In this document: positions 1 to 64,000 of the stretch, piece by piece
Layout of the letters: each line of letters opens with the position of its first letter
Numbering within the stretch: the stretch's first letter is position 1
DNA from: an uncultured Pseudomonadota bacterium
GTDB taxonomy: Bacteria > Pseudomonadota > Alphaproteobacteria > Rs-D84 > CACZYB01
Assembly: GCA_902785275.1 (NCBI GenBank)
Contig: CACZYB010000001.1
Coordinates: 64,001-128,000, forward strand
DNA: 64,000 nt
Reading direction: 5' to 3'
Position numbers and translations under genes: made by a program
The notes under the pieces: model-generated
Database searches by the model: none
What the model saw: the letters and a program-made list of their open reading frames with translations, nothing else
What the model was told of the DNA's origin: nothing

Positions 1-2145
1 TCCACAAACTCCCACGCCGCAAAAAAGAAGAAAAAATCTTCTTCTACTGTAACAAACGCATGTATTGCATGCCTCAATTCATTCAATGCGGAAAAACTTG
101 ATTTCACAATTGATGCGGACAAATGTCCAAAACGTCTTGCAAGATGTTTCAAAAGTAATCAATCAAATAAATGCGAAAGCATTATCCAAGATTGTATACA
201 AACAAACTGTGCTTCTTCCGGTACTTGCAGTAACGAGATTGGAAATCGTTCTTTATTCGCCGGTTGTCTTAAAGCGGTAAACCAAGTTTTACCATACCAA
301 TGTGCAAGCTATATCGCAGGTTACGCTTCAAGTAAGGCCCAAGAAGAATTATCAAAGGTTGATGCACAGGAACGTGCAATAGAACAAAAAAAGCTTGAAG
401 TACAAAAGGCACAGGAAGATGCTAAACGTGCACAGGCACAAGCAGAAGAAAAGGCAAAGCTAGCCCAAGCTGATGCCGAAGTAAAAAAGAAACAAATCGA
501 AGAAGATAATAAGATAAAGCTTGAACAAGAAAAGGCTCGCCTTGAACAACAGGCAAAGGATGCCGAACTTGCACGTCAGAAAAAGGCTGCCCTTGAAGCT
601 CGCAACAACAAACCTAATGTAAAGTACAACAATTTATTAAACGATGTAAAACAATCAGTCACTTCTGCAAAAAATTTCACTACAAAGGCATTCAATTTGC
701 TTGGTATAACAAAAACTAATGATAAGCAAACTCAAGGATCTGTTATATTCTTCCCTCCACAAATTATAACAGTACCTGCAATCATGGCTTCAACCGATGC
801 AAAAACTCGTGCCCTTGTAAACAGCAGTCGTTATAAGACTGAACAAAATTTCGTATGTACAAAGGATACAAAAGAAAACTTTGTTAAAAACGAACTTAAC
901 AACGTTTACAATACAATTAAAAAAGCTCGTGATAAGCTTGAAACTGGCATTTCAGAGATTGAGGCAACAAATGCCGATGATGAAACAACAAACACAATCT
1001 CAGAATCAAAAATAAATACACTTTACCAAGCTCAAAACAAGCTTACTGAAATTATGGAAACTGTGGAAGGATACACATCCAAACTTAAAACAAATTGTGA
1101 AACAAGATGTGAAGGTCTATCCACAATGTCAAATTCTTCCTTTACAGTATCATCTTCACCAATCGAATTTGATGAAAACGGAAATATCATCGAAGAAAAG
1201 AAAAAAACAGAAGATAATAACGCATATTCATGTAAGGATTTAGAAAACGAAGTTTCATCCAAACAAAATGATATGGCTTCTGTCCTTGGCACTTCAACTG
1301 GTATGTCCGATATGTTCGGTGGTGTTGGTAAAAAGGTTACCGAACTTACAAAACGTAATACCGAAGCGGTTCTTTACACTGACCGACTTCTTGATGAAAC
1401 ATTAGTTGCTGTTCAAAGTGGTAAATTCGATGGTACATCATCTGATTACCCTGCAATAGATAGTTGCACCCAGTATATGGTTTTGGATATTGCACAATAC
1501 ACAAACTGTGCATCCAACGTTCTGGGTCAACAACTTACGGCACTTTCTGTTAATAAGGAAAATGACAGGATTAAAGAAGAACTTAACAGTAGTATTAAAA
1601 AGATTATCAAAACTCTTCAAAGTCCAAATTATGAAAAACAGTTGAAGAAGACAATATTGTATTGTTCTGGCTCATCAAAAACTACTGGTACAAGTTTGTA
1701 TGAAACAAGTTACAGCAATCTAAACGATTACGATGACTTCTATACTTGCACATTAAGTATAACAAACGCATTGAACGATGCAAAGAAGTCAAAAAGTGAA
1801 ACCGGAAAATTTAATTTCCAAATTGCAACTGCAACAGGTGATACTATATATCTAACAACCGGTGAATCTTTACCTGCAACTGAATTTGCAGAAAAGAAAC
1901 TCAATTGGGATGTTCAAAGTTGTAAATTAAGCATTACAAAAACCGGTGAAACAAGTTCTATATCATTCATAAGTGGTATTGGAAATAGTGTTGTTCCATT
2001 ACAAACTAACAACAATTCTAATAATGTTAATATGTACGAATCCAGATTGGAGTGCACATGTACTGGTGGTGCAAGATCTACACCAAACTTCCAGCAAATA
2101 AATATGGGTAATGTTTCTGCTGATTGCTCTGAATCACAAAAGTAA
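1..2145 (+). CDS. Cys-rich, coiled-coil hypothetical protein, probably secreted; 5' end outside the window
   Basis: Frame 1 is open from base 1 (STNSHAAKKKKKSSSTVTNACIAC...) into the tracked 697..2145 ORF. It has a Cys-rich N-terminal region and an EEKAK/QAEE-rich coiled coil. SHA-AKKKKKSSS looks like a signal-peptide cleavage site followed by a basic tract. Confidence 0.8.
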   Translation, partial: STNSHAAKKKKKSSSTVTNACIACLNSFNAEKLDFTIDADKCPKRLARCFKSNQSNKCESIIQDCIQTNCASSGTCSNEIGNRSLFAGCLKAVNQVLPYQCASYIAGYASSKAQEELSKVDAQERAIEQKKLEVQKAQEDAKRAQAQAEEKAKLAQADAEVKKKQIEEDNKIKLEQEKARLEQQAKDAELARQKKAALEARNNKPNVKYNNLLNDVKQSVTSAKNFTTKAFNLLGITKTNDKQTQGSVIFFPPQIITVPAIMASTDAKTRALVNSSRYKTEQNFVCTKDTKENFVKNELNNVYNTIKKARDKLETGISEIEATNADDETTNTISESKINTLYQAQNKLTEIMETVEGYTSKLKTNCETRCEGLSTMSNSSFTVSSSPIEFDENGNIIEEKKKTEDNNAYSCKDLENEVSSKQNDMASVLGTSTGMSDMFGGVGKKVTELTKRNTEAVLYTDRLLDETLVAVQSGKFDGTSSDYPAIDSCTQYMVLDIAQYTNCASNVLGQQLTALSVNKENDRIKEELNSSIKKIIKTLQSPNYEKQLKKTILYCSGSSKTTGTSLYETSYSNLNDYDDFYTCTLSITNALNDAKKSKSETGKFNFQIATATGDTIYLTTGESLPATEFAEKKLNWDVQSCKLSITKTGETSSISFISGIGNSVVPLQTNNNSNNVNMYESRLECTCTGGARSTPNFQQINMGNVSADCSESQK

Positions 2146-2331
2146 TTCTTTACTAAATTCTTTAAACTAATAAGATATCTTTTAAAACAAAGGTATCTGT
2201 TTTATATAGTAAAATTTACCAAAACCAATATTTACAATTAAACTATACAACCTAAAAAATAAACACGAATAAAGTCATCTATTTTACACAAGGAAAAACT
2301 TTATAAACCTTCATACAAACACAACACACAT

Positions 2332-2363
2332 AAAAAAACTCCCCATCAAACGATGAGGAGTTT
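2332..2363 (-). terminator. Rho-independent terminator of rpsA
   Basis: Hairpin ACTCCCCATC-AAAC-GATGAGGAGT with an A-run on + (U-run on -). Confidence 0.7.
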
Positions 2364-2379
2364 AATTTAAAAGGAAACC

Positions 2380-4092
2380 TTATTTCTTTGATTTCTTTTC
2401 AGCTTCTTTGATTGATGCGCCAAGGATATCACCAAGCAATGCACCAGTATCTGTTGAACCGTATTCTTTCATTATCTTCTTTTCTTCTTCTATTTCATAA
2501 GCACGAATAGATAATGTAAGTTGCATTGTCTTGTTATCAATAGCTGTAATCTTTGCATCAACTTTTTCATCAACAGCAAATCTTTCAGGTTTTTGTTCAG
2601 ACTTTGTCTTTGAAAGATCATTTGTTTTAATGAAACCAGGAAGTCCGTTAACATCAACTGCGATACCATCTTCTTTGATTTCTTTGATAACACAAGTAAC
2701 GATTTCACCTTTCTTAACACGGTCAAGAGAAGATGCAACACGGTCTTCTTTAAGTTGTTTAATACCCAAAGAAATTCTTTCTTTATCAGCATCGATTTCC
2801 AAAATCTTTGTATCGATTGTCATACCCTTTGAATAGTCTTTAACAGCTTCTTCTGGGTTTTTATCCCAATCGATATCAGATAGGTGAACCATACCATCCA
2901 AATCATTGCCAAGACTTACGAAAATACCAAATTCTGTGATATTTTTGATTTCGCCTTTGATAACATCACCAACTTTGTGTGTATCAGCAAAGTCTTTCCA
3001 TGGATTTGGTGTGCATTGTTTCAAACCAAGTGAAATACGACGTTTTTCACGATCAATTTCAAGAACCATTACATCAACTTCTTGGTTAACAGAAATTACC
3101 TTTGAAGGATGAACATTTTTCTTTGTCCATGAAATTTCAGATACGTGAACCAAACCTTCGATTCCATCATCAAGGTCAATAAATGCACCGTAGTCTGTAA
3201 GGTTAGTAACTTTACCTTTGTAAATCTTACCAACTTCGAATTTTTCAATATTTTCCCATGGATCATTTTCAAGTTGTTTCATACCCAATGATACACGACC
3301 TGTTTCTTTATCAAAGTTGATAACTTTTGTTGTAATCTTTTGACCAACAGAGAAAAGTTCATTAGGATTTGAAACACGTTTCCATGAAATATCTGTGATA
3401 TGAAGAAGACCATCAACACCACCAAGATCGATAAATACACCGTAATCAGTAATGTTTTTAATAATACCTTCCATTGTATCACCAATCTTAATATTTTTGA
3501 TGATTTCATCACGTTTTTCAGCTCTATCACCTTCAAGAATTGCACGATGAGACACGATAAGATTTGATCTTAGCTTATCCATTTTAATAATCTTGAATTC
3601 CATAGGTTTATTCATCAAAGCGTTAATATCTTTAACTGGATTGATATCAAGTTGTGAAGAAGGCATAAATGCAGGAATACCATCCAAATCAACAGTAAAT
3701 CCACCACGTACACGATCAGTAATCATACCTGTAATAATCTTGTTTTCAGCAACTTGTTTTTCAATTTCTTTCCAAACTTCTTCTTTTCTTGCTTTTTCAC
3801 GTGAAGCAATAAGAAGACCATCACGACCTTCGTATCTTTCAACATAAACGTCAACGATATCGCCAACTTTTATTTCATCATTTCTGAATTCACGAATGTC
3901 AATATGACCTTCTGATTTTGAACCAACGTTTACGATAACGAAGTCTTTTTTAATATCAACAATTGTACCCTTTGTAACATAACCTTCAAGTTTAGAAGCT
4001 TCTGTATACATAGAATTAAATAAATCAGCAAAGTTTTCACCAGTAGAAAACAATTCTGCATCTGTATCGAAAATAGTTTTTTTAGCTTTCAT
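2380..4092 (-). CDS. rpsA: 30S ribosomal protein S1
   Basis: Six S1 repeats (e.g. GIIKNITDYGVFIDLGGVDGLLHITDISW), 570 aa, lies downstream of cmk. Confidence 0.98.
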   Translation of the reverse strand: MKAKKTIFDTDAELFSTGENFADLFNSMYTEASKLEGYVTKGTIVDIKKDFVIVNVGSKSEGHIDIREFRNDEIKVGDIVDVYVERYEGRDGLLIASREKARKEEVWKEIEKQVAENKIITGMITDRVRGGFTVDLDGIPAFMPSSQLDINPVKDINALMNKPMEFKIIKMDKLRSNLIVSHRAILEGDRAEKRDEIIKNIKIGDTMEGIIKNITDYGVFIDLGGVDGLLHITDISWKRVSNPNELFSVGQKITTKVINFDKETGRVSLGMKQLENDPWENIEKFEVGKIYKGKVTNLTDYGAFIDLDDGIEGLVHVSEISWTKKNVHPSKVISVNQEVDVMVLEIDREKRRISLGLKQCTPNPWKDFADTHKVGDVIKGEIKNITEFGIFVSLGNDLDGMVHLSDIDWDKNPEEAVKDYSKGMTIDTKILEIDADKERISLGIKQLKEDRVASSLDRVKKGEIVTCVIKEIKEDGIAVDVNGLPGFIKTNDLSKTKSEQKPERFAVDEKVDAKITAIDNKTMQLTLSIRAYEIEEEKKIMKEYGSTDTGALLGDILGASIKEAEKKSKK

Positions 4093-4353
4093 AATTTATT
4101 TTCTTTAAGATGTTGGCCTACACTTTTTCATAAAAAGCTCGGACTTGTATGGTTAATATTCATTTGATTTACAGCATACCCTTATAAAACAAATGCCCTT
4201 TTTAATCAAAAAGGTACCGGCATTTTAAACCGATTCTCTTAATAAGTCAAGAAAAAAGCTACTTTATTCAATAACTAAAGCTATAAAGTATTTACAAAGA
4301 AAAAAAATAATCCCCATCGTTAAAGACGGGGAATTCATTTGATAAATAAAAGC

Positions 4354-4563
4354 TTATCTGCTCAAAGAATCTGAGGCAAAGTTTTCAACATATTTATTCC
4401 AATTTGCAACAACTTCACCATTTGTCTTTCCAGAAACTACTTTCATACCTGAATGTGTATTAAACATAATTCTATCACACATAACAGTACAGCTATTAGA
4501 TGATTGATTTACAAATGGTACACTACCACAACATGGACATGGTTTAATGTGAATACTTTTCAT
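4354..4563 (-). CDS. Lar (restriction alleviation)-like small Zn-finger protein
   Basis: IKPCPCCGS...VMC...VVANWN matches the Lar-family pattern (LKPCPFCG...AIAAWN). It has an AGGA RBS and its own terminator at ~4311-4332. Confidence 0.6.
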   Translation of the reverse strand: MKSIHIKPCPCCGSVPFVNQSSNSCTVMCDRIMFNTHSGMKVVSGKTNGEVVANWNKYVENFASDSLSR

Positions 4564-4661
4564 TTTTTAGTCCTTTCACTAAATTAAACATTAACATAAA
4601 ATATATACAAAAATTTTAAAAAGTCAATTTTTTTTTAATTCACTTTCATAAATAAAACTTA

Positions 4662-5357
4662 TTAAACTAAAGTAATCTTAAGTTTTTCATCAATAATTCT
4701 TTTAGCAAATTGGAATGTTTCCTCTTTATTATTCAAAGATGTATCGATAAGTATAGCATCATCAGCCTGCTTCATAGGACTTGTTGCACGAGTTCTATCT
4801 GCCTCATCCCTTGCGATAATAGATGCAAGAACTTCTTGATAACTTGCAGATTCACCCTGATCCAAATATTGTTTCAATCTACGGCTTGCCCTTGTCTCTG
4901 GCGATGCAGTAATAAAGAATTTTATTGGTGCATTTGGGCAAATTACTGTTCCAATATCCCTACCTTCAATAATCGCACCTTTTGCAGGACGACCATCCTC
5001 TAATGCAGGAGGATTCTCACCAAAACTTATCTGATATTCACGCATAATTGCACGAATTTCAGGAATTTTTGCAACAGAAGCAACATATTTATTTGTAAGT
5101 TGTGAACGTATCTGTGGATTTCTTGCATAATCCAAAATCTTATGAGTATCAGAAAGTTCACGAGTAAGATTTATTGCAAACTCAAGATTAATATTATCCA
5201 TATCGTGTTTTTTTTCAATCATACAAAGAGTAATTGCACGATACAAACTTCCTGTATCAAGACCGGCAAAACCATAATAATCACAAAGTCTTTTTGTTAA
5301 AGTTCCCTTTCCTGCACCTGCAGGTCCATCAATTGCAATTATATTTTTATTTGCCAT
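4662..5357 (-). CDS. cmk: cytidylate kinase
   Basis: IAIDGPAGAGKGT P-loop, LDTGSLYRA, EGRDIGTVICPNA. Confidence 0.97.
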   Translation of the reverse strand: MANKNIIAIDGPAGAGKGTLTKRLCDYYGFAGLDTGSLYRAITLCMIEKKHDMDNINLEFAINLTRELSDTHKILDYARNPQIRSQLTNKYVASVAKIPEIRAIMREYQISFGENPPALEDGRPAKGAIIEGRDIGTVICPNAPIKFFITASPETRASRRLKQYLDQGESASYQEVLASIIARDEADRTRATSPMKQADDAILIDTSLNNKEETFQFAKRIIDEKLKITLV

Positions 5358-5428
5358 AATCTACACCTTTCTTCTTGTTAAAAAAAATACCTACATAAAA
5401 AATGTAGGCACTTTAAAATTTTAAACTC

Positions 5429-6679
5429 CTACACAACCTTTTTATCAGTATCATCGTTTTGATAGATTATAATAGGATTTTTATCTTTTTCAACAACTTC
5501 TTTATTTATTACAACTTTTTGAATATTTTTATTGTTTGGAAGATCAAACATAGTATCAAGAAGCAAATCTTCGATAATAGAACGAAGACCACGAGCCCCA
5601 GTCTTTCTCTTTATTGCCTTATCCGCAATAGCTTCCAAACTATCATCAGTAAACTCAAGTTCAACATTTTCCATCGCAAACAAAGCCTTATATTGTTTAA
5701 TAAGAGCATTTTTTGGCTCAGTCAAAATAGAACACAATGCTTCACGGCTAAGTTCATCCAAAGTAACAATAATTGGCATACGCCCCATCATTTCAGGAAT
5801 AATACCAAATTTAATAATATCTTCTGGTTCAATTTTTGAAAGAAGTTCTGAAACACTACGTTCTTTTTTCGATGCAATACTTGCTCCAAATCCCATAGAT
5901 GTTTTTTCAGTTCTACGTTCAATAATCTTATCAATACCTTCAAACGCACCACCACAAATGAAAAGTACATTTGATGTATCAAATTGAATAAATTCTTGTT
6001 GAGGATGTTTTCTTCCGCCTTGTGGTGGAACAGAAATCACCGCACCTTCAATAAGCTTTAAAAGAGCCTGTTGCACACCTTCACCACTTACATCACGAGT
6101 AAGAGATGGGTTATCAGATTTTCTTGAAATCTTATCAATTTCATCAATATAAACAATACCCTTTTGAGCCTTTTCAACATCATAATTTGTTGCCTGAAGA
6201 AGACGAACCAAAATGTTTTCCACATCTTCACCAACATAACCCGCTTCGGTAAGGGTTGTCGCATCGGCAATAGTAAATGGCACATCCAAAACCCTTGCCA
6301 AAGTACTTGCAAGAAGGGTTTTACCACTTCCTGTTGGACCAATCAAAAGTATGTTTGATTTTTGAATTTCCACATCATTCTTCATTGCTGAATTATAAAG
6401 TCTTTTATAATGATTATACACAGCCACAGACAAAACTTTCTTTGGTTTTTGTTGACCAATAACATAATCATCAAGATGTTCCAACATTTCCTGTGGTGTT
6501 GGGTTTTCTGATGTGTTTTGAGTAATTTCCTTTTGTTTTTCTTCCTTAATAATACTCATACAAAGGTTGATACATGAATCACAAATAAAAACATTTGGAC
6601 CAGCAATAAGTTTTTTCACCTCATGTTGTGATTTTCCACAAAAAGAGCAATATTTTATATTTTTTGTTTCTTCAGTCAT
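5429..6679 (-). CDS. clpX: ATP-dependent Clp protease ATP-binding subunit ClpX
   Basis: CSFCGK Zn finger, [30 protein letters not shown]. Confidence 0.99.
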
Positions 6680-6752
6680 TTCAAATCCTTTGTAATTTTC
6701 AATATTTTTCTATTATATTTTAAAATCCAAAATTTTTCAAATAAATTATTTT

Positions 6753-8444
6753 TTATGGTTTCTTTGGGCCATCTTTTGCCATTTTTTCCATTAATTCAAA
6801 ATATTTACCAAACGAAGATTCTTCTTCGGCACCCTTTCCTTCAATTTTACTTTTTTCGCTAATAAAGTTATCTTTACTTCTAAGCAATGCTTCAACAATC
6901 GCATCAATATCGCCATCGGTATAGTCAAAGTCATACTTTACATCAATAGCAGTCTCAAAACCATTTCCTTCACAATTAAATTGATCCACAGTTTTAAGTT
7001 TATTTACAGTATCTCTTAAATCACTAACAGCAGGTATTTCAATCAAATTTGGCAAATCATCTGGACGTTTATTCATTGCATAAACCAAAATTTTCTTAAG
7101 ATTTGTAATAATCTTTTTATTTTCACTTTTCTTAAGAAGTTCCGTTTTATTTTCAATATATTTCTCAAGCTCAGCAACCGCTTTATCAAGATTTTCCAAA
7201 ACAGATTTTACATTATTTGTAACTGTATCCACATCCCCAGAACAAGAGTTAAGAATTTTTTCATCTCTATCTGCCTGTGGATAAAGATTCTTTCCAGACT
7301 TATCAAGAAGCCCCGACTTTTTCAAACGTTCTGCCTTATCTTCTGATACAAGAGCAACAGTATTATCAACAACGAAATCAAATACACCTTTAAGAATACC
7401 TTTCTTTGCAACTGCACGTTCCAATGATGATCTGTTATCAACAAGTTCAAACGAAGTATCTTCCATATCAGATGTAAAACTCTTTCCACATGCAGTTTCA
7501 CCCTCTGTCACAAAAGTATTTGCAATAGTAACCAACTCTCTTGGATAAGTATTGGATTTCATATTAAGTTTCAAATCGGCAAGCTTACCAATCTGCCCAA
7601 CATAATTCCATGTATTGTCGCCAACATTCGCAAACAAACTTGCAACCGTAGATGAAAGTTTTTTCTTTCCTTGGAAACCATCTGAATCAAATGCAACGGT
7701 GCCATCAGAAGAAATTTTTCCCATACCAAAATATGTGTTCATATCTTCTGTACTTAAATCATCAAGTGCAATAGTTTTGTATTTTTTAAGTATTGCATCA
7801 CGACCACAACGTTCATCAATTCCTTTATCCAAATCAGAAATTTTTGATGCACTAAAAATTCCACCAACAGATTGATTCTTTTCCGCCTCAATATATTGGA
7901 AACAATCCTGTGCCGCAGAATATTTTGCCATTGCCATATTACAATTTTTTCTGTCCCTTACACTGCTTTCAGAATACAAATCCCAAAGTCCATCCAAAAG
8001 TTCAGATTGAAAGGCCGCACAAAAAGTACTTAAATTTTTTCCACTACAACGTGCACCATCAACATCCGCCGAAACACCGGACAATGCTGACAAATCAAAA
8101 TTAAAGGAAAGTTCCACCTTAAGCTTGCTTTGGCAAGAATAACTTTTACAATAAACTTTCAATGCATCAGCCATAGCCAAAGCGCACAAACGTTTTGCCG
8201 AAGCATTTGTTACATCCGCAGGCACACCACAACTCATCTTTGAAGAAGCGTCTACTTTATATGCTTCACGCACAGTCCCAGAAAATTTATTTGATTGAAC
8301 CTTTCCAGAAATATTTTTCACAGATACAGATCTGCTACTTCTCCCACTTGCACGCGAAGTTTTCTTCGTCGCACAAAAAGCCCTGTCCTCCTTCACTACA
8401 ACAAAGCCACACAAAATAAGCAATGTGAAAAATACTTTTCTCAT
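6753..8444 (-). CDS. secreted Cys-rich hypothetical protein, paralog family A
   Basis: N-terminal signal peptide and basic Ser-rich tract; shares blocks (NCxxA...A..CF; SSLER...KGILKG...ED.A) with 13026..14027 and 14045..15493. Confidence 0.8.
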   Translation of the reverse strand: MRKVFFTLLILCGFVVVKEDRAFCATKKTSRASGRSSRSVSVKNISGKVQSNKFSGTVREAYKVDASSKMSCGVPADVTNASAKRLCALAMADALKVYCKSYSCQSKLKVELSFNFDLSALSGVSADVDGARCSGKNLSTFCAAFQSELLDGLWDLYSESSVRDRKNCNMAMAKYSAAQDCFQYIEAEKNQSVGGIFSASKISDLDKGIDERCGRDAILKKYKTIALDDLSTEDMNTYFGMGKISSDGTVAFDSDGFQGKKKLSSTVASLFANVGDNTWNYVGQIGKLADLKLNMKSNTYPRELVTIANTFVTEGETACGKSFTSDMEDTSFELVDNRSSLERAVAKKGILKGVFDFVVDNTVALVSEDKAERLKKSGLLDKSGKNLYPQADRDEKILNSCSGDVDTVTNNVKSVLENLDKAVAELEKYIENKTELLKKSENKKIITNLKKILVYAMNKRPDDLPNLIEIPAVSDLRDTVNKLKTVDQFNCEGNGFETAIDVKYDFDYTDGDIDAIVEALLRSKDNFISEKSKIEGKGAEEESSFGKYFELMEKMAKDGPKKP

Positions 8445-8450
8445 ACTTAT

Positions 8451-8479
8451 ATTATACTATATTTTTCAAAACAAGCCAA
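8451..8479 (-). promoter_or_regulatory. sigma70 promoter, probably giving a leaderless mRNA
   Basis: TTGGCT-17 nt-TATAAT-6 nt-ATG(8444), with no SD. Confidence 0.55.
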
Positions 8480-8487
8480 GAGGTTTT

Positions 8488-9090
8488 TTAGAAATTATTG
8501 ATTTCTTTTAACGCAAGTTTTATAAGGTCATTCATGGAAATCATTGGATTTTCATTCACGATTTTCATAACAGTAGAAAAACTTTGTGATCGTGTATACC
8601 CAAGATTCGAAAGCGCAGAAATTGCATCCTCAGTAACACTATCGTTTTTCATTTCTTTTGAAATATTTGCAAGCTCTATATTAACATTTGCCTTACCAAC
8701 CTTGTCTTTAAGTTCGGTAATAATTCGTTCCGCAGTCTTTTTTCCAATACCATTTGCTGCAGTAAACAAAGCCACATCTCCAGATAAAATTGCCGAAGAA
8801 ATCTGCTCCGGAGAAAGAGCAGAAAGTATCGAAAGTCCAGCCTTAGGTCCAATACCTTGAACCAAAGTCAAAAGGTTAAAATAATCATGCTCCGCCTGAG
8901 TTGCAAAACCATACAAAGTTATCGCATCCTCACGAACAACAGTTTCAATCCAAAGTGTTGCCGGCACACCCACGCTTAATTTTGATATAGTTTTAGTTGG
9001 CACAAAAACACCATACCCAACCCCACCAACATCGATAATAACCTGTTGTTCAAAAATAGTATCAATCACACCCTTTAACTTTGAAATCAT
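8488..9090 (-). CDS. ruvA: Holliday junction branch migration protein RuvA
   Basis: IIDVGGVGY, VREDAITLYGF, VQGIGPK, GIGKKTAERIITELK, ALSNLGY. Confidence 0.98.
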   Translation of the reverse strand: MISKLKGVIDTIFEQQVIIDVGGVGYGVFVPTKTISKLSVGVPATLWIETVVREDAITLYGFATQAEHDYFNLLTLVQGIGPKAGLSILSALSPEQISSAILSGDVALFTAANGIGKKTAERIITELKDKVGKANVNIELANISKEMKNDSVTEDAISALSNLGYTRSQSFSTVMKIVNENPMISMNDLIKLALKEINNF

Positions 9091-9093
9091 TTT

Positions 9094-12000
9094 TTAATTC
9101 CTTTTCAATTTCTTTGCACAATCACATATATTAGAACATGTTCCAGCACTTACTGCTTCATAAGAATATCTTAACATTTTTGCCATTGTTTGACTTGACT
9201 TTTCAGTTCCGCACATTTTTGTAAGTTCAGGAGATTTATTATTAACCTTACAATAATTAATCAACACATCAAGAGGTTCCATAATTTCAGTTGGCACACC
9301 ATTTTTCTTACAGTAAGAAATATATTTATCACCATCAAATACATAACTCGATACAGTTGATTGAGCTTGTGCTTGCCCCGGTGCAAGTCTCTGTTCTTCA
9401 CTAGCAGACACAGAAGTCGACCCCACAGCAAATTCTTTTTTATTTACAAGATTACATATTCCATTTGCCTTTTGATTTATATATGAAAAACCAGCTTTTT
9501 CCATACATGTTTTTGCATCCAAATTCAAAGATCCAGGGCTTGGTACCCCCAACTTTTCATAATAAGCCTTACATGTTACCTGTTTTATTAAGCTCTCACA
9601 ATCACTTTGCTTTTTCATCTTATTTTCAGGCAAAGAAATATCCTTGGTAATACCATAAGCTTCCACTTGTTGTGAAAGAAAATCTGTACACCATTTACTT
9701 TTCATTCTTTCATCACATAATTGCTTTATATTGGAATTTATACCATTAACAATTACATTGATATCAAGGTCCCTATTCGCAAGAACATTTCTTTTAAATT
9801 CTTGCTTAAAGCTATTCTTTTCTTCTTCATCTGTGATACATGCAAAATCAATATTACTCATTGCTTCTGATATTTTTTTATCAAGACACTCTTTTTCTAT
9901 CTTTTTATTTATATCAGTTACAAAAGCATCAATCTGACTAATATTTTCATTTGCTTTTGCCTTAAACTGAGTTATTACTTTCTTTTTATAAACTTCATCA
10001 TTAGCAAAACATTCAAACTTTATTTGCTTTTGTTTTTCAATAATTTTTCTTCTATCACTTTCCGCATCCACCGCATTCTTACATGCAATCAAATAAGACT
10101 CATTTGCAACATCAATCGAACCAATATTTTTAGGTACAAAATTAGGATTTCCTAACTTTAACTCAACATACTTTTTACAGTTTTTATCGTTCATATTAGG
10201 TACACATTTTTCAGTATAATCCGAAATAAATTCTGAACTATTTTCTTTAAACAATCCAAGCATACCCTTAATATTTTCATCCATCGAATTTTTAATTTTC
10301 TGCTCAAATGTTTCACACTTCTTACGTGCACAAACTTGATCAACATCATTCTGGGCAGTTCTAAGTTCTTCCAAAGATGTAATTTTATCATTATAATCAT
10401 TTTTATTTGGCAAACATTTTTTATCCAAAGAGTCAAAAAGACATTCTTTCAACTCCTCATACAAACTCTTACTATTCTTTCCAATCATAGAATTATCTTT
10501 GTTTGCAACATACCCAAATTTATCAAGTTGAGCTGCTTCCGTAACAATCTTTCCATTCTTCAATTTATATTGAGAAATCTCATATGATTGATCAGAAGGA
10601 ATAAAGAATTCACGATAATCTTTTTCCCACCAAGATTTTCCCTTTGGACATTTATCCTGTAAACTTTGAATATACATACGCATATTTTCAATATTTTTCT
10701 CTGCCTGAGGAATAATAAATTTCTCCAAACATTTTTCCCAATTTGAATAGCTTTCTATATTAGAAATTTTCTCAGGATTTTTCACAAATCTTTCAACAGT
10801 ATTCCAATCCAAAGAATTCCTAATATTTTTACAGAATTCATTTGACTTAAAATGTTTATTAATATTCATAACACGTGGACCAGAAGAATAACCCAAAGTC
10901 ATATATACAAAACCTCTATCTCCATCATATGTTTCATAAACAATCTTATCTGTATTGAAATGATTATTAACATCTCTACCATAGATAGCCAATTCCAAAT
11001 TATTAATCGCATCCATTCTGTTCTTTAACTTACTAAAGATAGAATTCAATTTTGCAACAATATCCAAACTTTTTTCTTGTTCTTCTGCTTCTTTTAATTT
11101 TCTTACATTATCATCTGCAATAGCACTTTGTGCATTTATTTCTTTAATCAAATCATCAAAATTTTTATCATCCAATTTTGGTTTCTTAACAAATTCTTTA
11201 TGACGAACCAAATCTTCAGGGAATTGATTCCCTGTTTTCTTTTTCTTCTCATTTATTGAAACTATTTCTTTATTCATATTACTCAAATCAACACCAGTAT
11301 CATCCGGTTTATAACCAGCAACTGTTCGTTTAGTATAATGATTAATAGCTTTCTTTTCCGTCTCCAACTTATCCATAAGTTGTCCCCAAGCAACATCAAA
11401 TTGTTTCTGTCTTTCTTTTGCTTGCTTTTCCTTATCTTTTGCATGCTGATCTACAATCTTTTTTAATTCAGTATTTATATATCTAACCTTTTCAATTTCC
11501 AAATCCAAAGCAGCTTTCTTACATGCAAAATCATTTCCACAATTTTGAATTTCTTTATTTATATCACCATTTGTAACAGTTTTTCCATCCTGTCCTTTGA
11601 ACTTAGTACTAAAGGCTTGTTCTTTACCAATTTTTTCTTTTGCGATTACCAAACGATCATTCAAAGGATCAACCGCATCACCAAAATCGTTAACTTTAAC
11701 TTCTGGTTTTTCTGAAACAATATTCTTTAATAATCCAGCTTCTTTTATCTTTTCTGTAAATAAGTCATTCATTAACTTATCAAGTTCAGCTTGTTCCGCA
11801 CCATTCTTTGCAGTAATCAACTTGTCCGCATTATCATTTGCAACGTTTATTTCTGTTTCAAGGTACGATTTCAACTTTACAAAATCATCATCGGAAATAT
11901 CTTTCAATTCAGGCTTTTCGATAACATTTTTTTTATCATCCTTATCTTTATTATGAGAAATAAGTCCAAGATTTTTATCTGTATTTTTAATTGCAGTATT

Positions 12001-12933
12001 CATACTTGCAACATCAATACCCTTATCATTGTTTACAACAACAAAACCTTTAAACCTATCATTATATCTTGTACCATCAAAGTCTTTAAAGGCATTCTTT
12101 TCTTTTTCCAAAGCCTCCTTAAGGTTACCCCACAAATCATTAATGATTCTTTCTTGCTCTGCTTTCTTATCTGAATCCCTCCTATTTTTAATAGATTCCA
12201 ATTCATCAGCATTAGCTTTTGTTTTATCTGTTTCTTTTTCAAGCTTATCAAATTGCTTTTGTAAACGATCACGATATTTTTCCAAAGCTTCCTTGTCACC
12301 CCTTGAAATTTCAGAATAAATATCTTCATCACCATGCTCTTTAATTTTATCACTTTCCACGATATATTTTTTTAAATCAGGATTTGTTTTAACAACTTCT
12401 TCTTTTGAAAGCTCTGTTATATTAACATCATGCTTTACACTACCTTCCAAATCATTAATAGCTTTTCTTTCTCTTTTTAATTGATTAAGAAGATCAGTTT
12501 TCTTCTGTGCAATATCTTCAATTAATTTTGCAATTTGAGAATTTATTTCATCAGATCTTATTTTTTCAAGCTTATCTCTTTCTGCAATAAAACGAGTTAG
12601 TTCATCATAAAAGCCAACAATATAGCCAAATGATTTTTCGGCATCCTTTTTAAATTCGTTTGTATCTTTTATTTTTCCCAATAACTCAGAATTTTTATAG
12701 TTAGAAGAAAATTTTTCCTCTGGCTTTCCCTTACAAATTTCTACTTCACCAAAATCCTTACAGAAATTAACATACTCTGACTTAAATTTTTTAACTGCCT
12801 TAACCAAATTTGGGACACTACTATCACTAACATTTAATTTTAAAACAGTCTTTACATCAGAGCCAGCAAAAGCACCTACAAAAAATGAATTTGTAAACAT
12901 GAAAAATAATAATATGGCCAAAATCTTTTTCAT
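9094..12933 (-). CDS. large secreted coiled-coil/Cys-rich hypothetical protein with degenerate internal repeats
   Basis: Signal peptide MKKILAILLFFMFTNSFFVGAFA; 1279-aa ORF; K/E-rich helical repeats; Cys-rich C-terminal half. Confidence 0.8.
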   Translation of the reverse strand: MKKILAILLFFMFTNSFFVGAFAGSDVKTVLKLNVSDSSVPNLVKAVKKFKSEYVNFCKDFGEVEICKGKPEEKFSSNYKNSELLGKIKDTNEFKKDAEKSFGYIVGFYDELTRFIAERDKLEKIRSDEINSQIAKLIEDIAQKKTDLLNQLKRERKAINDLEGSVKHDVNITELSKEEVVKTNPDLKKYIVESDKIKEHGDEDIYSEISRGDKEALEKYRDRLQKQFDKLEKETDKTKANADELESIKNRRDSDKKAEQERIINDLWGNLKEALEKEKNAFKDFDGTRYNDRFKGFVVVNNDKGIDVASMNTAIKNTDKNLGLISHNKDKDDKKNVIEKPELKDISDDDFVKLKSYLETEINVANDNADKLITAKNGAEQAELDKLMNDLFTEKIKEAGLLKNIVSEKPEVKVNDFGDAVDPLNDRLVIAKEKIGKEQAFSTKFKGQDGKTVTNGDINKEIQNCGNDFACKKAALDLEIEKVRYINTELKKIVDQHAKDKEKQAKERQKQFDVAWGQLMDKLETEKKAINHYTKRTVAGYKPDDTGVDLSNMNKEIVSINEKKKKTGNQFPEDLVRHKEFVKKPKLDDKNFDDLIKEINAQSAIADDNVRKLKEAEEQEKSLDIVAKLNSIFSKLKNRMDAINNLELAIYGRDVNNHFNTDKIVYETYDGDRGFVYMTLGYSSGPRVMNINKHFKSNEFCKNIRNSLDWNTVERFVKNPEKISNIESYSNWEKCLEKFIIPQAEKNIENMRMYIQSLQDKCPKGKSWWEKDYREFFIPSDQSYEISQYKLKNGKIVTEAAQLDKFGYVANKDNSMIGKNSKSLYEELKECLFDSLDKKCLPNKNDYNDKITSLEELRTAQNDVDQVCARKKCETFEQKIKNSMDENIKGMLGLFKENSSEFISDYTEKCVPNMNDKNCKKYVELKLGNPNFVPKNIGSIDVANESYLIACKNAVDAESDRRKIIEKQKQIKFECFANDEVYKKKVITQFKAKANENISQIDAFVTDINKKIEKECLDKKISEAMSNIDFACITDEEEKNSFKQEFKRNVLANRDLDINVIVNGINSNIKQLCDERMKSKWCTDFLSQQVEAYGITKDISLPENKMKKQSDCESLIKQVTCKAYYEKLGVPSPGSLNLDAKTCMEKAGFSYINQKANGICNLVNKKEFAVGSTSVSASEEQRLAPGQAQAQSTVSSYVFDGDKYISYCKKNGVPTEIMEPLDVLINYCKVNNKSPELTKMCGTEKSSQTMAKMLRYSYEAVSAGTCSNICDCAKKLKRN

Positions 12934-12939
12934 ACGGAT

Positions 12940-12968
12940 ATTATATCATTTTTTTTAATCAAGGGCAA
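12940..12968 (-). promoter_or_regulatory. sigma70 promoter with extended -10, probably giving a leaderless mRNA
   Basis: TTGCCC-17 nt-TATAAT (spacer ends TGA, giving TGnTATAAT)-6 nt-ATG(12933), with no SD. Confidence 0.55.
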
Positions 12969-13025
12969 GGGGTATTTAAAAAAAACTCCCATCAAAAGTG
13001 GGAGCTATAAAACACATTTTAAATT

Positions 13026-14027
13026 TTATTCAGTAACATCTGTAGTTGACGAAGTTGGCTCAACAACCTCTGCTGGCTTTTCAGCAGGTTTTTCAGTCTT
13101 CTTCTTTGCCCAATCTTCACCGGCAAAAACACCAACTTGATCAACAACCCAATCTTTACCACCCTTAAGAATACCTTCTTTTTCAATCTTTCTTTCAAGA
13201 GAACTTTTCTTATCAACAAGTTGAATATTTGCATCATAAAGTTCAGTATAGTGTTTATCACCACACATCATATTACCCTGTGACTTCAAACTGTTTGTAA
13301 GTTGAATCAAATCACGTGGAAATTCTGTTGTCTTGAAATCAATTTTCAAATCAAGAAGTCTTGTATACGATGCAAGATTTGACCAACCAATATTTCCAAC
13401 CTTTGAGAAGTACACGGTTAAATCATCACCCGCTTCAGAAGGAGAAATTGTTTCACCATTTGAAAGTTGTGCATACTGTGCAATAATTGCATTTGTACCA
13501 CAATAATCATCCAAAGCAGATTGTGAAATTATAACCTTTTCATTTTGGTTTGTAAGTACATATCTGTAACATGCTTCCGCAGCCAAAGAACGAGCCACTG
13601 CAATATTACAATTTTTCTTTTCATTAAGTGCATAGCTATCATATGAATCCCAAAGATTATTTACAGCTTCCTCAATAAAGTTTGCACAGTATGTTTCGTT
13701 AACATCTTTTATATCAGTAGGAAGAGTAATTTTTGCATATGCTTCTGTTGCATTTTTACACTTAGTTTTACCACAATAATTTTGAAGAGCATTCACAACC
13801 ATACTGGAACATTTTCTTTTTGCAACAGCATCAGTCACAGCCGCAACCTTTGTATAGTCAGAAGATGTTTTTGTAGTATCAGAAACAGTTGCATTCACAG
13901 TAGTTGTCACACCACGAACAGTTACATTTTTTGAACCGGAACGAATATTATTATGTCTTCTTCCAGCCTCAGCATCCATAGATACCAAAACCCCAAGTCC
14001 AAGCAATGCAATAATCTTTTTATTCAT
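13026..14027 (-). CDS. secreted Cys-rich hypothetical protein, paralog family A
   Basis: Signal peptide ending AEA, GGGAG RBS, conserved family A blocks. Confidence 0.8.
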   Translation of the reverse strand: MNKKIIALLGLGVLVSMDAEAGRRHNNIRSGSKNVTVRGVTTTVNATVSDTTKTSSDYTKVAAVTDAVAKRKCSSMVVNALQNYCGKTKCKNATEAYAKITLPTDIKDVNETYCANFIEEAVNNLWDSYDSYALNEKKNCNIAVARSLAAEACYRYVLTNQNEKVIISQSALDDYCGTNAIIAQYAQLSNGETISPSEAGDDLTVYFSKVGNIGWSNLASYTRLLDLKIDFKTTEFPRDLIQLTNSLKSQGNMMCGDKHYTELYDANIQLVDKKSSLERKIEKEGILKGGKDWVVDQVGVFAGEDWAKKKTEKPAEKPAEVVEPTSSTTDVTE

Positions 14028-14044
14028 TTAAATTCTCCCTATTT

Positions 14045-15493
14045 TTACTCATTAAATTTTGTGTTTAAATAATTTATAATGTTGTTAACATCTGTTGCTT
14101 CCTCTAACTTTTCCGCAACAATTTTGTTAAGATAAGTTCTTGGTAAAACAACATCAACCGTATGCTTTACCTGTTCGACATCTACTTTCGATGTTCCAAC
14201 CTTAACATCAATAATTGCATAAGCCCCCTTTGCAACCAAAAGATATCTTCCATCATGATCTTTGGTAATAAGCCCAAGTTTTTCATCAGGATTATCATCA
14301 TCGACATTCAAACTTTCCAAACCATCAACAACATCAATACCAGGAGCTGAAGCATCATCCTTTTCTTCATCAGAACCAAAGATACCCTTTTTAATTACCT
14401 TATTTGCCTTATCTTCACCAATAAAGACACTTGCCTGAGTCATAGCCCAATCTTGACCACCCTTTAAGGCCCCCTTCTCACTAATCTGACGTTGAAGTGA
14501 TGATTTTTCATCTAAGATTTGCATATCAATTTTGTGTTCTGAAATTGCATACTCTTTTCCACAAGCCGCCCCAACATCACTTAAATGAGAATTCAAAATC
14601 TGTGTAATATCACGTTCCCATGTATTAGTTTTATCAGTAATTTTTCCATCCAAGAAATTACCAATCAATGCAGAACCATCCGCCGCACCAATTTTCCCAG
14701 CATGCAAATATAAATCCGGAATATTCTTTGGAAACTTTACCCTTGAACTATCATCTTCACCAAAAAGTTGAGCCCACTTTGCATGAAGCCCAGTATATCC
14801 ACAAATGTTTTGCAAATCAGATGAAATATTCCTTGTTGCACCATATGCCTTTCCCGCAGCCAACACAGCCTGAAAACATTCATTCGATGCTTCGGCAACA
14901 ACTCTTTTAAGCTTACAGTTTGGTGAATTTATTCCTGTAATTGAAAAATCTTCTGCAACAGATTTTGCCAAATCTTCGGTATATAAATAACAAACCTTAT
15001 CATACTCATACTGTACCCCATTTATATATACGATAAGGGAGGATGTATCAAACTTTAAAAACAAATCATTCGCATCATAGCATTTCAAACTTTTATCTTC
15101 GGAAAGCCCATTATTTGAAAAAGCATCACGACAAACATTATTCACAGCATTCAAAAATACGTTTCCACATGCTTTTTTCTGAGCAATCACAGTAGGATCA
15201 GTTTTTTGGAAACATTCAATTGGATTTAAGGCATTTTTAACATAGTTTACAGGATCCAAGCATTCACACTCTGACCCATTGGCATTTGGTTGAGCATTTT
15301 GCCCACATTTCAAAGCATTACTGTTTGACGAGGAAGCCAAAAGACTCTTATTCACGCGAAGTCCGGCTGAATCTTTGTAATTTGAAGCCTTTGAGATTTT
15401 AGATGAGCGTCGTACCTCACGACAAAAGGAAATATCGGTAAACGCTACCGAAAAAAAACAAGCTAGTAATGAAAATTTTGTAAATTTTCTCAT
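14045..15493 (-). CDS. secreted Cys-rich hypothetical protein, paralog family A, with an extra EGF-like Cys module
   Basis: Signal peptide; CGQNA...ECEC...C module; family A blocks (SSLQRQISEKGALKGGQDW...GEDKA). Confidence 0.8.
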   Translation of the reverse strand: MRKFTKFSLLACFFSVAFTDISFCREVRRSSKISKASNYKDSAGLRVNKSLLASSSNSNALKCGQNAQPNANGSECECLDPVNYVKNALNPIECFQKTDPTVIAQKKACGNVFLNAVNNVCRDAFSNNGLSEDKSLKCYDANDLFLKFDTSSLIVYINGVQYEYDKVCYLYTEDLAKSVAEDFSITGINSPNCKLKRVVAEASNECFQAVLAAGKAYGATRNISSDLQNICGYTGLHAKWAQLFGEDDSSRVKFPKNIPDLYLHAGKIGAADGSALIGNFLDGKITDKTNTWERDITQILNSHLSDVGAACGKEYAISEHKIDMQILDEKSSLQRQISEKGALKGGQDWAMTQASVFIGEDKANKVIKKGIFGSDEEKDDASAPGIDVVDGLESLNVDDDNPDEKLGLITKDHDGRYLLVAKGAYAIIDVKVGTSKVDVEQVKHTVDVVLPRTYLNKIVAEKLEEATDVNNIINYLNTKFNE

Positions 15494-15666
15494 TCTTTTC
15501 CTCTACCTCATTACATTATAGCACTTTTTTAAATTTTAATCAATTAAAATAATTATTTTACCATTTTTTTAATAAACACTTGAAAATTTGTAAAAATAAG
15601 TATAAAAATATATTAATTTTTTAATAATCGGGTAGTTTTACCCTTCAATTTTTATAGGAGTTTATT

Positions 15667-16278
15667 ATGATTGGAAAAATATTGATGCCTAAAGCAACTG
15701 CAGTTTGGTTGATTGATAATACTGCATTAACATTCGAACAAATTGCTGATTTCTGTGGTATGCATGTACTAGAAGTTCAAGCATTAGCTGATCGTGAAAT
15801 AACAGAATATATCGTTGGAACAAGCCCAATTCTTAACGGTATGCTTACAAAAGAAGACATTGAAAAATGTGAAAAAGATCCATCAGCAAGACTTTCACTT
15901 AACAAAACATCAGAAGAATTCATAAATAAAAGTCGTGATGTAAAATCAAGATATACTCCTATGGCACACAGACAAAATCGTCCTGATGCAATTTTGTGGC
16001 TTATAAAGAACCATCCTGATATTTCAGATGCTCAAATTTGTAAACTTGTAAGAACAACAAAATCAACTATTGAAGCAATTCGTGACAGAACACACAAAAG
16101 TATTGCAGAAATTCAACCAAGAAATCCTGTACTTTTGGGAATTTGTTCTGAATTTGACTTAACAAAAGCTATCGCAGAAGCTGAAAAAAAGGCTGAAAAT
16201 GCAAGAAAAAGAGCAGAAGCTTTAAGCAAAAAAGCCAATAAAATTTCAGAAAATGATACTTTTGAAGAAGAAATATAG
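15667..16278 (+). CDS. trcR: DUF1013 family protein (TrcR-like cell-cycle transcription regulator)
   Basis: LMPKATAVWLIDNTALTFEQIADFCGMH, RYTP...RQNRPDAILWL, typical of alphaproteobacterial DUF1013. Confidence 0.88.
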   Translation: MIGKILMPKATAVWLIDNTALTFEQIADFCGMHVLEVQALADREITEYIVGTSPILNGMLTKEDIEKCEKDPSARLSLNKTSEEFINKSRDVKSRYTPMAHRQNRPDAILWLIKNHPDISDAQICKLVRTTKSTIEAIRDRTHKSIAEIQPRNPVLLGICSEFDLTKAIAEAEKKAENARKRAEALSKKANKISENDTFEEEI

Positions 16279-16363
16279 TTGTTTTTCCTAAAATACATTG
16301 ACTTTTGTCATAAAAAGTTTTAGAAAGAACAAATGAAAACGCGTTTCCTTTAACCTTTAAATT

Positions 16364-18559
16364 GTGGTGTTTATTGTGTTCTTTAAGAAAAAAAAATCAG
16401 AAAAAAATATCGACAGTATGGTTGCTCCTGAAAAAAATATAGAAGCAACCTCTTCTGTTAATAGTATTAACCCTGCTTTTGAAGAAGATGAAAATCTTAA
16501 TCAAACTTCATTCAGTGATAAAAATCTATCACCAGAAGATATGGCAACCGAATTTTTGGTTTCTGGCCTTTCTGAAAATCTTCAAAAACTTATAAAGCAC
16601 GCCCAAAAAACGGGCGTCGTTTCACGTATAATGGTCGAACAAGCTTGTGAAATGGATGGTCTTTCTGCAGAAGAAGCCGAAGATGCCCTTATCCGTATTT
16701 CGGAAATCGGTGTAAACATAAAAGAAGAATATGATGAAGGTGAAGAACTTTCCATCGGTGATGATGAAGACAAAGATGTAAAAACATCTTACAACAGATC
16801 TGAAAACAATTCTTTCGATGACGAAGACGATGAAGATGAAGAAGATATTGAATTAAAGCAATCAAAAAATGCAACTGCAATGCAAGAATTTCTTTCTTCA
16901 CACCAGGGTGATGATGATGAAATCAAATTTGTTGAAAGCAGAAGCAGTGATCCAGTAAGAAATTATCTTCGTGCAATGGGTACCATCGAACTTTTCTCTC
17001 GTGCTGGAGAAATTGCTATTGCAAAAAGAATTGAAGCTGGCCGTAAACTTATGATTGAAGGTCTTTGCGACAGCCCTATGACTGTTAAAAAAATTCTTGA
17101 TTGGTACGACAGTCTTACAAAGGAAGAAATGCAACTTCGTGATATCATCAACCTTGATTTGATGTATGGCGATGTATTTATGGATAAGGATTTTTCAGAA
17201 GAAGAACTTGAAGCTGAAGAAGAAGACGATGATACTTCTACAATTGATGATTTAGATGATGAAAACCTTGATGAATCTGAATTATATGAAGACAGTTCAC
17301 AGGTTCCAATAACCGCAATGGAAGAATCATTACGTCCAACAGTTGTTGAAACTTTTGAAAATATTAAAAAGGTTTATTCAAAGTTACATAAATTAGAAGA
17401 AAAACAAGGCGATTCTAAAACAAAAACAACCCTTGCTACGTTCAAGGAAAAACATGCAAAACTTTATGTCGAACTTGTTTCCTATATGTCTGTAATAAAG
17501 CTTAACGATGCAAGGATTACCGAACTTCTTGATGAAATGACCGATAAAAACAAAAAGCTTTTATCACTTGAAGGTCGTCTTCTCCGTTTGGCTGAAAATT
17601 CCAGAATTAAACGTGAAGACTTCCTTGAAAAATATAAGGAAAGCGGTCTTACTGATGCATGGATAAAGAAAATTTCAAAGATTACATCAAAAGATTGGAA
17701 ACGTTTCACAACTGTACACATTGATGAAATCAACAGAATTAAAAATGAAATGCAGGCAATCCAGGACGAAACTGGTCTTCCACTAAAGGAATACAAAACT
17801 GTTGTTGAAGTGGTAAGAAAAGGTGAACGTTTTGAATCCGCCGCTAAAAAGGAAATGATTGAAGCTAACCTTCGTTTGGTTATCTCTATTGCAAAGAAAT
17901 ATACAAACCGTGGTCTTCAATTCCTTGATTTGGTACAAGAAGGTAACATCGGTCTTATGAAAGCCGTTGATAAGTTTGAATACCGTCGTGGTTACAAATT
18001 CTCAACTTATGCAACATGGTGGATAAGACAGGCTATAACACGTTCTATCGCTGATCAGGCACGAACAATCCGTATTCCTGTTCACATGATTGAAACAATC
18101 ACAAAGTTGAAAAAAACTTCACGTGTTATGATGCAAGATATGGGCCGTGAACCAACACCAGAAGAACTTGCAAAGAAAATTGGTATGCCAATTGATCGTG
18201 TAAGAAAAGTTCTTCGTATCGCGAAATCCCCTATCTCTCTTGAAACACCGGTTGGTGATGATGAGGATAGTTCATTCCGCGATTTCCTTGAAGATAAAAA
18301 TGTTGTTAAACCACTTGATGCCGTTGTTAACAGCAACCTTCGTGAAATTACATCACAGGTTTTATCAACACTTACACCAAGGGAAGAACGTGTTCTTCGT
18401 ATGCGTTTCGGTATCGGTATGAACAGCGATCATACATTGGAAGAAGTTGGTAAACAATTCTCTGTTACCCGTGAACGTATTCGTCAAATTGAAGCAAAGG
18501 CTTTAAGAAAATTAAAGCACCCTACCCGTGCCAAAAAGCTTAAAACTTTTGTTGAATAA
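16364..18559 (+). CDS. rpoD: RNA polymerase sigma factor RpoD (exact start uncertain)
   Basis: [61 protein letters not shown]. Confidence 0.98.
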
Positions 18560-18589
18560 ATTTGATTTAAAAATTAACTATAAAAAATT

Positions 18590-18616
18590 AAGCCCCCGTT
18601 TCCGAGGGCTTTTTTT
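18590..18616. terminator. bidirectional terminator between rpoD and the convergent gene
   Basis: AAGCCCCCG-TTTC-CGAGGGCTT hairpin with a T-run downstream and an A-run upstream. Confidence 0.75.
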
Positions 18617-18636
18617 GAACATATCACAAAGAATTT

Positions 18637-19899
18637 TTACAATGCTTTCTCACACTTTTCGGCCATATCACTATCTTTTTTAGCTTTAGATATCTGTACA
18701 GCGGAAAGTGTTGTCGAAGTTGCCGAAGTACCAAGAGTTACACCAGCCAAAATATTTGACGCAGTATTCAAATTTTTTTCCTTCTTTTTACCTGCTTCAG
18801 TATTGTCATTACGAACACTGTCTTTGTTTGCCATAAATGAAGTAACAGTACCCGCACCCGCAGTCATTGTACCAATACCAGAAACAATACTATTTGCTGT
18901 GGCAAGGTTTTTAAGTGATTTAATATTTCCTTCATCATAACCTGTACATACAGAAAGTATATTATTTGCACTTACAACCAAAGTATCAGTTGCTTCAACT
19001 TCCTCCGCCTCAGCAGTTGCTTTAGCCAAACGAAGTTCAGACAATGCGCTATTACAGCTAGACATTTTTTCTGCAAGCTTGGTTGCACTAAGTGTCGCAC
19101 CAATCGATGTTCCTGTAGATACAGCAGATGTCAAAGTTGCACCAGCCATCAAACCAGTTCTAACATGCCCCAAAGTCTTTGATGTCTTTTCATCCTTGGC
19201 AATCTCTGCCCTTAATGCTTCTGCATCCTTATCCAAATCAGACAAAGCAGAGGCCACAGACTTCTTTAAATTTTCTTCACTACTTGTATCCAAAGAAATA
19301 TCTTTAGGTGTCAAAAGGTTAAGTTCAGCTTCTTTTTCCTCAATCTTTTTATCTTTGTTTGCCTTAACTAATCCAACAGCTAAAGCACCACCAGAAACAA
19401 GAGTTCCTAAACCAGAAGATACAGTTGTTGCAACACTCAAACCAAATATTGTATCAAGGTTTGATTTAATACCTGAACATTCATTTCTTACATTATCAAG
19501 TTTTGATGAAAGGCTTTCTTTTGCCTTTTTCAAAGATTCGTTTTTCTTTTCTTCCTCTTTTTTCTTCATATTTGCAATAAGATCGTTATTTGCCTGAAGT
19601 TCATCTCTTACAACAGCCCTTACCGCATCAACATCATTTGTTACACTGTTATCAATAATTTTTGTTTCAACAACAGGTGTACTTGTAACCACAGGTTCAG
19701 AAGCAACAACTGCTTTTTTCTCCTCAACTATTGCCTCAACATCCTTAACATCGACACTTGTTTTCTTTGACATTTTTTTCACTGCTGAAACTCTTTTCTT
19801 ATTTGATCCAGCACGCTTTTTTGATGGTTTTGAATACGCAATCGCAGATTCAAGTGAAATTGCCAATACCAAAGTTAATACAGAAACTTTTTTAAACAT
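18637..19899 (-). CDS. secreted protein, paralog family B (two Cys-bracketed Gly/Ala/Thr-rich hydrophobic hairpin units)
   Basis: Signal peptide and basic tract; unit 1 ECSGI...SGLGTLVSGGALAVG...RTGLMAGA...SSCNSAL; unit 2 VCTGY...SGIGTMTAGAGTVTS...LAGVTLG...EKCEKAL. Confidence 0.8.
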   Translation of the reverse strand: MFKKVSVLTLVLAISLESAIAYSKPSKKRAGSNKKRVSAVKKMSKKTSVDVKDVEAIVEEKKAVVASEPVVTSTPVVETKIIDNSVTNDVDAVRAVVRDELQANNDLIANMKKKEEEKKNESLKKAKESLSSKLDNVRNECSGIKSNLDTIFGLSVATTVSSGLGTLVSGGALAVGLVKANKDKKIEEKEAELNLLTPKDISLDTSSEENLKKSVASALSDLDKDAEALRAEIAKDEKTSKTLGHVRTGLMAGATLTSAVSTGTSIGATLSATKLAEKMSSCNSALSELRLAKATAEAEEVEATDTLVVSANNILSVCTGYDEGNIKSLKNLATANSIVSGIGTMTAGAGTVTSFMANKDSVRNDNTEAGKKKEKNLNTASNILAGVTLGTSATSTTLSAVQISKAKKDSDMAEKCEKAL

Positions 19900-19908
19900 T
19901 TTTATCTC

Positions 19909-20736
19909 CTATTTTCCTGCTCTTGCTTTTATATAACTGTTGTTATCATAAAGATTTGTGATACAACTCTTAATCCATTGTTCATTTATTCTGTCCTTCA
20001 CGGTCGGATCATAAGCGGATAACTTATTAACTATATAAGCAAACTTTCTGTTATAATCGAAACTTGAAGAAGAAAGTAATTCTGCTAAATCAGATTCTCT
20101 ATTAGATAATTTTCTATACCATATAGCCGAATTATCTCTCGCTTTATTTGTTAAAAAATCACCATTATAACCATCTTCTGTTAATGGAATTTTCAATTCA
20201 TTATATAAGTTTCTTACATATCTTAAATCCAAATAAATCATAATTTCACCATTATAAATTTCGTCATAGAACCAATCTGCACAATCAGAAGAAACTACTG
20301 TACTTATACCAACACACTTCTTTGCCATTCTACTTATTTCACCAATAGAACTGTCCTCACAGTCAGGAATAGAATTACAATTTGCATCCTTTGGAAAATA
20401 ACCTTTCAATGCATCACAAAGCTGCATATATTCAGAATACAAAGTACTTTGATTTAATTCATTAATTACAAGTCTATATGATTGTCTTTTTTCTTCATCA
20501 TCTGGATTATAGTTTTTCATAGAACTCATTAATAAATTTTGCAATTCTGATTTTCCAAGTTGTGAACATTTTACTTTATCTTCATCCTTTACAACACCAG
20601 GACACATTTCTTGCAATGTTGACAATGAAACATTTCTTAAATCATCTAAACTTATATTTTCATTTGCAGCCTTAACATTAAAACCTAAACAACAAAAAAT
20701 AAAACTTAAACTTATAAAAATTTTATTTATTTTCAT
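19909..20736 (-). CDS. secreted Cys-containing hypothetical protein
   Basis: Signal peptide ending VKA; strong SD AGAAGGAGGAGA. Confidence 0.7.
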   Translation of the reverse strand: MKINKIFISLSFIFCCLGFNVKAANENISLDDLRNVSLSTLQEMCPGVVKDEDKVKCSQLGKSELQNLLMSSMKNYNPDDEEKRQSYRLVINELNQSTLYSEYMQLCDALKGYFPKDANCNSIPDCEDSSIGEISRMAKKCVGISTVVSSDCADWFYDEIYNGEIMIYLDLRYVRNLYNELKIPLTEDGYNGDFLTNKARDNSAIWYRKLSNRESDLAELLSSSSFDYNRKFAYIVNKLSAYDPTVKDRINEQWIKSCITNLYDNNSYIKARAGK

Positions 20737-20917
20737 AATTTATCTCTCCTCCTTCTACATCAAATTAAATCAAAAGGAATAACTATTCCAACTTAACTTT
20801 TCTAAATATATCATAATTCGCAAACAAAAGCAATAAATTCTCAAAACACAAATAAAAAAACACACTATCAAATCATTCAATAGTGTAAAATTTCAAGAAC
20901 AAACTCATACATAAAAT

Positions 20918-22525
20918 TTATTTTTCACAATCAAAAATTACATCCAAATTTTGATTGTAAAGTTTTGTATCTGTTTTTGTAAGTCCCAACATTGTATGGA
21001 ACAAATTATCATGAGAAATATTTTTCCATACCTTATTTTTCAAACAATTTAAACTAACTCCTGTATTTTTCAACATACTATCAGAAAACCACATGATAAA
21101 CGGAACTGTTTTTTGCTCTTTCGGAGCAATTCTATAAGGCAAACCATGCAAATAAATTCCACCTTCACCCAAACTTTCACCATGATCAGAAACATACAAA
21201 AGACTTGTTTCATAATTTTTATATTGCTTCAATTTTTCAATTACTTTTGATACAAAATAATCTGTATACAAAATAGTATTATCGTAAGTATTTACCAATT
21301 CTTCCTCAGAACAATTTTGTATATTAATAGTATCACAAGCAGGTTTGAATTTTTCAAATTCCTTTGAATACCTTTTATAATACGATGGTCCGTGTGATCC
21401 CATAGTATGCAAAACAATCATTGTATTTTTATCTGCATTCTTAAGATTATTTTCCAAATAAGATATCAACGCATTATCACGACAAAAATCGCCAAAGCAA
21501 TCTTCGCTATTTCCTATGCTAACAATATTATAGCTTTCCACCCTATTACATACTTTTTTACAACCATCATCATTTTCATACCAAACAACATTCCATCCAG
21601 CCTTTTTCACTATATCCAAAAGATTTTCTTCATACCCAGAATAAGCTATATCAAAATCACTTCTTTTCTTTGCTGAAAACATACATGGCACAGACAAAGC
21701 TGTAGCCGTACCACATGATGTTACATCAGGAACCGCAACAATATTTGCTTCATTTTTCATCAATGGATTTGTTTCTTTTTTATATCCATATAATGAAAAG
21801 TTTTGAGCCCTTGCTGTCTCCCCAACAACCAAAACAACTATATGAACATTTTTATCTTTTATTTTAGATTTCACATTATCATCAAGTATAATAAACTTCT
21901 TTGGCGTCTTCAAAGATTTATTTATATATTTCAAAGTATTCACAACATAATTTAATGTATTATACTGGGCTTTTATTTCACTGTTATTTCTTCCAAATGG
22001 AACCAAAAATTTTCCAAACAAAAGTAAATAAATAATGATTAAAAATATCGATATTCCAGACATACACAATCTTTTTATTACCTCTTGCTTAAATGAATAA
22101 AAAGTTATTTTCAACTTAGCTACAAATATCGATGGAACTATACCAAAAATCATTACATTAATGATAAGAGGTAATGAAATCAAATCTAATGCCTCTCTCG
22201 TATTTGTCTCAAAAACATTTCTTATCATACTATAATCTATATAAACACCCATCTTAAGCATCATATAGTTAGTAGCACTTGATAAAATCAAAATAAAATA
22301 GCTAAGTGGTTTTATAACAGACTTCAGTAAAATTAAATTTAAAAAAAGATATATTGGCAAAGGTACTATAAATATTAAAAAAGCCACGCATAAAAATTGC
22401 ATTACTCCTGAAATTTGGAAATTCAAAAACAATGTTTTAAAAAAAGATATATTCAAAACAAAACTTAAATATAATGATAAAAAGAATATATATTTATTAC
22501 TTGAAATTTTTAAATTCTTAAACAT
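20918..22525 (-). CDS. eptA: lipid A phosphoethanolamine transferase (EptA/MCR family)
   Basis: Five N-terminal TM helices; VVGETARAQNF, SCGTATALSVPCMF (catalytic Thr), LHTMGSHGPSY and SDHGESLGE..YLHG all intact. Confidence 0.95.
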   Translation of the reverse strand: MFKNLKISSNKYIFFLSLYLSFVLNISFFKTLFLNFQISGVMQFLCVAFLIFIVPLPIYLFLNLILLKSVIKPLSYFILILSSATNYMMLKMGVYIDYSMIRNVFETNTREALDLISLPLIINVMIFGIVPSIFVAKLKITFYSFKQEVIKRLCMSGISIFLIIIYLLLFGKFLVPFGRNNSEIKAQYNTLNYVVNTLKYINKSLKTPKKFIILDDNVKSKIKDKNVHIVVLVVGETARAQNFSLYGYKKETNPLMKNEANIVAVPDVTSCGTATALSVPCMFSAKKRSDFDIAYSGYEENLLDIVKKAGWNVVWYENDDGCKKVCNRVESYNIVSIGNSEDCFGDFCRDNALISYLENNLKNADKNTMIVLHTMGSHGPSYYKRYSKEFEKFKPACDTINIQNCSEEELVNTYDNTILYTDYFVSKVIEKLKQYKNYETSLLYVSDHGESLGEGGIYLHGLPYRIAPKEQKTVPFIMWFSDSMLKNTGVSLNCLKNKVWKNISHDNLFHTMLGLTKTDTKLYNQNLDVIFDCEK

Positions 22526-22543
22526 TTTAACCTAATTTCACTG

Positions 22544-22569
22544 TATCAAAAACCAACGTCTATTTGATA
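22544..22569. repeat. left recombination site (IRL) of an invertible segment
   Basis: TATCAAAAACC-AA-CGTCTATTTGATA. The core ACCAACGTCTA (22552-22562) is the exact reverse complement of 22660-22670. Confidence 0.8.
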
Positions 22570-22614
22570 GGGTTTTATGTAGATATTGAATATGCTTAAT
22601 TTTCTAAATTTTGA

Positions 22615-22643
22615 TTGACTTTGAGAGTAAATTTTCCTAAGAT
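22615..22643 (+). promoter_or_regulatory. sigma70 promoter inside the invertible segment
   Basis: TTGACT(22615-20)-17 nt-TAAGAT(22638-43); currently points at the invertase and away from eptA. Confidence 0.75.
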
Positions 22644-22650
22644 TAAGAAG

Positions 22651-22680
22651 TATTAAATCTAGACGTTGGTCTATTTGATA
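22651..22680. repeat. right recombination site (IRR) of an invertible segment
   Basis: TATTAAATCTAGACG-TT-GGTCTATTTGATA; contains AGACGTTGGT, one mismatch from the Mpi core ARACGTWCGT. Confidence 0.8.
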
Positions 22681-22761
22681 TATCTAATTTTAATAGCAAA
22701 CATTAGGTAAAATCTGATAGTTCTTATGATTGTAAAAACAACAAATTATAGGAGCTAAAAA

Positions 22762-23361
22762 ATGATTTATGGATATACCAGAGTTTCAACAGAATTACAA
22801 AACACAGAAAACCAAAAACACGAAATTCAAACCTTCGCCAAAGCTCAAAAAATCAGTATTGACCGATGGGTGGATGAGGTAATTTCTTCACGAAAATCAT
22901 TAAAAGAAAGACGTCTTGGAAAACTTTTAAAACACCTTAAAAAAGGAGACATTTTAATTGCATCAGAATTATCAAGATTAGGAAGAAATTTGCTTGAAGT
23001 TATGGGGATTTTGCAAAGTTGCCTTGAGAAAGACTGTCAGATTTGGACATTAAAAGAAAACTATAAACTTGGAGCAGATATTCAATCAAAAGTTCTAGCT
23101 TTTGCCTTTTCCTTAGCAGCAGAAATTGAGAGACAGCTTATCTCACAACGTACAAAAGAGTCATTAAAACGACTTAAAGATGAAGGTAAACACCTTGGCC
23201 GACCACACGGATTTAACTACAATAAACTTGATGCAAAGAAAGAAAAAATCAAAGAACTTCTTAATAAACAAGTTTCCAAAGCCGAAATCGCCCGTCTTAT
23301 CGGCTGTTCCTGGCTTACCCTACACAGATACGTAAAGGAAAAAATACTCCCTACAAAATAG
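22762..23361 (+). CDS. Mpi-family serine DNA invertase
   Basis: MIYGYTRVST (catalytic Ser), SELSRLGRNL, the Mpi-typical DIQSKVLAFAFSLAAEIERQLISQRTKE, LGRP and a C-terminal HTH; AGGAG RBS. Confidence 0.93.
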   Translation: MIYGYTRVSTELQNTENQKHEIQTFAKAQKISIDRWVDEVISSRKSLKERRLGKLLKHLKKGDILIASELSRLGRNLLEVMGILQSCLEKDCQIWTLKENYKLGADIQSKVLAFAFSLAAEIERQLISQRTKESLKRLKDEGKHLGRPHGFNYNKLDAKKEKIKELLNKQVSKAEIARLIGCSWLTLHRYVKEKILPTK

Positions 23362-23374
23362 TAAGGAGTTTTTT
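23346..23374. terminator. bidirectional terminator overlapping the invertase stop, shared with tolB
   Basis: ACTCCCTAC-AAAATA-GTAAGGAGT hairpin followed by TTTTT, with an A-run upstream. Confidence 0.6.
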
Positions 23375-23389
23375 AAATTAAAATGATTT

Positions 23390-24709
23390 CTATGGTAATA
23401 ATGGAGACCAAGCAGGATCCGAAGCATCAGTCGGAAGCTTCATTGTACTGTGGTTATATCCAGTAATATCCACGCTTTGTATAGTCAACCTATCCTGTCC
23501 ATCCTTTGTTGGCTTTTGTTCATAAAAAATAATTCTTCGACCATTTGGTGACCAAGTAGGAGATTCCACCATATATCCATCAGCGATATTTCTTTCTCCT
23601 GTACCATCTTCGAACATCAAACCAATATAGAATTTGTTATTTTTAATTTTAACAAAGGCAAGGTAATCCCCCCTTGGCGACCAATTAACATCACCATATT
23701 GGCCTTCACCAAAAGAGATACGTTCAACATTGCTTCCATCACGATCCATTGTATAAATCTGTGGCTTACCACTTCTGTCTGACACAAATGCAATACGTTT
23801 ACCATCAGGTGAATAAGTAGGAGCAGTCTCAATAGCAGGATGAGAAGTCAATCTTTTAAGCTTCTTATTCTTCAAATTCATCTCATAAATATCAGAATTT
23901 CCATCCTCTGCAATACTCATCAAAACATACTTATCATCTGGAGAAAACCTTGGAGCAAAAGACATTCCCGGAAAATTTCCAAGCAACTCTTGCTCGCCTG
24001 TTTCTATATCAAAAATATAAACCCTTGGAATTTGCTTAAAATAAGTAACATAGGCAATTTTTTGAGAGTTATTGGAAAATACAGGTGTTGTAACAGGAAT
24101 TTTACCATCTGTTAAATATTTAAGATTCGCACCATCCTGGTCAACAACAGTCAATCTTTTAACTCTATCAAGCTTTGATCCTGTTTCTGACACATAAACA
24201 ATTCTTGTATCAAAATAACCTTTATCCCCTGTCATTCTTTTATATACATAATCAGCAATTATATGAGAAATTCTGCGCCAATTAGTTGGTTCAGTAATAA
24301 GTGCTTGACCTTCAATTCTTTGTTGTGCAGGAACATCCCAAAGATGGAATTCAACCCTAAGTTTACCATCATCTTTCTTTGTAATCTTACCATAAAGAAG
24401 AGCCTGAACATTAATAACAGACCAGTTTTCAAACTTTGGTAAATCCTTAACATTCTGCTTTTTATCTATAAAAGCCTTATGATCAATAGGTCTGAAAAGT
24501 CCAGAACTTTTCAAATCACGTGTAACAACATCGGAAATTTTCTTTCCCAAATTCTTATTATCCTTACTATCCCCATCAAAATCCATAATAGCAATAGAAA
24601 CAGGTTCAATATTACCACTATCAATATCGACATAAATCTCAGCCAAAGCCGAAATTGTTCCTAGTAATATAAAAGCAAGCAAAAACAATATCTTTTTAAA
24701 ATTTTTCAT
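23390..24709 (-). CDS. tolB: Tol-Pal system beta-propeller protein TolB
   Basis: Signal peptide, TolB N-domain, PD40 repeats (APRFSPD, PTYSPDG, PTWSPNG), C-terminal ASDPAWSPLLP. Confidence 0.97.
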   Translation of the reverse strand: MKNFKKILFLLAFILLGTISALAEIYVDIDSGNIEPVSIAIMDFDGDSKDNKNLGKKISDVVTRDLKSSGLFRPIDHKAFIDKKQNVKDLPKFENWSVINVQALLYGKITKKDDGKLRVEFHLWDVPAQQRIEGQALITEPTNWRRISHIIADYVYKRMTGDKGYFDTRIVYVSETGSKLDRVKRLTVVDQDGANLKYLTDGKIPVTTPVFSNNSQKIAYVTYFKQIPRVYIFDIETGEQELLGNFPGMSFAPRFSPDDKYVLMSIAEDGNSDIYEMNLKNKKLKRLTSHPAIETAPTYSPDGKRIAFVSDRSGKPQIYTMDRDGSNVERISFGEGQYGDVNWSPRGDYLAFVKIKNNKFYIGLMFEDGTGERNIADGYMVESPTWSPNGRRIIFYEQKPTKDGQDRLTIQSVDITGYNHSTMKLPTDASDPAWSPLLP

Positions 24710-24841
24710 ATCAAAATCTCCTTACCAATATAATTTACTTGAAAATTTTTCTTTTGCAATAGATACTTTTAAACGAGAGGAGAAAAATTAGTATAATAAT
24801 TATTGACAAATTTATACTTTATTGTCTATAATATAATTATT

Positions 24842-25141
24842 ATGACTAATAGAACAAATAAAATGTATAATAAAAGAAAGCTCTTCAGTCAAGAGATTCA
24901 AAGGGTTTTATCACAAAATACCCCAGGTATTTCTGTTGAAGATTTCGATTCTGTAAAAAAGAAAAACTACTCGAATCTTGGTATGGATTACTGGGAATGG
25001 GTTGATTTTCTTGCAAATTTAGAAACAACTTTCTCAAAAGATATAACGGAAACATCCGAAAAATTTAAAATTGAAACCATTGATGATGTAATCGAAGCCC
25101 TTTACTTTGCACCAGATATCAAGAACTTATACAATAACTAA
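24842..25141 (+). CDS. acyl carrier protein-like protein lacking the phosphopantetheine serine (start 24842 or 24863)
   Basis: LGMDYWEWVDFLANLETTF...ETIDDVIEAL aligns with Acp[20 protein letters not shown]...[10 protein letters not shown]. Confidence 0.6.
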   Translation: MTNRTNKMYNKRKLFSQEIQRVLSQNTPGISVEDFDSVKKKNYSNLGMDYWEWVDFLANLETTFSKDITETSEKFKIETIDDVIEALYFAPDIKNLYNN

Positions 25142-25256
25142 ACATTATAAAACAGGCTATCTTGCATTAGGACTTGACATTTCATAGTAAAAATAGTAAA
25201 TTACTTTCATTCGGTTTAAAACTGAAAATAAGTTTAACAAACAAAAAGGTGAAAAA

Positions 25257-25496
25257 ATGGCTGAACAAAATGTTCTTGAAAAAGTAAAAAAAATCGTTGT
25301 TGAAAATCTTGGTGTAGAAGCAGACAAGGTTACTGAAAAATCAAGTTTTATTGATGATCTCGGTGCTGATTCTCTTGATACAGTTGAATTAGTTATGGCT
25401 TTTGAAGAAGAATTCGGTTGCGAAATTCCTGATGAAGAAGCTGAAAAAATCTTGACTGTAGAAGATGCTGTAAAATACATCGAAGCACACATCTAA
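25257..25496 (+). CDS. acpP: acyl carrier protein
   Basis: [20 protein letters not shown]. Confidence 0.99.
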
Positions 25497-25517
25497 TACA
25501 TGTTTCAGTTTTAAAAG

Positions 25518-25543
25518 AACCTCCCAAACGGGAGGTTTTTTTT
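25518..25543 (+). terminator. terminator of acpP
   Basis: AACCTCCC-AAAC-GGGAGGTT followed by a T-run. Confidence 0.8.
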
Positions 25544-25590
25544 ATTTCCATCGAAATTTCTATTAAAAACTCTAACTTCTCAAATAAATA

Positions 25591-26055
25591 TTAAATTGCA
25601 TCAAGAACACGTTGCAAAATTTCAGCTGCAGCAACCTTATCCAAAATAGCCTTACGTTTTTTTCTACTTAAATCAAAATCACGGATAAGCATTTTTTCAG
25701 CCATAACCGAAGTCATACGTTCATCAACAAAGGTAATCTCCACCTCTGGAATAAACTCTGAAAGTTTTTCCGCAAACATCCTAACCTTACTGGCAGTTTC
25801 ACCTTCCTCCCCATTCATTTGAAGAGGCAACCCCAAAACAATAACCGCCACATCCATCTCATCAACAATTTTCTTTATTTCAGGGAATAAATCTTTATAA
25901 CTTTTATTTTTAAGCATAGCATAAGGCGACGCAATCTGACGCCCCACATCAGAAACGGCCACACCTATATTTACCTCGCCATAATCTATTCCCAAAAAAC
26001 GTTTATCTGTTGAAAAATATTTTTGCTTAAGGGTATTGAAAATATTATTTTGCAA
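25591..26055 (-). CDS. ruvX: YqgF/RuvX family RNase H-like nuclease
   Basis: LGIDYG..IGVAVSD, GLPLQMNG, DERMTS, DKVAAAEILQ. Confidence 0.95.
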   Translation of the reverse strand: MQNNIFNTLKQKYFSTDKRFLGIDYGEVNIGVAVSDVGRQIASPYAMLKNKSYKDLFPEIKKIVDEMDVAVIVLGLPLQMNGEEGETASKVRMFAEKLSEFIPEVEITFVDERMTSVMAEKMLIRDFDLSRKKRKAILDKVAAAEILQRVLDAI

Positions 26056-26134
26056 TGTTATACTCCATATTATGAATTATCTAAAAATATAGTTCAGAAA
26101 ATAAGGAAAGTCAATTAACAAAAGGAGTGTTAAA

Positions 26135-26443
26135 ATGGTTGCAAAAAAAACATCTAAAAAAACAACTGTTAAAGCAACAACAAAAGCTGTAAAAGCTACT
26201 GCAAAAGCAACAAAAGTTACAAAACCTGCTAAAAAAGTAGAAGCTGTAAAAGCTGTTAAAGTTGAAAACACATGTGCATGTGGTGCAGAATGCAAATGCG
26301 GTTGCCAAAAACATTGTGCTGTAAAACAAGTTATAGTTTTGGCTATGATTGTTGCAGCAACAGTTATCGCAACACTTGTTGTAACTTGCCCAAAAGCAAG
26401 AATGCATAAACATTGCCCATGCATGCAACAAATGGCAAAATAA
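26135..26443 (+). CDS. small basic protein with K/A/T-rich N-terminus, Cys cluster and one TM helix
   Basis: AAGGAG RBS, downstream terminator, host-like codon usage; CACGAECKCGCQKHC motif. Confidence 0.7.
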   Translation: MVAKKTSKKTTVKATTKAVKATAKATKVTKPAKKVEAVKAVKVENTCACGAECKCGCQKHCAVKQVIVLAMIVAATVIATLVVTCPKARMHKHCPCMQQMAK

Positions 26444-26563
26444 TTAACAAAAAAGATTTAAAAAAAAGGGCATTGAAAAATGTCCTTTTTTATTTTAATC
26501 AATACTTGACTATATCAATAAAATAATGCTAATATCTACCTATATAAAAAAAGAGGATTTATT

Positions 26564-26857
26564 ATGTATTTTACAAAAGAAAAAATTAAAAAAAATGCAA
26601 AACTTGTTCGTATTGGTATGCCTGACGAACTTGCAGAAAAAATGATACCTGAACTTGAAAATGTAATCGAATGGATTGAAGGTCTTGATGATGTAAACGT
26701 TGATGGTGTTGAACCACTTATTTCCGTAAACGAACATTCTCTTCCAAAACGTACTGATACAATAAAAATGGAAAATACACGTGACGAAGTATTAACAAAT
26801 GCACCATCCCCTGATGAAGATGGCGAATTTTTCACTGTTCCAAAAATCATAGAGTAA
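26564..26857 (+). CDS. gatC: Asp/Glu-tRNA amidotransferase subunit C
   Basis: AKLVRI, VNVDGVEPL, VLTNAP...FFTVPKIIE. Confidence 0.92.
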   Translation: MYFTKEKIKKNAKLVRIGMPDELAEKMIPELENVIEWIEGLDDVNVDGVEPLISVNEHSLPKRTDTIKMENTRDEVLTNAPSPDEDGEFFTVPKIIE

Positions 26858-26867
26858 AGGATTTAAA

Positions 26868-27761
26868 ATGTTTAAATTAATAAAATTATTTCCATCTGAA
26901 ATTCATTTCAATGCAATGAAATATTCAAAGCTATTCATCTCCATCGCTGGTGTATTTTTAACACTTTCAATATTTACTTTGGCAACAAAACCGCTTAACT
27001 ATGGTATTGATTTCTCCGGTGGTGTTTTGATGGAAATAAAAACTCCAACTACTGCAAATATTGAACAGATTCGTAAGGATTTAAAGGTATTTTCTCCTGA
27101 AATCCAATCCCAAGGTGATACCGGCGATATAGTTTCGATTCGTTTACCACAAGGAAACAAAAACGAAAATGAAATCTCTACTATGTTAAACAAGGTAAAA
27201 TCAATCCTTGGAGATAAAGTTGAATATAGAAATACCCAAATTGTTGGACCAAAGGTTGGTGCTGATTTGATAAGAAGTGGTACTTTAGCTGTTATTTTAT
27301 CACTTATCATCATTTCCATTTACATTTGGGCACGATTCGAACTTCCATTCGCAATTGGTGCTGGATTATCTCTTATCCACGATATCATTTTGGCGATGGG
27401 TATGCTTGCATTAACAGGAATTGAATTTAACTTAACAACTCTTGCATCACTTTTAACATTGGCTGGATACTCAATAAACGATACCGTTGTTATTTACGAC
27501 CACGTAAGAACAAATCTTAAGGCCTATAAAAACAAATCATTAAAAGAAGTAATCAATATTTCCATTGATACAACATTTTCAAGAACAGTTCTTACAAGTA
27601 TAACTACTGCATTTGCTGTACTTGCAATATTCATCTTTGGTGGTGAAGTTTTACATGGTTTTTCTGCGGTTATGTTGTTTGGTATTTTTGTTGGAACTTA
27701 CTCCTCAATGTTACTTTCAACATCAACACTTTTACTTTTTGAAAAAAAATTTAAAAGATAA
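26868..27761 (+). CDS. secF: protein translocase subunit SecF
   Basis: GIDFSGG, VGPKVGADL, HDI, GYSINDTVVIYD, GTYSS. Confidence 0.96.
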   Translation: MFKLIKLFPSEIHFNAMKYSKLFISIAGVFLTLSIFTLATKPLNYGIDFSGGVLMEIKTPTTANIEQIRKDLKVFSPEIQSQGDTGDIVSIRLPQGNKNENEISTMLNKVKSILGDKVEYRNTQIVGPKVGADLIRSGTLAVILSLIIISIYIWARFELPFAIGAGLSLIHDIILAMGMLALTGIEFNLTTLASLLTLAGYSINDTVVIYDHVRTNLKAYKNKSLKEVINISIDTTFSRTVLTSITTAFAVLAIFIFGGEVLHGFSAVMLFGIFVGTYSSMLLSTSTLLLFEKKFKR

Positions 27762-27782
27762 ATTAAGCTAAGGGAGGGAAAG

Positions 27783-29381
27783 GTGAAATATAATAAATTA
27801 CTATTGGGACTATCAATGCTTTTCCCATTTGGCGTTTTAGCTAACGCCACTCCATCAACTCTTTCAAAAGTTGAATATTCTCCTCTTTCCCAAGAAGAAC
27901 TTAAAAAATACGAATACAAACCAACCGAATACTGGACAAAGGGTACCGATGTTGTTGATAACTTTTCAATATCCGACGCACAAAAGTTTTATAACACCCT
28001 TTATGATACAGTAACAGAAAACTTTGTAAAACCAATCAATCATCAAAAAATTACAAATATTATTTTAGATGGTCTTTCCGGATTCGTTGAAAAGTTAAGT
28101 ATTGAAACAACCGGAACACGAATTCTCATCTATGATAAAAATCTAAAGCTTATGGGAAATTTCACAAAGGTTTCCGATACAGATACAGAAAGTTGGGTTA
28201 ACATTCTTATAAAAACTATTCTTACCCTCCGTAAAAATAGTGAAACAATGGCAAAGGCTCATCAGGAACAAATTTTCTATGTTACTGCACTTTACCTTCT
28301 TAAAAGCTTGGATGAAAATGCAACATATATTGACCCTGTATCAAAAACATCGGAAATATACAATAATAATTCCACAACCCTTGGCTTTACATACAGACGA
28401 ACAACTTTCGGTATCCAAGTTTTAAGTATCTTTAAAGATTCGCCAGTATATTTTTCTGATATAAAGACAGGTGACATTATTACAACAATAAACAAAATGC
28501 CAACCCGAAGCCTTACTGACGAACAAATTGAATATATACTAACAAATACAGATACTGATATTTTAAACATTGATTATATTTCATATATTGCAAACAAACC
28601 ATACAATATATTTCTAAGGAAAAATCAGTTAATAATTCCATCTATCACTGCAAAGAAAGCAGATAACACTCCATTAATTGAAATACAAAATTTCAAATCT
28701 GGTTCGGCAAAGGAACTAAAAAATACTCTTGATAAGGTAAAGGATGAATCATCAATAATCTTAGATTTGCGTGGAAACATCAACGGCCTTTCAACCGAAG
28801 CAATCGAAGCAGCAAATCTTTTCATTTCTGGTGGAGATATCCTTAAAACAACCGGAAACAATGAAAAATATAATCAAACATATACTGCAAAAAATGGTGA
28901 TATATTCAAATCAAAACCTATTATAATAATTGTTGATAATACAACAAAGGGACCTGCAGAAATTTTTGCTTCAATTATGGATGGTTCAAAACGTGCCGTT
29001 GTAATCGGCTCCCCAACATTTGGTAACGGAAATATTCAAAATAAATTTACACTACCAAATAATTCCGATATAAAATTCGCAACATCAATCGCATTAAATT
29101 CAAAGGAAATTTCTGTTGATAAAACCGGTGTAATCCCTGTTATCTGTACATCATCAATAATTGATAAAAAAGATATCGACACATTGATTGATAATATAAA
29201 AACAGGAAAATTTGTTGATAACAGACCTCAAAATAACAATAAAACCACTGAATCAGTAAAGAATATAAGGAACAGTTGTAAAGCCTTATTCCCAAGCAAA
29301 GAAACAAACAATCTTATACTCAAAACAGCAATAAATATCTTAAAAGATTCCTCTGTTTATGAAAAATTGTTGAATAAATAG
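27783..29381 (+). CDS. S41/CtpA-like periplasmic protein with PDZ domain; catalytic residues substituted
   Basis: PDZ (SPVYFSDIKTGDII), ILDLRGN, TKGPAEIF (cf. SASASEI), TFGNG (cf. TFGKG), GVIP. Confidence 0.8.
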   Translation: MKYNKLLLGLSMLFPFGVLANATPSTLSKVEYSPLSQEELKKYEYKPTEYWTKGTDVVDNFSISDAQKFYNTLYDTVTENFVKPINHQKITNIILDGLSGFVEKLSIETTGTRILIYDKNLKLMGNFTKVSDTDTESWVNILIKTILTLRKNSETMAKAHQEQIFYVTALYLLKSLDENATYIDPVSKTSEIYNNNSTTLGFTYRRTTFGIQVLSIFKDSPVYFSDIKTGDIITTINKMPTRSLTDEQIEYILTNTDTDILNIDYISYIANKPYNIFLRKNQLIIPSITAKKADNTPLIEIQNFKSGSAKELKNTLDKVKDESSIILDLRGNINGLSTEAIEAANLFISGGDILKTTGNNEKYNQTYTAKNGDIFKSKPIIIIVDNTTKGPAEIFASIMDGSKRAVVIGSPTFGNGNIQNKFTLPNNSDIKFATSIALNSKEISVDKTGVIPVICTSSIIDKKDIDTLIDNIKTGKFVDNRPQNNNKTTESVKNIRNSCKALFPSKETNNLILKTAINILKDSSVYEKLLNK

Positions 29382-29482
29382 ATTTATTTAATCTTATCAA
29401 ACAACAAAATCAATTGAAAATCACACTATTTTCAATAGCTAAACCATTTGATTTTTTATTAAATAACGATGATTGTGAAGAA

Positions 29483-29559
29483 TGGTGGGTGACTAGGGAC
29501 TCGAACCCCAGACCTCCTCGGTGTAAACGAGATGCTCTAGCCAACTGAGCTAGTCACCC
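29483..29559 (-). tRNA. tRNA-Val(TAC)
   Basis: GGGTGACTAGCTCAGTTGGCTAGAGCATCTCGTT-TAC-ACCGAGGAGGTCTGGGGTTCGAGTCCCTAGTCACCCACCA; full cloverleaf with encoded CCA. Confidence 0.97.
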
Positions 29560-29665
29560 AAAAGATAGAACCATTATATACTATATTTTTTAAATTGCAA
29601 GAACTTTTTTCTTATTGATTTATATTTTATTTCATATAATATATTCCTCAAAGAAAGGTATTAAA

Positions 29666-30013
29666 ATGACAACAGAAGAAATTATCAAAAAAGCAAAAGA
29701 ACTTGGGCTTTCCGAGGAGGAAATTTCAAAATTTATTGAAAATGAAGCCGTTGCAAAAAAGTATGGTTTTGAAGATGAATTTTCATCTATTAATGTAAAA
29801 ATAGATAAGAAAAAACAAAAAATGATAGAATCCGGTGCATCCGAAGAAGAAGTTTTCTCAGATGAAGATGATAACTGTTGTGATTGTTGCAATTACGAAG
29901 GAAACAATGAAGAAGAATTCGATGATTACGAAGAATGTCACTGCCACGAATGCGAAAACGAATATAATTGCAATTGCGATGATGATGACCGTTGCGATCA
30001 CCACCACCACTAA
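29666..30013 (+). CDS. acidic Cys/His-rich small protein, putative metal binder
   Basis: AAGG RBS before ATG 29666; C-terminus CCDCC...CHCHEC...CNC...CDHHHH. Confidence 0.65.
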   Translation: MTTEEIIKKAKELGLSEEEISKFIENEAVAKKYGFEDEFSSINVKIDKKKQKMIESGASEEEVFSDEDDNCCDCCNYEGNNEEEFDDYEECHCHECENEYNCNCDDDDRCDHHHH

Positions 30014-30016
30014 TTT

Positions 30017-31345
30017 TTATCTTTGATTTTCAGATAGATTATCAATAACCGATTGAACATTTCCACTACCTGCATTTTCTGCAGGTTTTTTATTTCTAAG
30101 TTTTTCATAATTTTCCTTTAAATCATCCAAACTTAAATCAAAAGAAACATCCTTAAAATGAGGGTTATTTTTCTTTTCACCTTGCTTAAAGTAAAGTTCA
30201 GTATCATTTGAAACAATCTCTTCAAAAGTACGCTTTGCCCCCATATTCGAAAGAGAAACAGCATTCTGTAATGAACGGGCAATCATCTTTGTAAAATCAC
30301 GTCCCTTTTCATTTTTTGAAACAGAACCTACCCCATCCTCTTCAAACTTTCCAGTCAAAGAGCAATAATTTTCAAAAAGATGATAATGAGTTCCCATAAA
30401 AATTTCTTTGTAAATCATTTCTGATGGAGAAGATGACATTCCGTCCTCATCATAATCCTTTATAAATCTTAAATCTGCACCAAACCTGTCTGTATCCCAA
30501 AAATTATGTAACGTACCATACTTAAAATAAAAAGGATCACTTCCCTTTAGCTTTCCAGACATAAGCTTATCTGTAAAATTAGAAACAGAAATACCTTTTC
30601 CCTTACGCATTTCCTCTGTTACACCACCTTCAAGGTTATCCGAAGCCAAAGTAAAACCAACATTAAGAGGTCCCTCTATACGTTGAACACCATCACGTGG
30701 ACTTAACATAATATTCGTAATTTCGCTTAACAAAGCCTCTATTTTTTCCTTTGAAAAGCCCAATGTTTCCAAATCTTCACGCAAATAATTTGCCAATTCG
30801 CATGCAACAAAAGTACCATGACAATGTGAAAATATTGTTATATTTCTAAGATTTGATCTTATAGATGAAAATTTTTTACTTTCACCTCTTTCTGAAATAA
30901 TTATTGGTAAAAATATTGTTTCATATATCGCATAGATATAGTCAACCTTATCACGTTCCAATCCAAGCTTAAATCTCTTACGTTCCTCATCAAGGATATT
31001 AACATCCTTTGGGTAAACAGCAGACAAAAGCTGAACTTCCTTATCATTAATATCTTGTCTTCCAAGAAGTTCCTGTGCAAGCTTTGCGATACCATTCGCA
31101 AGCCTATCTTCATCAATACCAGAACCACCAAGACAAAGGACAATAGGCCTATCAAAATCTATCTGAGAAGAAATAATATTTTTTTCCCAACCGTAAACAT
31201 TTTCTTCTGAATGGGAAACCCTTTTCCCAATTCTTGTCATATGCTCTTGATTACGATCTATTACATCCCTAAAACCCTTTGGATAAAGGTTTTCATAGGA
31301 AATAACAAGTGCACCAAAAAAGGAACCTTCTCTTATAAGCTTCAT
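30017..31345 (-). CDS. hypothetical protein, possible alpha/beta-hydrolase-like fold
   Basis: 442-aa ORF with its own TTGACA promoter; IVLCLGGSG and ITIFSHCHGTF resemble the oxyanion and nucleophile-elbow motifs. Confidence 0.6.
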   Translation of the reverse strand: MKLIREGSFFGALVISYENLYPKGFRDVIDRNQEHMTRIGKRVSHSEENVYGWEKNIISSQIDFDRPIVLCLGGSGIDEDRLANGIAKLAQELLGRQDINDKEVQLLSAVYPKDVNILDEERKRFKLGLERDKVDYIYAIYETIFLPIIISERGESKKFSSIRSNLRNITIFSHCHGTFVACELANYLREDLETLGFSKEKIEALLSEITNIMLSPRDGVQRIEGPLNVGFTLASDNLEGGVTEEMRKGKGISVSNFTDKLMSGKLKGSDPFYFKYGTLHNFWDTDRFGADLRFIKDYDEDGMSSSPSEMIYKEIFMGTHYHLFENYCSLTGKFEEDGVGSVSKNEKGRDFTKMIARSLQNAVSLSNMGAKRTFEEIVSNDTELYFKQGEKKNNPHFKDVSFDLSLDDLKENYEKLRNKKPAENAGSGNVQSVIDNLSENQR

Positions 31346-31428
31346 AATAAGCCTCTCTTTTAAAGATTAACTAAAAAGAATTTTATAAATAAAATTCTAT
31401 TTTGTCAATAATAAAATATATAAATCAG

Positions 31429-31893
31429 TTATTTTGTTCCAGTAGAACCAAAACCGCCTTCGCCCCTTTCGGAACTACCCAAATCTTCTTCAGAAAAAAC
31501 TTCATCAAATTCGAATTGATAAACTGGTTCAACAACACCCTGTGCAATCTTCATTCCACGAGTAATTGTAAATGGTTCATTTCCAACATTAACAATCAAA
31601 ACCCCCACTTCACCAAGATAGCCATTATCAATAGTCCCAACACCATTAGGCATAGAAAGTCCAAGACGCAAGGCATTACCACTTCTTGCACGGATTTGTA
31701 AAGCAAACCCTTCTTGTGGCATAATTTTAAACCCAGCGGGAATAATCACACGACTATTCGGTGCAACAATAACATCTTCAACATTACATGCACGAATATC
31801 AAACCCAGTATCAGTAGGATGAGCATAAGTCATTGGTCCCCATGATTTATCATAATCTGAAAGATAAAGAATTTTTGCATTTACTTTTGACAT
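31429..31893 (-). CDS. dut: dUTP diphosphatase
   Basis: GFDIRA, RARSGNA, GTIDNGYLGE, IAQ, RGEGGFGSTG. Confidence 0.97.
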   Translation of the reverse strand: MSKVNAKILYLSDYDKSWGPMTYAHPTDTGFDIRACNVEDVIVAPNSRVIIPAGFKIMPQEGFALQIRARSGNALRLGLSMPNGVGTIDNGYLGEVGVLIVNVGNEPFTITRGMKIAQGVVEPVYQFEFDEVFSEEDLGSSERGEGGFGSTGTK

Positions 31894-32008
31894 AATAACA
31901 TCCTCTTTTTATTTAAAAAAATTCTACCATAAATATAAAAAAAATCAAGACAACTAAATAAAAAAATCCCCCAGGAAACCCGAGGGATTTTACACTCAAC
32001 AACAATTC

Positions 32009-34501
32009 TTAGCTATATTGTTTTTGTTTATCATCCAAAATCAAATCAATCAATGATTTCTTTGATTTAGATGACTTCTTCAACATAAGCTGAGAAACTT
32101 CACTATAACTCTTACCCTGATTACCAGCTCTTTCCCATCTTGCATTTTCAGAAGGAGCAGCTTTCTCACTATCAGTTGCAGACAAATTATTAAGCTGAAT
32201 AGATTTATCATTTCTATATACACTGGAAACGTTTCCAGCAACATAATCTTTTAAATTATCTGCCTGAGCTTGGGTAACAGTATCCTTTAATTCAATATTA
32301 GCGGAACTAACCTTTGTTTCATGTGAAACTTTGTGTAATATAACTTTTGAACTTGATCCAACATCAATCACAGATGGAGCATCATTTTCAAATTCAATAA
32401 CACCTCCGGAAAAACTACTAAATGTAATACCACTCATATCAGCACTAAATCTAACATTTGCCATATTAATTCCATAGGATGTTTTACCTATTTTATTAAC
32501 ACCAGTAACACGAATATTTTTCAACTGAGCCTTCATTAATAAAGCGGCATTAATGTCAAGAGCATAAGGCGTAGCACCATACTCTCCATTTTCCCTATAC
32601 ATAGGAAGATCTCCAAGCTCTTCACTACCATCGAACACATAAGATGATAAAGCATCCCCCATAGAAAACTTTCCAACACTTGAATTTTCTGAATAATACT
32701 TTTCAATAATCTTATCAAGATTTGATCCATATAGGTTATAACCTCCAACAAATTTATTACGCTCTACTTTCTTATCTGTGTCAATTGGGATATATTCCAA
32801 ATTTCTTATTGTAGGAAGCTTCGAGTTATCTGTATCTTTAACAAATGTTGAGTAAATAGCAGAAATACTCTCAAAACCTCTAACTTCACCAGACATAGTT
32901 GTTGATGCCAAATTTGTAAATTCAACATTTCCTTCAATACCACCTTTATAGGTTCCTGTTAAATTATAGTTTGCAGGCATTGTAACTTTACCCTTTTTAT
33001 TCGCATCGGTAAAATTAATTGATTGCATTCTACTTCCTGTAGAATAATTTGAATTTTCATACAATTTATAATAAACAATTTCAACCCCAGGTATAACCTC
33101 TTTTGCCCCTTTTCCACCAACAGCTACACCAGCCAATACAGATGCAGGATCAACCATCGATTCCATCAATACAACATTATCTTTAGCTCTTATATCTTCA
33201 TTATAATAATGGCCAAGGTTTGCTTCTGAAATCTTACTCATATCAAGATTAAAGCTTTCAACAGAAGAAGGAACAAATTTTGGATATTCAACAGTTCTGC
33301 TATTCTTACCATTTGAACCTTTATCATTTTCAGCAGCAAGTTTTGCTTCAACATCATGATATCTGCTTACAAGATTTACAATATCAACTTCTGTTGCACC
33401 TTCTGGAATTGTGAAATTAACTTTTTCAACAGTAGACCAATCAGTTGTAGAAAGGTAATTTGCCCATTCTGCCTGTGTATATGGAACAGAAACATTCTGC
33501 CAGTTTACAACAGGAGTATCAGGTTCATCATTACCACCACTTCCAGTATTTCCACCAGTAGATTCTACAAATTCAAATGTATTAAGATTTCCAAGACTCC
33601 AATCAACATCATCTTTTAAACCTGCAAGTCTTGGAGCAACTGCATTCAAATTATTTACTGAAGTATTATAATCTGATTCCAAAGCTTCAAAGTTTGTTCT
33701 TGCTGAACCAAGAGAAGATTCTATTGCATTTTGTTCAGTCTTTGCAGCATTAACAGTCTTTACAATATCTTCCTTGTTATAAACATTATCAAATTTGTAA
33801 TTATCTTTGAAATCTTCTATTGCATTCTTTGCAATATTTAAAACAGCATCATAACTTGGTTGAGACAAACCACTTACTTGATTTTTATAAGTTGATATAG
33901 CACCTGAATAATTATCATAAGCTGTTGAATAACCATTGTATGCATTTGTGTAATCACCATTATAAAAAGAATCATACTTGTTTATTGCATTACTTGCATC
34001 ACTATAACGTGATTCGTAAACATCATAATTCAAATATTCATTACCGTTTTCATCAGAATTTTGTTTTTTATCACCAAGTGTATAAGAAGCTTTTTCTTCT
34101 TTTGTAAGTTTTTCACCTAGTGCAATTTCAAGATTTTCTCCAACAATTTTCTTCAAAGAAGAACCGTTAATCGCAGATGCAACTTCATCAATAGTTGTCT
34201 TATATGCTTTAACATCCTTTGCTTTAACATGAGAATCCAAAATCTCTATAATCTTATTCATACTTCTTACAGCATCTTGAATATCAGTAGCAGTTAATGT
34301 TGCAATACTTTCCTTTTCTTCTACTGTCAAAACTTCTGCCAAATACTTTTGATCTTCGTTATCAACAGGAACAACAGGAACAGGTTTTTCTTCTGGTTCA
34401 TCCGGACTTGCTGGACAACCGGTTAAAACAGTTGCACCCCAAAGAAGTGATGCGAGGATTGCTGTAGCTTTCTTTTTATTTAACTTAGAGATTTTTTTCA
34501 T
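32009..34501 (-). CDS. large predicted lipoprotein
   Basis: Basic N-terminus, hydrophobic stretch and lipobox LTG-C followed by a P/E-rich tether; coiled coil, G-rich linker, beta-rich C-terminal region. Confidence 0.7.
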   Translation of the reverse strand: MKKISKLNKKKATAILASLLWGATVLTGCPASPDEPEEKPVPVVPVDNEDQKYLAEVLTVEEKESIATLTATDIQDAVRSMNKIIEILDSHVKAKDVKAYKTTIDEVASAINGSSLKKIVGENLEIALGEKLTKEEKASYTLGDKKQNSDENGNEYLNYDVYESRYSDASNAINKYDSFYNGDYTNAYNGYSTAYDNYSGAISTYKNQVSGLSQPSYDAVLNIAKNAIEDFKDNYKFDNVYNKEDIVKTVNAAKTEQNAIESSLGSARTNFEALESDYNTSVNNLNAVAPRLAGLKDDVDWSLGNLNTFEFVESTGGNTGSGGNDEPDTPVVNWQNVSVPYTQAEWANYLSTTDWSTVEKVNFTIPEGATEVDIVNLVSRYHDVEAKLAAENDKGSNGKNSRTVEYPKFVPSSVESFNLDMSKISEANLGHYYNEDIRAKDNVVLMESMVDPASVLAGVAVGGKGAKEVIPGVEIVYYKLYENSNYSTGSRMQSINFTDANKKGKVTMPANYNLTGTYKGGIEGNVEFTNLASTTMSGEVRGFESISAIYSTFVKDTDNSKLPTIRNLEYIPIDTDKKVERNKFVGGYNLYGSNLDKIIEKYYSENSSVGKFSMGDALSSYVFDGSEELGDLPMYRENGEYGATPYALDINAALLMKAQLKNIRVTGVNKIGKTSYGINMANVRFSADMSGITFSSFSGGVIEFENDAPSVIDVGSSSKVILHKVSHETKVSSANIELKDTVTQAQADNLKDYVAGNVSSVYRNDKSIQLNNLSATDSEKAAPSENARWERAGNQGKSYSEVSQLMLKKSSKSKKSLIDLILDDKQKQYS

Positions 34502-34716
34502 AGTCTTCTCCTATTACTTTTGTTAAACTTGACTAATATTACAACAAAAATAAAATCTTGTCAACAATTTTGTCAACTTTTATTTTGCATAATTTCACTA
34601 GGTATTATATCACAAAATTTAAATAAAAAAAAGAGTTTTTATATAATAATACATTATTGTTTTCCTTGATTTTTACAAAGCGATACGATAAAATCCCAAA
34701 AATAATGGAGATTATT

Positions 34717-35949
34717 ATGTATAATGTAAAATCAGATTTTTTAAATATTCTTATTGAACGTGGCCTTTTTAATCAATCCAGTGATTTGGAAGGCTTGGAT
34801 AAAAAGTTATGTGAAGGACCTCAAATTGCTTATTGGGGTACCGATCCAACAGCCGCCAGTCTTCATGTTGGAAACCTTGCTTCCTTAACAATGCTAAGAT
34901 GGTGGCAAAAAACCGGAAACAAGCCTATTGTTTTGGTTGGTGGTGCAACTGGCCGTATTGGTGACCCATCTGGCCGTTCAAGTGAGCGTCCAATAATGAC
35001 AGATGAAGTTTTTGCAAAAAATCTTGAAGGGATTAAAAAATCTGCTGGAAAATTCTTTACATTCGGTAACGGCTCGACCGACGCAATCATGGTAAATAAC
35101 TATGATTGGTTCAAAGATATTACATATATGGACTTTTTAACAAAATACGGCCGTTATTTTTCCGTAAACGAAATGTTAAAGCGTGAAAGTGTGAAACTTC
35201 GTCTAGATAGAGAACAACCACTTTCATTCCTAGAGTTCAACTATGCATTATTCCAAGCATACGATTTCGTTGAAATCAATAAACGTCACGGTGCAATAGT
35301 ACAATTTGGTGGTGGCGATCAATGGGGAAATATTATTTCCGGTGTTGACCTTGGAAAACGTTTTGGCATCGACTTATTTGCACTTACAACACCACTTTTA
35401 ACTGATGCAAATGGTGTAAAGTTTGGAAAATCAATGGGAAATGCAATCTGGCTTAATGAAGAAAAGCTTTCATCATACGATTATTACCAATTCTGGAGAA
35501 ATGTTGATGACCGCGATGTTGAAAAGTTATTAAAAGTCTTTACTGATTTGCCTATTGATGAAATCTCAAGACTTTCAAAACTTCAAGGCTCTGAAATCAA
35601 TGAGGCAAAAAAGATTCTCGCATTCGAAGCGACAAAGCTCTGCCGTGGTGAACTTGATGCACAAAATGCCGAAAAAACTGCCCGTGAAACATTTGAAAAT
35701 GGTGGTATGGGTCAAGATTTGCCAACATTCGATATGGATTCGGATTTGGGTATTATTGACGCGCTTGTTACGACATCACTTTGTAAATCAAAAAGTGATG
35801 CTCGCCGTATGATTGCTGCTGGTGCTATCTCTATAAATGGAGAAAAAATTATCGACGATAAATTCATAATAACAAAATCCTTGGCAACAGATGGAAAAAT
35901 ACTTCTTTCCAGCGGAAAAAAGAATAAATCTGTACTAAAGGTAAAATAA
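34717..35949 (+). CDS. tyrS: tyrosine--tRNA ligase
   Basis: DPTAASLHVGN (HIGH), GGGDQWGNI, KFGKS (KMSKS), C-terminal S4 domain; GGAG RBS before ATG 34717. Confidence 0.98.
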   Translation: MYNVKSDFLNILIERGLFNQSSDLEGLDKKLCEGPQIAYWGTDPTAASLHVGNLASLTMLRWWQKTGNKPIVLVGGATGRIGDPSGRSSERPIMTDEVFAKNLEGIKKSAGKFFTFGNGSTDAIMVNNYDWFKDITYMDFLTKYGRYFSVNEMLKRESVKLRLDREQPLSFLEFNYALFQAYDFVEINKRHGAIVQFGGGDQWGNIISGVDLGKRFGIDLFALTTPLLTDANGVKFGKSMGNAIWLNEEKLSSYDYYQFWRNVDDRDVEKLLKVFTDLPIDEISRLSKLQGSEINEAKKILAFEATKLCRGELDAQNAEKTARETFENGGMGQDLPTFDMDSDLGIIDALVTTSLCKSKSDARRMIAAGAISINGEKIIDDKFIITKSLATDGKILLSSGKKNKSVLKVK

Positions 35950-35951
35950 AT

Positions 35952-36536
35952 ATGATTTACGTTATAAGACACGGTGAAACAGACCTAAATAAAATTGATA
36001 TTATGCAAGGTGGTGGCACAAACCCTCCACTTAATAAACTTGGCCATAAACAGGCTAAAAACCGTGGGGAAAAATTACAAAACCTTGGCATAAAAAAGAT
36101 TTATTCTTCTGATTTAGTAAGAACAAGACAAACAACTGCAGAAATAAACAAATTTTTAAATCTTCCCGTTGAATATAATGAACTTCTTCGTGAAACTCAC
36201 TATGGAATTATGGAAGGAAAGCCTGGATCAATAATAAATGCAGATCCAAAACTTCGTGCCATCTGTGATGCAATTGATAATGGTAACGACGACGCCCATT
36301 TTGAAAATGGTGAAAGTCGCAACATGTCGGCAAAGCGATTCTTAGATTTCATTAAAACCATTGATAACAAAGAAGAAACCATACTTATCGTATCTCACGG
36401 TGGAATTCTTCGTAATTATCTAAAGGTATTTGGTAAATTTGATGTTAAAATTGCAAATTGTTGTGGTGCATCATTCGACCTTGATAAAAATCTCTATCCG
36501 ATAAACATTTCTTTGATTGGTAAACCAAGAGAGTAA
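35952..36536 (+). CDS. histidine phosphatase family protein
   Basis: IRHGET, SSDLVRT, LRE, GES, VSHGG. Confidence 0.93.
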   Translation: MIYVIRHGETDLNKIDIMQGGGTNPPLNKLGHKQAKNRGEKLQNLGIKKIYSSDLVRTRQTTAEINKFLNLPVEYNELLRETHYGIMEGKPGSIINADPKLRAICDAIDNGNDDAHFENGESRNMSAKRFLDFIKTIDNKEETILIVSHGGILRNYLKVFGKFDVKIANCCGASFDLDKNLYPINISLIGKPRE

Positions 36537-36565
36537 AATCCTATTAAAATTTTCTTTTTTACCTA

Positions 36566-36593
36566 TTGAAAAAGAGGATACCCCTCCCTATAT
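36566..36593 (+). promoter_or_regulatory. RpoH (sigma32)-type heat-shock promoter of groESL
   Basis: TTGAA-16 nt-CCTATAT matches the alphaproteobacterial RpoH consensus; no CIRCE element visible. Confidence 0.65.
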
Positions 36594-36625
36594 AAAAATG
36601 TATAAATAAAAGATGGAGGTATATT

Positions 36626-36916
36626 ATGAATTTTAAACCATTATTTAACAACATTCTTGTCGAAAGAATGGAAGAAGAAACCACAACAAAGGGTGGAATT
36701 ATTATCCCTGATACTGCAAAGGAAAAACCATCACGTGGCCGTGTATTGGCTGTTGGTGAAGGTACAACATTTGAAAATGGAAATACCATTCCTATGCGTG
36801 TAAAAGTTGGTGATATAGTTCTTTTCTCAAAATGGGGTGGAACTGAAATCAAACTTGATGGTAAAGACAGACTTATAATGAAAGAAACTGACGTTCTTGG
36901 AATCATTAATGAATAG
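36626..36916 (+). CDS. groES: co-chaperonin GroES
   Basis: TKGGIIIPDTAKEKP, VKVGD.VLFSKWGGTE. Confidence 0.99.
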   Translation: MNFKPLFNNILVERMEEETTTKGGIIIPDTAKEKPSRGRVLAVGEGTTFENGNTIPMRVKVGDIVLFSKWGGTEIKLDGKDRLIMKETDVLGIINE

Positions 36917-38584
<1,668 letters not shown>

Positions 38585-38600
38585 AAAATTACCTCCTTAT

Positions 38601-38635
38601 AAAAAAATCCTCGGTTTTTCAATCGAGGATTTTTT
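38601..38635. terminator. bidirectional terminator after groEL
   Basis: AAAAAAATCCTCGG...TCGAGGATTTTTT. Confidence 0.8.
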
Positions 38636-38660
38636 ATATTAAAAATAAAATTGATTAAAA

Positions 38661-38939
38661 TTATTTTTGATTAGCTTCTTCAGCAATCTTTTGCCATTTT
38701 GCAAGATTATTTCTGCAATATTCCAAAGTTTTTTCTAACTTATGAGCTTCATAAATATCCTTTGCTTCACTCAAGCTAACCTTCAAAATTTCTTCTTGTC
38801 TTACAAAATGTGAAATCATATCTTCACAATTAACTTTTTTAGATTTTCTTCTTTCTGCTATACTTATTTCACTACGTATCTGATTATTAATTTCTCTTTG
38901 ATATCTATCAATAGGATTAAGTATGTTATAAACTCGCAT
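38661..38939 (-). CDS. hypothetical protein
   Basis: 92-aa ORF MRVYNIL..., with AAGGG RBS and an upstream TTGACA. Confidence 0.5.
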   Translation of the reverse strand: MRVYNILNPIDRYQREINNQIRSEISIAERRKSKKVNCEDMISHFVRQEEILKVSLSEAKDIYEAHKLEKTLEYCRNNLAKWQKIAEEANQK

Positions 38940-39090
38940 TTTAAAGCCCTTTCTTTTTTTTGTTTGCACCAAAAACAGTAATTAAAATAAACAATTATTT
39001 TTATTTTGTCAATATCTTTTTTACTAATTTTAAACTTTTTTAAAAATAAAGACTCCCATAAAAGGAGTCCTTACAAATTCAATTACAAAA

Positions 39091-40161
<1,071 letters not shown>

Positions 40162-40240
40162 TTATCTTAAACGTAGATATAACTATAAAATATAAGTTTA
40201 AAAACTACAAGGAAAACTTGAAAAAAATTTGAAAAAATTT

Positions 40241-40885
40241 TTAAAATTTCTTTACCTTGCAAAATTTCTTAAGGTAACAAGCGTCACAATCCGGATTCTT
40301 TGCTTTACAAATATACCTTCCAAATAAAACCAAATAGTTCGAAACAAACGGCTTATATCTCTCGGGAATTATACGTTCCAACTCCATTTCAACCTTTTCC
40401 GGAGTATCAAATTCATCCCCCATAAGGCCCAATCTTTTCACCAAACGAAGCACATGCGTATCCACACCAATAGTAGGTGTTCCATAAAGCTCATTCAAAA
40501 TCACATTCGCCGACTTTCTACCAATCCCCGAAAGCATCATAAGCTCGTCCCTTGTTTTTGGAAGCACACCACCAAATTTTTCAATCAAAGTCTCACTCAT
40601 TTCCACAATATGTTTTGCTTTTGCATTAAAAAGTCCAATAGTCTTTATATGCCTTTTTATTTCATCAAGCCCAAGTTCAAGCATAGCCTTTGGATTATCT
40701 GCCACCTCAAAAAGCTCATCCGTTGCAATATTCACAGATTTATCTGTCGCCTGTGCCGAAAGAAGCACCGCAACAGCAAAAGTATATGGATTTTTATAAT
40801 TAAGTTCGGATTTCTTTGCACCAATCTTTTCATCAAAGACTTCCATCATTTCCAAGATTTTTGCACTTGAAATCCTTTTACCCAT
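40241..40885 (-). CDS. nth: endonuclease III
   Basis: LLSAQATD, HhH LSGIGRKSAN, VDTHV, C-x6-C-x2-C-x5-C Fe-S motif. Confidence 0.96.
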   Translation of the reverse strand: MGKRISSAKILEMMEVFDEKIGAKKSELNYKNPYTFAVAVLLSAQATDKSVNIATDELFEVADNPKAMLELGLDEIKRHIKTIGLFNAKAKHIVEMSETLIEKFGGVLPKTRDELMMLSGIGRKSANVILNELYGTPTIGVDTHVLRLVKRLGLMGDEFDTPEKVEMELERIIPERYKPFVSNYLVLFGRYICKAKNPDCDACYLKKFCKVKKF

Positions 40886-40886
40886 A

Positions 40887-42641
40887 CTATGAAACCTCTT
40901 CTAATTTTTCGGTAATACGCTGTATTTCATCCTTCACAACCTGTATCTGATTTTGAACCTTAACAACTTCATCCGCAGGGACATTAAATACCCTTACATT
41001 AAGATCTTTAAGTTCATTATTAAGATTTTCCAAATCGAACCTTAAAATCTTTTCATCCAAAATCTTTGATGCATCATTTGGTCGCTTTATAAGTGATTCT
41101 AATTCAAATTTTAATAAGACCTGAGGATTATACCCCTTTTCATTCAAAAATCTTAAAATGGTTTCACGGGTATGAGGATTTACAGAAACTTCTGAAATAA
41201 CTTCTGCAAATATTTTTTTATAAACAGGATGTGTAAGTTCAATCTTCTTTCCACTTTCCAAAAACTTTGAAAACAAGTTTGGATAAGCAATAGAAAAAGC
41301 CAAAATCATTTTTTCATTTGAGTTTTCAGGATTTGCCTTTGGCACAATAACCTTTTTCTCACTCATAATTTTAACAAATTGCTTTTTCATTCTTTTTGAA
41401 AATTCATCCAAATAGAACTTTCTTATACTCTCACTTTTAATCCTTGAAAATTCACGTTGTATATCAGCTTCAAGTCCTGCCCTTTGTTCCGGAGTTTTTA
41501 CCTCACGCTCTGATGTGAAATACATCCACAAAATATCGGAAAGGGAAATACATTTTGTATCAAGCATTTCCTGAAATTTATCATGACCAAAGGCATGCAA
41601 AAATTCATCCGGATCTTTTGCCCCTTCAATCAAACAAAACTTTAATGAATATCCAGGTTTAAGTATCGGTAACACACGAAGAGCCGCACGAATACCTGCC
41701 TTTCGTCCTGCAGTATCAGAATCAAAACAAAGTATTGGTTCCGTTGTCATCTTCCACAAAAGCTCAATCTGCATTTCAGTAATCGCTGTACCAAGTGGAG
41801 CAACAGCAGTCTTAAACCCAAATTGATGAAGGGAAATTGTATCCATATACCCTTCTGTCGCAATAACTTGTTTCTTTTCTATTGCCTCTGCCCTTGCCTG
41901 TGCAAGTCCATAAAGATTTCGTCCCTTTGAAAAAACCAAACTTTCCGGACTGTTAAGGTACTTTGGAAGATTATCATCTTTCACCATAATACGTCCACCG
42001 AAAGCAATAATTCTACCTCTAGAGTCAGTTATAGGGAACAAAACTCTTTCCCTAAAATAATCATATGGTGTATGGGTTCTCTCACTCATTCTTACAAGTC
42101 CTGCATCCAATGCAGTCTTTAATGATACACCCTTTGATTTAAGATATTGCACCAACTTATTCCCTGTCGGAGCATAGCAAAGATGGAAATTTGCAATCAT
42201 TTCATCGGAAAGCTGTCTTGATTTAAGGTAATCCAAACCAACTTTTCCTTCCTCTGAATAAAGCTGTTCTTTATAAAAATCCGCAGCCATTTTCAAAACT
42301 TCATACAAATCATGGCTTTCTCTATCCCTACGTCTTTGTTCCTCTGTCATCGCAGGTATAGGAATTCCAGCATCATGACAAAGTTTTTCAATTGCCTCAA
42401 TAAAAGACAAATGTTGTGTCTGCATAATAAAAGTAATCACATCACCATGTGCACCACAACCAAAACAGTGATAAAAATTCTTTTCCTCACTAACCGAAAA
42501 CGAAGCAGTTTTTTCCGTATGAAACGGACAACATCCCCAATTTTCCTTTCCCTTTCGGGTAAGTGGGACATACTTTGAAATTACATCAACAATAGAAATT
42601 CTATCTCTTAAACTTTCAATAAACGCTTTATCAAATGCCAT
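40887..42641 (-). CDS. dnaG: DNA primase
   Basis: CPFHTEKTASF, HCFGCG, PKYLNSPE, EGYMD, FDSDTAG, KDPDE; likely start at ATG 42641 with GAGGA RBS. Confidence 0.97.
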   Translation of the reverse strand: MAFDKAFIESLRDRISIVDVISKYVPLTRKGKENWGCCPFHTEKTASFSVSEEKNFYHCFGCGAHGDVITFIMQTQHLSFIEAIEKLCHDAGIPIPAMTEEQRRRDRESHDLYEVLKMAADFYKEQLYSEEGKVGLDYLKSRQLSDEMIANFHLCYAPTGNKLVQYLKSKGVSLKTALDAGLVRMSERTHTPYDYFRERVLFPITDSRGRIIAFGGRIMVKDDNLPKYLNSPESLVFSKGRNLYGLAQARAEAIEKKQVIATEGYMDTISLHQFGFKTAVAPLGTAITEMQIELLWKMTTEPILCFDSDTAGRKAGIRAALRVLPILKPGYSLKFCLIEGAKDPDEFLHAFGHDKFQEMLDTKCISLSDILWMYFTSEREVKTPEQRAGLEADIQREFSRIKSESIRKFYLDEFSKRMKKQFVKIMSEKKVIVPKANPENSNEKMILAFSIAYPNLFSKFLESGKKIELTHPVYKKIFAEVISEVSVNPHTRETILRFLNEKGYNPQVLLKFELESLIKRPNDASKILDEKILRFDLENLNNELKDLNVRVFNVPADEVVKVQNQIQVVKDEIQRITEKLEEVS

Positions 42642-42736
42642 TTTAATCCTCTTGAAACAAAAGCATATATGATTCTTTTCAAAATTGCAAAATAAAAAAG
42701 CCCCCATGTTAGGGGGCAATCAAATTTAAGCAAAAT

Positions 42737-43537
42737 TTATTGAATATTTACAACGGGATTCATATCTTTTTGCATTTTCGCAAAATTTTGTAATTGATGC
42801 TTAAATCCAACCTTTGGATTCTTTGTTGCTACATACATTGCACCATTATTTGAAAAATGTATAACAATAACAAACAATGCGAAAATAGAGAAAATAACAT
42901 TTGAAATACCCTTTTCTCCTTTAAGGCAATATGTCGTAGCAGTGTAAATCAAAAATACGATATACAAATCAACAATCAAGCTGAAAAGGAATAAAATCCA
43001 ATAAGAAAATGCTATATGATATACCACATAAGAGAATGGATACATAAATATACATGAAGCCACAGCCTTAAGTGCAGTTTCAAAATTCATTTCCCCCTTT
43101 GCAAGATAAGAGAAAAACAACATAACCCCTGCCAATGCAAAAGTAATAAACATTGCATAAATTGGCATTAAAAGTAATGCAGAAATAGTACCAAGCAAAG
43201 TAATATTTGCGATACTAAATACAATCTTAATACCAGCGGTAATCAAACCATACATTAAAACCTTTACAATCGCATTTTCATAATTTCCATCTGCAGTAAT
43301 AGATGTAAAATATTTAACAGGATGCAAAATCATATAAACAGCATCAGTCAAAAATTTTGAAAGATTAATCTTTTTTGCCTGTTTTTCTGCAGATTTAAAA
43401 TATTGTTTTGCCGAAGAAACGACCTGTGGTTTTGAATCTTTCACTGCCTTAACAGTAGATTTTACCTTTGCTTCGACATCTTTTATAACTTTAGAAGTAT
43501 TTTTTGGATTCTTTTTTGATGTTTTTTTAATTGCCAT
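42737..43537 (-). CDS. Yip1-like multi-TM membrane protein with basic N-terminus
   Basis: ILHPVKYF followed by ~5 TM helices, typical of Yip1 domains. Confidence 0.6.
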   Translation of the reverse strand: MAIKKTSKKNPKNTSKVIKDVEAKVKSTVKAVKDSKPQVVSSAKQYFKSAEKQAKKINLSKFLTDAVYMILHPVKYFTSITADGNYENAIVKVLMYGLITAGIKIVFSIANITLLGTISALLLMPIYAMFITFALAGVMLFFSYLAKGEMNFETALKAVASCIFMYPFSYVVYHIAFSYWILFLFSLIVDLYIVFLIYTATTYCLKGEKGISNVIFSIFALFVIVIHFSNNGAMYVATKNPKVGFKHQLQNFAKMQKDMNPVVNIQ

Positions 43538-43681
43538 TTTACTCCCCCTTTTTATTAATAATTAACAAAGCAAAGTATACTTTAAAGAACAAAAAAAATC
43601 TACAAAAATAAATTCATAATTGAAAAAAAAATAAAAATAAACTACACTCTTCTTACATAAACAAATAAAAATAGGTTTAAA

Positions 43682-45106
43682 ATGATAAAAGTAGCAATTA
43701 TTGGTCGTCCAAATGTTGGAAAATCAACACTATTCAATCGCCTTACAAAAAGGAACATTGCTATAGTCCATGACAGCAGTGGTACCACCCGCGATGTAAA
43801 GGAATATATTGTAAAGGCATACGATGGTTTTGAGTTTTCTCTTCTTGATACCGCAGGATTGGAACGTGCTCCTGATGGCTCTATTGCAAAACGTATGACT
43901 GATAAAACATTAGACGCAATTAAACAAGCAGACATAATATTTTTTGTTATCGATGGAAAAACTTCTGTTTTACCAGAAGATATGGATTTCGCCCGTACAG
44001 TAAAAAAGTATAATAAGGACGTTATCTTAATCGTTAATAAATCCGAAAATATGAACAACTTTAAAAACAACCTTGGTGATTTTTATAAACTTGGCTTTGG
44101 TGAACCACTTCCACTTTCTGCGGAACACGGTCAGGGTATGATAAACCTTATAGACAGACTTAAATCTGAAATAACAAAACTTACACCACCAGAAGAAGAA
44201 AATCACAATGATTTAGAAGATAATGAATTAAAGGACATAATTGAAATTGCTGAAGATTCTGCAAGTTCAGATGAAGACGAAGAAAAGGATTTTCGTGTTC
44301 GCATTGCTATAATCGGCCGTCCAAATGTTGGAAAATCAACTCTTGTAAATTCACTTCTTGGTGAAGACAGAATGTTAACCGGTAACGAAGCTGGCCTTAC
44401 ACGTGATGCGGTTGATACAGATTTCACTTATCGTGGTAGAGAAGTAAAACTTATCGATACAGCCGGTCTAAGAAAGAAAAACAAAGTATTCGAAGAATTG
44501 GAAAGATTATCCACTGCCCGCTCAATCGAAACAATCAAAAATTCAGACGTATGTATAATTGTAATCGATGCTGAACTTGGCCTTGATAAACAAGATTTAA
44601 CTATCGCAAGCTATGCCGTATCCGAAGGAAAGGGATTAATCATCGTTCTTAATAAATGGGACTTAATCCACGATAAAAAGGAAAAGCTTGAAGAAGTAAA
44701 AGATAAACTTGAAATATCTTTTTCACAGGTAAAGGAAATTCCAGTTGTTTGCATATCCGCCCTTAAATCACGTGGCGTAAATGAAATGATGAAAGAAGCA
44801 TTTGAAATATACGACCTTCGCAAACAAAGAATTACAACCGGAAGATTGAATAAATGGTTGGATCGTGTTGTTGCACAAAACCCTCCACCATTATCAAGGC
44901 TTAAACGCCCTATGAGTATAAAATACATAACTCAAAGTGCAACTCGTCCACCTACATTCACAATGTTCGTTGGCGGAGCATCCGAAATTCCGGAAAATTA
45001 CAAACGTTATTTAATAAATTCACTTGGTGAAACATTTGGATTTGGTAAGATTGTAATAAGACTTAAAACAAAAACATCAAAAAATCCATACAAGGACAAA
45101 AAATAA
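43682..45106 (+). CDS. der: ribosome biogenesis GTPase Der
   Basis: Two GTPase domains (GRPNVGKST twice, DTAGL twice) and a KH-like C-terminus. Confidence 0.98.
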   Translation: MIKVAIIGRPNVGKSTLFNRLTKRNIAIVHDSSGTTRDVKEYIVKAYDGFEFSLLDTAGLERAPDGSIAKRMTDKTLDAIKQADIIFFVIDGKTSVLPEDMDFARTVKKYNKDVILIVNKSENMNNFKNNLGDFYKLGFGEPLPLSAEHGQGMINLIDRLKSEITKLTPPEEENHNDLEDNELKDIIEIAEDSASSDEDEEKDFRVRIAIIGRPNVGKSTLVNSLLGEDRMLTGNEAGLTRDAVDTDFTYRGREVKLIDTAGLRKKNKVFEELERLSTARSIETIKNSDVCIIVIDAELGLDKQDLTIASYAVSEGKGLIIVLNKWDLIHDKKEKLEEVKDKLEISFSQVKEIPVVCISALKSRGVNEMMKEAFEIYDLRKQRITTGRLNKWLDRVVAQNPPPLSRLKRPMSIKYITQSATRPPTFTMFVGGASEIPENYKRYLINSLGETFGFGKIVIRLKTKTSKNPYKDKK

Positions 45107-45624
45107 TGAAAAATTTTTTTAAAAACAGCATTGTTATAATTTCAATATTTGTTTTGTTCGATTTTTTAACAAAGCTTTTAATACTCGCTCAAACACCATT
45201 TCCAATATCATTGTTCGGATATTACAAAAAATTATACCCAACCTACTATCCAATATCCGAACCATTACCATTTTTTAATATAATATTGGTATGGAATAAT
45301 GGCGTAAGTTTTTCCATGTTTTCAAACAACACCTTAATAGGAAGATTTCTTTTGATTGCTCTTTCTTTGAGTATAACTGTTTACATAGTTTCATTACTTA
45401 AAAAAGAAAAAAATATAATCAACAGACTTTCTTTTATGCTAATCATCGCGGGTGCATTGGGAAATATTTTTGATAGATTAAGATATGGTGCCGTAATCGA
45501 CTTTTTAGATTTCTATCTTGGCAAATACCACTATCCTGCATTCAACCTTGCAGATATATACATCTGCACCGGTGTTGGCTTGATAATCCTAAATTCTATC
45601 ATCAATAATAAAAAGAAAAAATAA
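45106..45624 (+). CDS. lspA: lipoprotein signal peptidase II
   Basis: NNGVSFS, GALGNIFDRL, VIDF, PAFNLAD. Confidence 0.97.
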   Translation: MKNFFKNSIVIISIFVLFDFLTKLLILAQTPFPISLFGYYKKLYPTYYPISEPLPFFNIILVWNNGVSFSMFSNNTLIGRFLLIALSLSITVYIVSLLKKEKNIINRLSFMLIIAGALGNIFDRLRYGAVIDFLDFYLGKYHYPAFNLADIYICTGVGLIILNSIINNKKKK

Positions 45625-45708
45625 AACTAATAAAAAAAAATAATTAGTTTTATAGTAACAAAAAACCTCCCGATTGGGAGGTCTTTTTAAATCTTAAATA
45701 CTTTTAAC

Positions 45709-45984
45709 TTATTTGTTAACAGCATCTTTCAAAGTTTTACCAGCTTTGAATTTTGGTTGTACAGAAGCTGGGATTTTGATTTCTTCACCAGTTCTTGGGT
45801 TATGACCCTTTGTAGCTTTTCTCTTTGAAACAGAGAAAGTACCAAAACCGATAAGTTTTACTTCTTCTTTTTTCTTTAATGCTTTTGTAACAACATTGAT
45901 GAATGCATCAACAACTTCAGCTGTTTTTGCTTTTGAAAGATCTGTTGCTTCTGCAATTGCATTGATGATATCATTTTTATTCAT
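45709..45984 (-). CDS. hup: DNA-binding protein HU
   Basis: MNKNDII, GFGTF, GHNPRTGE, PKFKAGKTLKDAVN; AAGGAG RBS before ATG 45984. Confidence 0.97.
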   Translation of the reverse strand: MNKNDIINAIAEATDLSKAKTAEVVDAFINVVTKALKKKEEVKLIGFGTFSVSKRKATKGHNPRTGEEIKIPASVQPKFKAGKTLKDAVNK

Positions 45985-46196
45985 AATATATCTCCTTTTT
46001 AAGTTTTTACCTTTTCTATGTATTGTTTTCCAACACATACTTAGATTCAACTATTAAAAATCACAGAAGTCAACAAAAAAAGCTAAAAATACCCCTAAAA
46101 ATCGCGATTTTCTCAAAAAAAATCGTATTTTTAACCAAAATTCATAGATTTGTCGCTATTTTTTAAGGCAAATAAGTTCAAAAAGCCAAAGATTCT

Positions 46197-46847
46197 CTAA
46201 TACAAACCATTATAAACTTTTGATTTTCTACTCTTTGTTTGACCCGAAACTTGTAAGAAATAACGAGAGTCAAAAAGTATTGCGCCATCATCACCTGTGG
46301 TACATTTATAATATGCATCATCGGTTTTCTTATCTCGGCAATCAACATAAACACCATTGTCAACAACATCTTCCAATGAAACTCTGTTTGTTGCCAAATC
46401 CAAAAGCACCTCTGCAAATGCAAGAATAATAACACCCATAACAAGCATAGCAATATGCATCCACTTCATGTCTCCTTCATACGCTGCCTTAACAAAAATC
46501 CACAATACCATAAACACTGCACCAACATAGATAAGACGTCTGAATTGGATAAATAATTTTTCTGCCCTTTGCACAAATTTTTTCCATGGTCCCAAATCAG
46601 CCTCACCAAAGTTCAAATTTTTAACTGAACAAAAAGCCTCTAAATTTTCACTTTTCTTTGGTGCATTTTTAAGAACAATAGGACAAGAATTTTTTATCTT
46701 TTTAACCATATCATCTGTAAAACGAAAACCATGTACAGCATTATCCGAAGATTTACGGTAAGAAGTTCTTCTTTTTGCAAACACAGAAGAACCCGAAACA
46801 CCACAAATAAATAATACCAACACTAAAAATAAAGCAAACTTTTTCAT
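46197..46847 (-). CDS. secreted/membrane protein with a TrbC/VirB2 pilin-like hydrophobic hairpin
   Basis: Signal peptide then AKRRTSYRKSS; central RRLIYVGAVFMVLWIFVKAAYEGDMKWMHIAMLVMGVIILAFAEVLL resembles VirB2-type helix-G-x-x-x-W-helix. Confidence 0.5.
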   Translation of the reverse strand: MKKFALFLVLVLFICGVSGSSVFAKRRTSYRKSSDNAVHGFRFTDDMVKKIKNSCPIVLKNAPKKSENLEAFCSVKNLNFGEADLGPWKKFVQRAEKLFIQFRRLIYVGAVFMVLWIFVKAAYEGDMKWMHIAMLVMGVIILAFAEVLLDLATNRVSLEDVVDNGVYVDCRDKKTDDAYYKCTTGDDGAILFDSRYFLQVSGQTKSRKSKVYNGLY

Positions 46848-46901
46848 TTTACGTCTCCTATACAAACAATAATATCACAAAGTCCCAACTATTGCAAATA
46901 T

Positions 46902-48110
46902 TTATTCGGCAATACTTTTAATTTCATCTTTTACATCAACACCAATTTCTTTTACGGTCTTTGCACCCAAGGATTTCATATCTTCAGCAATAGAAATAGC
47001 ATTTCCACGACCACAGGAAAGTTGTTTAAATGCTTCATCATAAGCCTTTTTTGCAGTATTAAGTCCTTTATCAATATTTTCCATATTTCCAACAAAGCCA
47101 ACCAATTTATCATAAAGTTGCCCTGCCTTATCTGCGATCTTACTTGCATTTTGATTTTGTTTTTCAATATTCCACAAATTTTTCACAGTCCTTAAAATAG
47201 GAAGTATCGATGACGGTGTAGTAATCGCCACATTATTTTTATATGCATTATCATAAATTGTATTATCACCTTTAAGTGCTTCAATATATGCATGTTCGTT
47301 CGGAATAAACATAAACACGAAATCAAGACTGTTGTCTTTCAAAAGTTTTTGATATTCCTTTGTCGAAAGCTCAGAAATATGTTTTTTTATAGAAGATATA
47401 TGAAGTTCCAAACAACGTTTTCTTTCACTATCATCTTCTGATTTAACATAATCAACATAGTTTGAAATAGAAACTTTTGAATCAACAATAAGCTTTTTTC
47501 CATCAGGAAGAGAAATAATACAATCCGGACGAAGATTTTCACCATCTTCACCTTTTAAATTAAATTGCATCTGGTAATCTCTGCCTTCTAAAAATCCAGC
47601 CATATCCAAAATGTTTTTAAGTTGGTTTTCACCCCAATCACCCTGAATTTTACTATTACCCTTTAATGCCTTTACCAAATCATCCGCATTTTTGGAAAGA
47701 GTTGTATTCATATTTTTCAAATCTTCCAAATTTTTTTTCAAAAACCCCTTATCCTCCATATTTATCGCATTTGTCTTTTCAATAAGAGTTTTAAAATTGT
47801 TTATATCAGTCTTAAATGGATTAAGTATGACCGAAAGATTTTCTTTTTGCTCCTTATCCAAATCATACTTTTGAGCCTTAAGTACACGATTCGAAATATT
47901 TTCAAATTTTTCTTCCATAGTCCTTTGCATCAACAAAAGATTTTTAGAAGTATTTTCTTTCTCTGTTTTTAAAATAAATTCCAACTTATCTTTTTCGAAT
48001 TTAAGTTTATTAAACGCATCTTTTATCTTATTTTTTTCGTTTGTAACCCAATACCAATTAACCAAAGCAATTATTGAAATTATAAAAAGTAAAATTGTTG
48101 CTATTTCCAT
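46902..48110 (-). CDS. rmuC: DNA recombination protein RmuC
   Basis: QGDWGE, RPDCII.LP, VDSKVS, DFVFMFIPNE, TPS. Confidence 0.95.
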   Translation of the reverse strand: MEIATILLFIISIIALVNWYWVTNEKNKIKDAFNKLKFEKDKLEFILKTEKENTSKNLLLMQRTMEEKFENISNRVLKAQKYDLDKEQKENLSVILNPFKTDINNFKTLIEKTNAINMEDKGFLKKNLEDLKNMNTTLSKNADDLVKALKGNSKIQGDWGENQLKNILDMAGFLEGRDYQMQFNLKGEDGENLRPDCIISLPDGKKLIVDSKVSISNYVDYVKSEDDSERKRCLELHISSIKKHISELSTKEYQKLLKDNSLDFVFMFIPNEHAYIEALKGDNTIYDNAYKNNVAITTPSSILPILRTVKNLWNIEKQNQNASKIADKAGQLYDKLVGFVGNMENIDKGLNTAKKAYDEAFKQLSCGRGNAISIAEDMKSLGAKTVKEIGVDVKDEIKSIAE

Positions 48111-48177
48111 TTTTATACCTTATATTATTAACATTGAACAAATTATACTAACAAAATTACAAAAAAGAAAGATTAAA

Positions 48178-48717
48178 TTGGAAAATACAAAAAAATTAAC
48201 ATTGGTAATAGAACCAGATCCAATACTTCATCAAATCGCAACAAAAGTTGAAAACATAACTGATGAAATTGATGAAACATTAAATGAAATGGCAAAGATT
48301 ATGGAACAATTCGATGGAATTGGGCTTGCTGGGCCACAGGTTGGTGTACAAAAACAAATAATCATTATCGATGCGGAAACTATCGCACGTGAAGACAAGG
48401 TTGAACTTCCAAAAGAAAGATATTTAAAAATCATCAACCCTGAAATAATAAGTGTATCAAAGGAAACTTGTTTAAAAGAAGAAGGTTGTCTTTCACTTCC
48501 AACAATATACTATACCGTTGAACGTCCAGAAAAAATTTACATAAAATACCTAAATGAAAAAGGTAAAGAAATTAAACTTGATGCAGATGGACTTTTAGCA
48601 CGTTGTATCGAACACGAAATTGATCATCTAAAAGGAAAGGTTTTCATTGATTACGTTGGTCCACTTAAACGTAAACTTGCTCTTTCAAAGCTAAAGAAAA
48701 TGAAACCAAGAAAATAA
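48178..48717 (+). CDS. def: peptide deformylase
   Basis: GIGLAGPQVG, EGCLSLP, HEIDH. Confidence 0.97.
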   Translation: MENTKKLTLVIEPDPILHQIATKVENITDEIDETLNEMAKIMEQFDGIGLAGPQVGVQKQIIIIDAETIAREDKVELPKERYLKIINPEIISVSKETCLKEEGCLSLPTIYYTVERPEKIYIKYLNEKGKEIKLDADGLLARCIEHEIDHLKGKVFIDYVGPLKRKLALSKLKKMKPRK

Positions 48718-48733
48718 AGTATAAGGATACATT

Positions 48734-49693
48734 ATGACCGAAGATTTTGTAACAAACGAAATTTCTAAAAACTCAAAAAAGTTAAGAATAGTTTTTATGG
48801 GTACACCTGAATTCGCCGTACCTGCACTTAAAAAACTTATCGAAAAATATGATGTTGTTGCAGTTTTGACCAAGGAACCAAAACCTGTTGGTCGTAAAAT
48901 GATTTTAACAAAATCACCGGTTCATATTGTTGCAGAAGAAAACAATATTCCTGTACTTACTCCCAAAAGCTTTAAGGATCCATTAAACATTACAAATATT
49001 CAAATGTATCATCCTGATATGATTGTTGTTTGCGCATACGGTTTAATCATCCCTGAAAAAATTTTGCTTGAACCAAAATATGGTTGCATAAACATCCACG
49101 CATCAATTCTTCCAAAATATCGTGGTGCAAATCCTATCCAAAGAGCTGTTTTAAATGGTGACCGTATGGCTGGTATTACAATTATGTCAATGGATAAAGG
49201 TCTTGATACAGGTCCTATGTTACTAAAGGAGGCTATACCTGTTCCTCAAAATATGACATACGGCGAACTTGAACAAGAATTAAGTATCATCGGCTCAAAT
49301 CTTATCGTTAATTATATTGATAACAGGGACAATATATTACCACAACACCAAACAAATGAATTTACCCTTGCACCAAAGCTTGAAAAGGGTGAAGAAAAAA
49401 TCAATTGGCAAAATACCGCAACAAATATTCACAATCTTGTTCGTGCATTAAATCCACGACCTTATGCAACATTCGAACACAACGGCAATACAATAAAGCT
49501 TATAAAAAGTGAAGTTGTAAACGAACAAACTGATAAACCTACGGGTACTGTTCTAAATAACAAATTGGATATTGCATGCGGTAAAGGTACAATATTAAGG
49601 ATTCTTTCCGTACAAAAATCTGGTGGAAAAATTATTGATACAAAATCCTTCCTAAACGGATATAAAATTGAAATTGGTGAAATATTAAAGTAA
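48734..49693 (+). CDS. fmt: methionyl-tRNA formyltransferase
   Basis: FMGTPEFAV, INIHASILPKYRGANPI, GLDTGP. Confidence 0.98.
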   Translation: MTEDFVTNEISKNSKKLRIVFMGTPEFAVPALKKLIEKYDVVAVLTKEPKPVGRKMILTKSPVHIVAEENNIPVLTPKSFKDPLNITNIQMYHPDMIVVCAYGLIIPEKILLEPKYGCINIHASILPKYRGANPIQRAVLNGDRMAGITIMSMDKGLDTGPMLLKEAIPVPQNMTYGELEQELSIIGSNLIVNYIDNRDNILPQHQTNEFTLAPKLEKGEEKINWQNTATNIHNLVRALNPRPYATFEHNGNTIKLIKSEVVNEQTDKPTGTVLNNKLDIACGKGTILRILSVQKSGGKIIDTKSFLNGYKIEIGEILK

Positions 49694-50436
49694 TGGCAAA
49701 ATATCTTCTTGAAATTGAATACGTAGGAACAAATTATTCTGGTTGGCAAATCCAAGATAACGCACCATCCATCGAAGGTGCATTGGAAGCCGCAATAAAA
49801 AAATTCTGTGGCGAAGATACTCTTGTCTATTCCTCCGGAAGAACCGATGCCGGCGTTCATGCAATAAAAATGCCTGCCCACGTTGAACTTTCAAAAGAAT
49901 ACGATCCATACAAAATTTTAATGGGGGTAAACTTTCACTTAAAAGATGCCGGACACACCATATCAATACTAAGTGTTAAAAAAGTTGATAACGATTTTCA
50001 TGCAAGATTCAGCTGTCAAAAACGACACTATATTTACAAAATTCTAAACCGCCCAACCCGTCCAGTAATAATGGAAAATCGTGTTTGGTGGGTATACAAA
50101 GATTTGGATGTAGAACTTATGAACAAGGTTGCAAAACACCTTCTTGGAAAACATGATTTTTCAACATTCCGTGCCGCTGAATGTCAGGCAAAATCACCAA
50201 TCAAAACACTTGATGAATTAGAAATAAAAAGAAATGGCGATGAAATTGAATTTATCGTTTCCGCAAAATCATTCCTTCATCATCAAGTTCGCAATATGGT
50301 TGGCACACTTGTCCTTGTGGGAAAGCATCAATGGACCGAACAAGATTTCATCGATGCATTCAATGCATGTGATAGAAGACGTGGTGGTCCAACTGCACCT
50401 GCATGCGGACTTTACTTTAACTATGCCGAATACTAA
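49693..50436 (+). CDS. truA: tRNA pseudouridine(38-40) synthase
   Basis: GRTDAGVHA, FHARF, FLHHQVRNMVG, APACGLY. Confidence 0.98.
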   Translation: MAKYLLEIEYVGTNYSGWQIQDNAPSIEGALEAAIKKFCGEDTLVYSSGRTDAGVHAIKMPAHVELSKEYDPYKILMGVNFHLKDAGHTISILSVKKVDNDFHARFSCQKRHYIYKILNRPTRPVIMENRVWWVYKDLDVELMNKVAKHLLGKHDFSTFRAAECQAKSPIKTLDELEIKRNGDEIEFIVSAKSFLHHQVRNMVGTLVLVGKHQWTEQDFIDAFNACDRRRGGPTAPACGLYFNYAEY

Positions 50437-50444
50437 AAACAAAA

Positions 50445-50693
50445 ATGTCGAAACAAATTTTTCAAATACATCTATGCCCTAATGCCAAAAAGGATGAAAT
50501 AAGCGGTCTTTTTAACGATCGCATAAAAATATCCATCACTGCCCAACCAATAGATGGAAAGGCAAACGAAGCATTAATAAAATTCCTATCAAAACATCTT
50601 CATATTTCGAAAAGTTCAATCGAAATTATAAAAGGTCTTACCTCTCGAGATAAAACAATTTCAATCGATTCGGACAAAGAAATAAATTTATAA
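50445..50693 (+). CDS. DUF167 (YggU) family protein
   Basis: PNAKK, PIDGKANEALIKFL, GLTSRDK. Confidence 0.9.
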   Translation: MSKQIFQIHLCPNAKKDEISGLFNDRIKISITAQPIDGKANEALIKFLSKHLHISKSSIEIIKGLTSRDKTISIDSDKEINL

Positions 50694-50701
50694 AATATAA
50701 A

Positions 50702-50947
50702 TTATTTTTTCTTCCAAACACGATTTAATTTTGTAATAAATTCTGATGGATTGAAACCCATTACATGAGCAAGCTCTAAAAATTCAAGAACGTCAAGACG
50801 TCTTTCACCATTTTCATATTTTGAAATATAAGATTGATTTTTGTGCAAAAGACGTGCAACTTGGTTTTGTGTAAGACCACTTTCTTTTCTTGCTTCATAC
50901 ATAAGTTTCATAAATGATATCTGATTTTCTGTAAATTTTTTTTCCAT
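50702..50947 (-). CDS. XRE-family HTH transcriptional regulator
   Basis: ARKESGLTQNQVARLL..QSYISKYENGERRLDVLEF. Confidence 0.9.
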   Translation of the reverse strand: MEKKFTENQISFMKLMYEARKESGLTQNQVARLLHKNQSYISKYENGERRLDVLEFLELAHVMGFNPSEFITKLNRVWKKK

Positions 50948-51070
50948 TTTATTCTCCTATTTTTATTATTATTTTTTTATAACTATAAGATAACAGAAAT
51001 TATCTCATTTGTAAATTATTTTAATTTTTTACAGAAGCAAAGAAGTTCAAATTCTTTGAAATAAACAAAA

Positions 51071-51325
51071 TTATTTCATACCTTTTTTAATCATATTCTT
51101 TATAAAAGCCACAAGATACCTTTGACCCTCCAAAAATCTCAACTCAAAATCTGAAGAATTCGAAGATAAATATCTGTTTTGAGTTATTGAAATTAAATAC
51201 TCCAAAACTTTTCTGCCCGATTCGGTATTAAAAGTTTTTACAAAATAAATAGGCATAAGTTCTAAGTCTTTTTTAAAATCCTTTGATTCGAATAAATCAT
51301 ACATTCCTAATAAATCAGTTTTCAT
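51071..51325 (-). CDS. podovirus-like small protein (Bbp19-like), usually found next to the portal gene
   Basis: F...F....GRKVLEYL..IT...ELRFLEGQRYLV pattern; GAGGGG RBS. Confidence 0.6.
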   Translation of the reverse strand: MKTDLLGMYDLFESKDFKKDLELMPIYFVKTFNTESGRKVLEYLISITQNRYLSSNSSDFELRFLEGQRYLVAFIKNMIKKGMK

Positions 51326-51401
51326 ATTTTCCCCCTCAAAAAAAAAGAAGGCATTTTTTAAATGCCCTCTTAAAATAATAACAAAAAAATTTTTTTTAAT
51401 C

Positions 51402-52061
51402 TTATATAAAAATCTGTCCTGTCATCTTAAGTGACTTTGGAAAAGCTCTAACGCTACTCTTACCACTTACAAAAATATGACCATCGATAAAATTATTACC
51501 CAAGAAACTTAAACCATCAGAATTGATAAGATAAATATTTCCTATAACTTGAAAATTCTTTGGTATCTTAACAAAATTAATATCTTTAATATACAAATTA
51601 CCTTCTATCCTAACATTTGATTTAAGATATTTTAAATTTCCCTTTGTAAACAAAACATCACCATGAACAACAGTTGTTTTCTTTGCTGTCTTTTTATATT
51701 TTACAACTTTTGTTTTTTTCGAAGTCAAAACTTGCTTACGACAATTTTTTCCATTACAAAGCAATTTTGATTCACTTAAATATCTATCACCTGCAAATTT
51801 CTTAAGACCTGCAGAAAGAGGAATACTTCTTTCGAACACAATTTCTTCATCATAAACATAATTAAGCTTTGTTGGTCTGGAATAAGGTACAAAAATATTT
51901 TCTGGTTTATCTTCTTTATGTGCAGCGATATAAGCCCTAACTTCTGCTTTTTTAATTTCTTTTGCAGATTTTTTATAGGTTTTCATATAAATAAGTCCGC
52001 CCAAAATCATCAAAAATAATCCAGTAAAAACAAGTACATATCTTTTTTGTTCAGTATTCAT
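51402..52061 (-). CDS. membrane-anchored protein with C-terminal ~21-aa (V/I)xGx(L/I)x(I/L) solenoid repeats
   Basis: One N-terminal TM helix; VHGDVLF / IEGNLYI / VIGNIYL / IDGHIFV / MTGQIFI. Confidence 0.6.
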   Translation of the reverse strand: MNTEQKRYVLVFTGLFLMILGGLIYMKTYKKSAKEIKKAEVRAYIAAHKEDKPENIFVPYSRPTKLNYVYDEEIVFERSIPLSAGLKKFAGDRYLSESKLLCNGKNCRKQVLTSKKTKVVKYKKTAKKTTVVHGDVLFTKGNLKYLKSNVRIEGNLYIKDINFVKIPKNFQVIGNIYLINSDGLSFLGNNFIDGHIFVSGKSSVRAFPKSLKMTGQIFI

Positions 52062-52141
52062 AATATCACCTTTTGTTAAATTTATATCATAAATATAGCC
52101 CTAAATTATTTATTTGTCAACTATTTTGTTTAGTTTTTTTG

Positions 52142-53011
52142 TCATATTTTAAAATCTGTCCTTATTCTAAACGGAGCATTTGGCAATTTCCTTAAAATTC
52201 CAATTCTTCCGCCAACAATAACCGGCATTTTAACTGGCTGAGCCAAAATAGCCCCAGCCACACTATCCAAACCATCATCATGCACTTTACTGTCTACATT
52301 CCAGTCGGTAAATTCACCAATAAACGGTGTATCCTTCACACTTTCGTTCACCAAAAGATACCCCGCCGAAATAACCGCATCAAATGCATCCAAGATTCTA
52401 AGCTCCTTTGAAACCTTTGAATTTTTCGCCACAACCGAAACATTCATTCCATTTTTCAAAAGCTCTGTTTTTAAAAATTCAGGCAAAAATTTACCAATAC
52501 CATTACTTTCAACATTAACGGAGGGCACAAAATTTCTTTTCAAAAAAGAAACCACCCTTTCACATTGGTCACGTGCAGACTGTACATCCTCACAATCTTT
52601 AAAATAAAGATATTCCACATCGTGCAAATAATATCGGCCATCTTCATCAATAAAAACAACCGATATAACCGAACCATCACCATCTTTTGAACCATATGAC
52701 GGATCCCACCAACACGACACACTTATAATCTTTTTATCATTTATAGAAAATGAAAGCAGGCCATTTCTTTCCTCTCGTTTTAATTCCGAATTATAAAACA
52801 AAAGTTTCGAAACATCGAACCTTCCCTCTCTTATATCCACAGGACAAAGCATCATCTGGGATGAAAATTTTTTCATACCCACAGATTTTTTAAGTCTTTC
52901 TATTTTCTCCAACGGAAACTTTTCTGGCCAAACAGATTTTCCATTTTCAATTACCGGAATTTTTAATAAATCGTATCCAGCCAAAAAAGCATCAAACACA
53001 TCTTCATTCAT
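52142..53011 (-). CDS. phage large terminase, C-terminal nuclease half
   Basis: WPEKF, FSSQMML.P, WWDPSYG...D (RNase H Asp), VESNGIG, HDDGLDSVAGAI; no ATPase motifs; start overlaps the portal stop (ATGAATGA). Confidence 0.85.
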   Translation of the reverse strand: MNEDVFDAFLAGYDLLKIPVIENGKSVWPEKFPLEKIERLKKSVGMKKFSSQMMLCPVDIREGRFDVSKLLFYNSELKREERNGLLSFSINDKKIISVSCWWDPSYGSKDGDGSVISVVFIDEDGRYYLHDVEYLYFKDCEDVQSARDQCERVVSFLKRNFVPSVNVESNGIGKFLPEFLKTELLKNGMNVSVVAKNSKVSKELRILDAFDAVISAGYLLVNESVKDTPFIGEFTDWNVDSKVHDDGLDSVAGAILAQPVKMPVIVGGRIGILRKLPNAPFRIRTDFKI

Positions 53012-54515
53012 TTGCTTCTATCAAATTTTCCGGTACAGAAAAAGTCTTTGCAAGCCACAATGCAACCGCCTTTTTATCAATCAAAGAGCTTGCCTCTGTC
53101 CCAAGTTCAGAAAGAATTTTCACCCAACTTAAAATATTTTCGGCATCTCTTACAGCCTGATTCTTTGCCAAAGGAGATTGATATTTTAAATCGACTTCAT
53201 GCCCATCAACATAAATATCTGAGATTTCACCTCTACGTTTCAAAATTGAAACAGCCCTTAAAATAACTGGTGTTAAGAATTCAGATTGCAACCTACCATA
53301 TGTCGCACCCAAAACACGACTCATATGATTTGTTCGCTCCATAACTTCTGTTGCAGTCATTTTCGAAGAGTTAAAAGTATAAAGTTGATCAATAAGCAAA
53401 CTATGATTTATCTTTGACCTTAAATCAGAAAGTATCAACTGAGATACATCAAAATCTGCCCCAGTCCTAAGTGGTGTAAGTCCACTTGAGCCAACAGCCT
53501 TTGGTATAATTGTCCCAGGTGCAAGCGTAATATTTTCTATATTAAGTACACCATCATCATCCGCCTGCCACACACCACTTACTGCAATAGATGCATTTTT
53601 TAATATAAGCTCGACAACCTTGTTCGCTGTTTTGATATCAGGCAATGCAACCATAACCGGAGATCTTCCATAAACTTCGGATGGAACTTTCATCCACCTG
53701 AAACAAATAAACGGTGAAACAGAAAATACTCCAGATTTAAGTACAAATTTTTCACCCTTCCCGAACACATTATTTTCATCCAAAGCAAATGCAACATAAT
53801 TATATCCTTGTTGACCACAAGCAGTAATTCGTGGCAAAACAGCCTCTATCACAACAATTTTTTCATCCGGATTTTTGTTAATATATGAAAGCTGTCTGTC
53901 ATCCAAATCTAAGCCTAAAAATCTTTGCTTTAAATCAAAAAGAGAAAGGCAAGATTTTCTAAACACAGTATCCAACTTTCCATTAACATTTTCCTCTAAC
54001 GCAATTTCATTCATTGGCACAGCCGTAAATTTAAACGCAGATGTATCACCAACTTGGTTTTCTTCCATAAGCATAACCGCAGTACCAATAGTCACCAAAT
54101 CCAAATAACATTGATGCGCTTCCACATAAAAATTTGACTTATCAAAATGAGATTGCAAAGTCCTTTGAATTTTATCCAACTCCTTAAACTTTTCATTTTT
54201 TCCATCATAATCAGAATTATCCGCATCAACTCCAAACCCAAGCCCAAACCATTGTGACCATGGCGGTGTAAGCTCAGAAAGGATACTTCCCGCCAACTGA
54301 TTCGTTGCATTCAACGCCGTTGAATCATAAATGTCGGAAAACTTTTTCTTTGGGTTTTGCATACCACTGAAAATCCCACTTTTATGAGGCAAAGCATAGT
54401 TGTAACATTCATTCCAATCTTGCTCCCACTCTGATCTTTTATTCATCGCGACAATATATTTTTCGTAAACTTTCTCAAGTTCTATTTCATCGACAACATA
54501 TTTATTTTCAATCAT
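53004..54515 (-). CDS. podovirus (T7 gp8-like) portal / head-to-tail connector
   Basis: IYDSTA, LTPPWSQWF, RW...EVYGRSP...ALPD.K, MTATEV.ER, GRLQSEFL.P, YQSPLA; 503 aa. Confidence 0.9.
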   Translation of the reverse strand: MIENKYVVDEIELEKVYEKYIVAMNKRSEWEQDWNECYNYALPHKSGIFSGMQNPKKKFSDIYDSTALNATNQLAGSILSELTPPWSQWFGLGFGVDADNSDYDGKNEKFKELDKIQRTLQSHFDKSNFYVEAHQCYLDLVTIGTAVMLMEENQVGDTSAFKFTAVPMNEIALEENVNGKLDTVFRKSCLSLFDLKQRFLGLDLDDRQLSYINKNPDEKIVVIEAVLPRITACGQQGYNYVAFALDENNVFGKGEKFVLKSGVFSVSPFICFRWMKVPSEVYGRSPVMVALPDIKTANKVVELILKNASIAVSGVWQADDDGVLNIENITLAPGTIIPKAVGSSGLTPLRTGADFDVSQLILSDLRSKINHSLLIDQLYTFNSSKMTATEVMERTNHMSRVLGATYGRLQSEFLTPVILRAVSILKRRGEISDIYVDGHEVDLKYQSPLAKNQAVRDAENILSWVKILSELGTEASSLIDKKAVALWLAKTFSVPENLIEANE

Positions 54516-54538
54516 TTAAAACCTCTTTTTCTGAAATT

Positions 54539-54574
54539 AAAAAAAATCCCTCTAAGAAAAATTTCTTAAAGGGA
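54539..54574 (-). terminator. terminator of ftsZ, directly upstream of the portal gene
   Basis: TCCCTCTAAGAAA-AA-TTTCTTAAAGGGA hairpin with an A-run on +. Confidence 0.6.
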
Positions 54575-54596
54575 GTTAAAAAAATTTTTAAATAAA

Positions 54597-56348
54597 TTAC
54601 TTATTATTCTTCTTAAACATAGCAGGAATTTCCAAAGTTTCCTTCATCTTTTTCAACATTTCAATAAGGTCAGTTTGTTGAGCTTCATTCTTTTGCTCAT
54701 CCATACTTCCTGCTAAAAAGACAACATTATCTTCTTCATGTTTTTCCTGCTTTGCCGAAGCCTTAACCTCTAAATCTTTTTGTAAAGAAAGCTTTGAGTC
54801 ATCATCCCCAAAAGTTTCTACATCATCAAAGAAATTATCTTCTTTTGATTCGCCAAGCATATCAAAGAATGATGAAAGAGGACTTTTCTTTTTTCCATTT
54901 CCCCCTTCCGGAGTAGTAGGATCATCGTCACCATTATCATCATCTTTTTTCACATCTTCGACATTTTGATTTTTCTTAACAATCTCTTGTGCTTCACGAT
55001 TTATAAAATCATCAATGCTAAGAGATTCATTCTTTTTCATAAATGCATCAAAGCTGTTATCATCAATTTTTTCTTCAAACAAACCTGTTGGTTCAGTCTT
55101 TTCATTATCCAAGACAAGTTCATTTGTACCAAGCTCAGATATTGCAATTTCTGGCTCTTTTTCAAATGTTTCGTTATTTATTGGTAAAGGTTTTTCCTCA
55201 ACAATTTTTTCTTCTGATTTTGATGCGACATCAGATATATTTGCAAAATTTTTCACACTATTCATATCTGATACAGAAGAATAATTTTTAGTACCAGTCA
55301 AAGGTTCCTTCACACTTGAATAATTCATAAAATCATTGGAAAAAGAAACATTGTTTGATACTGCCTTTGAAAGTCCAGTCGCAATAATTGCAACCTTCAA
55401 ATTGTTACCCATATTTGCATCAAAGCATGTACCAAGGTAAAAGTTTGTTTCGTCGCCATCAATTTCACGTCTTATACTATTCATTACCTCTGCAGGTTCA
55501 TCCAACGAAAGATTTTCTGGGTTCGCAGTAATATTTACCAAAACAGATTTTGCCCCTCTAATATCATTACCGGAAAGCATAGGATTTTGCAAAACGCCAC
55601 TTACCGCCTTAATCGCCCTGTCATCCCCAGTCTGTATCGAAGTACCAATAAGTGTTCGGCCACTTTCTTCCATAACGGCACGAATATCGGCAAAATCCAA
55701 ATTAATTGTCCCTGGGATACGTATCAAATCAGTAATATTTTTTACCCCTTCATAAAGCACATTATCAGAAACCTTAAACGCATTCAAAAATGTCATCTGT
55801 TTTCCGGCAACATGATAAAGGTTCTGATTAGGAAGTATGATATAAGAGTCAACATTAGGAACCAATTTTGCAATCGCATCGTTTGCAATTTTTTCCTTTT
55901 TCTTTCCTTCAAATTCAAACGGAGTAGTAATAATTGCAACAGTCAAAATACCCTTTTCCCTAGCAAGTCCAGCAATCACCGGCATAGCACCACTTCCGGT
56001 ACCACCACCCATACCTGCGGTTAGGAAAAGAATGTTTGTATTTTTAATAATATCAGAAATTTCGCCACTTGATTCTTCGGCTGCCTTCTGACCAACTTCC
56101 GGTTTTGAACCAGCTCCAAAGCCTTTAGTAGTCTGCTTTCCAAGTTGTATTTTCTTTTCCGCCTTTGATTGAATAAGTGACTGAGCATCAGTATTTGCCA
56201 CAACAAAATCAACGCCATCAATGCCCTGACTAATCATATTATTTACGGCATTACAACCAGCACCACCAACACCCATCACGGTAATCTTTGGAATAAAATT
56301 TTGAATTTCATCATCCGCAGATTTATATCCGAAATTTCCTTCAATCAT
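54597..56348 (-). CDS. ftsZ: cell division protein FtsZ with a long acidic linker
   Basis: GVGGAGCNAVNNM, AGMGGGTGSGA, PFEFEG, NLDFAD, C-terminal LEIPAMF. Confidence 0.97.
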   Translation of the reverse strand: MIEGNFGYKSADDEIQNFIPKITVMGVGGAGCNAVNNMISQGIDGVDFVVANTDAQSLIQSKAEKKIQLGKQTTKGFGAGSKPEVGQKAAEESSGEISDIIKNTNILFLTAGMGGGTGSGAMPVIAGLAREKGILTVAIITTPFEFEGKKKEKIANDAIAKLVPNVDSYIILPNQNLYHVAGKQMTFLNAFKVSDNVLYEGVKNITDLIRIPGTINLDFADIRAVMEESGRTLIGTSIQTGDDRAIKAVSGVLQNPMLSGNDIRGAKSVLVNITANPENLSLDEPAEVMNSIRREIDGDETNFYLGTCFDANMGNNLKVAIIATGLSKAVSNNVSFSNDFMNYSSVKEPLTGTKNYSSVSDMNSVKNFANISDVASKSEEKIVEEKPLPINNETFEKEPEIAISELGTNELVLDNEKTEPTGLFEEKIDDNSFDAFMKKNESLSIDDFINREAQEIVKKNQNVEDVKKDDDNGDDDPTTPEGGNGKKKSPLSSFFDMLGESKEDNFFDDVETFGDDDSKLSLQKDLEVKASAKQEKHEEDNVVFLAGSMDEQKNEAQQTDLIEMLKKMKETLEIPAMFKKNNK

Positions 56349-56551
56349 AACATCCCCCTTTTAATTTCTGCTTTTATTATACCATAAAAAAAGACAAAAG
56401 TTAAGTGTATAAAGCAAAAAAATCGAAAATATTTTAATTGACTTTTTGATTTAAATTTGATTCTTAAAATTTTCCCAAAACAACACCATATACAAAAGAT
56501 AAAAAACACCCCAAACGAAAGTCGTTCAGGGGCGAAATAATTTAAAAAAAA

Positions 56552-57199
56552 TTACTCAGTCAATGTAATATAGCTAAGCGCCCTTTGACAATCATCCACA
56601 CTATCCATAAGAGAGGCAACCTTTGTAACCGAAGTTGCAGAAAGTGCAACCGTCGCCAAATTCGCACCTGTCGCAACACCCGAAGCAATAGTCGAACCCA
56701 AACGATAGTTTTTCAACTTTTTATTATCTTCTTCAAAACTTTGACTATCTATACCTTTACTTTTCTTATCATTTTTTTGTTCTGTTTTATTCTCACCTTC
56801 GGTTTGAGTAGCTTCTGCACTAGATTCACCCTCTCCGCCCTTAGTACTTTCTGTATCGGTTTGAGTAGCTTCTGCACCAGATTTATCATCTCCGCCCTTA
56901 GTACTTTCTGTATTAGATTTATCAAAATTTGTTTCAATCATTTTTCCAGACAATTTTGCCGCCTTAAAAGAAGCTACTGTACCAACACCACTCGCAGCCA
57001 ATGCAACACCCGAAGAAATAGAAGAACCAACAGACTTTGATTTAATATCATTCAATGCGTTTTTATCAAACACACATAATGAAAGTATCGCCTCAATATT
57101 TCCTGCCTGATTTTTAATCTTATCCGAGGAAAGTTTTGCCTTTGCCCCAACAGGAGCAACCAAACTCAAAACCAATAAAATCACATAAAATTTTCTCAT
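56552..57199 (-). CDS. secreted protein, paralog family B (single hairpin unit)
   Basis: Signal peptide; LCVFD...SGVALAASGVGTVASF...IASGVATGANLA...DDCQRAL; ATGA overlap with the upstream gene. Confidence 0.8.
   Translation of the reverse strand: MRKFYVILLVLSLVAPVGAKAKLSSDKIKNQAGNIEAILSLCVFDKNALNDIKSKSVGSSISSGVALAASGVGTVASFKAAKLSGKMIETNFDKSNTESTKGGDDKSGAEATQTDTESTKGGEGESSAEATQTEGENKTEQKNDKKSKGIDSQSFEEDNKKLKNYRLGSTIASGVATGANLATVALSATSVTKVASLMDSVDDCQRALSYITLTE
56799..56912. repeat. in-frame tandem repeat, 2 x 57 bp (TESTKGGxxxSxAEATQTx)
   Basis: TCGGTTTGAGTAGCTTCTGCAC occurs at 56799 and 56856; TCTCCGCCCTTAGTACTTTCTGTA recurs with the same 57-bp period. Confidence 0.9.
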
Positions 57200-58902
57200 T
57201 CTTCTTCTCCATAACTTTCAACTTCTGCCTTATATTCATTATAACGAAGTTTAAGAGTGTTAATTTTTGATTCACAATCCCTAAGATTTTCTGCTGCCTT
57301 TGCCGCAGTATTCACAGCATGAATAGAGAATATCAACGAACCACCGGATGTTGCAAATGCCCCAGCATTAAGTCCAACCTGTACCCAATCCAAAGTATGT
57401 GAAGTCTTTACAGAAGATATAACATTTTTCTCTAATTTTTTATTCTCTTCTGCCGCATTCTTTGCATTTTCAAGTTCAGAAATTCTATTATTTACAGCAG
57501 TTAAATTTGATGTATAAACATTATAATTATTATTTTCTTTTCTGAAATTTGAATTTCCTTCTGCACTATTCCAAATACGAACTTGTTCTTCATTTGCCTT
57601 TTTACTCAAAGTTTTATATTTTTCCTCTCTAGCTTTCTCAAACTCAGTCTTCGAAGCATAAGGCAAACCATAAGATGCAACCAAAGAATTACAACGTCCC
57701 GCATTATTGTTAATAATTTCTGAATTTTGACAATTATAATTTTCATCAAATTTACAAATCTTGCAAGATACTATCTTATCTCCTTTATCATTCCATTTAA
57801 GATTACCGTCATCATACATTTCAAAAACAAATTTATTAAATTCTGTATTTACCTTATTTATTTCTTTTTCTACTTTTTCAGGATCAAAACCTAAATTTTT
57901 CTCCTCTGCAATTATTTTTTCCTGTAACTTTGTTCTTGCATCCCTCAAACATGCTAAAGACATAATATTAACACTAGTCATAGGTTCAGAAGAAACTTCT
58001 ATCTTTTTTTCTTTAGGGCACTTTTCATCTTTATACAAATCTTCTGATATATCTTCTCTCACAACATTTTTCAATTCGTTTCTTTTTGAAAGGTTACGGT
58101 TGACTTCATTTGTCTTCATCACATTTAAAACACCGACACCGGTTGCACCCGCAGACAAAGCCATACCACCAGCAGAAAATCCAGTTGACCAACCCAAATC
58201 ACGTTTCAACTTTTCCATATCATCATATACCGAAGAACAAGCGGATTTTGCATCTGCCACAGCCTTAACAATCTTTGGCACATAATCACTTACATCAACA
58301 TAGTTTTCATAATTAAATTGCATATAGGCAACATCAATATCTGACCTTACAATCTTAACACGTCTTGGATACGCAAATTTACTCAACGCATCCTTTGATG
58401 CTTCCTTTAACTCCAAAGTATAGGAATAAGTTGCAAGCAAAGGTTCACATTCAAAACCTGCCTCTGCAGTCTTTGTCATAATTTCACCCGCAGTTGAAAT
58501 TCCAGTCAATGTCATATAAGGACCGAAACAAAGCTTTTCATTTATCCCCTCTGACCCATTTGTTTTATAGTATGTCAAAACACTAGGAAGGAACATTTCC
58601 CCCAAATCATACTTTGTATCATACTTAAGTTTTGTTTCATAGGTCATAGAGTCCGCAATAAATCTGTGTGTTGAGGAAGTTATATCAGTAGTCGAGCTTG
58701 AAGACGAACTTGACGATGAAGTAGTTCTCGAAGCTCTTAAACTATCCGAAGAAGCTGAAGAAGTTGAAGACGATGAAGCCTTAACCTTTGATGAACGTTT
58801 GGATGAACGACTTGAACGTTTTTTCTCTTTCTTTGCACTTGCATCAAACGCAAACCCAAGGCACAAAGCCAAAACCAAACTTGAAACTATAACTCTTCTC
58901 AT
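57196..58902 (-). CDS. secreted protein, paralog family B (single unit with a large insert)
   Basis: AGGAG RBS before ATG 58902; signal peptide; K/R/S tract; ACSSV...SAGGMALSAGATGVG...KTSHTLDWVQVGLNAGA...RDCESKI. Confidence 0.8.
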   Translation of the reverse strand: MRRVIVSSLVLALCLGFAFDASAKKEKKRSSRSSKRSSKVKASSSSTSSASSDSLRASRTTSSSSSSSSSTTDITSSTHRFIADSMTYETKLKYDTKYDLGEMFLPSVLTYYKTNGSEGINEKLCFGPYMTLTGISTAGEIMTKTAEAGFECEPLLATYSYTLELKEASKDALSKFAYPRRVKIVRSDIDVAYMQFNYENYVDVSDYVPKIVKAVADAKSACSSVYDDMEKLKRDLGWSTGFSAGGMALSAGATGVGVLNVMKTNEVNRNLSKRNELKNVVREDISEDLYKDEKCPKEKKIEVSSEPMTSVNIMSLACLRDARTKLQEKIIAEEKNLGFDPEKVEKEINKVNTEFNKFVFEMYDDGNLKWNDKGDKIVSCKICKFDENYNCQNSEIINNNAGRCNSLVASYGLPYASKTEFEKAREEKYKTLSKKANEEQVRIWNSAEGNSNFRKENNNYNVYTSNLTAVNNRISELENAKNAAEENKKLEKNVISSVKTSHTLDWVQVGLNAGAFATSGGSLIFSIHAVNTAAKAAENLRDCESKINTLKLRYNEYKAEVESYGEEE

Positions 58903-59029
58903 ACCATTTCTCCTATAAATATACTCCCATGATACCATATTTTTAGGCATTGGTCAAAGATATTATTACATTTTTTTACTTTTTTTGTTGCGTTTTTATA
59001 AAATATCGGTTATAAGATACAAGTCCGAT

Positions 59030-59105
59030 GGCGAGGTAGCTCAGTTGGTAGAGCAAAGGACTGAAAATCCTTGTGTCGGCAGTTCGATTCTGCCCCTAGC
59101 CACCA
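59030..59105 (+). tRNA. tRNA-Phe(GAA)
   Basis: GGCGAGGTAGCTCAGTTGGTAGAGCAAAGGACT-GAA-AATCCTTGTGTCGGCAGTTCGATTCTGCCCCTAGCCACCA, followed by a terminator hairpin. Confidence 0.96.
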
Positions 59106-59199
59106 TAAAATCACACCCCACATATCCTGTGGGGCGTTTTTTTAAGAAAAATACCAAAACAAATTCGGGATGCCGATTTTATTTATTTGGGATAACTAT

Positions 59200-60558
59200 C
59201 TAATACATCGGCATTTTTGGAATTACTGTCCTTACCCAAATATAGCCACCATCATCTTTATAATTATTATTCTCCTTATCAACCTTACTCGCATATTTTC
59301 CATTACTTCCTTTAACAACAGTACAAACATATAAAAAAACTTTATCCCTAGGAAAAGATTCTATTTCATTATTCACAAAATAGTTAGCCCTCGATCCAAA
59401 ACCGTACTCATTTGAAATTTCAAACTTGAAATATTCATCACATTTAGGCCCCTCTGCTACAAAATATTTATCATTTTCATCCTTCTGTTTATCATGAAAA
59501 GATGCCGGTCCACCCTTTCCACCAAATGCAACAACTATTTTCCCTGACTTTATGGCGGAATATTTTTCATCCAAATCTCCATTTACAACAAAATATGAAG
59601 ACCACCCATCTTCACCTGCACTACATTGTCCTCTTGCAAATCTTGCAGTCATACCAAGTTCATATTCAAGAATTGCTGTACCTGATTTCACACAAAAGGA
59701 TACTACTTTTTCTTCACCTCGGCTCCCCAATGTTCCCCACTGTGATTTACAGTTATTTGATGGAGATCCACCTGAACCGCTAATCAGAACGTCATAACAA
59801 CCAACAGGAAGCTGCAAATTTCCTTTTTTTGCAGGATAAACTTTGCCCGGCTCAGGATTTTCTTCTGTCGTTGCCACAAAGTAAATTTTTTCCTTAACAT
59901 TAATATACTTATATTTTTCTTCTTCGGAAATTTCAGATTCCTTCTTTTCCTCCACAGTATTATTTTGTTGCTGTGCCTGAGCAACATTTTCTTCTACCAC
60001 AGGCTCAACCTTTGTTTCTTGAGCAACCTCTTTTACTTCCTCTTTCTTCTCCTCAACAACTGGTGTTTCTTGAGTTGTTGTAACGGTAGTAGTTGTTGTT
60101 TCAGTTGTTTGAACCGACGTTGTATCAACCGTTTGTGCAGGGGCAGTCTCCTGAACAGAAGCGACCTCTTCTTTAACATCATAATTCACAGTCGAACTTG
60201 TATTCTTACTTTTGTTTGACGAAGTTGATGACTGTTTCTTTGTATTGGACTTTTTTGATAACTTAGTTTTAGTAGAATTTTTCTTCGAGCTTGCAGAACG
60301 TTTCGAAGATTTCGCCGAAGATGACTTCTTCGAACTTGCAGAACGTTTGGATGACTTGCTTACAGAATTTGATTTTCTACTGGACGCCGAACGTTTTGAT
60401 GAACTTACAGAGGATTGCCTCCTACCGGAAACATTTTTTCTTTTTGCCAAAGTATCAAAACTTAAAAAAATTGAAACAACAAAAATCGATAAAACTAAGA
60501 TTTTACCTATATTTGCAAGGAGTTTACCCCCCCCGATTCGTCTATTTTGTCCAAACAT
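59200..60558 (-). CDS. secreted protein: K/S repeats, T/E-rich stalk and a C-terminal glycine-rich domain
   Basis: Signal/TM segment; SSKRSASS(R/K)K three times; LPVGCYDVLISGSGG...GEDG.SS...VAFGGKGG. Confidence 0.7.
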   Translation of the reverse strand: MFGQNRRIGGGKLLANIGKILVLSIFVVSIFLSFDTLAKRKNVSGRRQSSVSSSKRSASSRKSNSVSKSSKRSASSKKSSSAKSSKRSASSKKNSTKTKLSKKSNTKKQSSTSSNKSKNTSSTVNYDVKEEVASVQETAPAQTVDTTSVQTTETTTTTVTTTQETPVVEEKKEEVKEVAQETKVEPVVEENVAQAQQQNNTVEEKKESEISEEEKYKYINVKEKIYFVATTEENPEPGKVYPAKKGNLQLPVGCYDVLISGSGGSPSNNCKSQWGTLGSRGEEKVVSFCVKSGTAILEYELGMTARFARGQCSAGEDGWSSYFVVNGDLDEKYSAIKSGKIVVAFGGKGGPASFHDKQKDENDKYFVAEGPKCDEYFKFEISNEYGFGSRANYFVNNEIESFPRDKVFLYVCTVVKGSNGKYASKVDKENNNYKDDGGYIWVRTVIPKMPMY

Positions 60559-60675
60559 TTTTAATCCCTTCTCTCTGTTTTATTATGCTAGCATTTTATC
60601 ATATTTTAGGAATATTTGCAAGTAGAAAAAATATTCCCCTCACGTCTTGAATAGGAAAATAATAAAAAGCAAAAC

Positions 60676-61060
60676 GAATCCCTATTTTCCCTACTTTTTA
60701 CCTAATTTACTCCATATAAAAAGAGAATCGGATTGACAAAAATATTTAATCACACAAAAACAACAAAAATCTCGAAAAAAAGTGAAAAAAATTGATTTTT
60801 TTATTTGCTATTTTCAAATTAAATTGCTAAAAAATATCTGTGTTTCAACCGATTCGAGAATCGATTCTCTTTTTTTGCAAAAGGAATCGCTTTTTTAGGT
60901 GCTTTTTCTAGTGGATTTCGCACTAGACAATTTAATTTTGCGAAAGAATCTTTAAATTTTTATCTGTTTGATTTTACAGTAAAATTCTTTGATTTTTCTC
61001 CTCAAAAAAGTTGCCAAAAAAAGAATCGCTTGACTTTTTTTGTCGAGTAGTTTAAGAATC
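60676..61060. promoter_or_regulatory. cluster of nine GANTC (CcrM-type) sites
   Basis: GAATC/GATTC at 60676, 60725, 60851, 60858, 60863, 60884, 60946, 61023 and 61056. Confidence 0.7.
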
Positions 61061-61064
61061 TGGT

Positions 61065-61175
61065 TATGAAACAAATTTGATATATATTTTTTTAAGTTTG
61101 TTTTCAAAGTTATTCCCTGTTGCGTTCCTTTTCTCTCCTTTCCTCCTTCTCTCCTCGCAACAGGGGATTTTTTTT
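61065..61175 (+). ncRNA. candidate sRNA 1 with an anti-SD pyrimidine loop (5' end approximate)
   Basis: Promoter TTGACT(61030)-17/18-TAAGAAT; 5' hairpin GAAACAAATTT...AAGTTTGTTTTC; 13-bp stem 61112-24/61156-68 closing a 31-nt all-C/U loop; U-tract. Confidence 0.6.
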
Positions 61176-61318
61176 GCTCTCATAAGAAATATTCGAGTAA
61201 ACAACCTTGTTCTCTTCTAAACTCCTCACTAACAACGTTCGTCGTTAAGGTATCACAAGGACGTTTTCTCTCCTCGCAACAGGGGATTTTTTGTTCTCAT
61301 AAGAAATATTCGAGTAAA
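61147..61318. repeat. ~54-bp imperfect direct repeat (61147-61201, 61266-61318) flanking a palindromic spacer
   Basis: TTCTCTCCTCGCAACAGGGGATTTTTT..G.TCTCATAAGAAATATTCGAGTAAA occurs twice. Confidence 0.85.
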
Positions 61319-61511
61319 ATAATATTTTTCCCATCAAAACTTAAAAATCATTTAAATGAGCTACAATAAACTTATTCCTATTAACAAATAAATTTTCACC
61401 CTTCCCCACAAACACATCCTACAATCAAAATAAAGCTATATAACAAAAGCTTTCTTTCAATAGCATATTTAAAATAAGGATTGCTGGTTTGTATACTCGA
61501 CTGGCTTCGAT

Positions 61512-61642
61512 AAAAAAATATCCCTTAAGTCGAGGAGAGAGAGAAAATAAGGAGGGAATGACTTAAGGGATCTACTGGCTTTCACCAGACTTGCCGAAAT
61601 GAGGGGTCGTCTCGGCAAATAGTGTTTTCGTATTAACGAATT
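61512..61642 (-). ncRNA. candidate sRNA 2 with an anti-SD pyrimidine loop (5' end approximate)
   Basis: Consensus promoter TTGACA(61676-71)-16-TATAAT(61654-49); hairpins TTGCCGAGA...TTTCGGCAA and CTGGT-GAAA-GCCAG; perfect 12-bp stem ATCCCTTAAGTC/GACTTAAGGGAT with loop ATTCCCTCCTTATTTTCTCTCTCTCCTC; U-tract. Confidence 0.7.
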
Positions 61643-61747
61643 GCTTTCATTATACAAATTGTTTTATCTTTGTCAATATATTTTTTGAAAAAAATTTATA
61701 TTTGTATAATATTTTAATTTTTTCCCGTAAAATCAATATGTTTTATT

Positions 61748-62347
61748 TTAAATTTTATAAATTGTATCCAAAGTATGTGGCGTTCCAATAAAAATTTGCA
61801 TCCCATCCGGCACCAAAATAAAGCTATATTCCAAAAGTTTTTCCCTCAAATCCTGCCTTTTTTGAAAAGAATCACAATTCTTTGGCACCTCAACATCATC
61901 ACAAATAATTACATCCGCCCTGCTTCCTGTAGCATTGGACATAAGCCCCACCGCCATCATAGATGGATCACGAAGGGCTTTGCTCCTTTCAACAGTAAAG
62001 CTTCCCGATGCCCACTCTGATTTTTTATGTGGGCGAATATTTTCCACCAAAGGAAAAGTTTCAATAATCTGTTTTACATTTCTTACCATCTTTCTTGCTA
62101 AAACAGAGTCCGCCGCCACAACCAAAATTCGTATATTGGGATTACGATACAAAAGCCACGCACAAAACACTCCAACAATAGTTGATTTTCCACTACTTCG
62201 AAAAGCCATCAAAAGTCCACGCCTACTATCCGACTTATCCACAGACGAAAGCCACCTTGCAATACGCAAATGATGCTCTGGCGTAGAAATACCTTGAAAT
62301 TTATTCCACAACAAAAGAAATTTTTCAAATTCAACTTTTCTTGCCAT
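61748..62347 (-). CDS. phage large terminase, N-terminal ATPase half (T7 gp19-like)
   Basis: Walker A AFRSSGKST, TGSRADVIICDDVE (Walker B), motif III GTPH, then a stop 8 residues later. Confidence 0.9.
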   Translation of the reverse strand: MARKVEFEKFLLLWNKFQGISTPEHHLRIARWLSSVDKSDSRRGLLMAFRSSGKSTIVGVFCAWLLYRNPNIRILVVAADSVLARKMVRNVKQIIETFPLVENIRPHKKSEWASGSFTVERSKALRDPSMMAVGLMSNATGSRADVIICDDVEVPKNCDSFQKRQDLREKLLEYSFILVPDGMQIFIGTPHTLDTIYKI

Positions 62348-62352
62348 TTTAC

Positions 62353-62772
62353 TTAAACAATATCACCAAAAGAATTCAAAAGGTTCAATCCATTCTTTCT
62401 TATATTTAAAAGATTTTTGTTTTTCTTATAGTTATAATTTATTTCATTAGATGACAAAGCCAAATCAGAAAAATATTCCTTATTTTTAATTTCATCATCA
62501 GCTTCACGTTCCATACTTCCAATCAAAACAGCCGAAGATCCATCGGTAAAGTCAACACCATTTGCTGCCATTTTTGCTTTCCGTGTTGCAATTTTTGATT
62601 TAAGAAGATCTTGTTTTTCCTTTTCATAAAGCTCTTGCTTTTTCTTCAAAGTATCTTCTTGAATTTTTGCTTCTTGCTTAGCTATATTTTTCTCTTTCTT
62701 TGCATTTTTAATATCTAAAACAGTTTTTGCAGTAGAAATAACTCCACCCAAAACCGCAGCAGTAGTTCCCAT
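62353..62772 (-). CDS. putative podovirus internal virion / ejection protein
   Basis: G/A-rich N-terminus, coiled coil, AANGVDFTDGSS motif; lies between the tail tubular B and terminase genes. Confidence 0.55.
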   Translation of the reverse strand: MGTTAAVLGGVISTAKTVLDIKNAKKEKNIAKQEAKIQEDTLKKKQELYEKEKQDLLKSKIATRKAKMAANGVDFTDGSSAVLIGSMEREADDEIKNKEYFSDLALSSNEINYNYKKNKNLLNIRKNGLNLLNSFGDIV

Positions 62773-62783
62773 ATTTAAACCTC

Positions 62784-64000
62784 CTATCTTATAACATCAA
62801 CCAACATTGACATATTTAAAATTTTTAATTTATAAGGTTCTGACCCTTGAATTTTAAACAAAGGCAACTCATAGTTTTTAATAAAACCTTTTCCTCTTAT
62901 CTTCACATCTCCCGAAAAATATTCACCATTGTTTAAGTTTATAATCTTAAGCCCAGCCCCAGTATCCACCTGAAGCATTTGTGAATCCATCAACCTTAAA
63001 TTAAGTTCCAAAAGTCTTACCGCTTTTGGAATAAAGCTTGAACCCACAAAAACAGGTAAAGGACAAAAGACGTGCTTAAAAGGAAGACCAATAACAATAT
63101 TTTTACAAGGTTTCGGCAAATTAATTTCATTATCTTCAACCTTCAGTTTATAAATTTCTCCATCAGCAATAACCGTAACATCTTTATCATTCAAAAAACC
63201 TAAATCACTCACAGTTGTAACCGCCTCATCAAAAACAAATGTCTTTGCACAATCAAGATTATAATCATAATCGAACACTTCCAAACTGTACATTCCATTA
63301 CGTTCCACAACTACATAAGTTTTATCAAAAACGACCGCCACAGATAAAAACTTTCCATCCGTTTTGTATTGCACCCACGCATTTATATTATGAGACTTGT
63401 TTGAAAGTAACACTGCCAAAGTTCCATCTTCCTGTACAACATAAAGTATTCTTTTCTTCACATTAAAATCTTGCTCTAATGGATTACTAAGCAAATGTGA
63501 AGACAGTAAAATCAAATCTTGCGAAGAATAATTTTCAGAAAGATCCCCATAAAAAAATTCACGTATTTCCTTTTTATTTCTTGCTATAAATATAGTCGAC
63601 CCCTCCACAAATTTCGGTGCAATATATCTATCCGAAACAGAACCTATCTTTGTTTGTTGGGTCACGGAAATATTTGACGGAGTAATTGGGTTACCCGTAA
63701 TCATCCACTCTGCATCCGAAGTAAACACCTGAAGATGACGACCCGAAAACACAGAAACAATTTGATTAACTTTATCGGAAAAGATATCAAATTCTATCGC
63801 TTCATCATCAAGCCCAGTTCCCAAATCAAAATTTAGATAATTTCCAATTTTTGAAAACCATAATCTATTTTTCAAAGATTTCGACCCACCAATAACAAGC
63901 CTATTTTGATAAAATGCAATACTTGATGGATACCCACGTTTATTTGAAAAAGCAGGTTCTTGCCAATCCATATCTGCATCTGTTGATTTCAATTCTACCA
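62784..64000 (-). CDS. podovirus tail tubular protein B (T7 gp12-like); 5' end outside the window
   Basis: GYPSSIAFYQNRLVIGG...LWFSKIGNYLNF...DDEAI, LQVFTSDAEW, NAW. The frame is open to the window edge (VELKST...). Confidence 0.85.
   Translation of the reverse strand, partial: VELKSTDADMDWQEPAFSNKRGYPSSIAFYQNRLVIGGSKSLKNRLWFSKIGNYLNFDLGTGLDDEAIEFDIFSDKVNQIVSVFSGRHLQVFTSDAEWMITGNPITPSNISVTQQTKIGSVSDRYIAPKFVEGSTIFIARNKKEIREFFYGDLSENYSSQDLILLSSHLLSNPLEQDFNVKKRILYVVQEDGTLAVLLSNKSHNINAWVQYKTDGKFLSVAVVFDKTYVVVERNGMYSLEVFDYDYNLDCAKTFVFDEAVTTVSDLGFLNDKDVTVIADGEIYKLKVEDNEINLPKPCKNIVIGLPFKHVFCPLPVFVGSSFIPKAVRLLELNLRLMDSQMLQVDTGAGLKIINLNNGEYFSGDVKIRGKGFIKNYELPLFKIQGSEPYKLKILNMSMLVDVIR

Follow-up and report, generated by a model that had tools for sequence, protein, structure and literature searches.

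A promoter inverton, very probably an ON/OFF switch, between an eptA-type gene and an Mpi-family invertase gene in an uncultured gut alphaproteobacterium

Introduction

In the genome of an uncultured gut bacterium, an eptA-type phosphoethanolamine transferase gene and an Mpi-family serine invertase gene diverge from a short interval that carries a promoter between inverted repeats. This raises the question of whether the promoter can be turned around by such an invertase, switching eptA ON and OFF. The locus lies in a 64,000-nucleotide stretch of DNA, referred to here as the window. An earlier note had proposed a promoter inverton between the two genes; our analysis confirmed that this element is real, and it is very probably a genuine ON/OFF inverton on the eptA side. 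The host genome is very small (1.05 Mb), and the relatives are gut alphaproteobacterial MAGs, as expected from the alphaproteobacterial setting assumed in that note.

Results

The divergent gene pair

The eptA-type gene (20918-22525, minus strand, 535 aa), the predicted target of the switch, and the invertase gene (22762-23361, plus strand, 199 aa) are both intact ORFs. Their divergent arrangement was as previously described, with Pfam placing EptA_B_N and Sulfatase domains in one product and a Resolvase domain in the other.

The eptA product combines PF08019 (EptA_B_N, the N-terminal membrane domain) with PF00884 (Sulfatase, the catalytic fold). It passed the NCBIfam lipid-A transferase domain model NF028537 (591.3 bits against a cut-off of 500), and its best solved relative was the Neisseria EptA structure 5fgn, matched over the full length at 390 bits. 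In the alignment to 5fgn, positions E240, H383, D452-H453 and H465, which we take to be zinc and active-site residues, were kept. By hand count on the same alignment, the query SCGTATA faces SCGTSTA of 5fgn and the Thr280 position is also kept; this is the catalytic threonine of the Neisseria enzyme according to PMC6111236. The product did not reach the cut-offs of the two EptA equivalogs (521.6 against 660 for NF008619 and 372.3 against 561 for NF007160), and its acceptor substrate is consequently uncertain. The models for EptB and CptA scored it far lower, at 209.6 and 113 bits. All 12 listed MCR models have cut-offs far above its scores, the best being an MCR-3-related model with 443.4 bits against 1075. 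The label "MCR-family" used before was therefore overstated, the product lying under the cut-off of every MCR model as well as of both EptA equivalogs. LpxC (257.7 bits) and the Kdo transferase N-domain (166.7 bits) were found in the genome, which indicates that the host makes lipid A. Lipid A is a plausible substrate of the product, and polymyxin or cationic-peptide resistance may follow from its activity. The same genome holds a second eptA-like paralogue, 28% identical, at G000:C6.

About 30 nt past the eptA stop codon, a terminator-like hairpin with a U-run was predicted (20849-20887, minus strand), with 12 pairs in the MFE and centroid folds alike, then GUUUUUUUAUUU. The consensus scan did not list this hairpin, a miss that may reflect its AT-rich stem. 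Since the hairpin comes after the gene, eptA is probably a single-gene unit.

The invertase was assigned to the Mpi equivalog NF009949 by a narrow margin (276.4 bits against a cut-off of 272, over residues 1-195 of 199), which agrees with the recombinase type recognized earlier. Pfam Resolvase covers residues 2-143, and the best solved match was Gin (E = 6.7e-13), with the alignment reaching residue 189. Relative to Gin, the invertase keeps GYxRVST, which contains the catalytic-serine motif YxRVS, as well as LxRLGR and the E-helix block AExERxLIxxRT. The genome holds three Mpi-like invertase genes and one dead copy; the two paralogues miss the NF009949 cut-off of 272, with 266.6 and 204.3 bits. 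Next to the third Mpi-like recombinase gene (G000:C1:218117-218704), no recognizable switch was found.

Folding of the invertase leader (22651-22780) gave -26.7 kcal/mol (z = -3.45), and 0 of 200 shuffles were equally stable. A stable hairpin within this fold (22718-22757, plus strand) pairs the AGGAG ribosome-binding site of the invertase gene, and a perfect palindrome occupies the matching leader position in many relatives.

Recombination sites and the enclosed promoter

Two exact 11-bp inverted repeats, ACCAACGTCTA at 22552-22562 and its reverse complement TAGACGTTGGT at 22660-22670, were verified as reported, with 97 nt between the arms. Each belongs to a 26-bp site. The left site (22544-22569) consists of the outer half TATCAAAAACC, the center AA (22555-56) and the inner half CGTCTATTTGATA; the right site (22655-22680) consists of the inner half AATCTAGACG, the center TT (22666-67) and the outer half GGTCTATTTGATA. 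These are imperfect palindromes in inverted orientation, so the quasi-palindromes with opposite centers proposed earlier held up. The predicted invertible segment between the two centers (22557-22665) measures 111 bp center to center and is homologous to six other switches. The left site lies 18 nt from the eptA ATG. In addition, the direct repeat GTCTATTTGATA occurs at 22558-69 and again at 22669-80.

An 18-mer over the left site had 2 matches in the window at up to 3 mismatches, against 0.06 expected. A weak match to this 18-mer at 63932 stood alone; it resembles a half-site without a partner and was dismissed as chance. The Mpi-type core attributed to the sites was also borne out, as TAGACGTTGGT agrees at 9 of the 10 specified positions with ARACGTTCGTN, the form in which the B. 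fragilis repeats are quoted in PMC8375218. A literature search for the string ARACGTWCGT, the consensus as first given, found no paper.

The segment encloses a promoter, TTGACT-17-TAAGAT (22615-22643, plus strand), which was located by promoter scan and in a 7-switch alignment; it is currently aimed at the invertase gene and away from eptA, as had been claimed. Its hexamers score 9/12 and alone are not significant at such a high AT content, since the scan listed 23 promoter-like sites and shuffles gave 16.7 ± 4.0. They gain weight only because they are conserved: across the alignment of seven homologous switches, the TTG of the -35 element and the TAnnnT of the -10 element are unchanged, at a mean column identity of 73%. 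Transcription would presumably start here. Between the eptA and invertase start codons, the promoter scan listed no promoter-like site on the eptA strand, and in the invertase leader it listed no second one. By arithmetic, inversion about the two centers would place the -10 end 54 nt and the start site about 47 nt ahead of the eptA ATG, close to the roughly 45 nt estimated previously.

Four switches with a common type of site

The strict site pattern [AG]AC[CG]A[AC]CGTCTA[TG][AT]T has 9 matches in the 1.05-Mb genome, all of them within the site pairs or triplets of four loci; the pattern was derived from the sites of the same genome, and this count is not independent of it. Read backwards, the pattern has 0 matches in 14 genomes of the genus. 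All nine sites share one polarity, the outer half ending in ..AC(C/G), the center being AA or, as at C3, AC and the inner half starting with CGTCTA. Among the eight strict-pattern site pairs of the genus, six are spaced exactly 111 bp center to center, the exceptions being the two pairs at C5.

Of the four switches, C12 and C3 lack an adjoining invertase gene, yet their sites, promoters and 111-bp spacing are preserved. These promoters point away from the sole adjacent protein genes, one toward the 3' end of an rRNA operon, in antisense to its 5S gene, and the other toward a tRNA side. Consequently, the purpose of the switch element is not merely invertase expression. The homologous C5 switch has the opposite orientation with respect to its invertase, with its promoter directed at a DUF4422/Glf/glycosyltransferase operon. 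The proposal of a self-contained two-gene switch was accordingly too narrow, the eptA element being one of four switches with the same sites in a genome with three Mpi-like invertase genes. The same sites occur at four loci, two of them without an adjacent invertase, and any of the three invertases might act at them, possibly in trans.

Orientation of the eptA switch and its relatives

In two related MAGs (L043 and L045), one orthologous switch was found in opposite orientations. Its flanks are 94.3% and 96.0% identical, and the inner 120 nt are 98.3% identical only as the reverse complement, compared with 62.5% in direct alignment. These oppositely oriented orthologues show that the family inverts at such sites in nature. 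The inner half-sites of G010 are likewise exchanged relative to G009 and G013, and the paralogous switches C5 and C1 of the host genome are in opposite orientation. Moreover, 4 of 7 MAG contigs that end 22-307 nt upstream of an invertase gene stop inside a recombination site, as assemblies do where a sample contains both orientations. With a crude promoter score, 15 of 50 scored loci had a margin of at least 2, of which 11 face the invertase and 4 face away; the automatic site finder mispaired some loci, the eptA locus included, and this orientation census is crude and was used only at that margin.

For the eptA switch itself, one contig of the probable source run (depth 22) spans the element in the assembled, eptA-OFF orientation, and a 180-nt contig from an independent study has the same orientation. 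No flipped eptA switch was present in the Logan contigs of four runs, two samples showing the assembled state only. As contigs drop minority variants, this result neither supports nor excludes flipping of the eptA switch. Extra pieces at 22649-22683 in the source run come from the paralogous switches, as their loose ends match the flanks of C12 and C5. An exact 24-mer across the left junction, common to both orientations, had 0 matches in JGI metagenome contigs, a source given for 0 of the 120 closest invertase clusters listed and, among eptA clusters, first at 50% identity. Flipping of the eptA switch is a prediction from the behavior of its relatives and from its own sites.

Occurrence of eptA and synteny

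A search of the 13 other genomes of the genus at E <= 1e-30 recovered no close homologue of eptA; the matches were paralogues of 27-29% identity, in 2 of these 13 genomes and once in the host genome itself. At the order level, 3 of 200 further genomes held homologues (42-45% identity), none of them preceded by site-like repeats or a switch, and the class sample had homologues in 4 of 400 (45-49% identity). Metagenome proteins 54-66% identical to the eptA product exist. The gene is rare in the lineage and looks recently arrived.

The pairing of eptA with a switch was seen at a single locus among the genus and order genomes searched; because it does not recur, selection for the coupling cannot be inferred. 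TolB, rpoD and two ORFs downstream of eptA were found in 0 of 77 related loci searched, and eptA had one weak match among them (L086, 29% over 257 residues), on the far side of the invertase. As neighbors are not shared, the position of the cassette is unique among the 77 loci.

Discussion

The sites, the identities of the genes, the conserved promoter, the repertoire of four loci and the two orientations among paralogous and orthologous switches were all established at the level of sequence. They are consistent with a functional invertible promoter, flipped by an Mpi-family serine invertase between two 26-bp sites and switching eptA, a model that we consider likely. In the assembled orientation, the promoter would read into the invertase gene and eptA, with no evident promoter, would be OFF. 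After inversion, the promoter would lie about 50 nt upstream of eptA and turn it ON, so that phosphoethanolamine would be added to lipid A in a subpopulation. The other three switches may govern the glycan operon and two groups of proteins that are secreted or located in the outer membrane. As the four switches share their sites, the cell would vary several surface features via one recombinase family. Counting against inversion, the synapse of a serine invertase would have to form with a loop of 111 bp, which is short.

A very unlikely alternative is that the switch chiefly regulates the invertase itself and that the cassette stands beside eptA by chance, any effect on eptA being incidental read-through. 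The promoter does face the invertase at 11 of the 15 clearly scored loci, the cassette adjoins unrelated genes in different genomes with no synteny across the 77 loci, and the invertase leader has no alternative promoter-like site listed. However, C12 and C3 retain the complete element without an invertase, and at other loci the side opposite the invertase invariably holds the start of a gene that points outward. With a ribosome-binding site and only 18 nt from the left site to the eptA ATG, a flipped promoter would also have to transcribe eptA. An element that no longer flips, or does so very rarely, would leave eptA fixed OFF, either silent or using an unrecognized promoter. The single orientation in the contigs of two samples and the seemingly recent arrival of eptA point in this direction, but both sites fit the strict consensus and share an exact 11-bp core, the invertase ORF is unbroken and retains its catalytic motif, two more Mpi-like invertase genes are available in the genome, and minority forms are invisible in contigs. 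We therefore regard loss of flipping as improbable.

A different question is what a working switch would modify. Instead of lipid A phosphates, the acceptor could for example be Kdo or heptose in the LPS core, or else a surface protein, which would produce antigenic variation and not peptide resistance. Phosphoethanolamine transferases also have protein-modifying members. The family includes EptB and CptA, the product missed both EptA equivalog cut-offs, and the 28% identical paralogue at G000:C6 is a further point in favor of another acceptor. Against this, the best full-length solved relative is the Neisseria lipid A enzyme (390 bits), the lipid-A transferase domain model was passed (591 against 500), and the EptB and CptA models remained far lower (209.6 and 113 bits). 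On balance, another acceptor seems unlikely, though it deserves some weight, and a lipid A-directed switch is preferred.

Among the closest known systems is Mpi of Bacteroides fragilis, likewise a small serine invertase and grouped by NCBIfam with the one beside eptA. In PMC4747536, Mpi is stated to invert 13 regions, of which 7 are PS promoters. There, one recombinase type serves several distant promoter switches for surface structures, of which most are OFF at any time, and the host of the eptA switch would do likewise. The repeat core is near-identical (ARACGTTCGTN as quoted in PMC8375218, compared with TAGACGTTGGT). However, the host here is an alphaproteobacterium with a genome of about 1 Mb, whereas that of Mpi belongs to the Bacteroidales, and the segment measures 111 bp, compared with the 183-186 bp quoted for B. 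intestinalis in PMC8375218. The invertase gene stands directly behind a switch, whose flippable promoter would transcribe it in the OFF state. The genome has three invertase paralogues and a dead one, the predicted target encodes a lipid A enzyme where Mpi controls capsule loci, and the promoter is sigma-70-like and not of the Bacteroides type.

The Hin/hix system of Salmonella and the Gin, Cin and Pin systems are similar in that their serine invertases carry the catalytic domain at the N-terminus and an HTH at the C-terminus, their sites are imperfect palindromes with a 2-bp center whose asymmetry sets polarity, and the invertase gene adjoins its own switch. Those enzymes act on kilobase segments and depend on Fis and an enhancer. 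In contrast to them, the invertase beside eptA is placed by NCBIfam under Mpi.

Reversible ON/OFF control of a lipid A phosphoethanolamine transferase has a precedent in another mucosal bacterium, Neisseria gonorrhoeae (eptA, also lptA), whose enzyme is also the closest solved homologue. There, according to PMC6111236, switching occurs by slipped-strand mispairing in a poly-T tract of the coding sequence, unlike the promoter inversion proposed here. In gut Bacteroidales, invertons likewise precede genes able to lower drug susceptibility (bioRxiv 10.1101/2021.04.26.441444); the title of that preprint concerns Bacteroidales, and polymyxin, colistin and phosphoethanolamine have 0 occurrences in its main text. 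Our literature search found no paper joining "inverton" with "phosphoethanolamine" or "phase-variable" with "eptA" and "invertible", although the supplementary tables of large inverton surveys might list such a case.

More speculatively, the four switches and three invertase genes could form a self-limiting network, in which an invertase behind a switch draws on its own flippable promoter only as long as its target stays OFF and loses that promoter once the target is turned ON. A cell in which both invertase-linked targets were ON would be left with little recombinase and a frozen surface state. We hold this network reading to be doubtful. In the assembled state, the eptA cassette is OFF with its promoter on the invertase, and the glycan cassette is ON. 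If the network exists, lipid A charge, a galactofuranose-type glycan and two surface-protein sets would occur in limited, semi-stable combinations, a combinatorial surface control in a bacterium with only about 1 Mb of DNA.

If the eptA switch works, lipid A charge would be a further surface trait varied by the bet-hedging of a gut commensal, through promoter inversion, in contrast to Neisseria eptA, which varies by slippage in a repeat tract. Phenotype or expression surveys would then overlook a resistance-type function that the assembly shows as OFF, although a minority of cells would have it. Use of one recombinase family for many surface switches, the Mpi strategy, would extend beyond the Bacteroidales, in a compact 111-bp form used by reduced-genome, never-cultured gut Alphaproteobacteria. 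In such bacteria, these switches may be the best available clue to the surface features that matter in the host.

Architecture of the Proposed eptA Switch

An intact eptA-type gene (20918-22525, minus strand; 535 aa) and an intact small serine recombinase gene (22762-23361, plus strand; 199 aa) diverge within positions 20918-23361. The positions of the inverted repeats that the earlier note had described in the 236-nt spacer were confirmed exactly. Both repeats form the cores of imperfect palindromes that follow the pattern TARAC(C/G)-AA-CGTYTA; the two sites are mutually inverted, with centres AA at 22555-56 and TT at 22666-67. The left site stops 18 nt short of the eptA ATG, which has an AGG a few bases ahead of it. 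The TTGACT-17-TAAGAT promoter is located inside the inverted sites (22615-22643, plus strand) and is directed at the invertase gene and, as claimed, away from eptA. A 9-of-12 hexamer match alone is without significance in this AT-rich window (23 found versus 16.7 expected); the promoter gains weight because it is conserved across seven switches, four from the source genome and three from congeneric species. Aligned in promoter orientation, these switches showed a mean column identity of 73%, with the -35 TTG and the -10 TAnnnT invariant in all seven.

As assembled, the promoter would read into the invertase gene and eptA would be silent, because the promoter scan listed no site on the strand of eptA between the two gene starts. 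After inversion about the centres (position x to 45222 - x), the -10 hexamer would end at 22579, leaving 54 nt to the eptA ATG. The computed leader of roughly 47 nt agrees with the earlier expectation of a promoter ~45 nt upstream of eptA after the flip. About 30 nt past the eptA stop codon there is a hairpin of 12 pairs with a U-run behind it, and a TTGCTT-17-TATATT motif, read by eye, lies beyond it and before the next gene, an arrangement in which eptA is probably a one-gene unit.

The recombinase narrowly passed the NCBIfam equivalog model "master DNA invertase Mpi family" (276.4 bits versus a cut-off of 272), which upholds its proposed Mpi type. Alignment to Gin showed that the catalytic-serine and E-helix motifs are kept, and NCBI labels such proteins of alphaproteobacterial MAGs as Mpi family. 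The invertase leader is 111 nt long, and the promoter as assembled reads across the right site into it; transcription of the invertase from its own switch would be limited to the eptA-OFF state. A stable hairpin (22718-22757, plus strand; z = -3.45) pairs the invertase ribosome-binding site. At the same place in related loci (L036-L078), many relatives carry a perfect 13-bp palindrome (CTTATAAATAGTT..AACTATTTATAAG), which suggests translational control or a protein-binding operator.

Four Switches in the Source Genome

The earlier note had presented a two-gene device; however, the eptA switch is one of four in the genome, G000, which is 95.7% complete and in which the window is C1:64001-128000. 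A strict 15-position site pattern gave nine matches in 1.05 Mb, all at these four loci, arranged in inverted orientation as pairs and once as a triple. The pattern was built from the genome's own sites, and this count is hence not an independent test. The clustering into oppositely oriented pairs ~111 bp apart is independent of the making of the pattern. Centre spacing was exactly 111 bp in six of eight strict-pattern pairs, namely those of the eptA switch, of contigs C12 and C3, and of three other genomes of the genus (G009, G013 and G010). The reversed pattern had zero matches in all 14 genomes of the genus. On sequence grounds, the site arrangement exceeds what would be expected by chance.

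The switch on contig C5 (G000:C5:5420-5601; L089) has three sites; measured from the first centre, the others lie at 124 and 157 bp. The switch is homologous to the eptA switch but reversed, and precedes a second invertase gene whose product is 85% identical to that of the window. Its promoter, TTGACT-17-TATATT, faces a leftward glycan operon encoding a catalytically degenerate invertase paralogue, two DUF4422 proteins, UDP-galactopyranose mutase and a group-1 glycosyltransferase. The paralogue, encoded by the first gene, scored 48 bits on the Mpi model, and Thr replaces the conserved Arg of YxRVS. Directly after the C5 invertase lies a 513-aa large serine recombinase (G000:C5:6634-8175, plus strand) with Resolvase, Recombinase and zinc-ribbon domains. 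The end of its gene overlaps a tRNA gene (8149-8222, minus strand), so this region may be an integrated element.

The C12 switch (G000:C12:10796-10931; L090 4796-4931) has no adjoining invertase and lies between the 3' end of an rRNA operon (5S ~200 nt off) and a three-gene operon for unknown, mostly secreted proteins of 273, 247 and 321 aa. With its promoter directed towards the rRNA genes, antisense to 5S, this switch is OFF for the operon. The C3 switch (G000:C3:36845-36965; L091), with AC/GT rather than AA/TT centres, has a tRNA gene on one side and a two-gene unit (92 aa, and 334 aa with a signal peptide and a weak DUF2490 match) on the other. Its promoter is directed away from the gene pair, also OFF, and its right outer flank has 19 nt identical to that of the oppositely oriented G010 switch. 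No recognisable switch was found next to a third Mpi-like recombinase gene (G000:C1:218117-218704, minus strand; Mpi model score, 204 bits; 42% identity to the window's invertase).

A 420-aa protein encoded two genes downstream of eptA (18637-19899, minus strand) is 66% identical to the product of the last gene of the C12 operon, which suggests that eptA occupies the position of a surface-protein cassette that was formerly switched. An Ala/Ser/Thr-rich secreted family comprises the window protein and those of G000:C12:8183-9148 and 6566-8059; it had no Pfam match, and N-terminal similarity of the third member nearby on C12 was judged by eye. In two other MAGs (L037 and L070), the switch-facing gene encodes a protein of 959-1089 aa with an N-terminus that by eye resembles a PLD-type nuclease/helicase; on that reading, the family may switch defence-type genes as well.

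Evidence for Inversion

Inversion was apparent at related loci. Two MAGs from different samples (L043 and L045; the L043 invertase is 78% identical to the window's) share 300-nt flanks in the same orientation at 94.3% and 96.0% identity, whereas their inner segments of 120 nt match at 98.3% only when one is reverse-complemented (62.5% direct), with break points at the predicted site cores. In G010, the inner half-sites are swapped relative to the outer halves in comparison with G009 and G013, and the promoter is directed to the target gene rather than the invertase. Reversed homology also occurs among non-orthologous switches (L038/L047, L039/L047, L045/L081 and C1/C5, the eptA switch being C1). 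In 7 of 58 related MAG loci the contig breaks off 22-307 nt ahead of the invertase gene, and four of these ends (the first bases of L044, L050, L055 and L069) fall inside a recombination site. This is the assembly result expected with both orientations present, but repeats shared by paralogous cassettes may also play a part. Taken as comparative evidence, these patterns indicate that the switch family inverts at loci other than the eptA switch.

The relatives are gut MAGs that carry the label Alphaproteobacteria, with human, deer and rabbit samples among their sources; the runs containing window DNA are bovine gut metagenomes. At eptA, no orientation other than the assembled one appeared in contigs, which hide minority forms: a contig of depth 22 from the probable source run crosses the switch, and a 180-nt contig of another study agrees with it. 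The left junction had no exact match in the JGI metagenome collection. The proposal of an Mpi-type inverton able to switch eptA is thus well supported by comparison with loci where inversion is evident, with a single orientation seen at this locus.

The EptA-Type Enzyme

The eptA product contains EptA_B_N and Sulfatase domains and passed the NCBIfam phosphoethanolamine--lipid A transferase domain model (591.3 bits versus a cut-off of 500). It scored under both EptA equivalog cut-offs and far under the cut-off of every MCR model, so the MCR part of the earlier "eptA/MCR-family" label overstates the case. Full-length alignment to the solved Neisseria EptA (5fgn) gave 390 bits, with the position of the Thr280 nucleophile (PMC6111236) kept. 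By profile scores and this alignment, the nearest known type is lipid A-specific EptA; given the failed equivalog cut-offs, an acceptor other than lipid A is conceivable. The genome has LpxC and Kdo transferase, indicating that lipid A is made. By analogy with the enzyme family, eptA would confer resistance to polymyxin and host cationic peptides.

The gene is rare within its lineage. The 13 other genomes of the genus yielded no close homologue. In a sample of 200 genomes of the order, three carried homologues of 42-45% identity, on higher-GC contigs without a switch. Among 5.8 billion proteins, the nearest were 66% identical.

Comparison with Known Systems

The nearest known system is Mpi of Bacteroides fragilis, in which one serine invertase flips 13 regions, of which seven are capsule promoters (PMC4747536), at repeats quoted as ARACGTTCGTN (PMC8375218). 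The two systems have in common the protein family and 9 of 10 positions of the repeat core, and would also share the many-switch logic. They differ in that the present one belongs to another phylum, has a 111-bp size, an invertase behind its own switch, a sigma-70-type promoter and a different target. Phase variation of eptA is known in Neisseria gonorrhoeae, where it proceeds via a poly-T tract (PMC6111236). The literature search found no paper joining "inverton" with "phosphoethanolamine", or "phase-variable" with "eptA" and "invertible", and the main text of two inverton surveys had 0 occurrences of polymyxin or colistin. The eptA gene would be a new and interesting target for a known kind of switch.

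Follow-up and report, generated by a model that had tools for sequence, protein, structure and literature searches.

The window analyzed here is a 64,000-nt stretch from the 1.05-Mb genome of a gut alphaproteobacterium of the order Rs-D84, and its last part carries genes resembling those of a T7-type virion among genes of the host. At the window end lies the C-terminal part of a gene for tail tubular protein B (T7 gp12-like; 62784..64000, minus strand; PHROG 376 tail protein, E 5e-75), which encodes 625 aa in total, extends past the window (N-terminal part in L023) and is kept in 16 of 16 related loci compared. It is followed by a small gene for a 139-aa internal-virion-protein-like product (62353..62772, minus strand; PHROG 418, E 5e-7), whose orthologues are restricted to family f1. 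Directly downstream, starting 5 nt after the stop of this virion gene as the initial annotation had stated, is a 199-aa ORF for the ATPase core of a T7-type large terminase (TerL-N; 61748..62347, minus strand; assigned by NF033889, motifs and AlphaFold/TM). Beyond TerL-N, sequence scans of a 1.2-kb stretch without long ORFs (60559..61747) revealed a perfect -35/-10 consensus on the minus strand (61676..61649) and hairpin-bearing repeats spaced 117–119 nt, with no Rfam match.

Next along the window are a Ser/Lys-rich secreted protein gene of 452 aa (59200..60558, minus strand), with no Pfam match and no orthologue by tblastn in 16 or in 80 related loci; tRNA-Phe (GAA; 59030..59105, plus strand; tRNA/Rfam scan); a Ser-rich secreted protein gene of 584 aa (57196..58950, minus strand), an insert found in this genus, plus one weak match in genus g2; a genus-specific insert encoding a 215-aa secreted protein (56552..57199, minus strand); and ftsZ (54597..56348, minus strand; TIGR00065, 344 bits), the sole copy in the genome. 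Among five loci scanned from other families, a tRNA lay 180–880 nt from ftsZ in three, and a fourth had a tRNA but no ftsZ was found there. The portal gene (T7 gp8-type head-to-tail connector, 503 aa; 53004..54515, minus strand; PF12236, 400 bits, single genomic match) is followed by a 289-aa ORF for the remainder of the terminase (TerL-C; 52142..53011, minus strand; NF033889, PF22530, PF17289 and Foldseek), whose start and the portal stop overlap in ATGAATGA. The stop of TerL-N and the start of TerL-C are 8,736 nt apart, with ftsZ, tRNA-Phe and the three secreted-protein genes between them. Past TerL-C are a conserved membrane-anchored protein gene of 219 aa (51402..52061, minus strand), which accompanies the module, has orthologues in f1, f2 and f3 loci, a dN/dS of 0.13–0.33 and no family match in Pfam or PHROG searches, and a gene for a small conserved protein of 84 aa (51071..51325, minus strand) that adjoins the portal in Ca. 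Enterousia.

T7 gp19-like terminases are single polypeptides with an ATPase and a nuclease domain. In this genome, TerL-N and TerL-C are complementary halves of one T7-type TerL, encoded by two intact ORFs, and they are the only two TerL matches of the NF033889/PHROG 38 type in all 1.05 Mb. Along the 500 positions of NCBIfam NF033889 (T7-type TerL), TerL-N covers 1–189 (259 bits, E 7e-77) and TerL-C covers 232–500 (127 bits, E 1e-36), which places TerL-N above and TerL-C alone below the curated whole-protein cut-off of 150 bits. Along the 760 positions of PHROG 38 the halves fall at 270–458 and 482–705, and the half-length PHROGs TerL families phrog_4758 and phrog_5573 match each half. Judged by these profile comparisons, the family matches are well past chance; TerL-C is also over the cut-offs for PF22530 (27.8 bits) and PF17289 (23.9 bits). 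TerL-N provides the ATPase part of a T7-type TerL, with Walker A, Walker B/catalytic Glu and motif III (AFRSSGKST at residues 48–56, ADVIICDDVE at 144–153, GTPH at 188–191) and 36 invariant columns across 26 sequences, and stops 8 residues past GTPH. Its AlphaFold model (pLDDT 89.7) matches PhiV-1 TerL 8DGC_E with a TM of 0.84 and 35% identity. TerL-C consists of an N-terminal strand and helices (~8–60), an RNase H-like nuclease (~70–260) and a C-terminal tail, TDFKI, and carries AFLAGY (8–13), WPEKF (28–32), WDPSYG (102–107), VESNG (167–171) and HDDGLD (244–249). Among its 26 invariant alignment columns are the acidic residues D103, E168, D245, D246 and D249, and none of the catalytic residues for ATP hydrolysis or DNA cutting varies among six families. 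A phmmer search of TerL-C against PDB sequences gave no meaningful match, while Foldseek matched it to 8DGC_E and to TerL nuclease domains. The initial description of an ATPase-only ORF, of a second ORF holding all nuclease motifs and of two halves free of frameshifts was therefore accurate. Compared with T7 gp19 and PhiV-1 TerL (PDB 8DGC, 4BIJ), the Rs-D84 halves have the same ATPase core, RNase H-like nuclease and motifs, in two genes rather than one, and TerL-C shares a C-terminal xDFx tail with the Piluca TerL and the TerL of Acinetobacter phage MD-2021a.

To the initial proposal of a gap-free join with intact homologs, the alignment to five intact relatives gives a positive answer: the end of TerL-N and the start of TerL-C both fall within a loop of ~10 residues with nothing missing, and the two halves together are as long as intact relatives. 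Solved TerL ATPase domains (250–258 residues, P74-26 entries) exceed TerL-N by ~55 residues. Between motif III and the nuclease, alphaproteobacterial TerLs, whether intact or split, lack ~52–56 residues relative to phage TerLs, so the apparent ~55-residue gap against phages is a trait of the whole lineage. A separately encoded middle piece was also searched for by tblastn using the central part of two phage TerLs (E ≤ 10), and rejected, as only the end of TerL-N was matched.

The start of TerL-C had been placed at the hinge between the two domains, but at its N-terminus the protein has, in addition to the nuclease, a conserved strand and helices that are predicted to sit on the ATPase sheet. 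Conservation along TerL-C is among the highest in the first ~60 residues, and residues 9–32 are conserved though they lie outside the nuclease fold and have low confidence in a model of TerL-C alone. When the two chains were modeled together, as had been suggested, the predicted complex scored 0.90 compared to 0.01 for the best of three controls. Solved complexes attained this mark in 58 of 80 cases and mismatched pairs in 2 of 110. Because intact TerL structures have been solved, the pass may reflect likeness to them. Runs based on alignments that we made ourselves shared at least 94% of contacts, with a partner pLDDT of at least 74. The predicted interface comprises TerL-C residues 8–20, 27–31 and 51–59, with 8–20 (13–20 paired) docked against TerL-N strand 43–49. 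The break is therefore predicted to lie inside the ATPase domain, not at the ATPase/nuclease hinge, and the two chains to form a heterodimer. Given this predicted contact between the TerL-C N-terminus and the ATPase sheet, the chains are expected to be interdependent and not to act separately, unlike the initial inference that the fission lets cutting and pumping be expressed separately.

Conservation of the split in relatives, which the initial annotation had asked about, is extensive. Of 41 Rs-D84 genomes, 37 contain a match and 32 encode both TerL halves as separate pieces, and a fused frame occurs in none (0 of 41). In every genome TerL-N ends at a conserved stop of its own, always 2–9 residues past a conserved 'IY'. 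Both halves are absent in five genomes (G006, G027, G030, G031 and G028). TerL-C is present without detectable TerL-N in G002 and G003 (93–94% complete), G018 (70% complete) has TerL-N only, and G023 (99% complete) has TerL-N with intact motifs and no detectable TerL-C. In family f6, which includes G023, G030 has no match at all and G027 only a stop-interrupted remnant. Genomes lacking one or both halves may represent assembly gaps or real losses; if G023 truly lacks TerL-C, TerL-N is retained there without its partner.

The 8.7-kb separation is real but not the original state, since the halves are 200–570 bp apart in three other families. Likewise, the overlap of TerL-C with the portal stop, present in this genus, is not a conserved feature across f1, Ca. 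Enterousia, f2, f3 and f5. Within f1, TerL-C begins inside or immediately after the portal gene in G011, lies a few to ~25 nt past it in G005, G007 and G017, and ~125 nt past it in G016; in Ca. Enterousia TerL-C precedes the portal, and in f2, f3 and f5 the two are not adjacent. Both the separation and the overlap are later, lineage-specific rearrangements. In Ca. Enterousia, three opposite-strand genes, dnaB among them, lie between the halves, including in a circular long-read assembly. Misassembly across the interval, named at the outset as a way for the split to be spurious, is contradicted by the same layout in independent assemblies under other record names: L060 contains TerL-N, the secreted-protein genes and ftsZ, L061 and L062 the same plus the portal, and L064–L067 the order N-ftsZ-portal-C.

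Both halves evolve under purifying selection, with dN/dS well below 1 as a maintained fission had been expected to show. Across five genome pairs, dN/dS was 0.11–0.20 for TerL-N, 0.13–0.26 for TerL-C and 0.04–0.16 for the ftsZ core, and within-genus medians were 0.12 for TerL-N (47 usable of 61 pairs) and 0.16 for TerL-C (87 of 122); these values are rough because dS is near saturation (0.6–1.9). The portal, scaffold, capsid and both tail-tube proteins are, like the TerL halves, constrained near the ftsZ-core level. In the TerL-C tree, the Rs-D84 C halves form one clade (SH-aLRT 99) beside an intact alphaproteobacterial TerL, while the TerL-N tree is uninformative on the sister group because its deep branching is not resolved and a pair of long T7-like rows falls inside the group. 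Both trees contain the same subclades and follow host families, so the halves have the same origin and do not group with different phage clades, the other outcome that had been named as fatal to a fission. Intact ORFs, invariant motifs, low dN/dS, a shared origin and the same layout elsewhere bear out the description of a clean, maintained fission.

Outside the order, 56 of 397 sampled alphaproteobacterial genomes exceeded the family cut-off, and none contained a true split (52 full length, 3 partial and 1 interrupted by a run of N). The last of these, G224, was considered as a second split and rejected, since its apparent break is the run of N in the assembly. Intact alphaproteobacterial TerL is a single gene of ~490–510 aa, compared with two genes in Rs-D84, with 52–59% identity to the Rs-D84 halves in the N part and 38–44% in the C part. 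This is the unsplit state ancestral to the Rs-D84 form. The order of the closest intact relative, G145, was represented by one genome in the search. Neighborhoods of intact TerL genes had tail-tube B upstream in 6 of 6 cases, capsid with tail-tube A and B upstream in 5 of 6 and a p93-like gene nearby in 5 of 6. In the two intact loci that were annotated, a hydrolase follows TerL, and no integrase or replication genes were recognized in the 20-kb stretches, where several ORFs are unnamed.

With ftsZ, a tRNA and dnaB within the module, and synteny and vertical inheritance across the order, gene content and distribution indicate a stripped-down T7-like head, tail and packaging module of the chromosome; it is not a phage because it is vertically inherited, chromosomal and has host genes inside. 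Its parts include a PF12236 portal, a PF19821 capsid and gp11/gp12-like tail proteins. We identified no small terminase, tail fiber or ejection proteins in the module and recognized no replication, integration or lysogeny genes among ORFs of the last 14 kb of the window and 7.5 kb beyond, where several small ORFs are unnamed; a PF11351 holin had no match in this genome, nor in control genomes. Particle genes of gene transfer agents (GTAs), whose particles take host DNA to other cells, are fixed and vertically inherited in a host clade, and the same is found here (37 of 41 genomes, kept synteny, host ftsZ, dnaB and tRNA inside, trees following host families). GTAs such as RcGTA-type elements and FpGTA are likewise phage-derived structural and packaging sets that are chromosomal, vertically inherited and under purifying selection, without recognized replication or integration genes. 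The parts of RcGTA are of HK97/siphovirus type, whereas the putative GTA module of Rs-D84 has T7-type parts and a split terminase. FpGTA of Faecalibacterium is a podovirus-like GTA (PMC12946183). BaGTA, which has a 447-aa TerL beside a 620-aa portal (PMC3610622), was rejected as the same element because gene sizes and order differ. The module most likely makes GTA-like particles.

Taken together, we consider it fairly probable that an ancestral terL fission has produced a two-chain, reassembling terminase that serves a GTA-like particle. In the Rs-D84 ancestor, the intact ~500-aa terL of a chromosomally fixed T7-like module was cut in a short surface loop just past the motif III strand. As two separate genes, the pieces have been passed on ever since, and rearrangements later moved them apart, with the tRNA-Phe/ftsZ/portal block and three secreted-protein genes coming between them in this genus. 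The P-loop ATPase core comes from the N gene, while the C gene encodes the conserved strand and helices at its N-terminus, then the RNase H-like nuclease and finally the conserved tail. We infer that strand complementation would bring the chains back together as a two-subunit terminase, which would package DNA into the module's own capsids.

The halves might instead work independently, TerL-N as a stand-alone packaging ATPase, as in phi29, whose motor lacks a nuclease domain, and TerL-C as a free endonuclease or portal-binding factor co-produced with the portal, in line with the initial idea of separately expressed activities. Retention of TerL-N in G023, the TerL-C/portal overlap in this genus and consensus scans that put TerL-N at the end of a different operon would fit. 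We regard this as rather unlikely given that the conserved first ~60 residues of TerL-C lie outside the nuclease fold and contact the ATPase sheet in the predicted complex, that TerL-N is ~55 residues short of solved ATPase domains and that the portal/TerL-C adjacency is not conserved across families. It also seems unlikely that the module is retained for another cell function or is slowly decaying, with a split of no mechanistic meaning: the losses in family f6 (G030, G027, G023) and the lack of recognized fiber, ejection and small-terminase genes are set against catalytic residues invariant across six families and structural genes and TerL halves constrained near the ftsZ-core level, a combination that would be difficult to account for without DNA packaging.

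Restoration of one polypeptide by a self-splicing intron, split intein or recoding has a precedent in T7-like phages and would suit the existence of half-length PHROGs TerL families. In phD2B and K1E, terL consists of two ORFs together coding for the full protein, and the authors suggest exons parted by an intron with a homing-endonuclease gene that yield one protein (PMC4246154). In Rs-D84, by comparison, host genes lie between the halves, which are two stably inherited proteins, and no Rfam intron was found between them here or in five loci with adjacent halves (tRNAs only). Short spacers are stop-rich in all frames, the opposite-strand genes of Ca. Enterousia intervene, and intein pieces would not fit into halves whose lengths already add up to that of the intact relatives, making restoration highly improbable. 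An assembly artefact that separated halves lying side by side or fused in the actual chromosome is scarcely credible: Logan contigs from the probable source sample do break at tRNA-Phe and at a repeat (60530-60538), and none bridges N to C, but the order recurs in L060, L061, L062 and L064–L067, the circular long-read assembly shows the Enterousia form and TerL-N has its own stop in every genome.

Large terminases are regarded as single two-domain enzymes, and the published split terL genes that we found were read by their authors as intron-interrupted; a literature search of main texts returned no described natural TerL fission and no T7-like domesticated module in Rs-D84. An order-wide, stable fission predicted to fall within the ATPase domain would be a natural experiment on motor folding, portal assembly and the coupling of pumping and cutting. 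The C-terminal tail of TerL binds the portal in T3 and T7. A more far-reaching version of the two-chain reading, which we hold as a tentative possibility, is that an ATPase split inside its core folds and fires only with the strand of the C chain, as the assembly switch of a podovirus-derived GTA whose unsplit form would extend, family by family and unrecognized, through much of the Alphaproteobacteria. The bacteria that keep this minimal yet complete set of T7-like particle genes under housekeeping-level constraint have genomes of at most ~1 Mb and have shed most of their biosynthesis. On the evidence of its genes, the module is a strong candidate for a second, podovirus-type GTA lineage in Alphaproteobacteria, and since many other alphaproteobacterial families have the intact form, the phenomenon seems to be much wider than Rs-D84.

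The T7-type large terminase (TerL) encoded in the window has undergone a true gene fission, and the cut is predicted to lie within its ATPase domain. Both halves lie on the minus strand: TerL-N (61748..62347, 199 aa), the ATPase half, matches positions 1-189 of the 500-position model NF033889 with 259 bits, and TerL-C (52142..53011, 289 aa), the nuclease half, matches positions 232-500 with 127 bits. On PHROG 38 (760 positions), they cover positions 270-458 and 482-705, respectively, and the window's genome (1.05 Mb, 18 contigs) holds no further TerL match. The motifs quoted in the initial annotation were all found where it had placed them, as were the overlap of the TerL-C start with the portal stop (ATGAATGA) and the 5-nt gap between TerL-N and the preceding virion gene. 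The split terminase is confirmed as an observation, while its interpretation as a clean, maintained fission at the hinge between the two domains is partly supported.

Based on ORF reading, the minus strand holds all module genes in the window. A T7 gp12-like tail-tube gene crossing the window end (PHROG 376) is followed by an internal-virion-like gene (139 aa, PHROG 418), TerL-N, a 1.2-kb stretch without long ORFs and the gene for a Ser/Lys-rich secreted protein of 452 aa. A plus-strand tRNA-Phe separates the latter from genes for secreted proteins of 584 aa and 215 aa, after which come ftsZ (TIGR00065, 344 bits), a T7 gp8-type portal (PF12236, 400 bits), TerL-C directly after the portal, and conserved genes of 219 aa and 84 aa. 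Further genes lie on this strand past the window end: tail-tube A and the major capsid protein (PF19821), two unnamed genes and a T7-type scaffold, as well as a cell-wall hydrolase and a small conserved gene. One of the unnamed genes, just past the window end between the scaffold and capsid genes, is histone-H1-like and Lys/Ala-rich (L023:3081-3527, minus strand; PF07382, E 4e-13). Elsewhere, the window encodes ordinary host functions (def, fmt, truA, der and rmuC).

The three secreted Ser/Lys-rich protein genes around tRNA-Phe occupy 56552-60558. Two of them had orthologues in the closest congeneric relatives only, plus one weak match in another sampled genome (G014), and the 452-aa protein had none among the related loci searched; a Logan assembly of the probable source sample is broken at 60530-60538, at the 5' end of the gene for this 452-aa protein. 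Consensus scans, which give pattern matches only, found terminator-like hairpins downstream of both ftsZ and the secreted-protein genes, and placed strong promoter-like sites behind each terminase half. The site at 61676..61649 (minus strand) is a perfect TTGACA-16-TATAAT consensus 72 nt beyond the TerL-N stop, facing the 1.2-kb ORF-free stretch, and that at 52120..52092, just past the TerL-C stop, matches 11 of 12 positions. A ~55-nt repeat at 61147-61318 is present in two copies (spacing 117-119 nt) that carry a plus-strand terminator-like hairpin, and a further copy at 61509-61540 is partly complementary.

When aligned to five intact relatives, the two halves join without any missing residues, TerL-N ending and TerL-C starting within the same loop of ~10 residues (…IYATEPR / MEIGEVQPFLFGY…). 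Compared to phage TerLs (Piluca, 558 aa), they appear ~55 residues short, a deficit also present in intact alphaproteobacterial genes and therefore a trait of the lineage rather than a product of the split. Across 26 sequences, 36 columns are invariant in TerL-N (including GKS, CDDVE and GTP) and 26 in TerL-C (including WDP, E-NG-G and DD-LD). Nei-Gojobori dN/dS between G000 and five congeners was well below 1 for each half (0.11-0.20 for TerL-N and 0.13-0.26 for TerL-C, next to 0.09-0.17 for the capsid, 0.10-0.24 for the portal and 0.04-0.16 for the ftsZ core), although these ratios are rough given dS values of 0.6-1.9. Within-genus medians were 0.12 for TerL-N (47/61 pairs usable) and 0.16 for TerL-C (87/122). 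Judged from these comparisons, both halves are maintained. The TerL-C halves form one clade (SH-aLRT 99) adjoining an intact TerL from an alphaproteobacterium with a 1.1-Mb genome; the TerL-N tree is unresolved in its deep branches and contains the same subclades and host-family groups. The halves did not group with different phage clades and therefore do not stem from different phages.

The predicted position of the cut differs from that first proposed. The TerL-N model (AlphaFold pLDDT 89.7; TM 0.84 on PhiV-1 TerL, 8DGC_E) has five strands and ends just past the motif III strand, at 199 residues versus ~250-258 in solved TerL ATPase domains. The TerL-C model (pLDDT 79) is confident for an RNase H-like domain starting near residue 70, and its first 30 residues are of low confidence when folded alone, yet among the best conserved. 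In a complex prediction made with alignments built for this analysis, TerL-C residues 8-20 pack against TerL-N strand 43-49, the strand ahead of the P-loop, and residues 27-31 and 51-59 contact TerL-N 186-199. The complex scored 0.90 (best control 0.01), a score that 58 of 80 solved complexes and 2 of 110 mismatched pairs attained, with at least 94% of contacts in agreement between runs and partner pLDDT of at least 74; because intact TerL structures have been solved, this pass may reflect likeness to them and is no proof of binding. Together with the conservation pattern, the prediction leads us to place the cut within the ATPase fold and not at the ATPase/nuclease hinge, with TerL-C predicted to supply an edge strand beside the P-loop strand, as well as lid-like helices. 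We take the docked strand to correspond to 'β5' in ASCE ATPases. Split TerL-C halves, intact relatives and phage TerLs share a conserved C-terminal tail (…TDFKI); in T3/T7, this tail binds the prohead.

The split is old. Its conservation was evident across a sample of 41 genomes (6 families and 14 genera, G000 included) from Rs-D84, the alphaproteobacterial order that takes in Candidatus Enterousia and its relatives. Separate TerL-N and TerL-C pieces were present in 32, and an uninterrupted full-length terL frame in none. A TerL match of any kind was found in 37, including two with TerL-N only (G023, 99% complete; G018, 70% complete), two with TerL-C only (G002, G003) and one with just a weak match to another terminase (G028); the other four (G006, G027, G030, G031) had none. 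Missing halves in the exception genomes were still missing in profile searches (E 0.01), except for a stop-interrupted remnant in G027, and the lone hit spanning both halves, in G020, crosses a spacer with nine stops. TerL-N always stops 2-9 residues past a conserved 'IY', and TerL-C always starts a few residues ahead of FLxG(Y/F). In G023, a member of family f6 in which TerL-C was undetectable, the module is rearranged (locus L031), with TerL-N abutting the portal and the matches overlapping by 2 nt; the other two f6 genomes hold a remnant at most.

Gene arrangements differ between families. In f2, f3 and f5, the halves lie 200-570 bp apart, separated by stop-rich spacers without any intron match, and are followed by tRNA, ftsZ and portal in f5 and f2, or by tRNA and portal in the f3 locus, where ftsZ was not found. 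In f4 (Ca. Enterousia), a uniform opposite-strand block of 3.3-3.4 kb (dnaB, an XRE-type regulator and a 224-aa gene, based on ORFs read in locus L125) separates the halves, and TerL-C precedes the portal; this held for 66/66 Enterousia-type loci with both halves, including L125, which is titled a circular metaFlye assembly. The window's family (f1) mostly has the order TerL-N, (tRNA), ftsZ, portal, TerL-C, which equals an exchange of two neighbouring blocks, TerL-C to the 219-aa gene and tRNA-ftsZ-portal. One f1 genome, G007, departs from this order (portal, TerL-C, then TerL-N ~3.3 kb downstream), and the window's closest kin within its genus have secreted-protein genes added around the tRNA. 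Among 80 related loci, which overlap the sampled genomes and are not independent of them, both halves are present in 70, at distances of 3.0-5.2 kb, and the remaining 10 are truncated at a locus or contig boundary. With an outgroup carrying one intact gene, adjacency was likely the first state after the cut. The ~8.7-kb separation in the window arose later.

Outside Rs-D84, the gene is generally intact. In a survey of 401 Alphaproteobacteria (397 non-Rs-D84), 60 genomes exceeded the family cut-off (4 Rs-D84 and 56 others), and the best match was one uninterrupted frame in 55 of the 56, with 52 covering the whole model and 3 partial. A candidate second split (G224, L150:10080-10200) was rejected, as the interruption is a run of 10 N located precisely at the junction region. 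Capsid, tail-tube A and tail-tube B lie upstream of TerL in 5/6 intact-TerL neighbourhoods, and a p93-like gene is nearby in 5/6; portal and scaffold adjoin them in 1/6, and in another the locus ends with a scaffold and a portal fragment. Capsids from the five loci holding one are 56-60% identical to the window's protein. In both annotated intact loci, a cell-wall hydrolase follows TerL, host genes flank the module, and no integrase or replication gene was recognised within 20-kb stretches that include several unnamed ORFs. One encodes a PF11351 'GTA holin' of 3 TMs after the hydrolase (L148:12457-12990), followed by host genes; a PF11351 search gave no match in the window's genome or in control genomes. 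Intact-TerL hits are grouped by host family (3 each in f29, f62, f93, f97 and f118), and intact TerL occurs in 3/3 f29 genomes and 5/6 genomes of one small order. The intact module could represent either a domesticated element found throughout the class or a very common prophage.

The module's capsid is also encoded by 58 viral-collection contigs in IMG/VR (L153-L210). Many are ~10 kb and start exactly at the capsid gene, an appearance suggesting that automatic provirus calling had picked out the chromosomal module; among contigs >14 kb, none reached 66% identity. An unannotated fecal-study 'Bacteriophage sp.' record (MT838907.1, L152, 5,084 bp) contains a capsid gene that shares 60% identity with the window's.

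The split T7-type terL genes found in print are those of phD2B and K1E, each of which the authors suggest to be a single gene split by an intron that carries a homing-endonuclease gene (PMC4246154). No description of natural TerL fission or of the Rs-D84 module was found in the full-text literature (supplementary files outside scope). Other papers describe RcGTA-type elements in reduced endosymbionts (PMC9254644), BaGTA (PMC3610622) and genome reduction common to all of Rs-D84 (PMC12306168); in the last, a paper on reduced gut genomes including Rs-D84, the words phage, capsid and terminase are absent.

In the most likely mode of action, TerL-N is the last gene of the long structural operon, and TerL-C would be made together with the portal in the window's genus. 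The two chains would then join by strand complementation, and the reassembled terminase would pump and cut DNA on the portal. The T7-like module is a domesticated phage particle module, not a phage, and a gene-transfer-agent-like device would fit its host-embedded layout, the selection acting on each of its particle genes and the fact that no genes for replication or integration were recognised.
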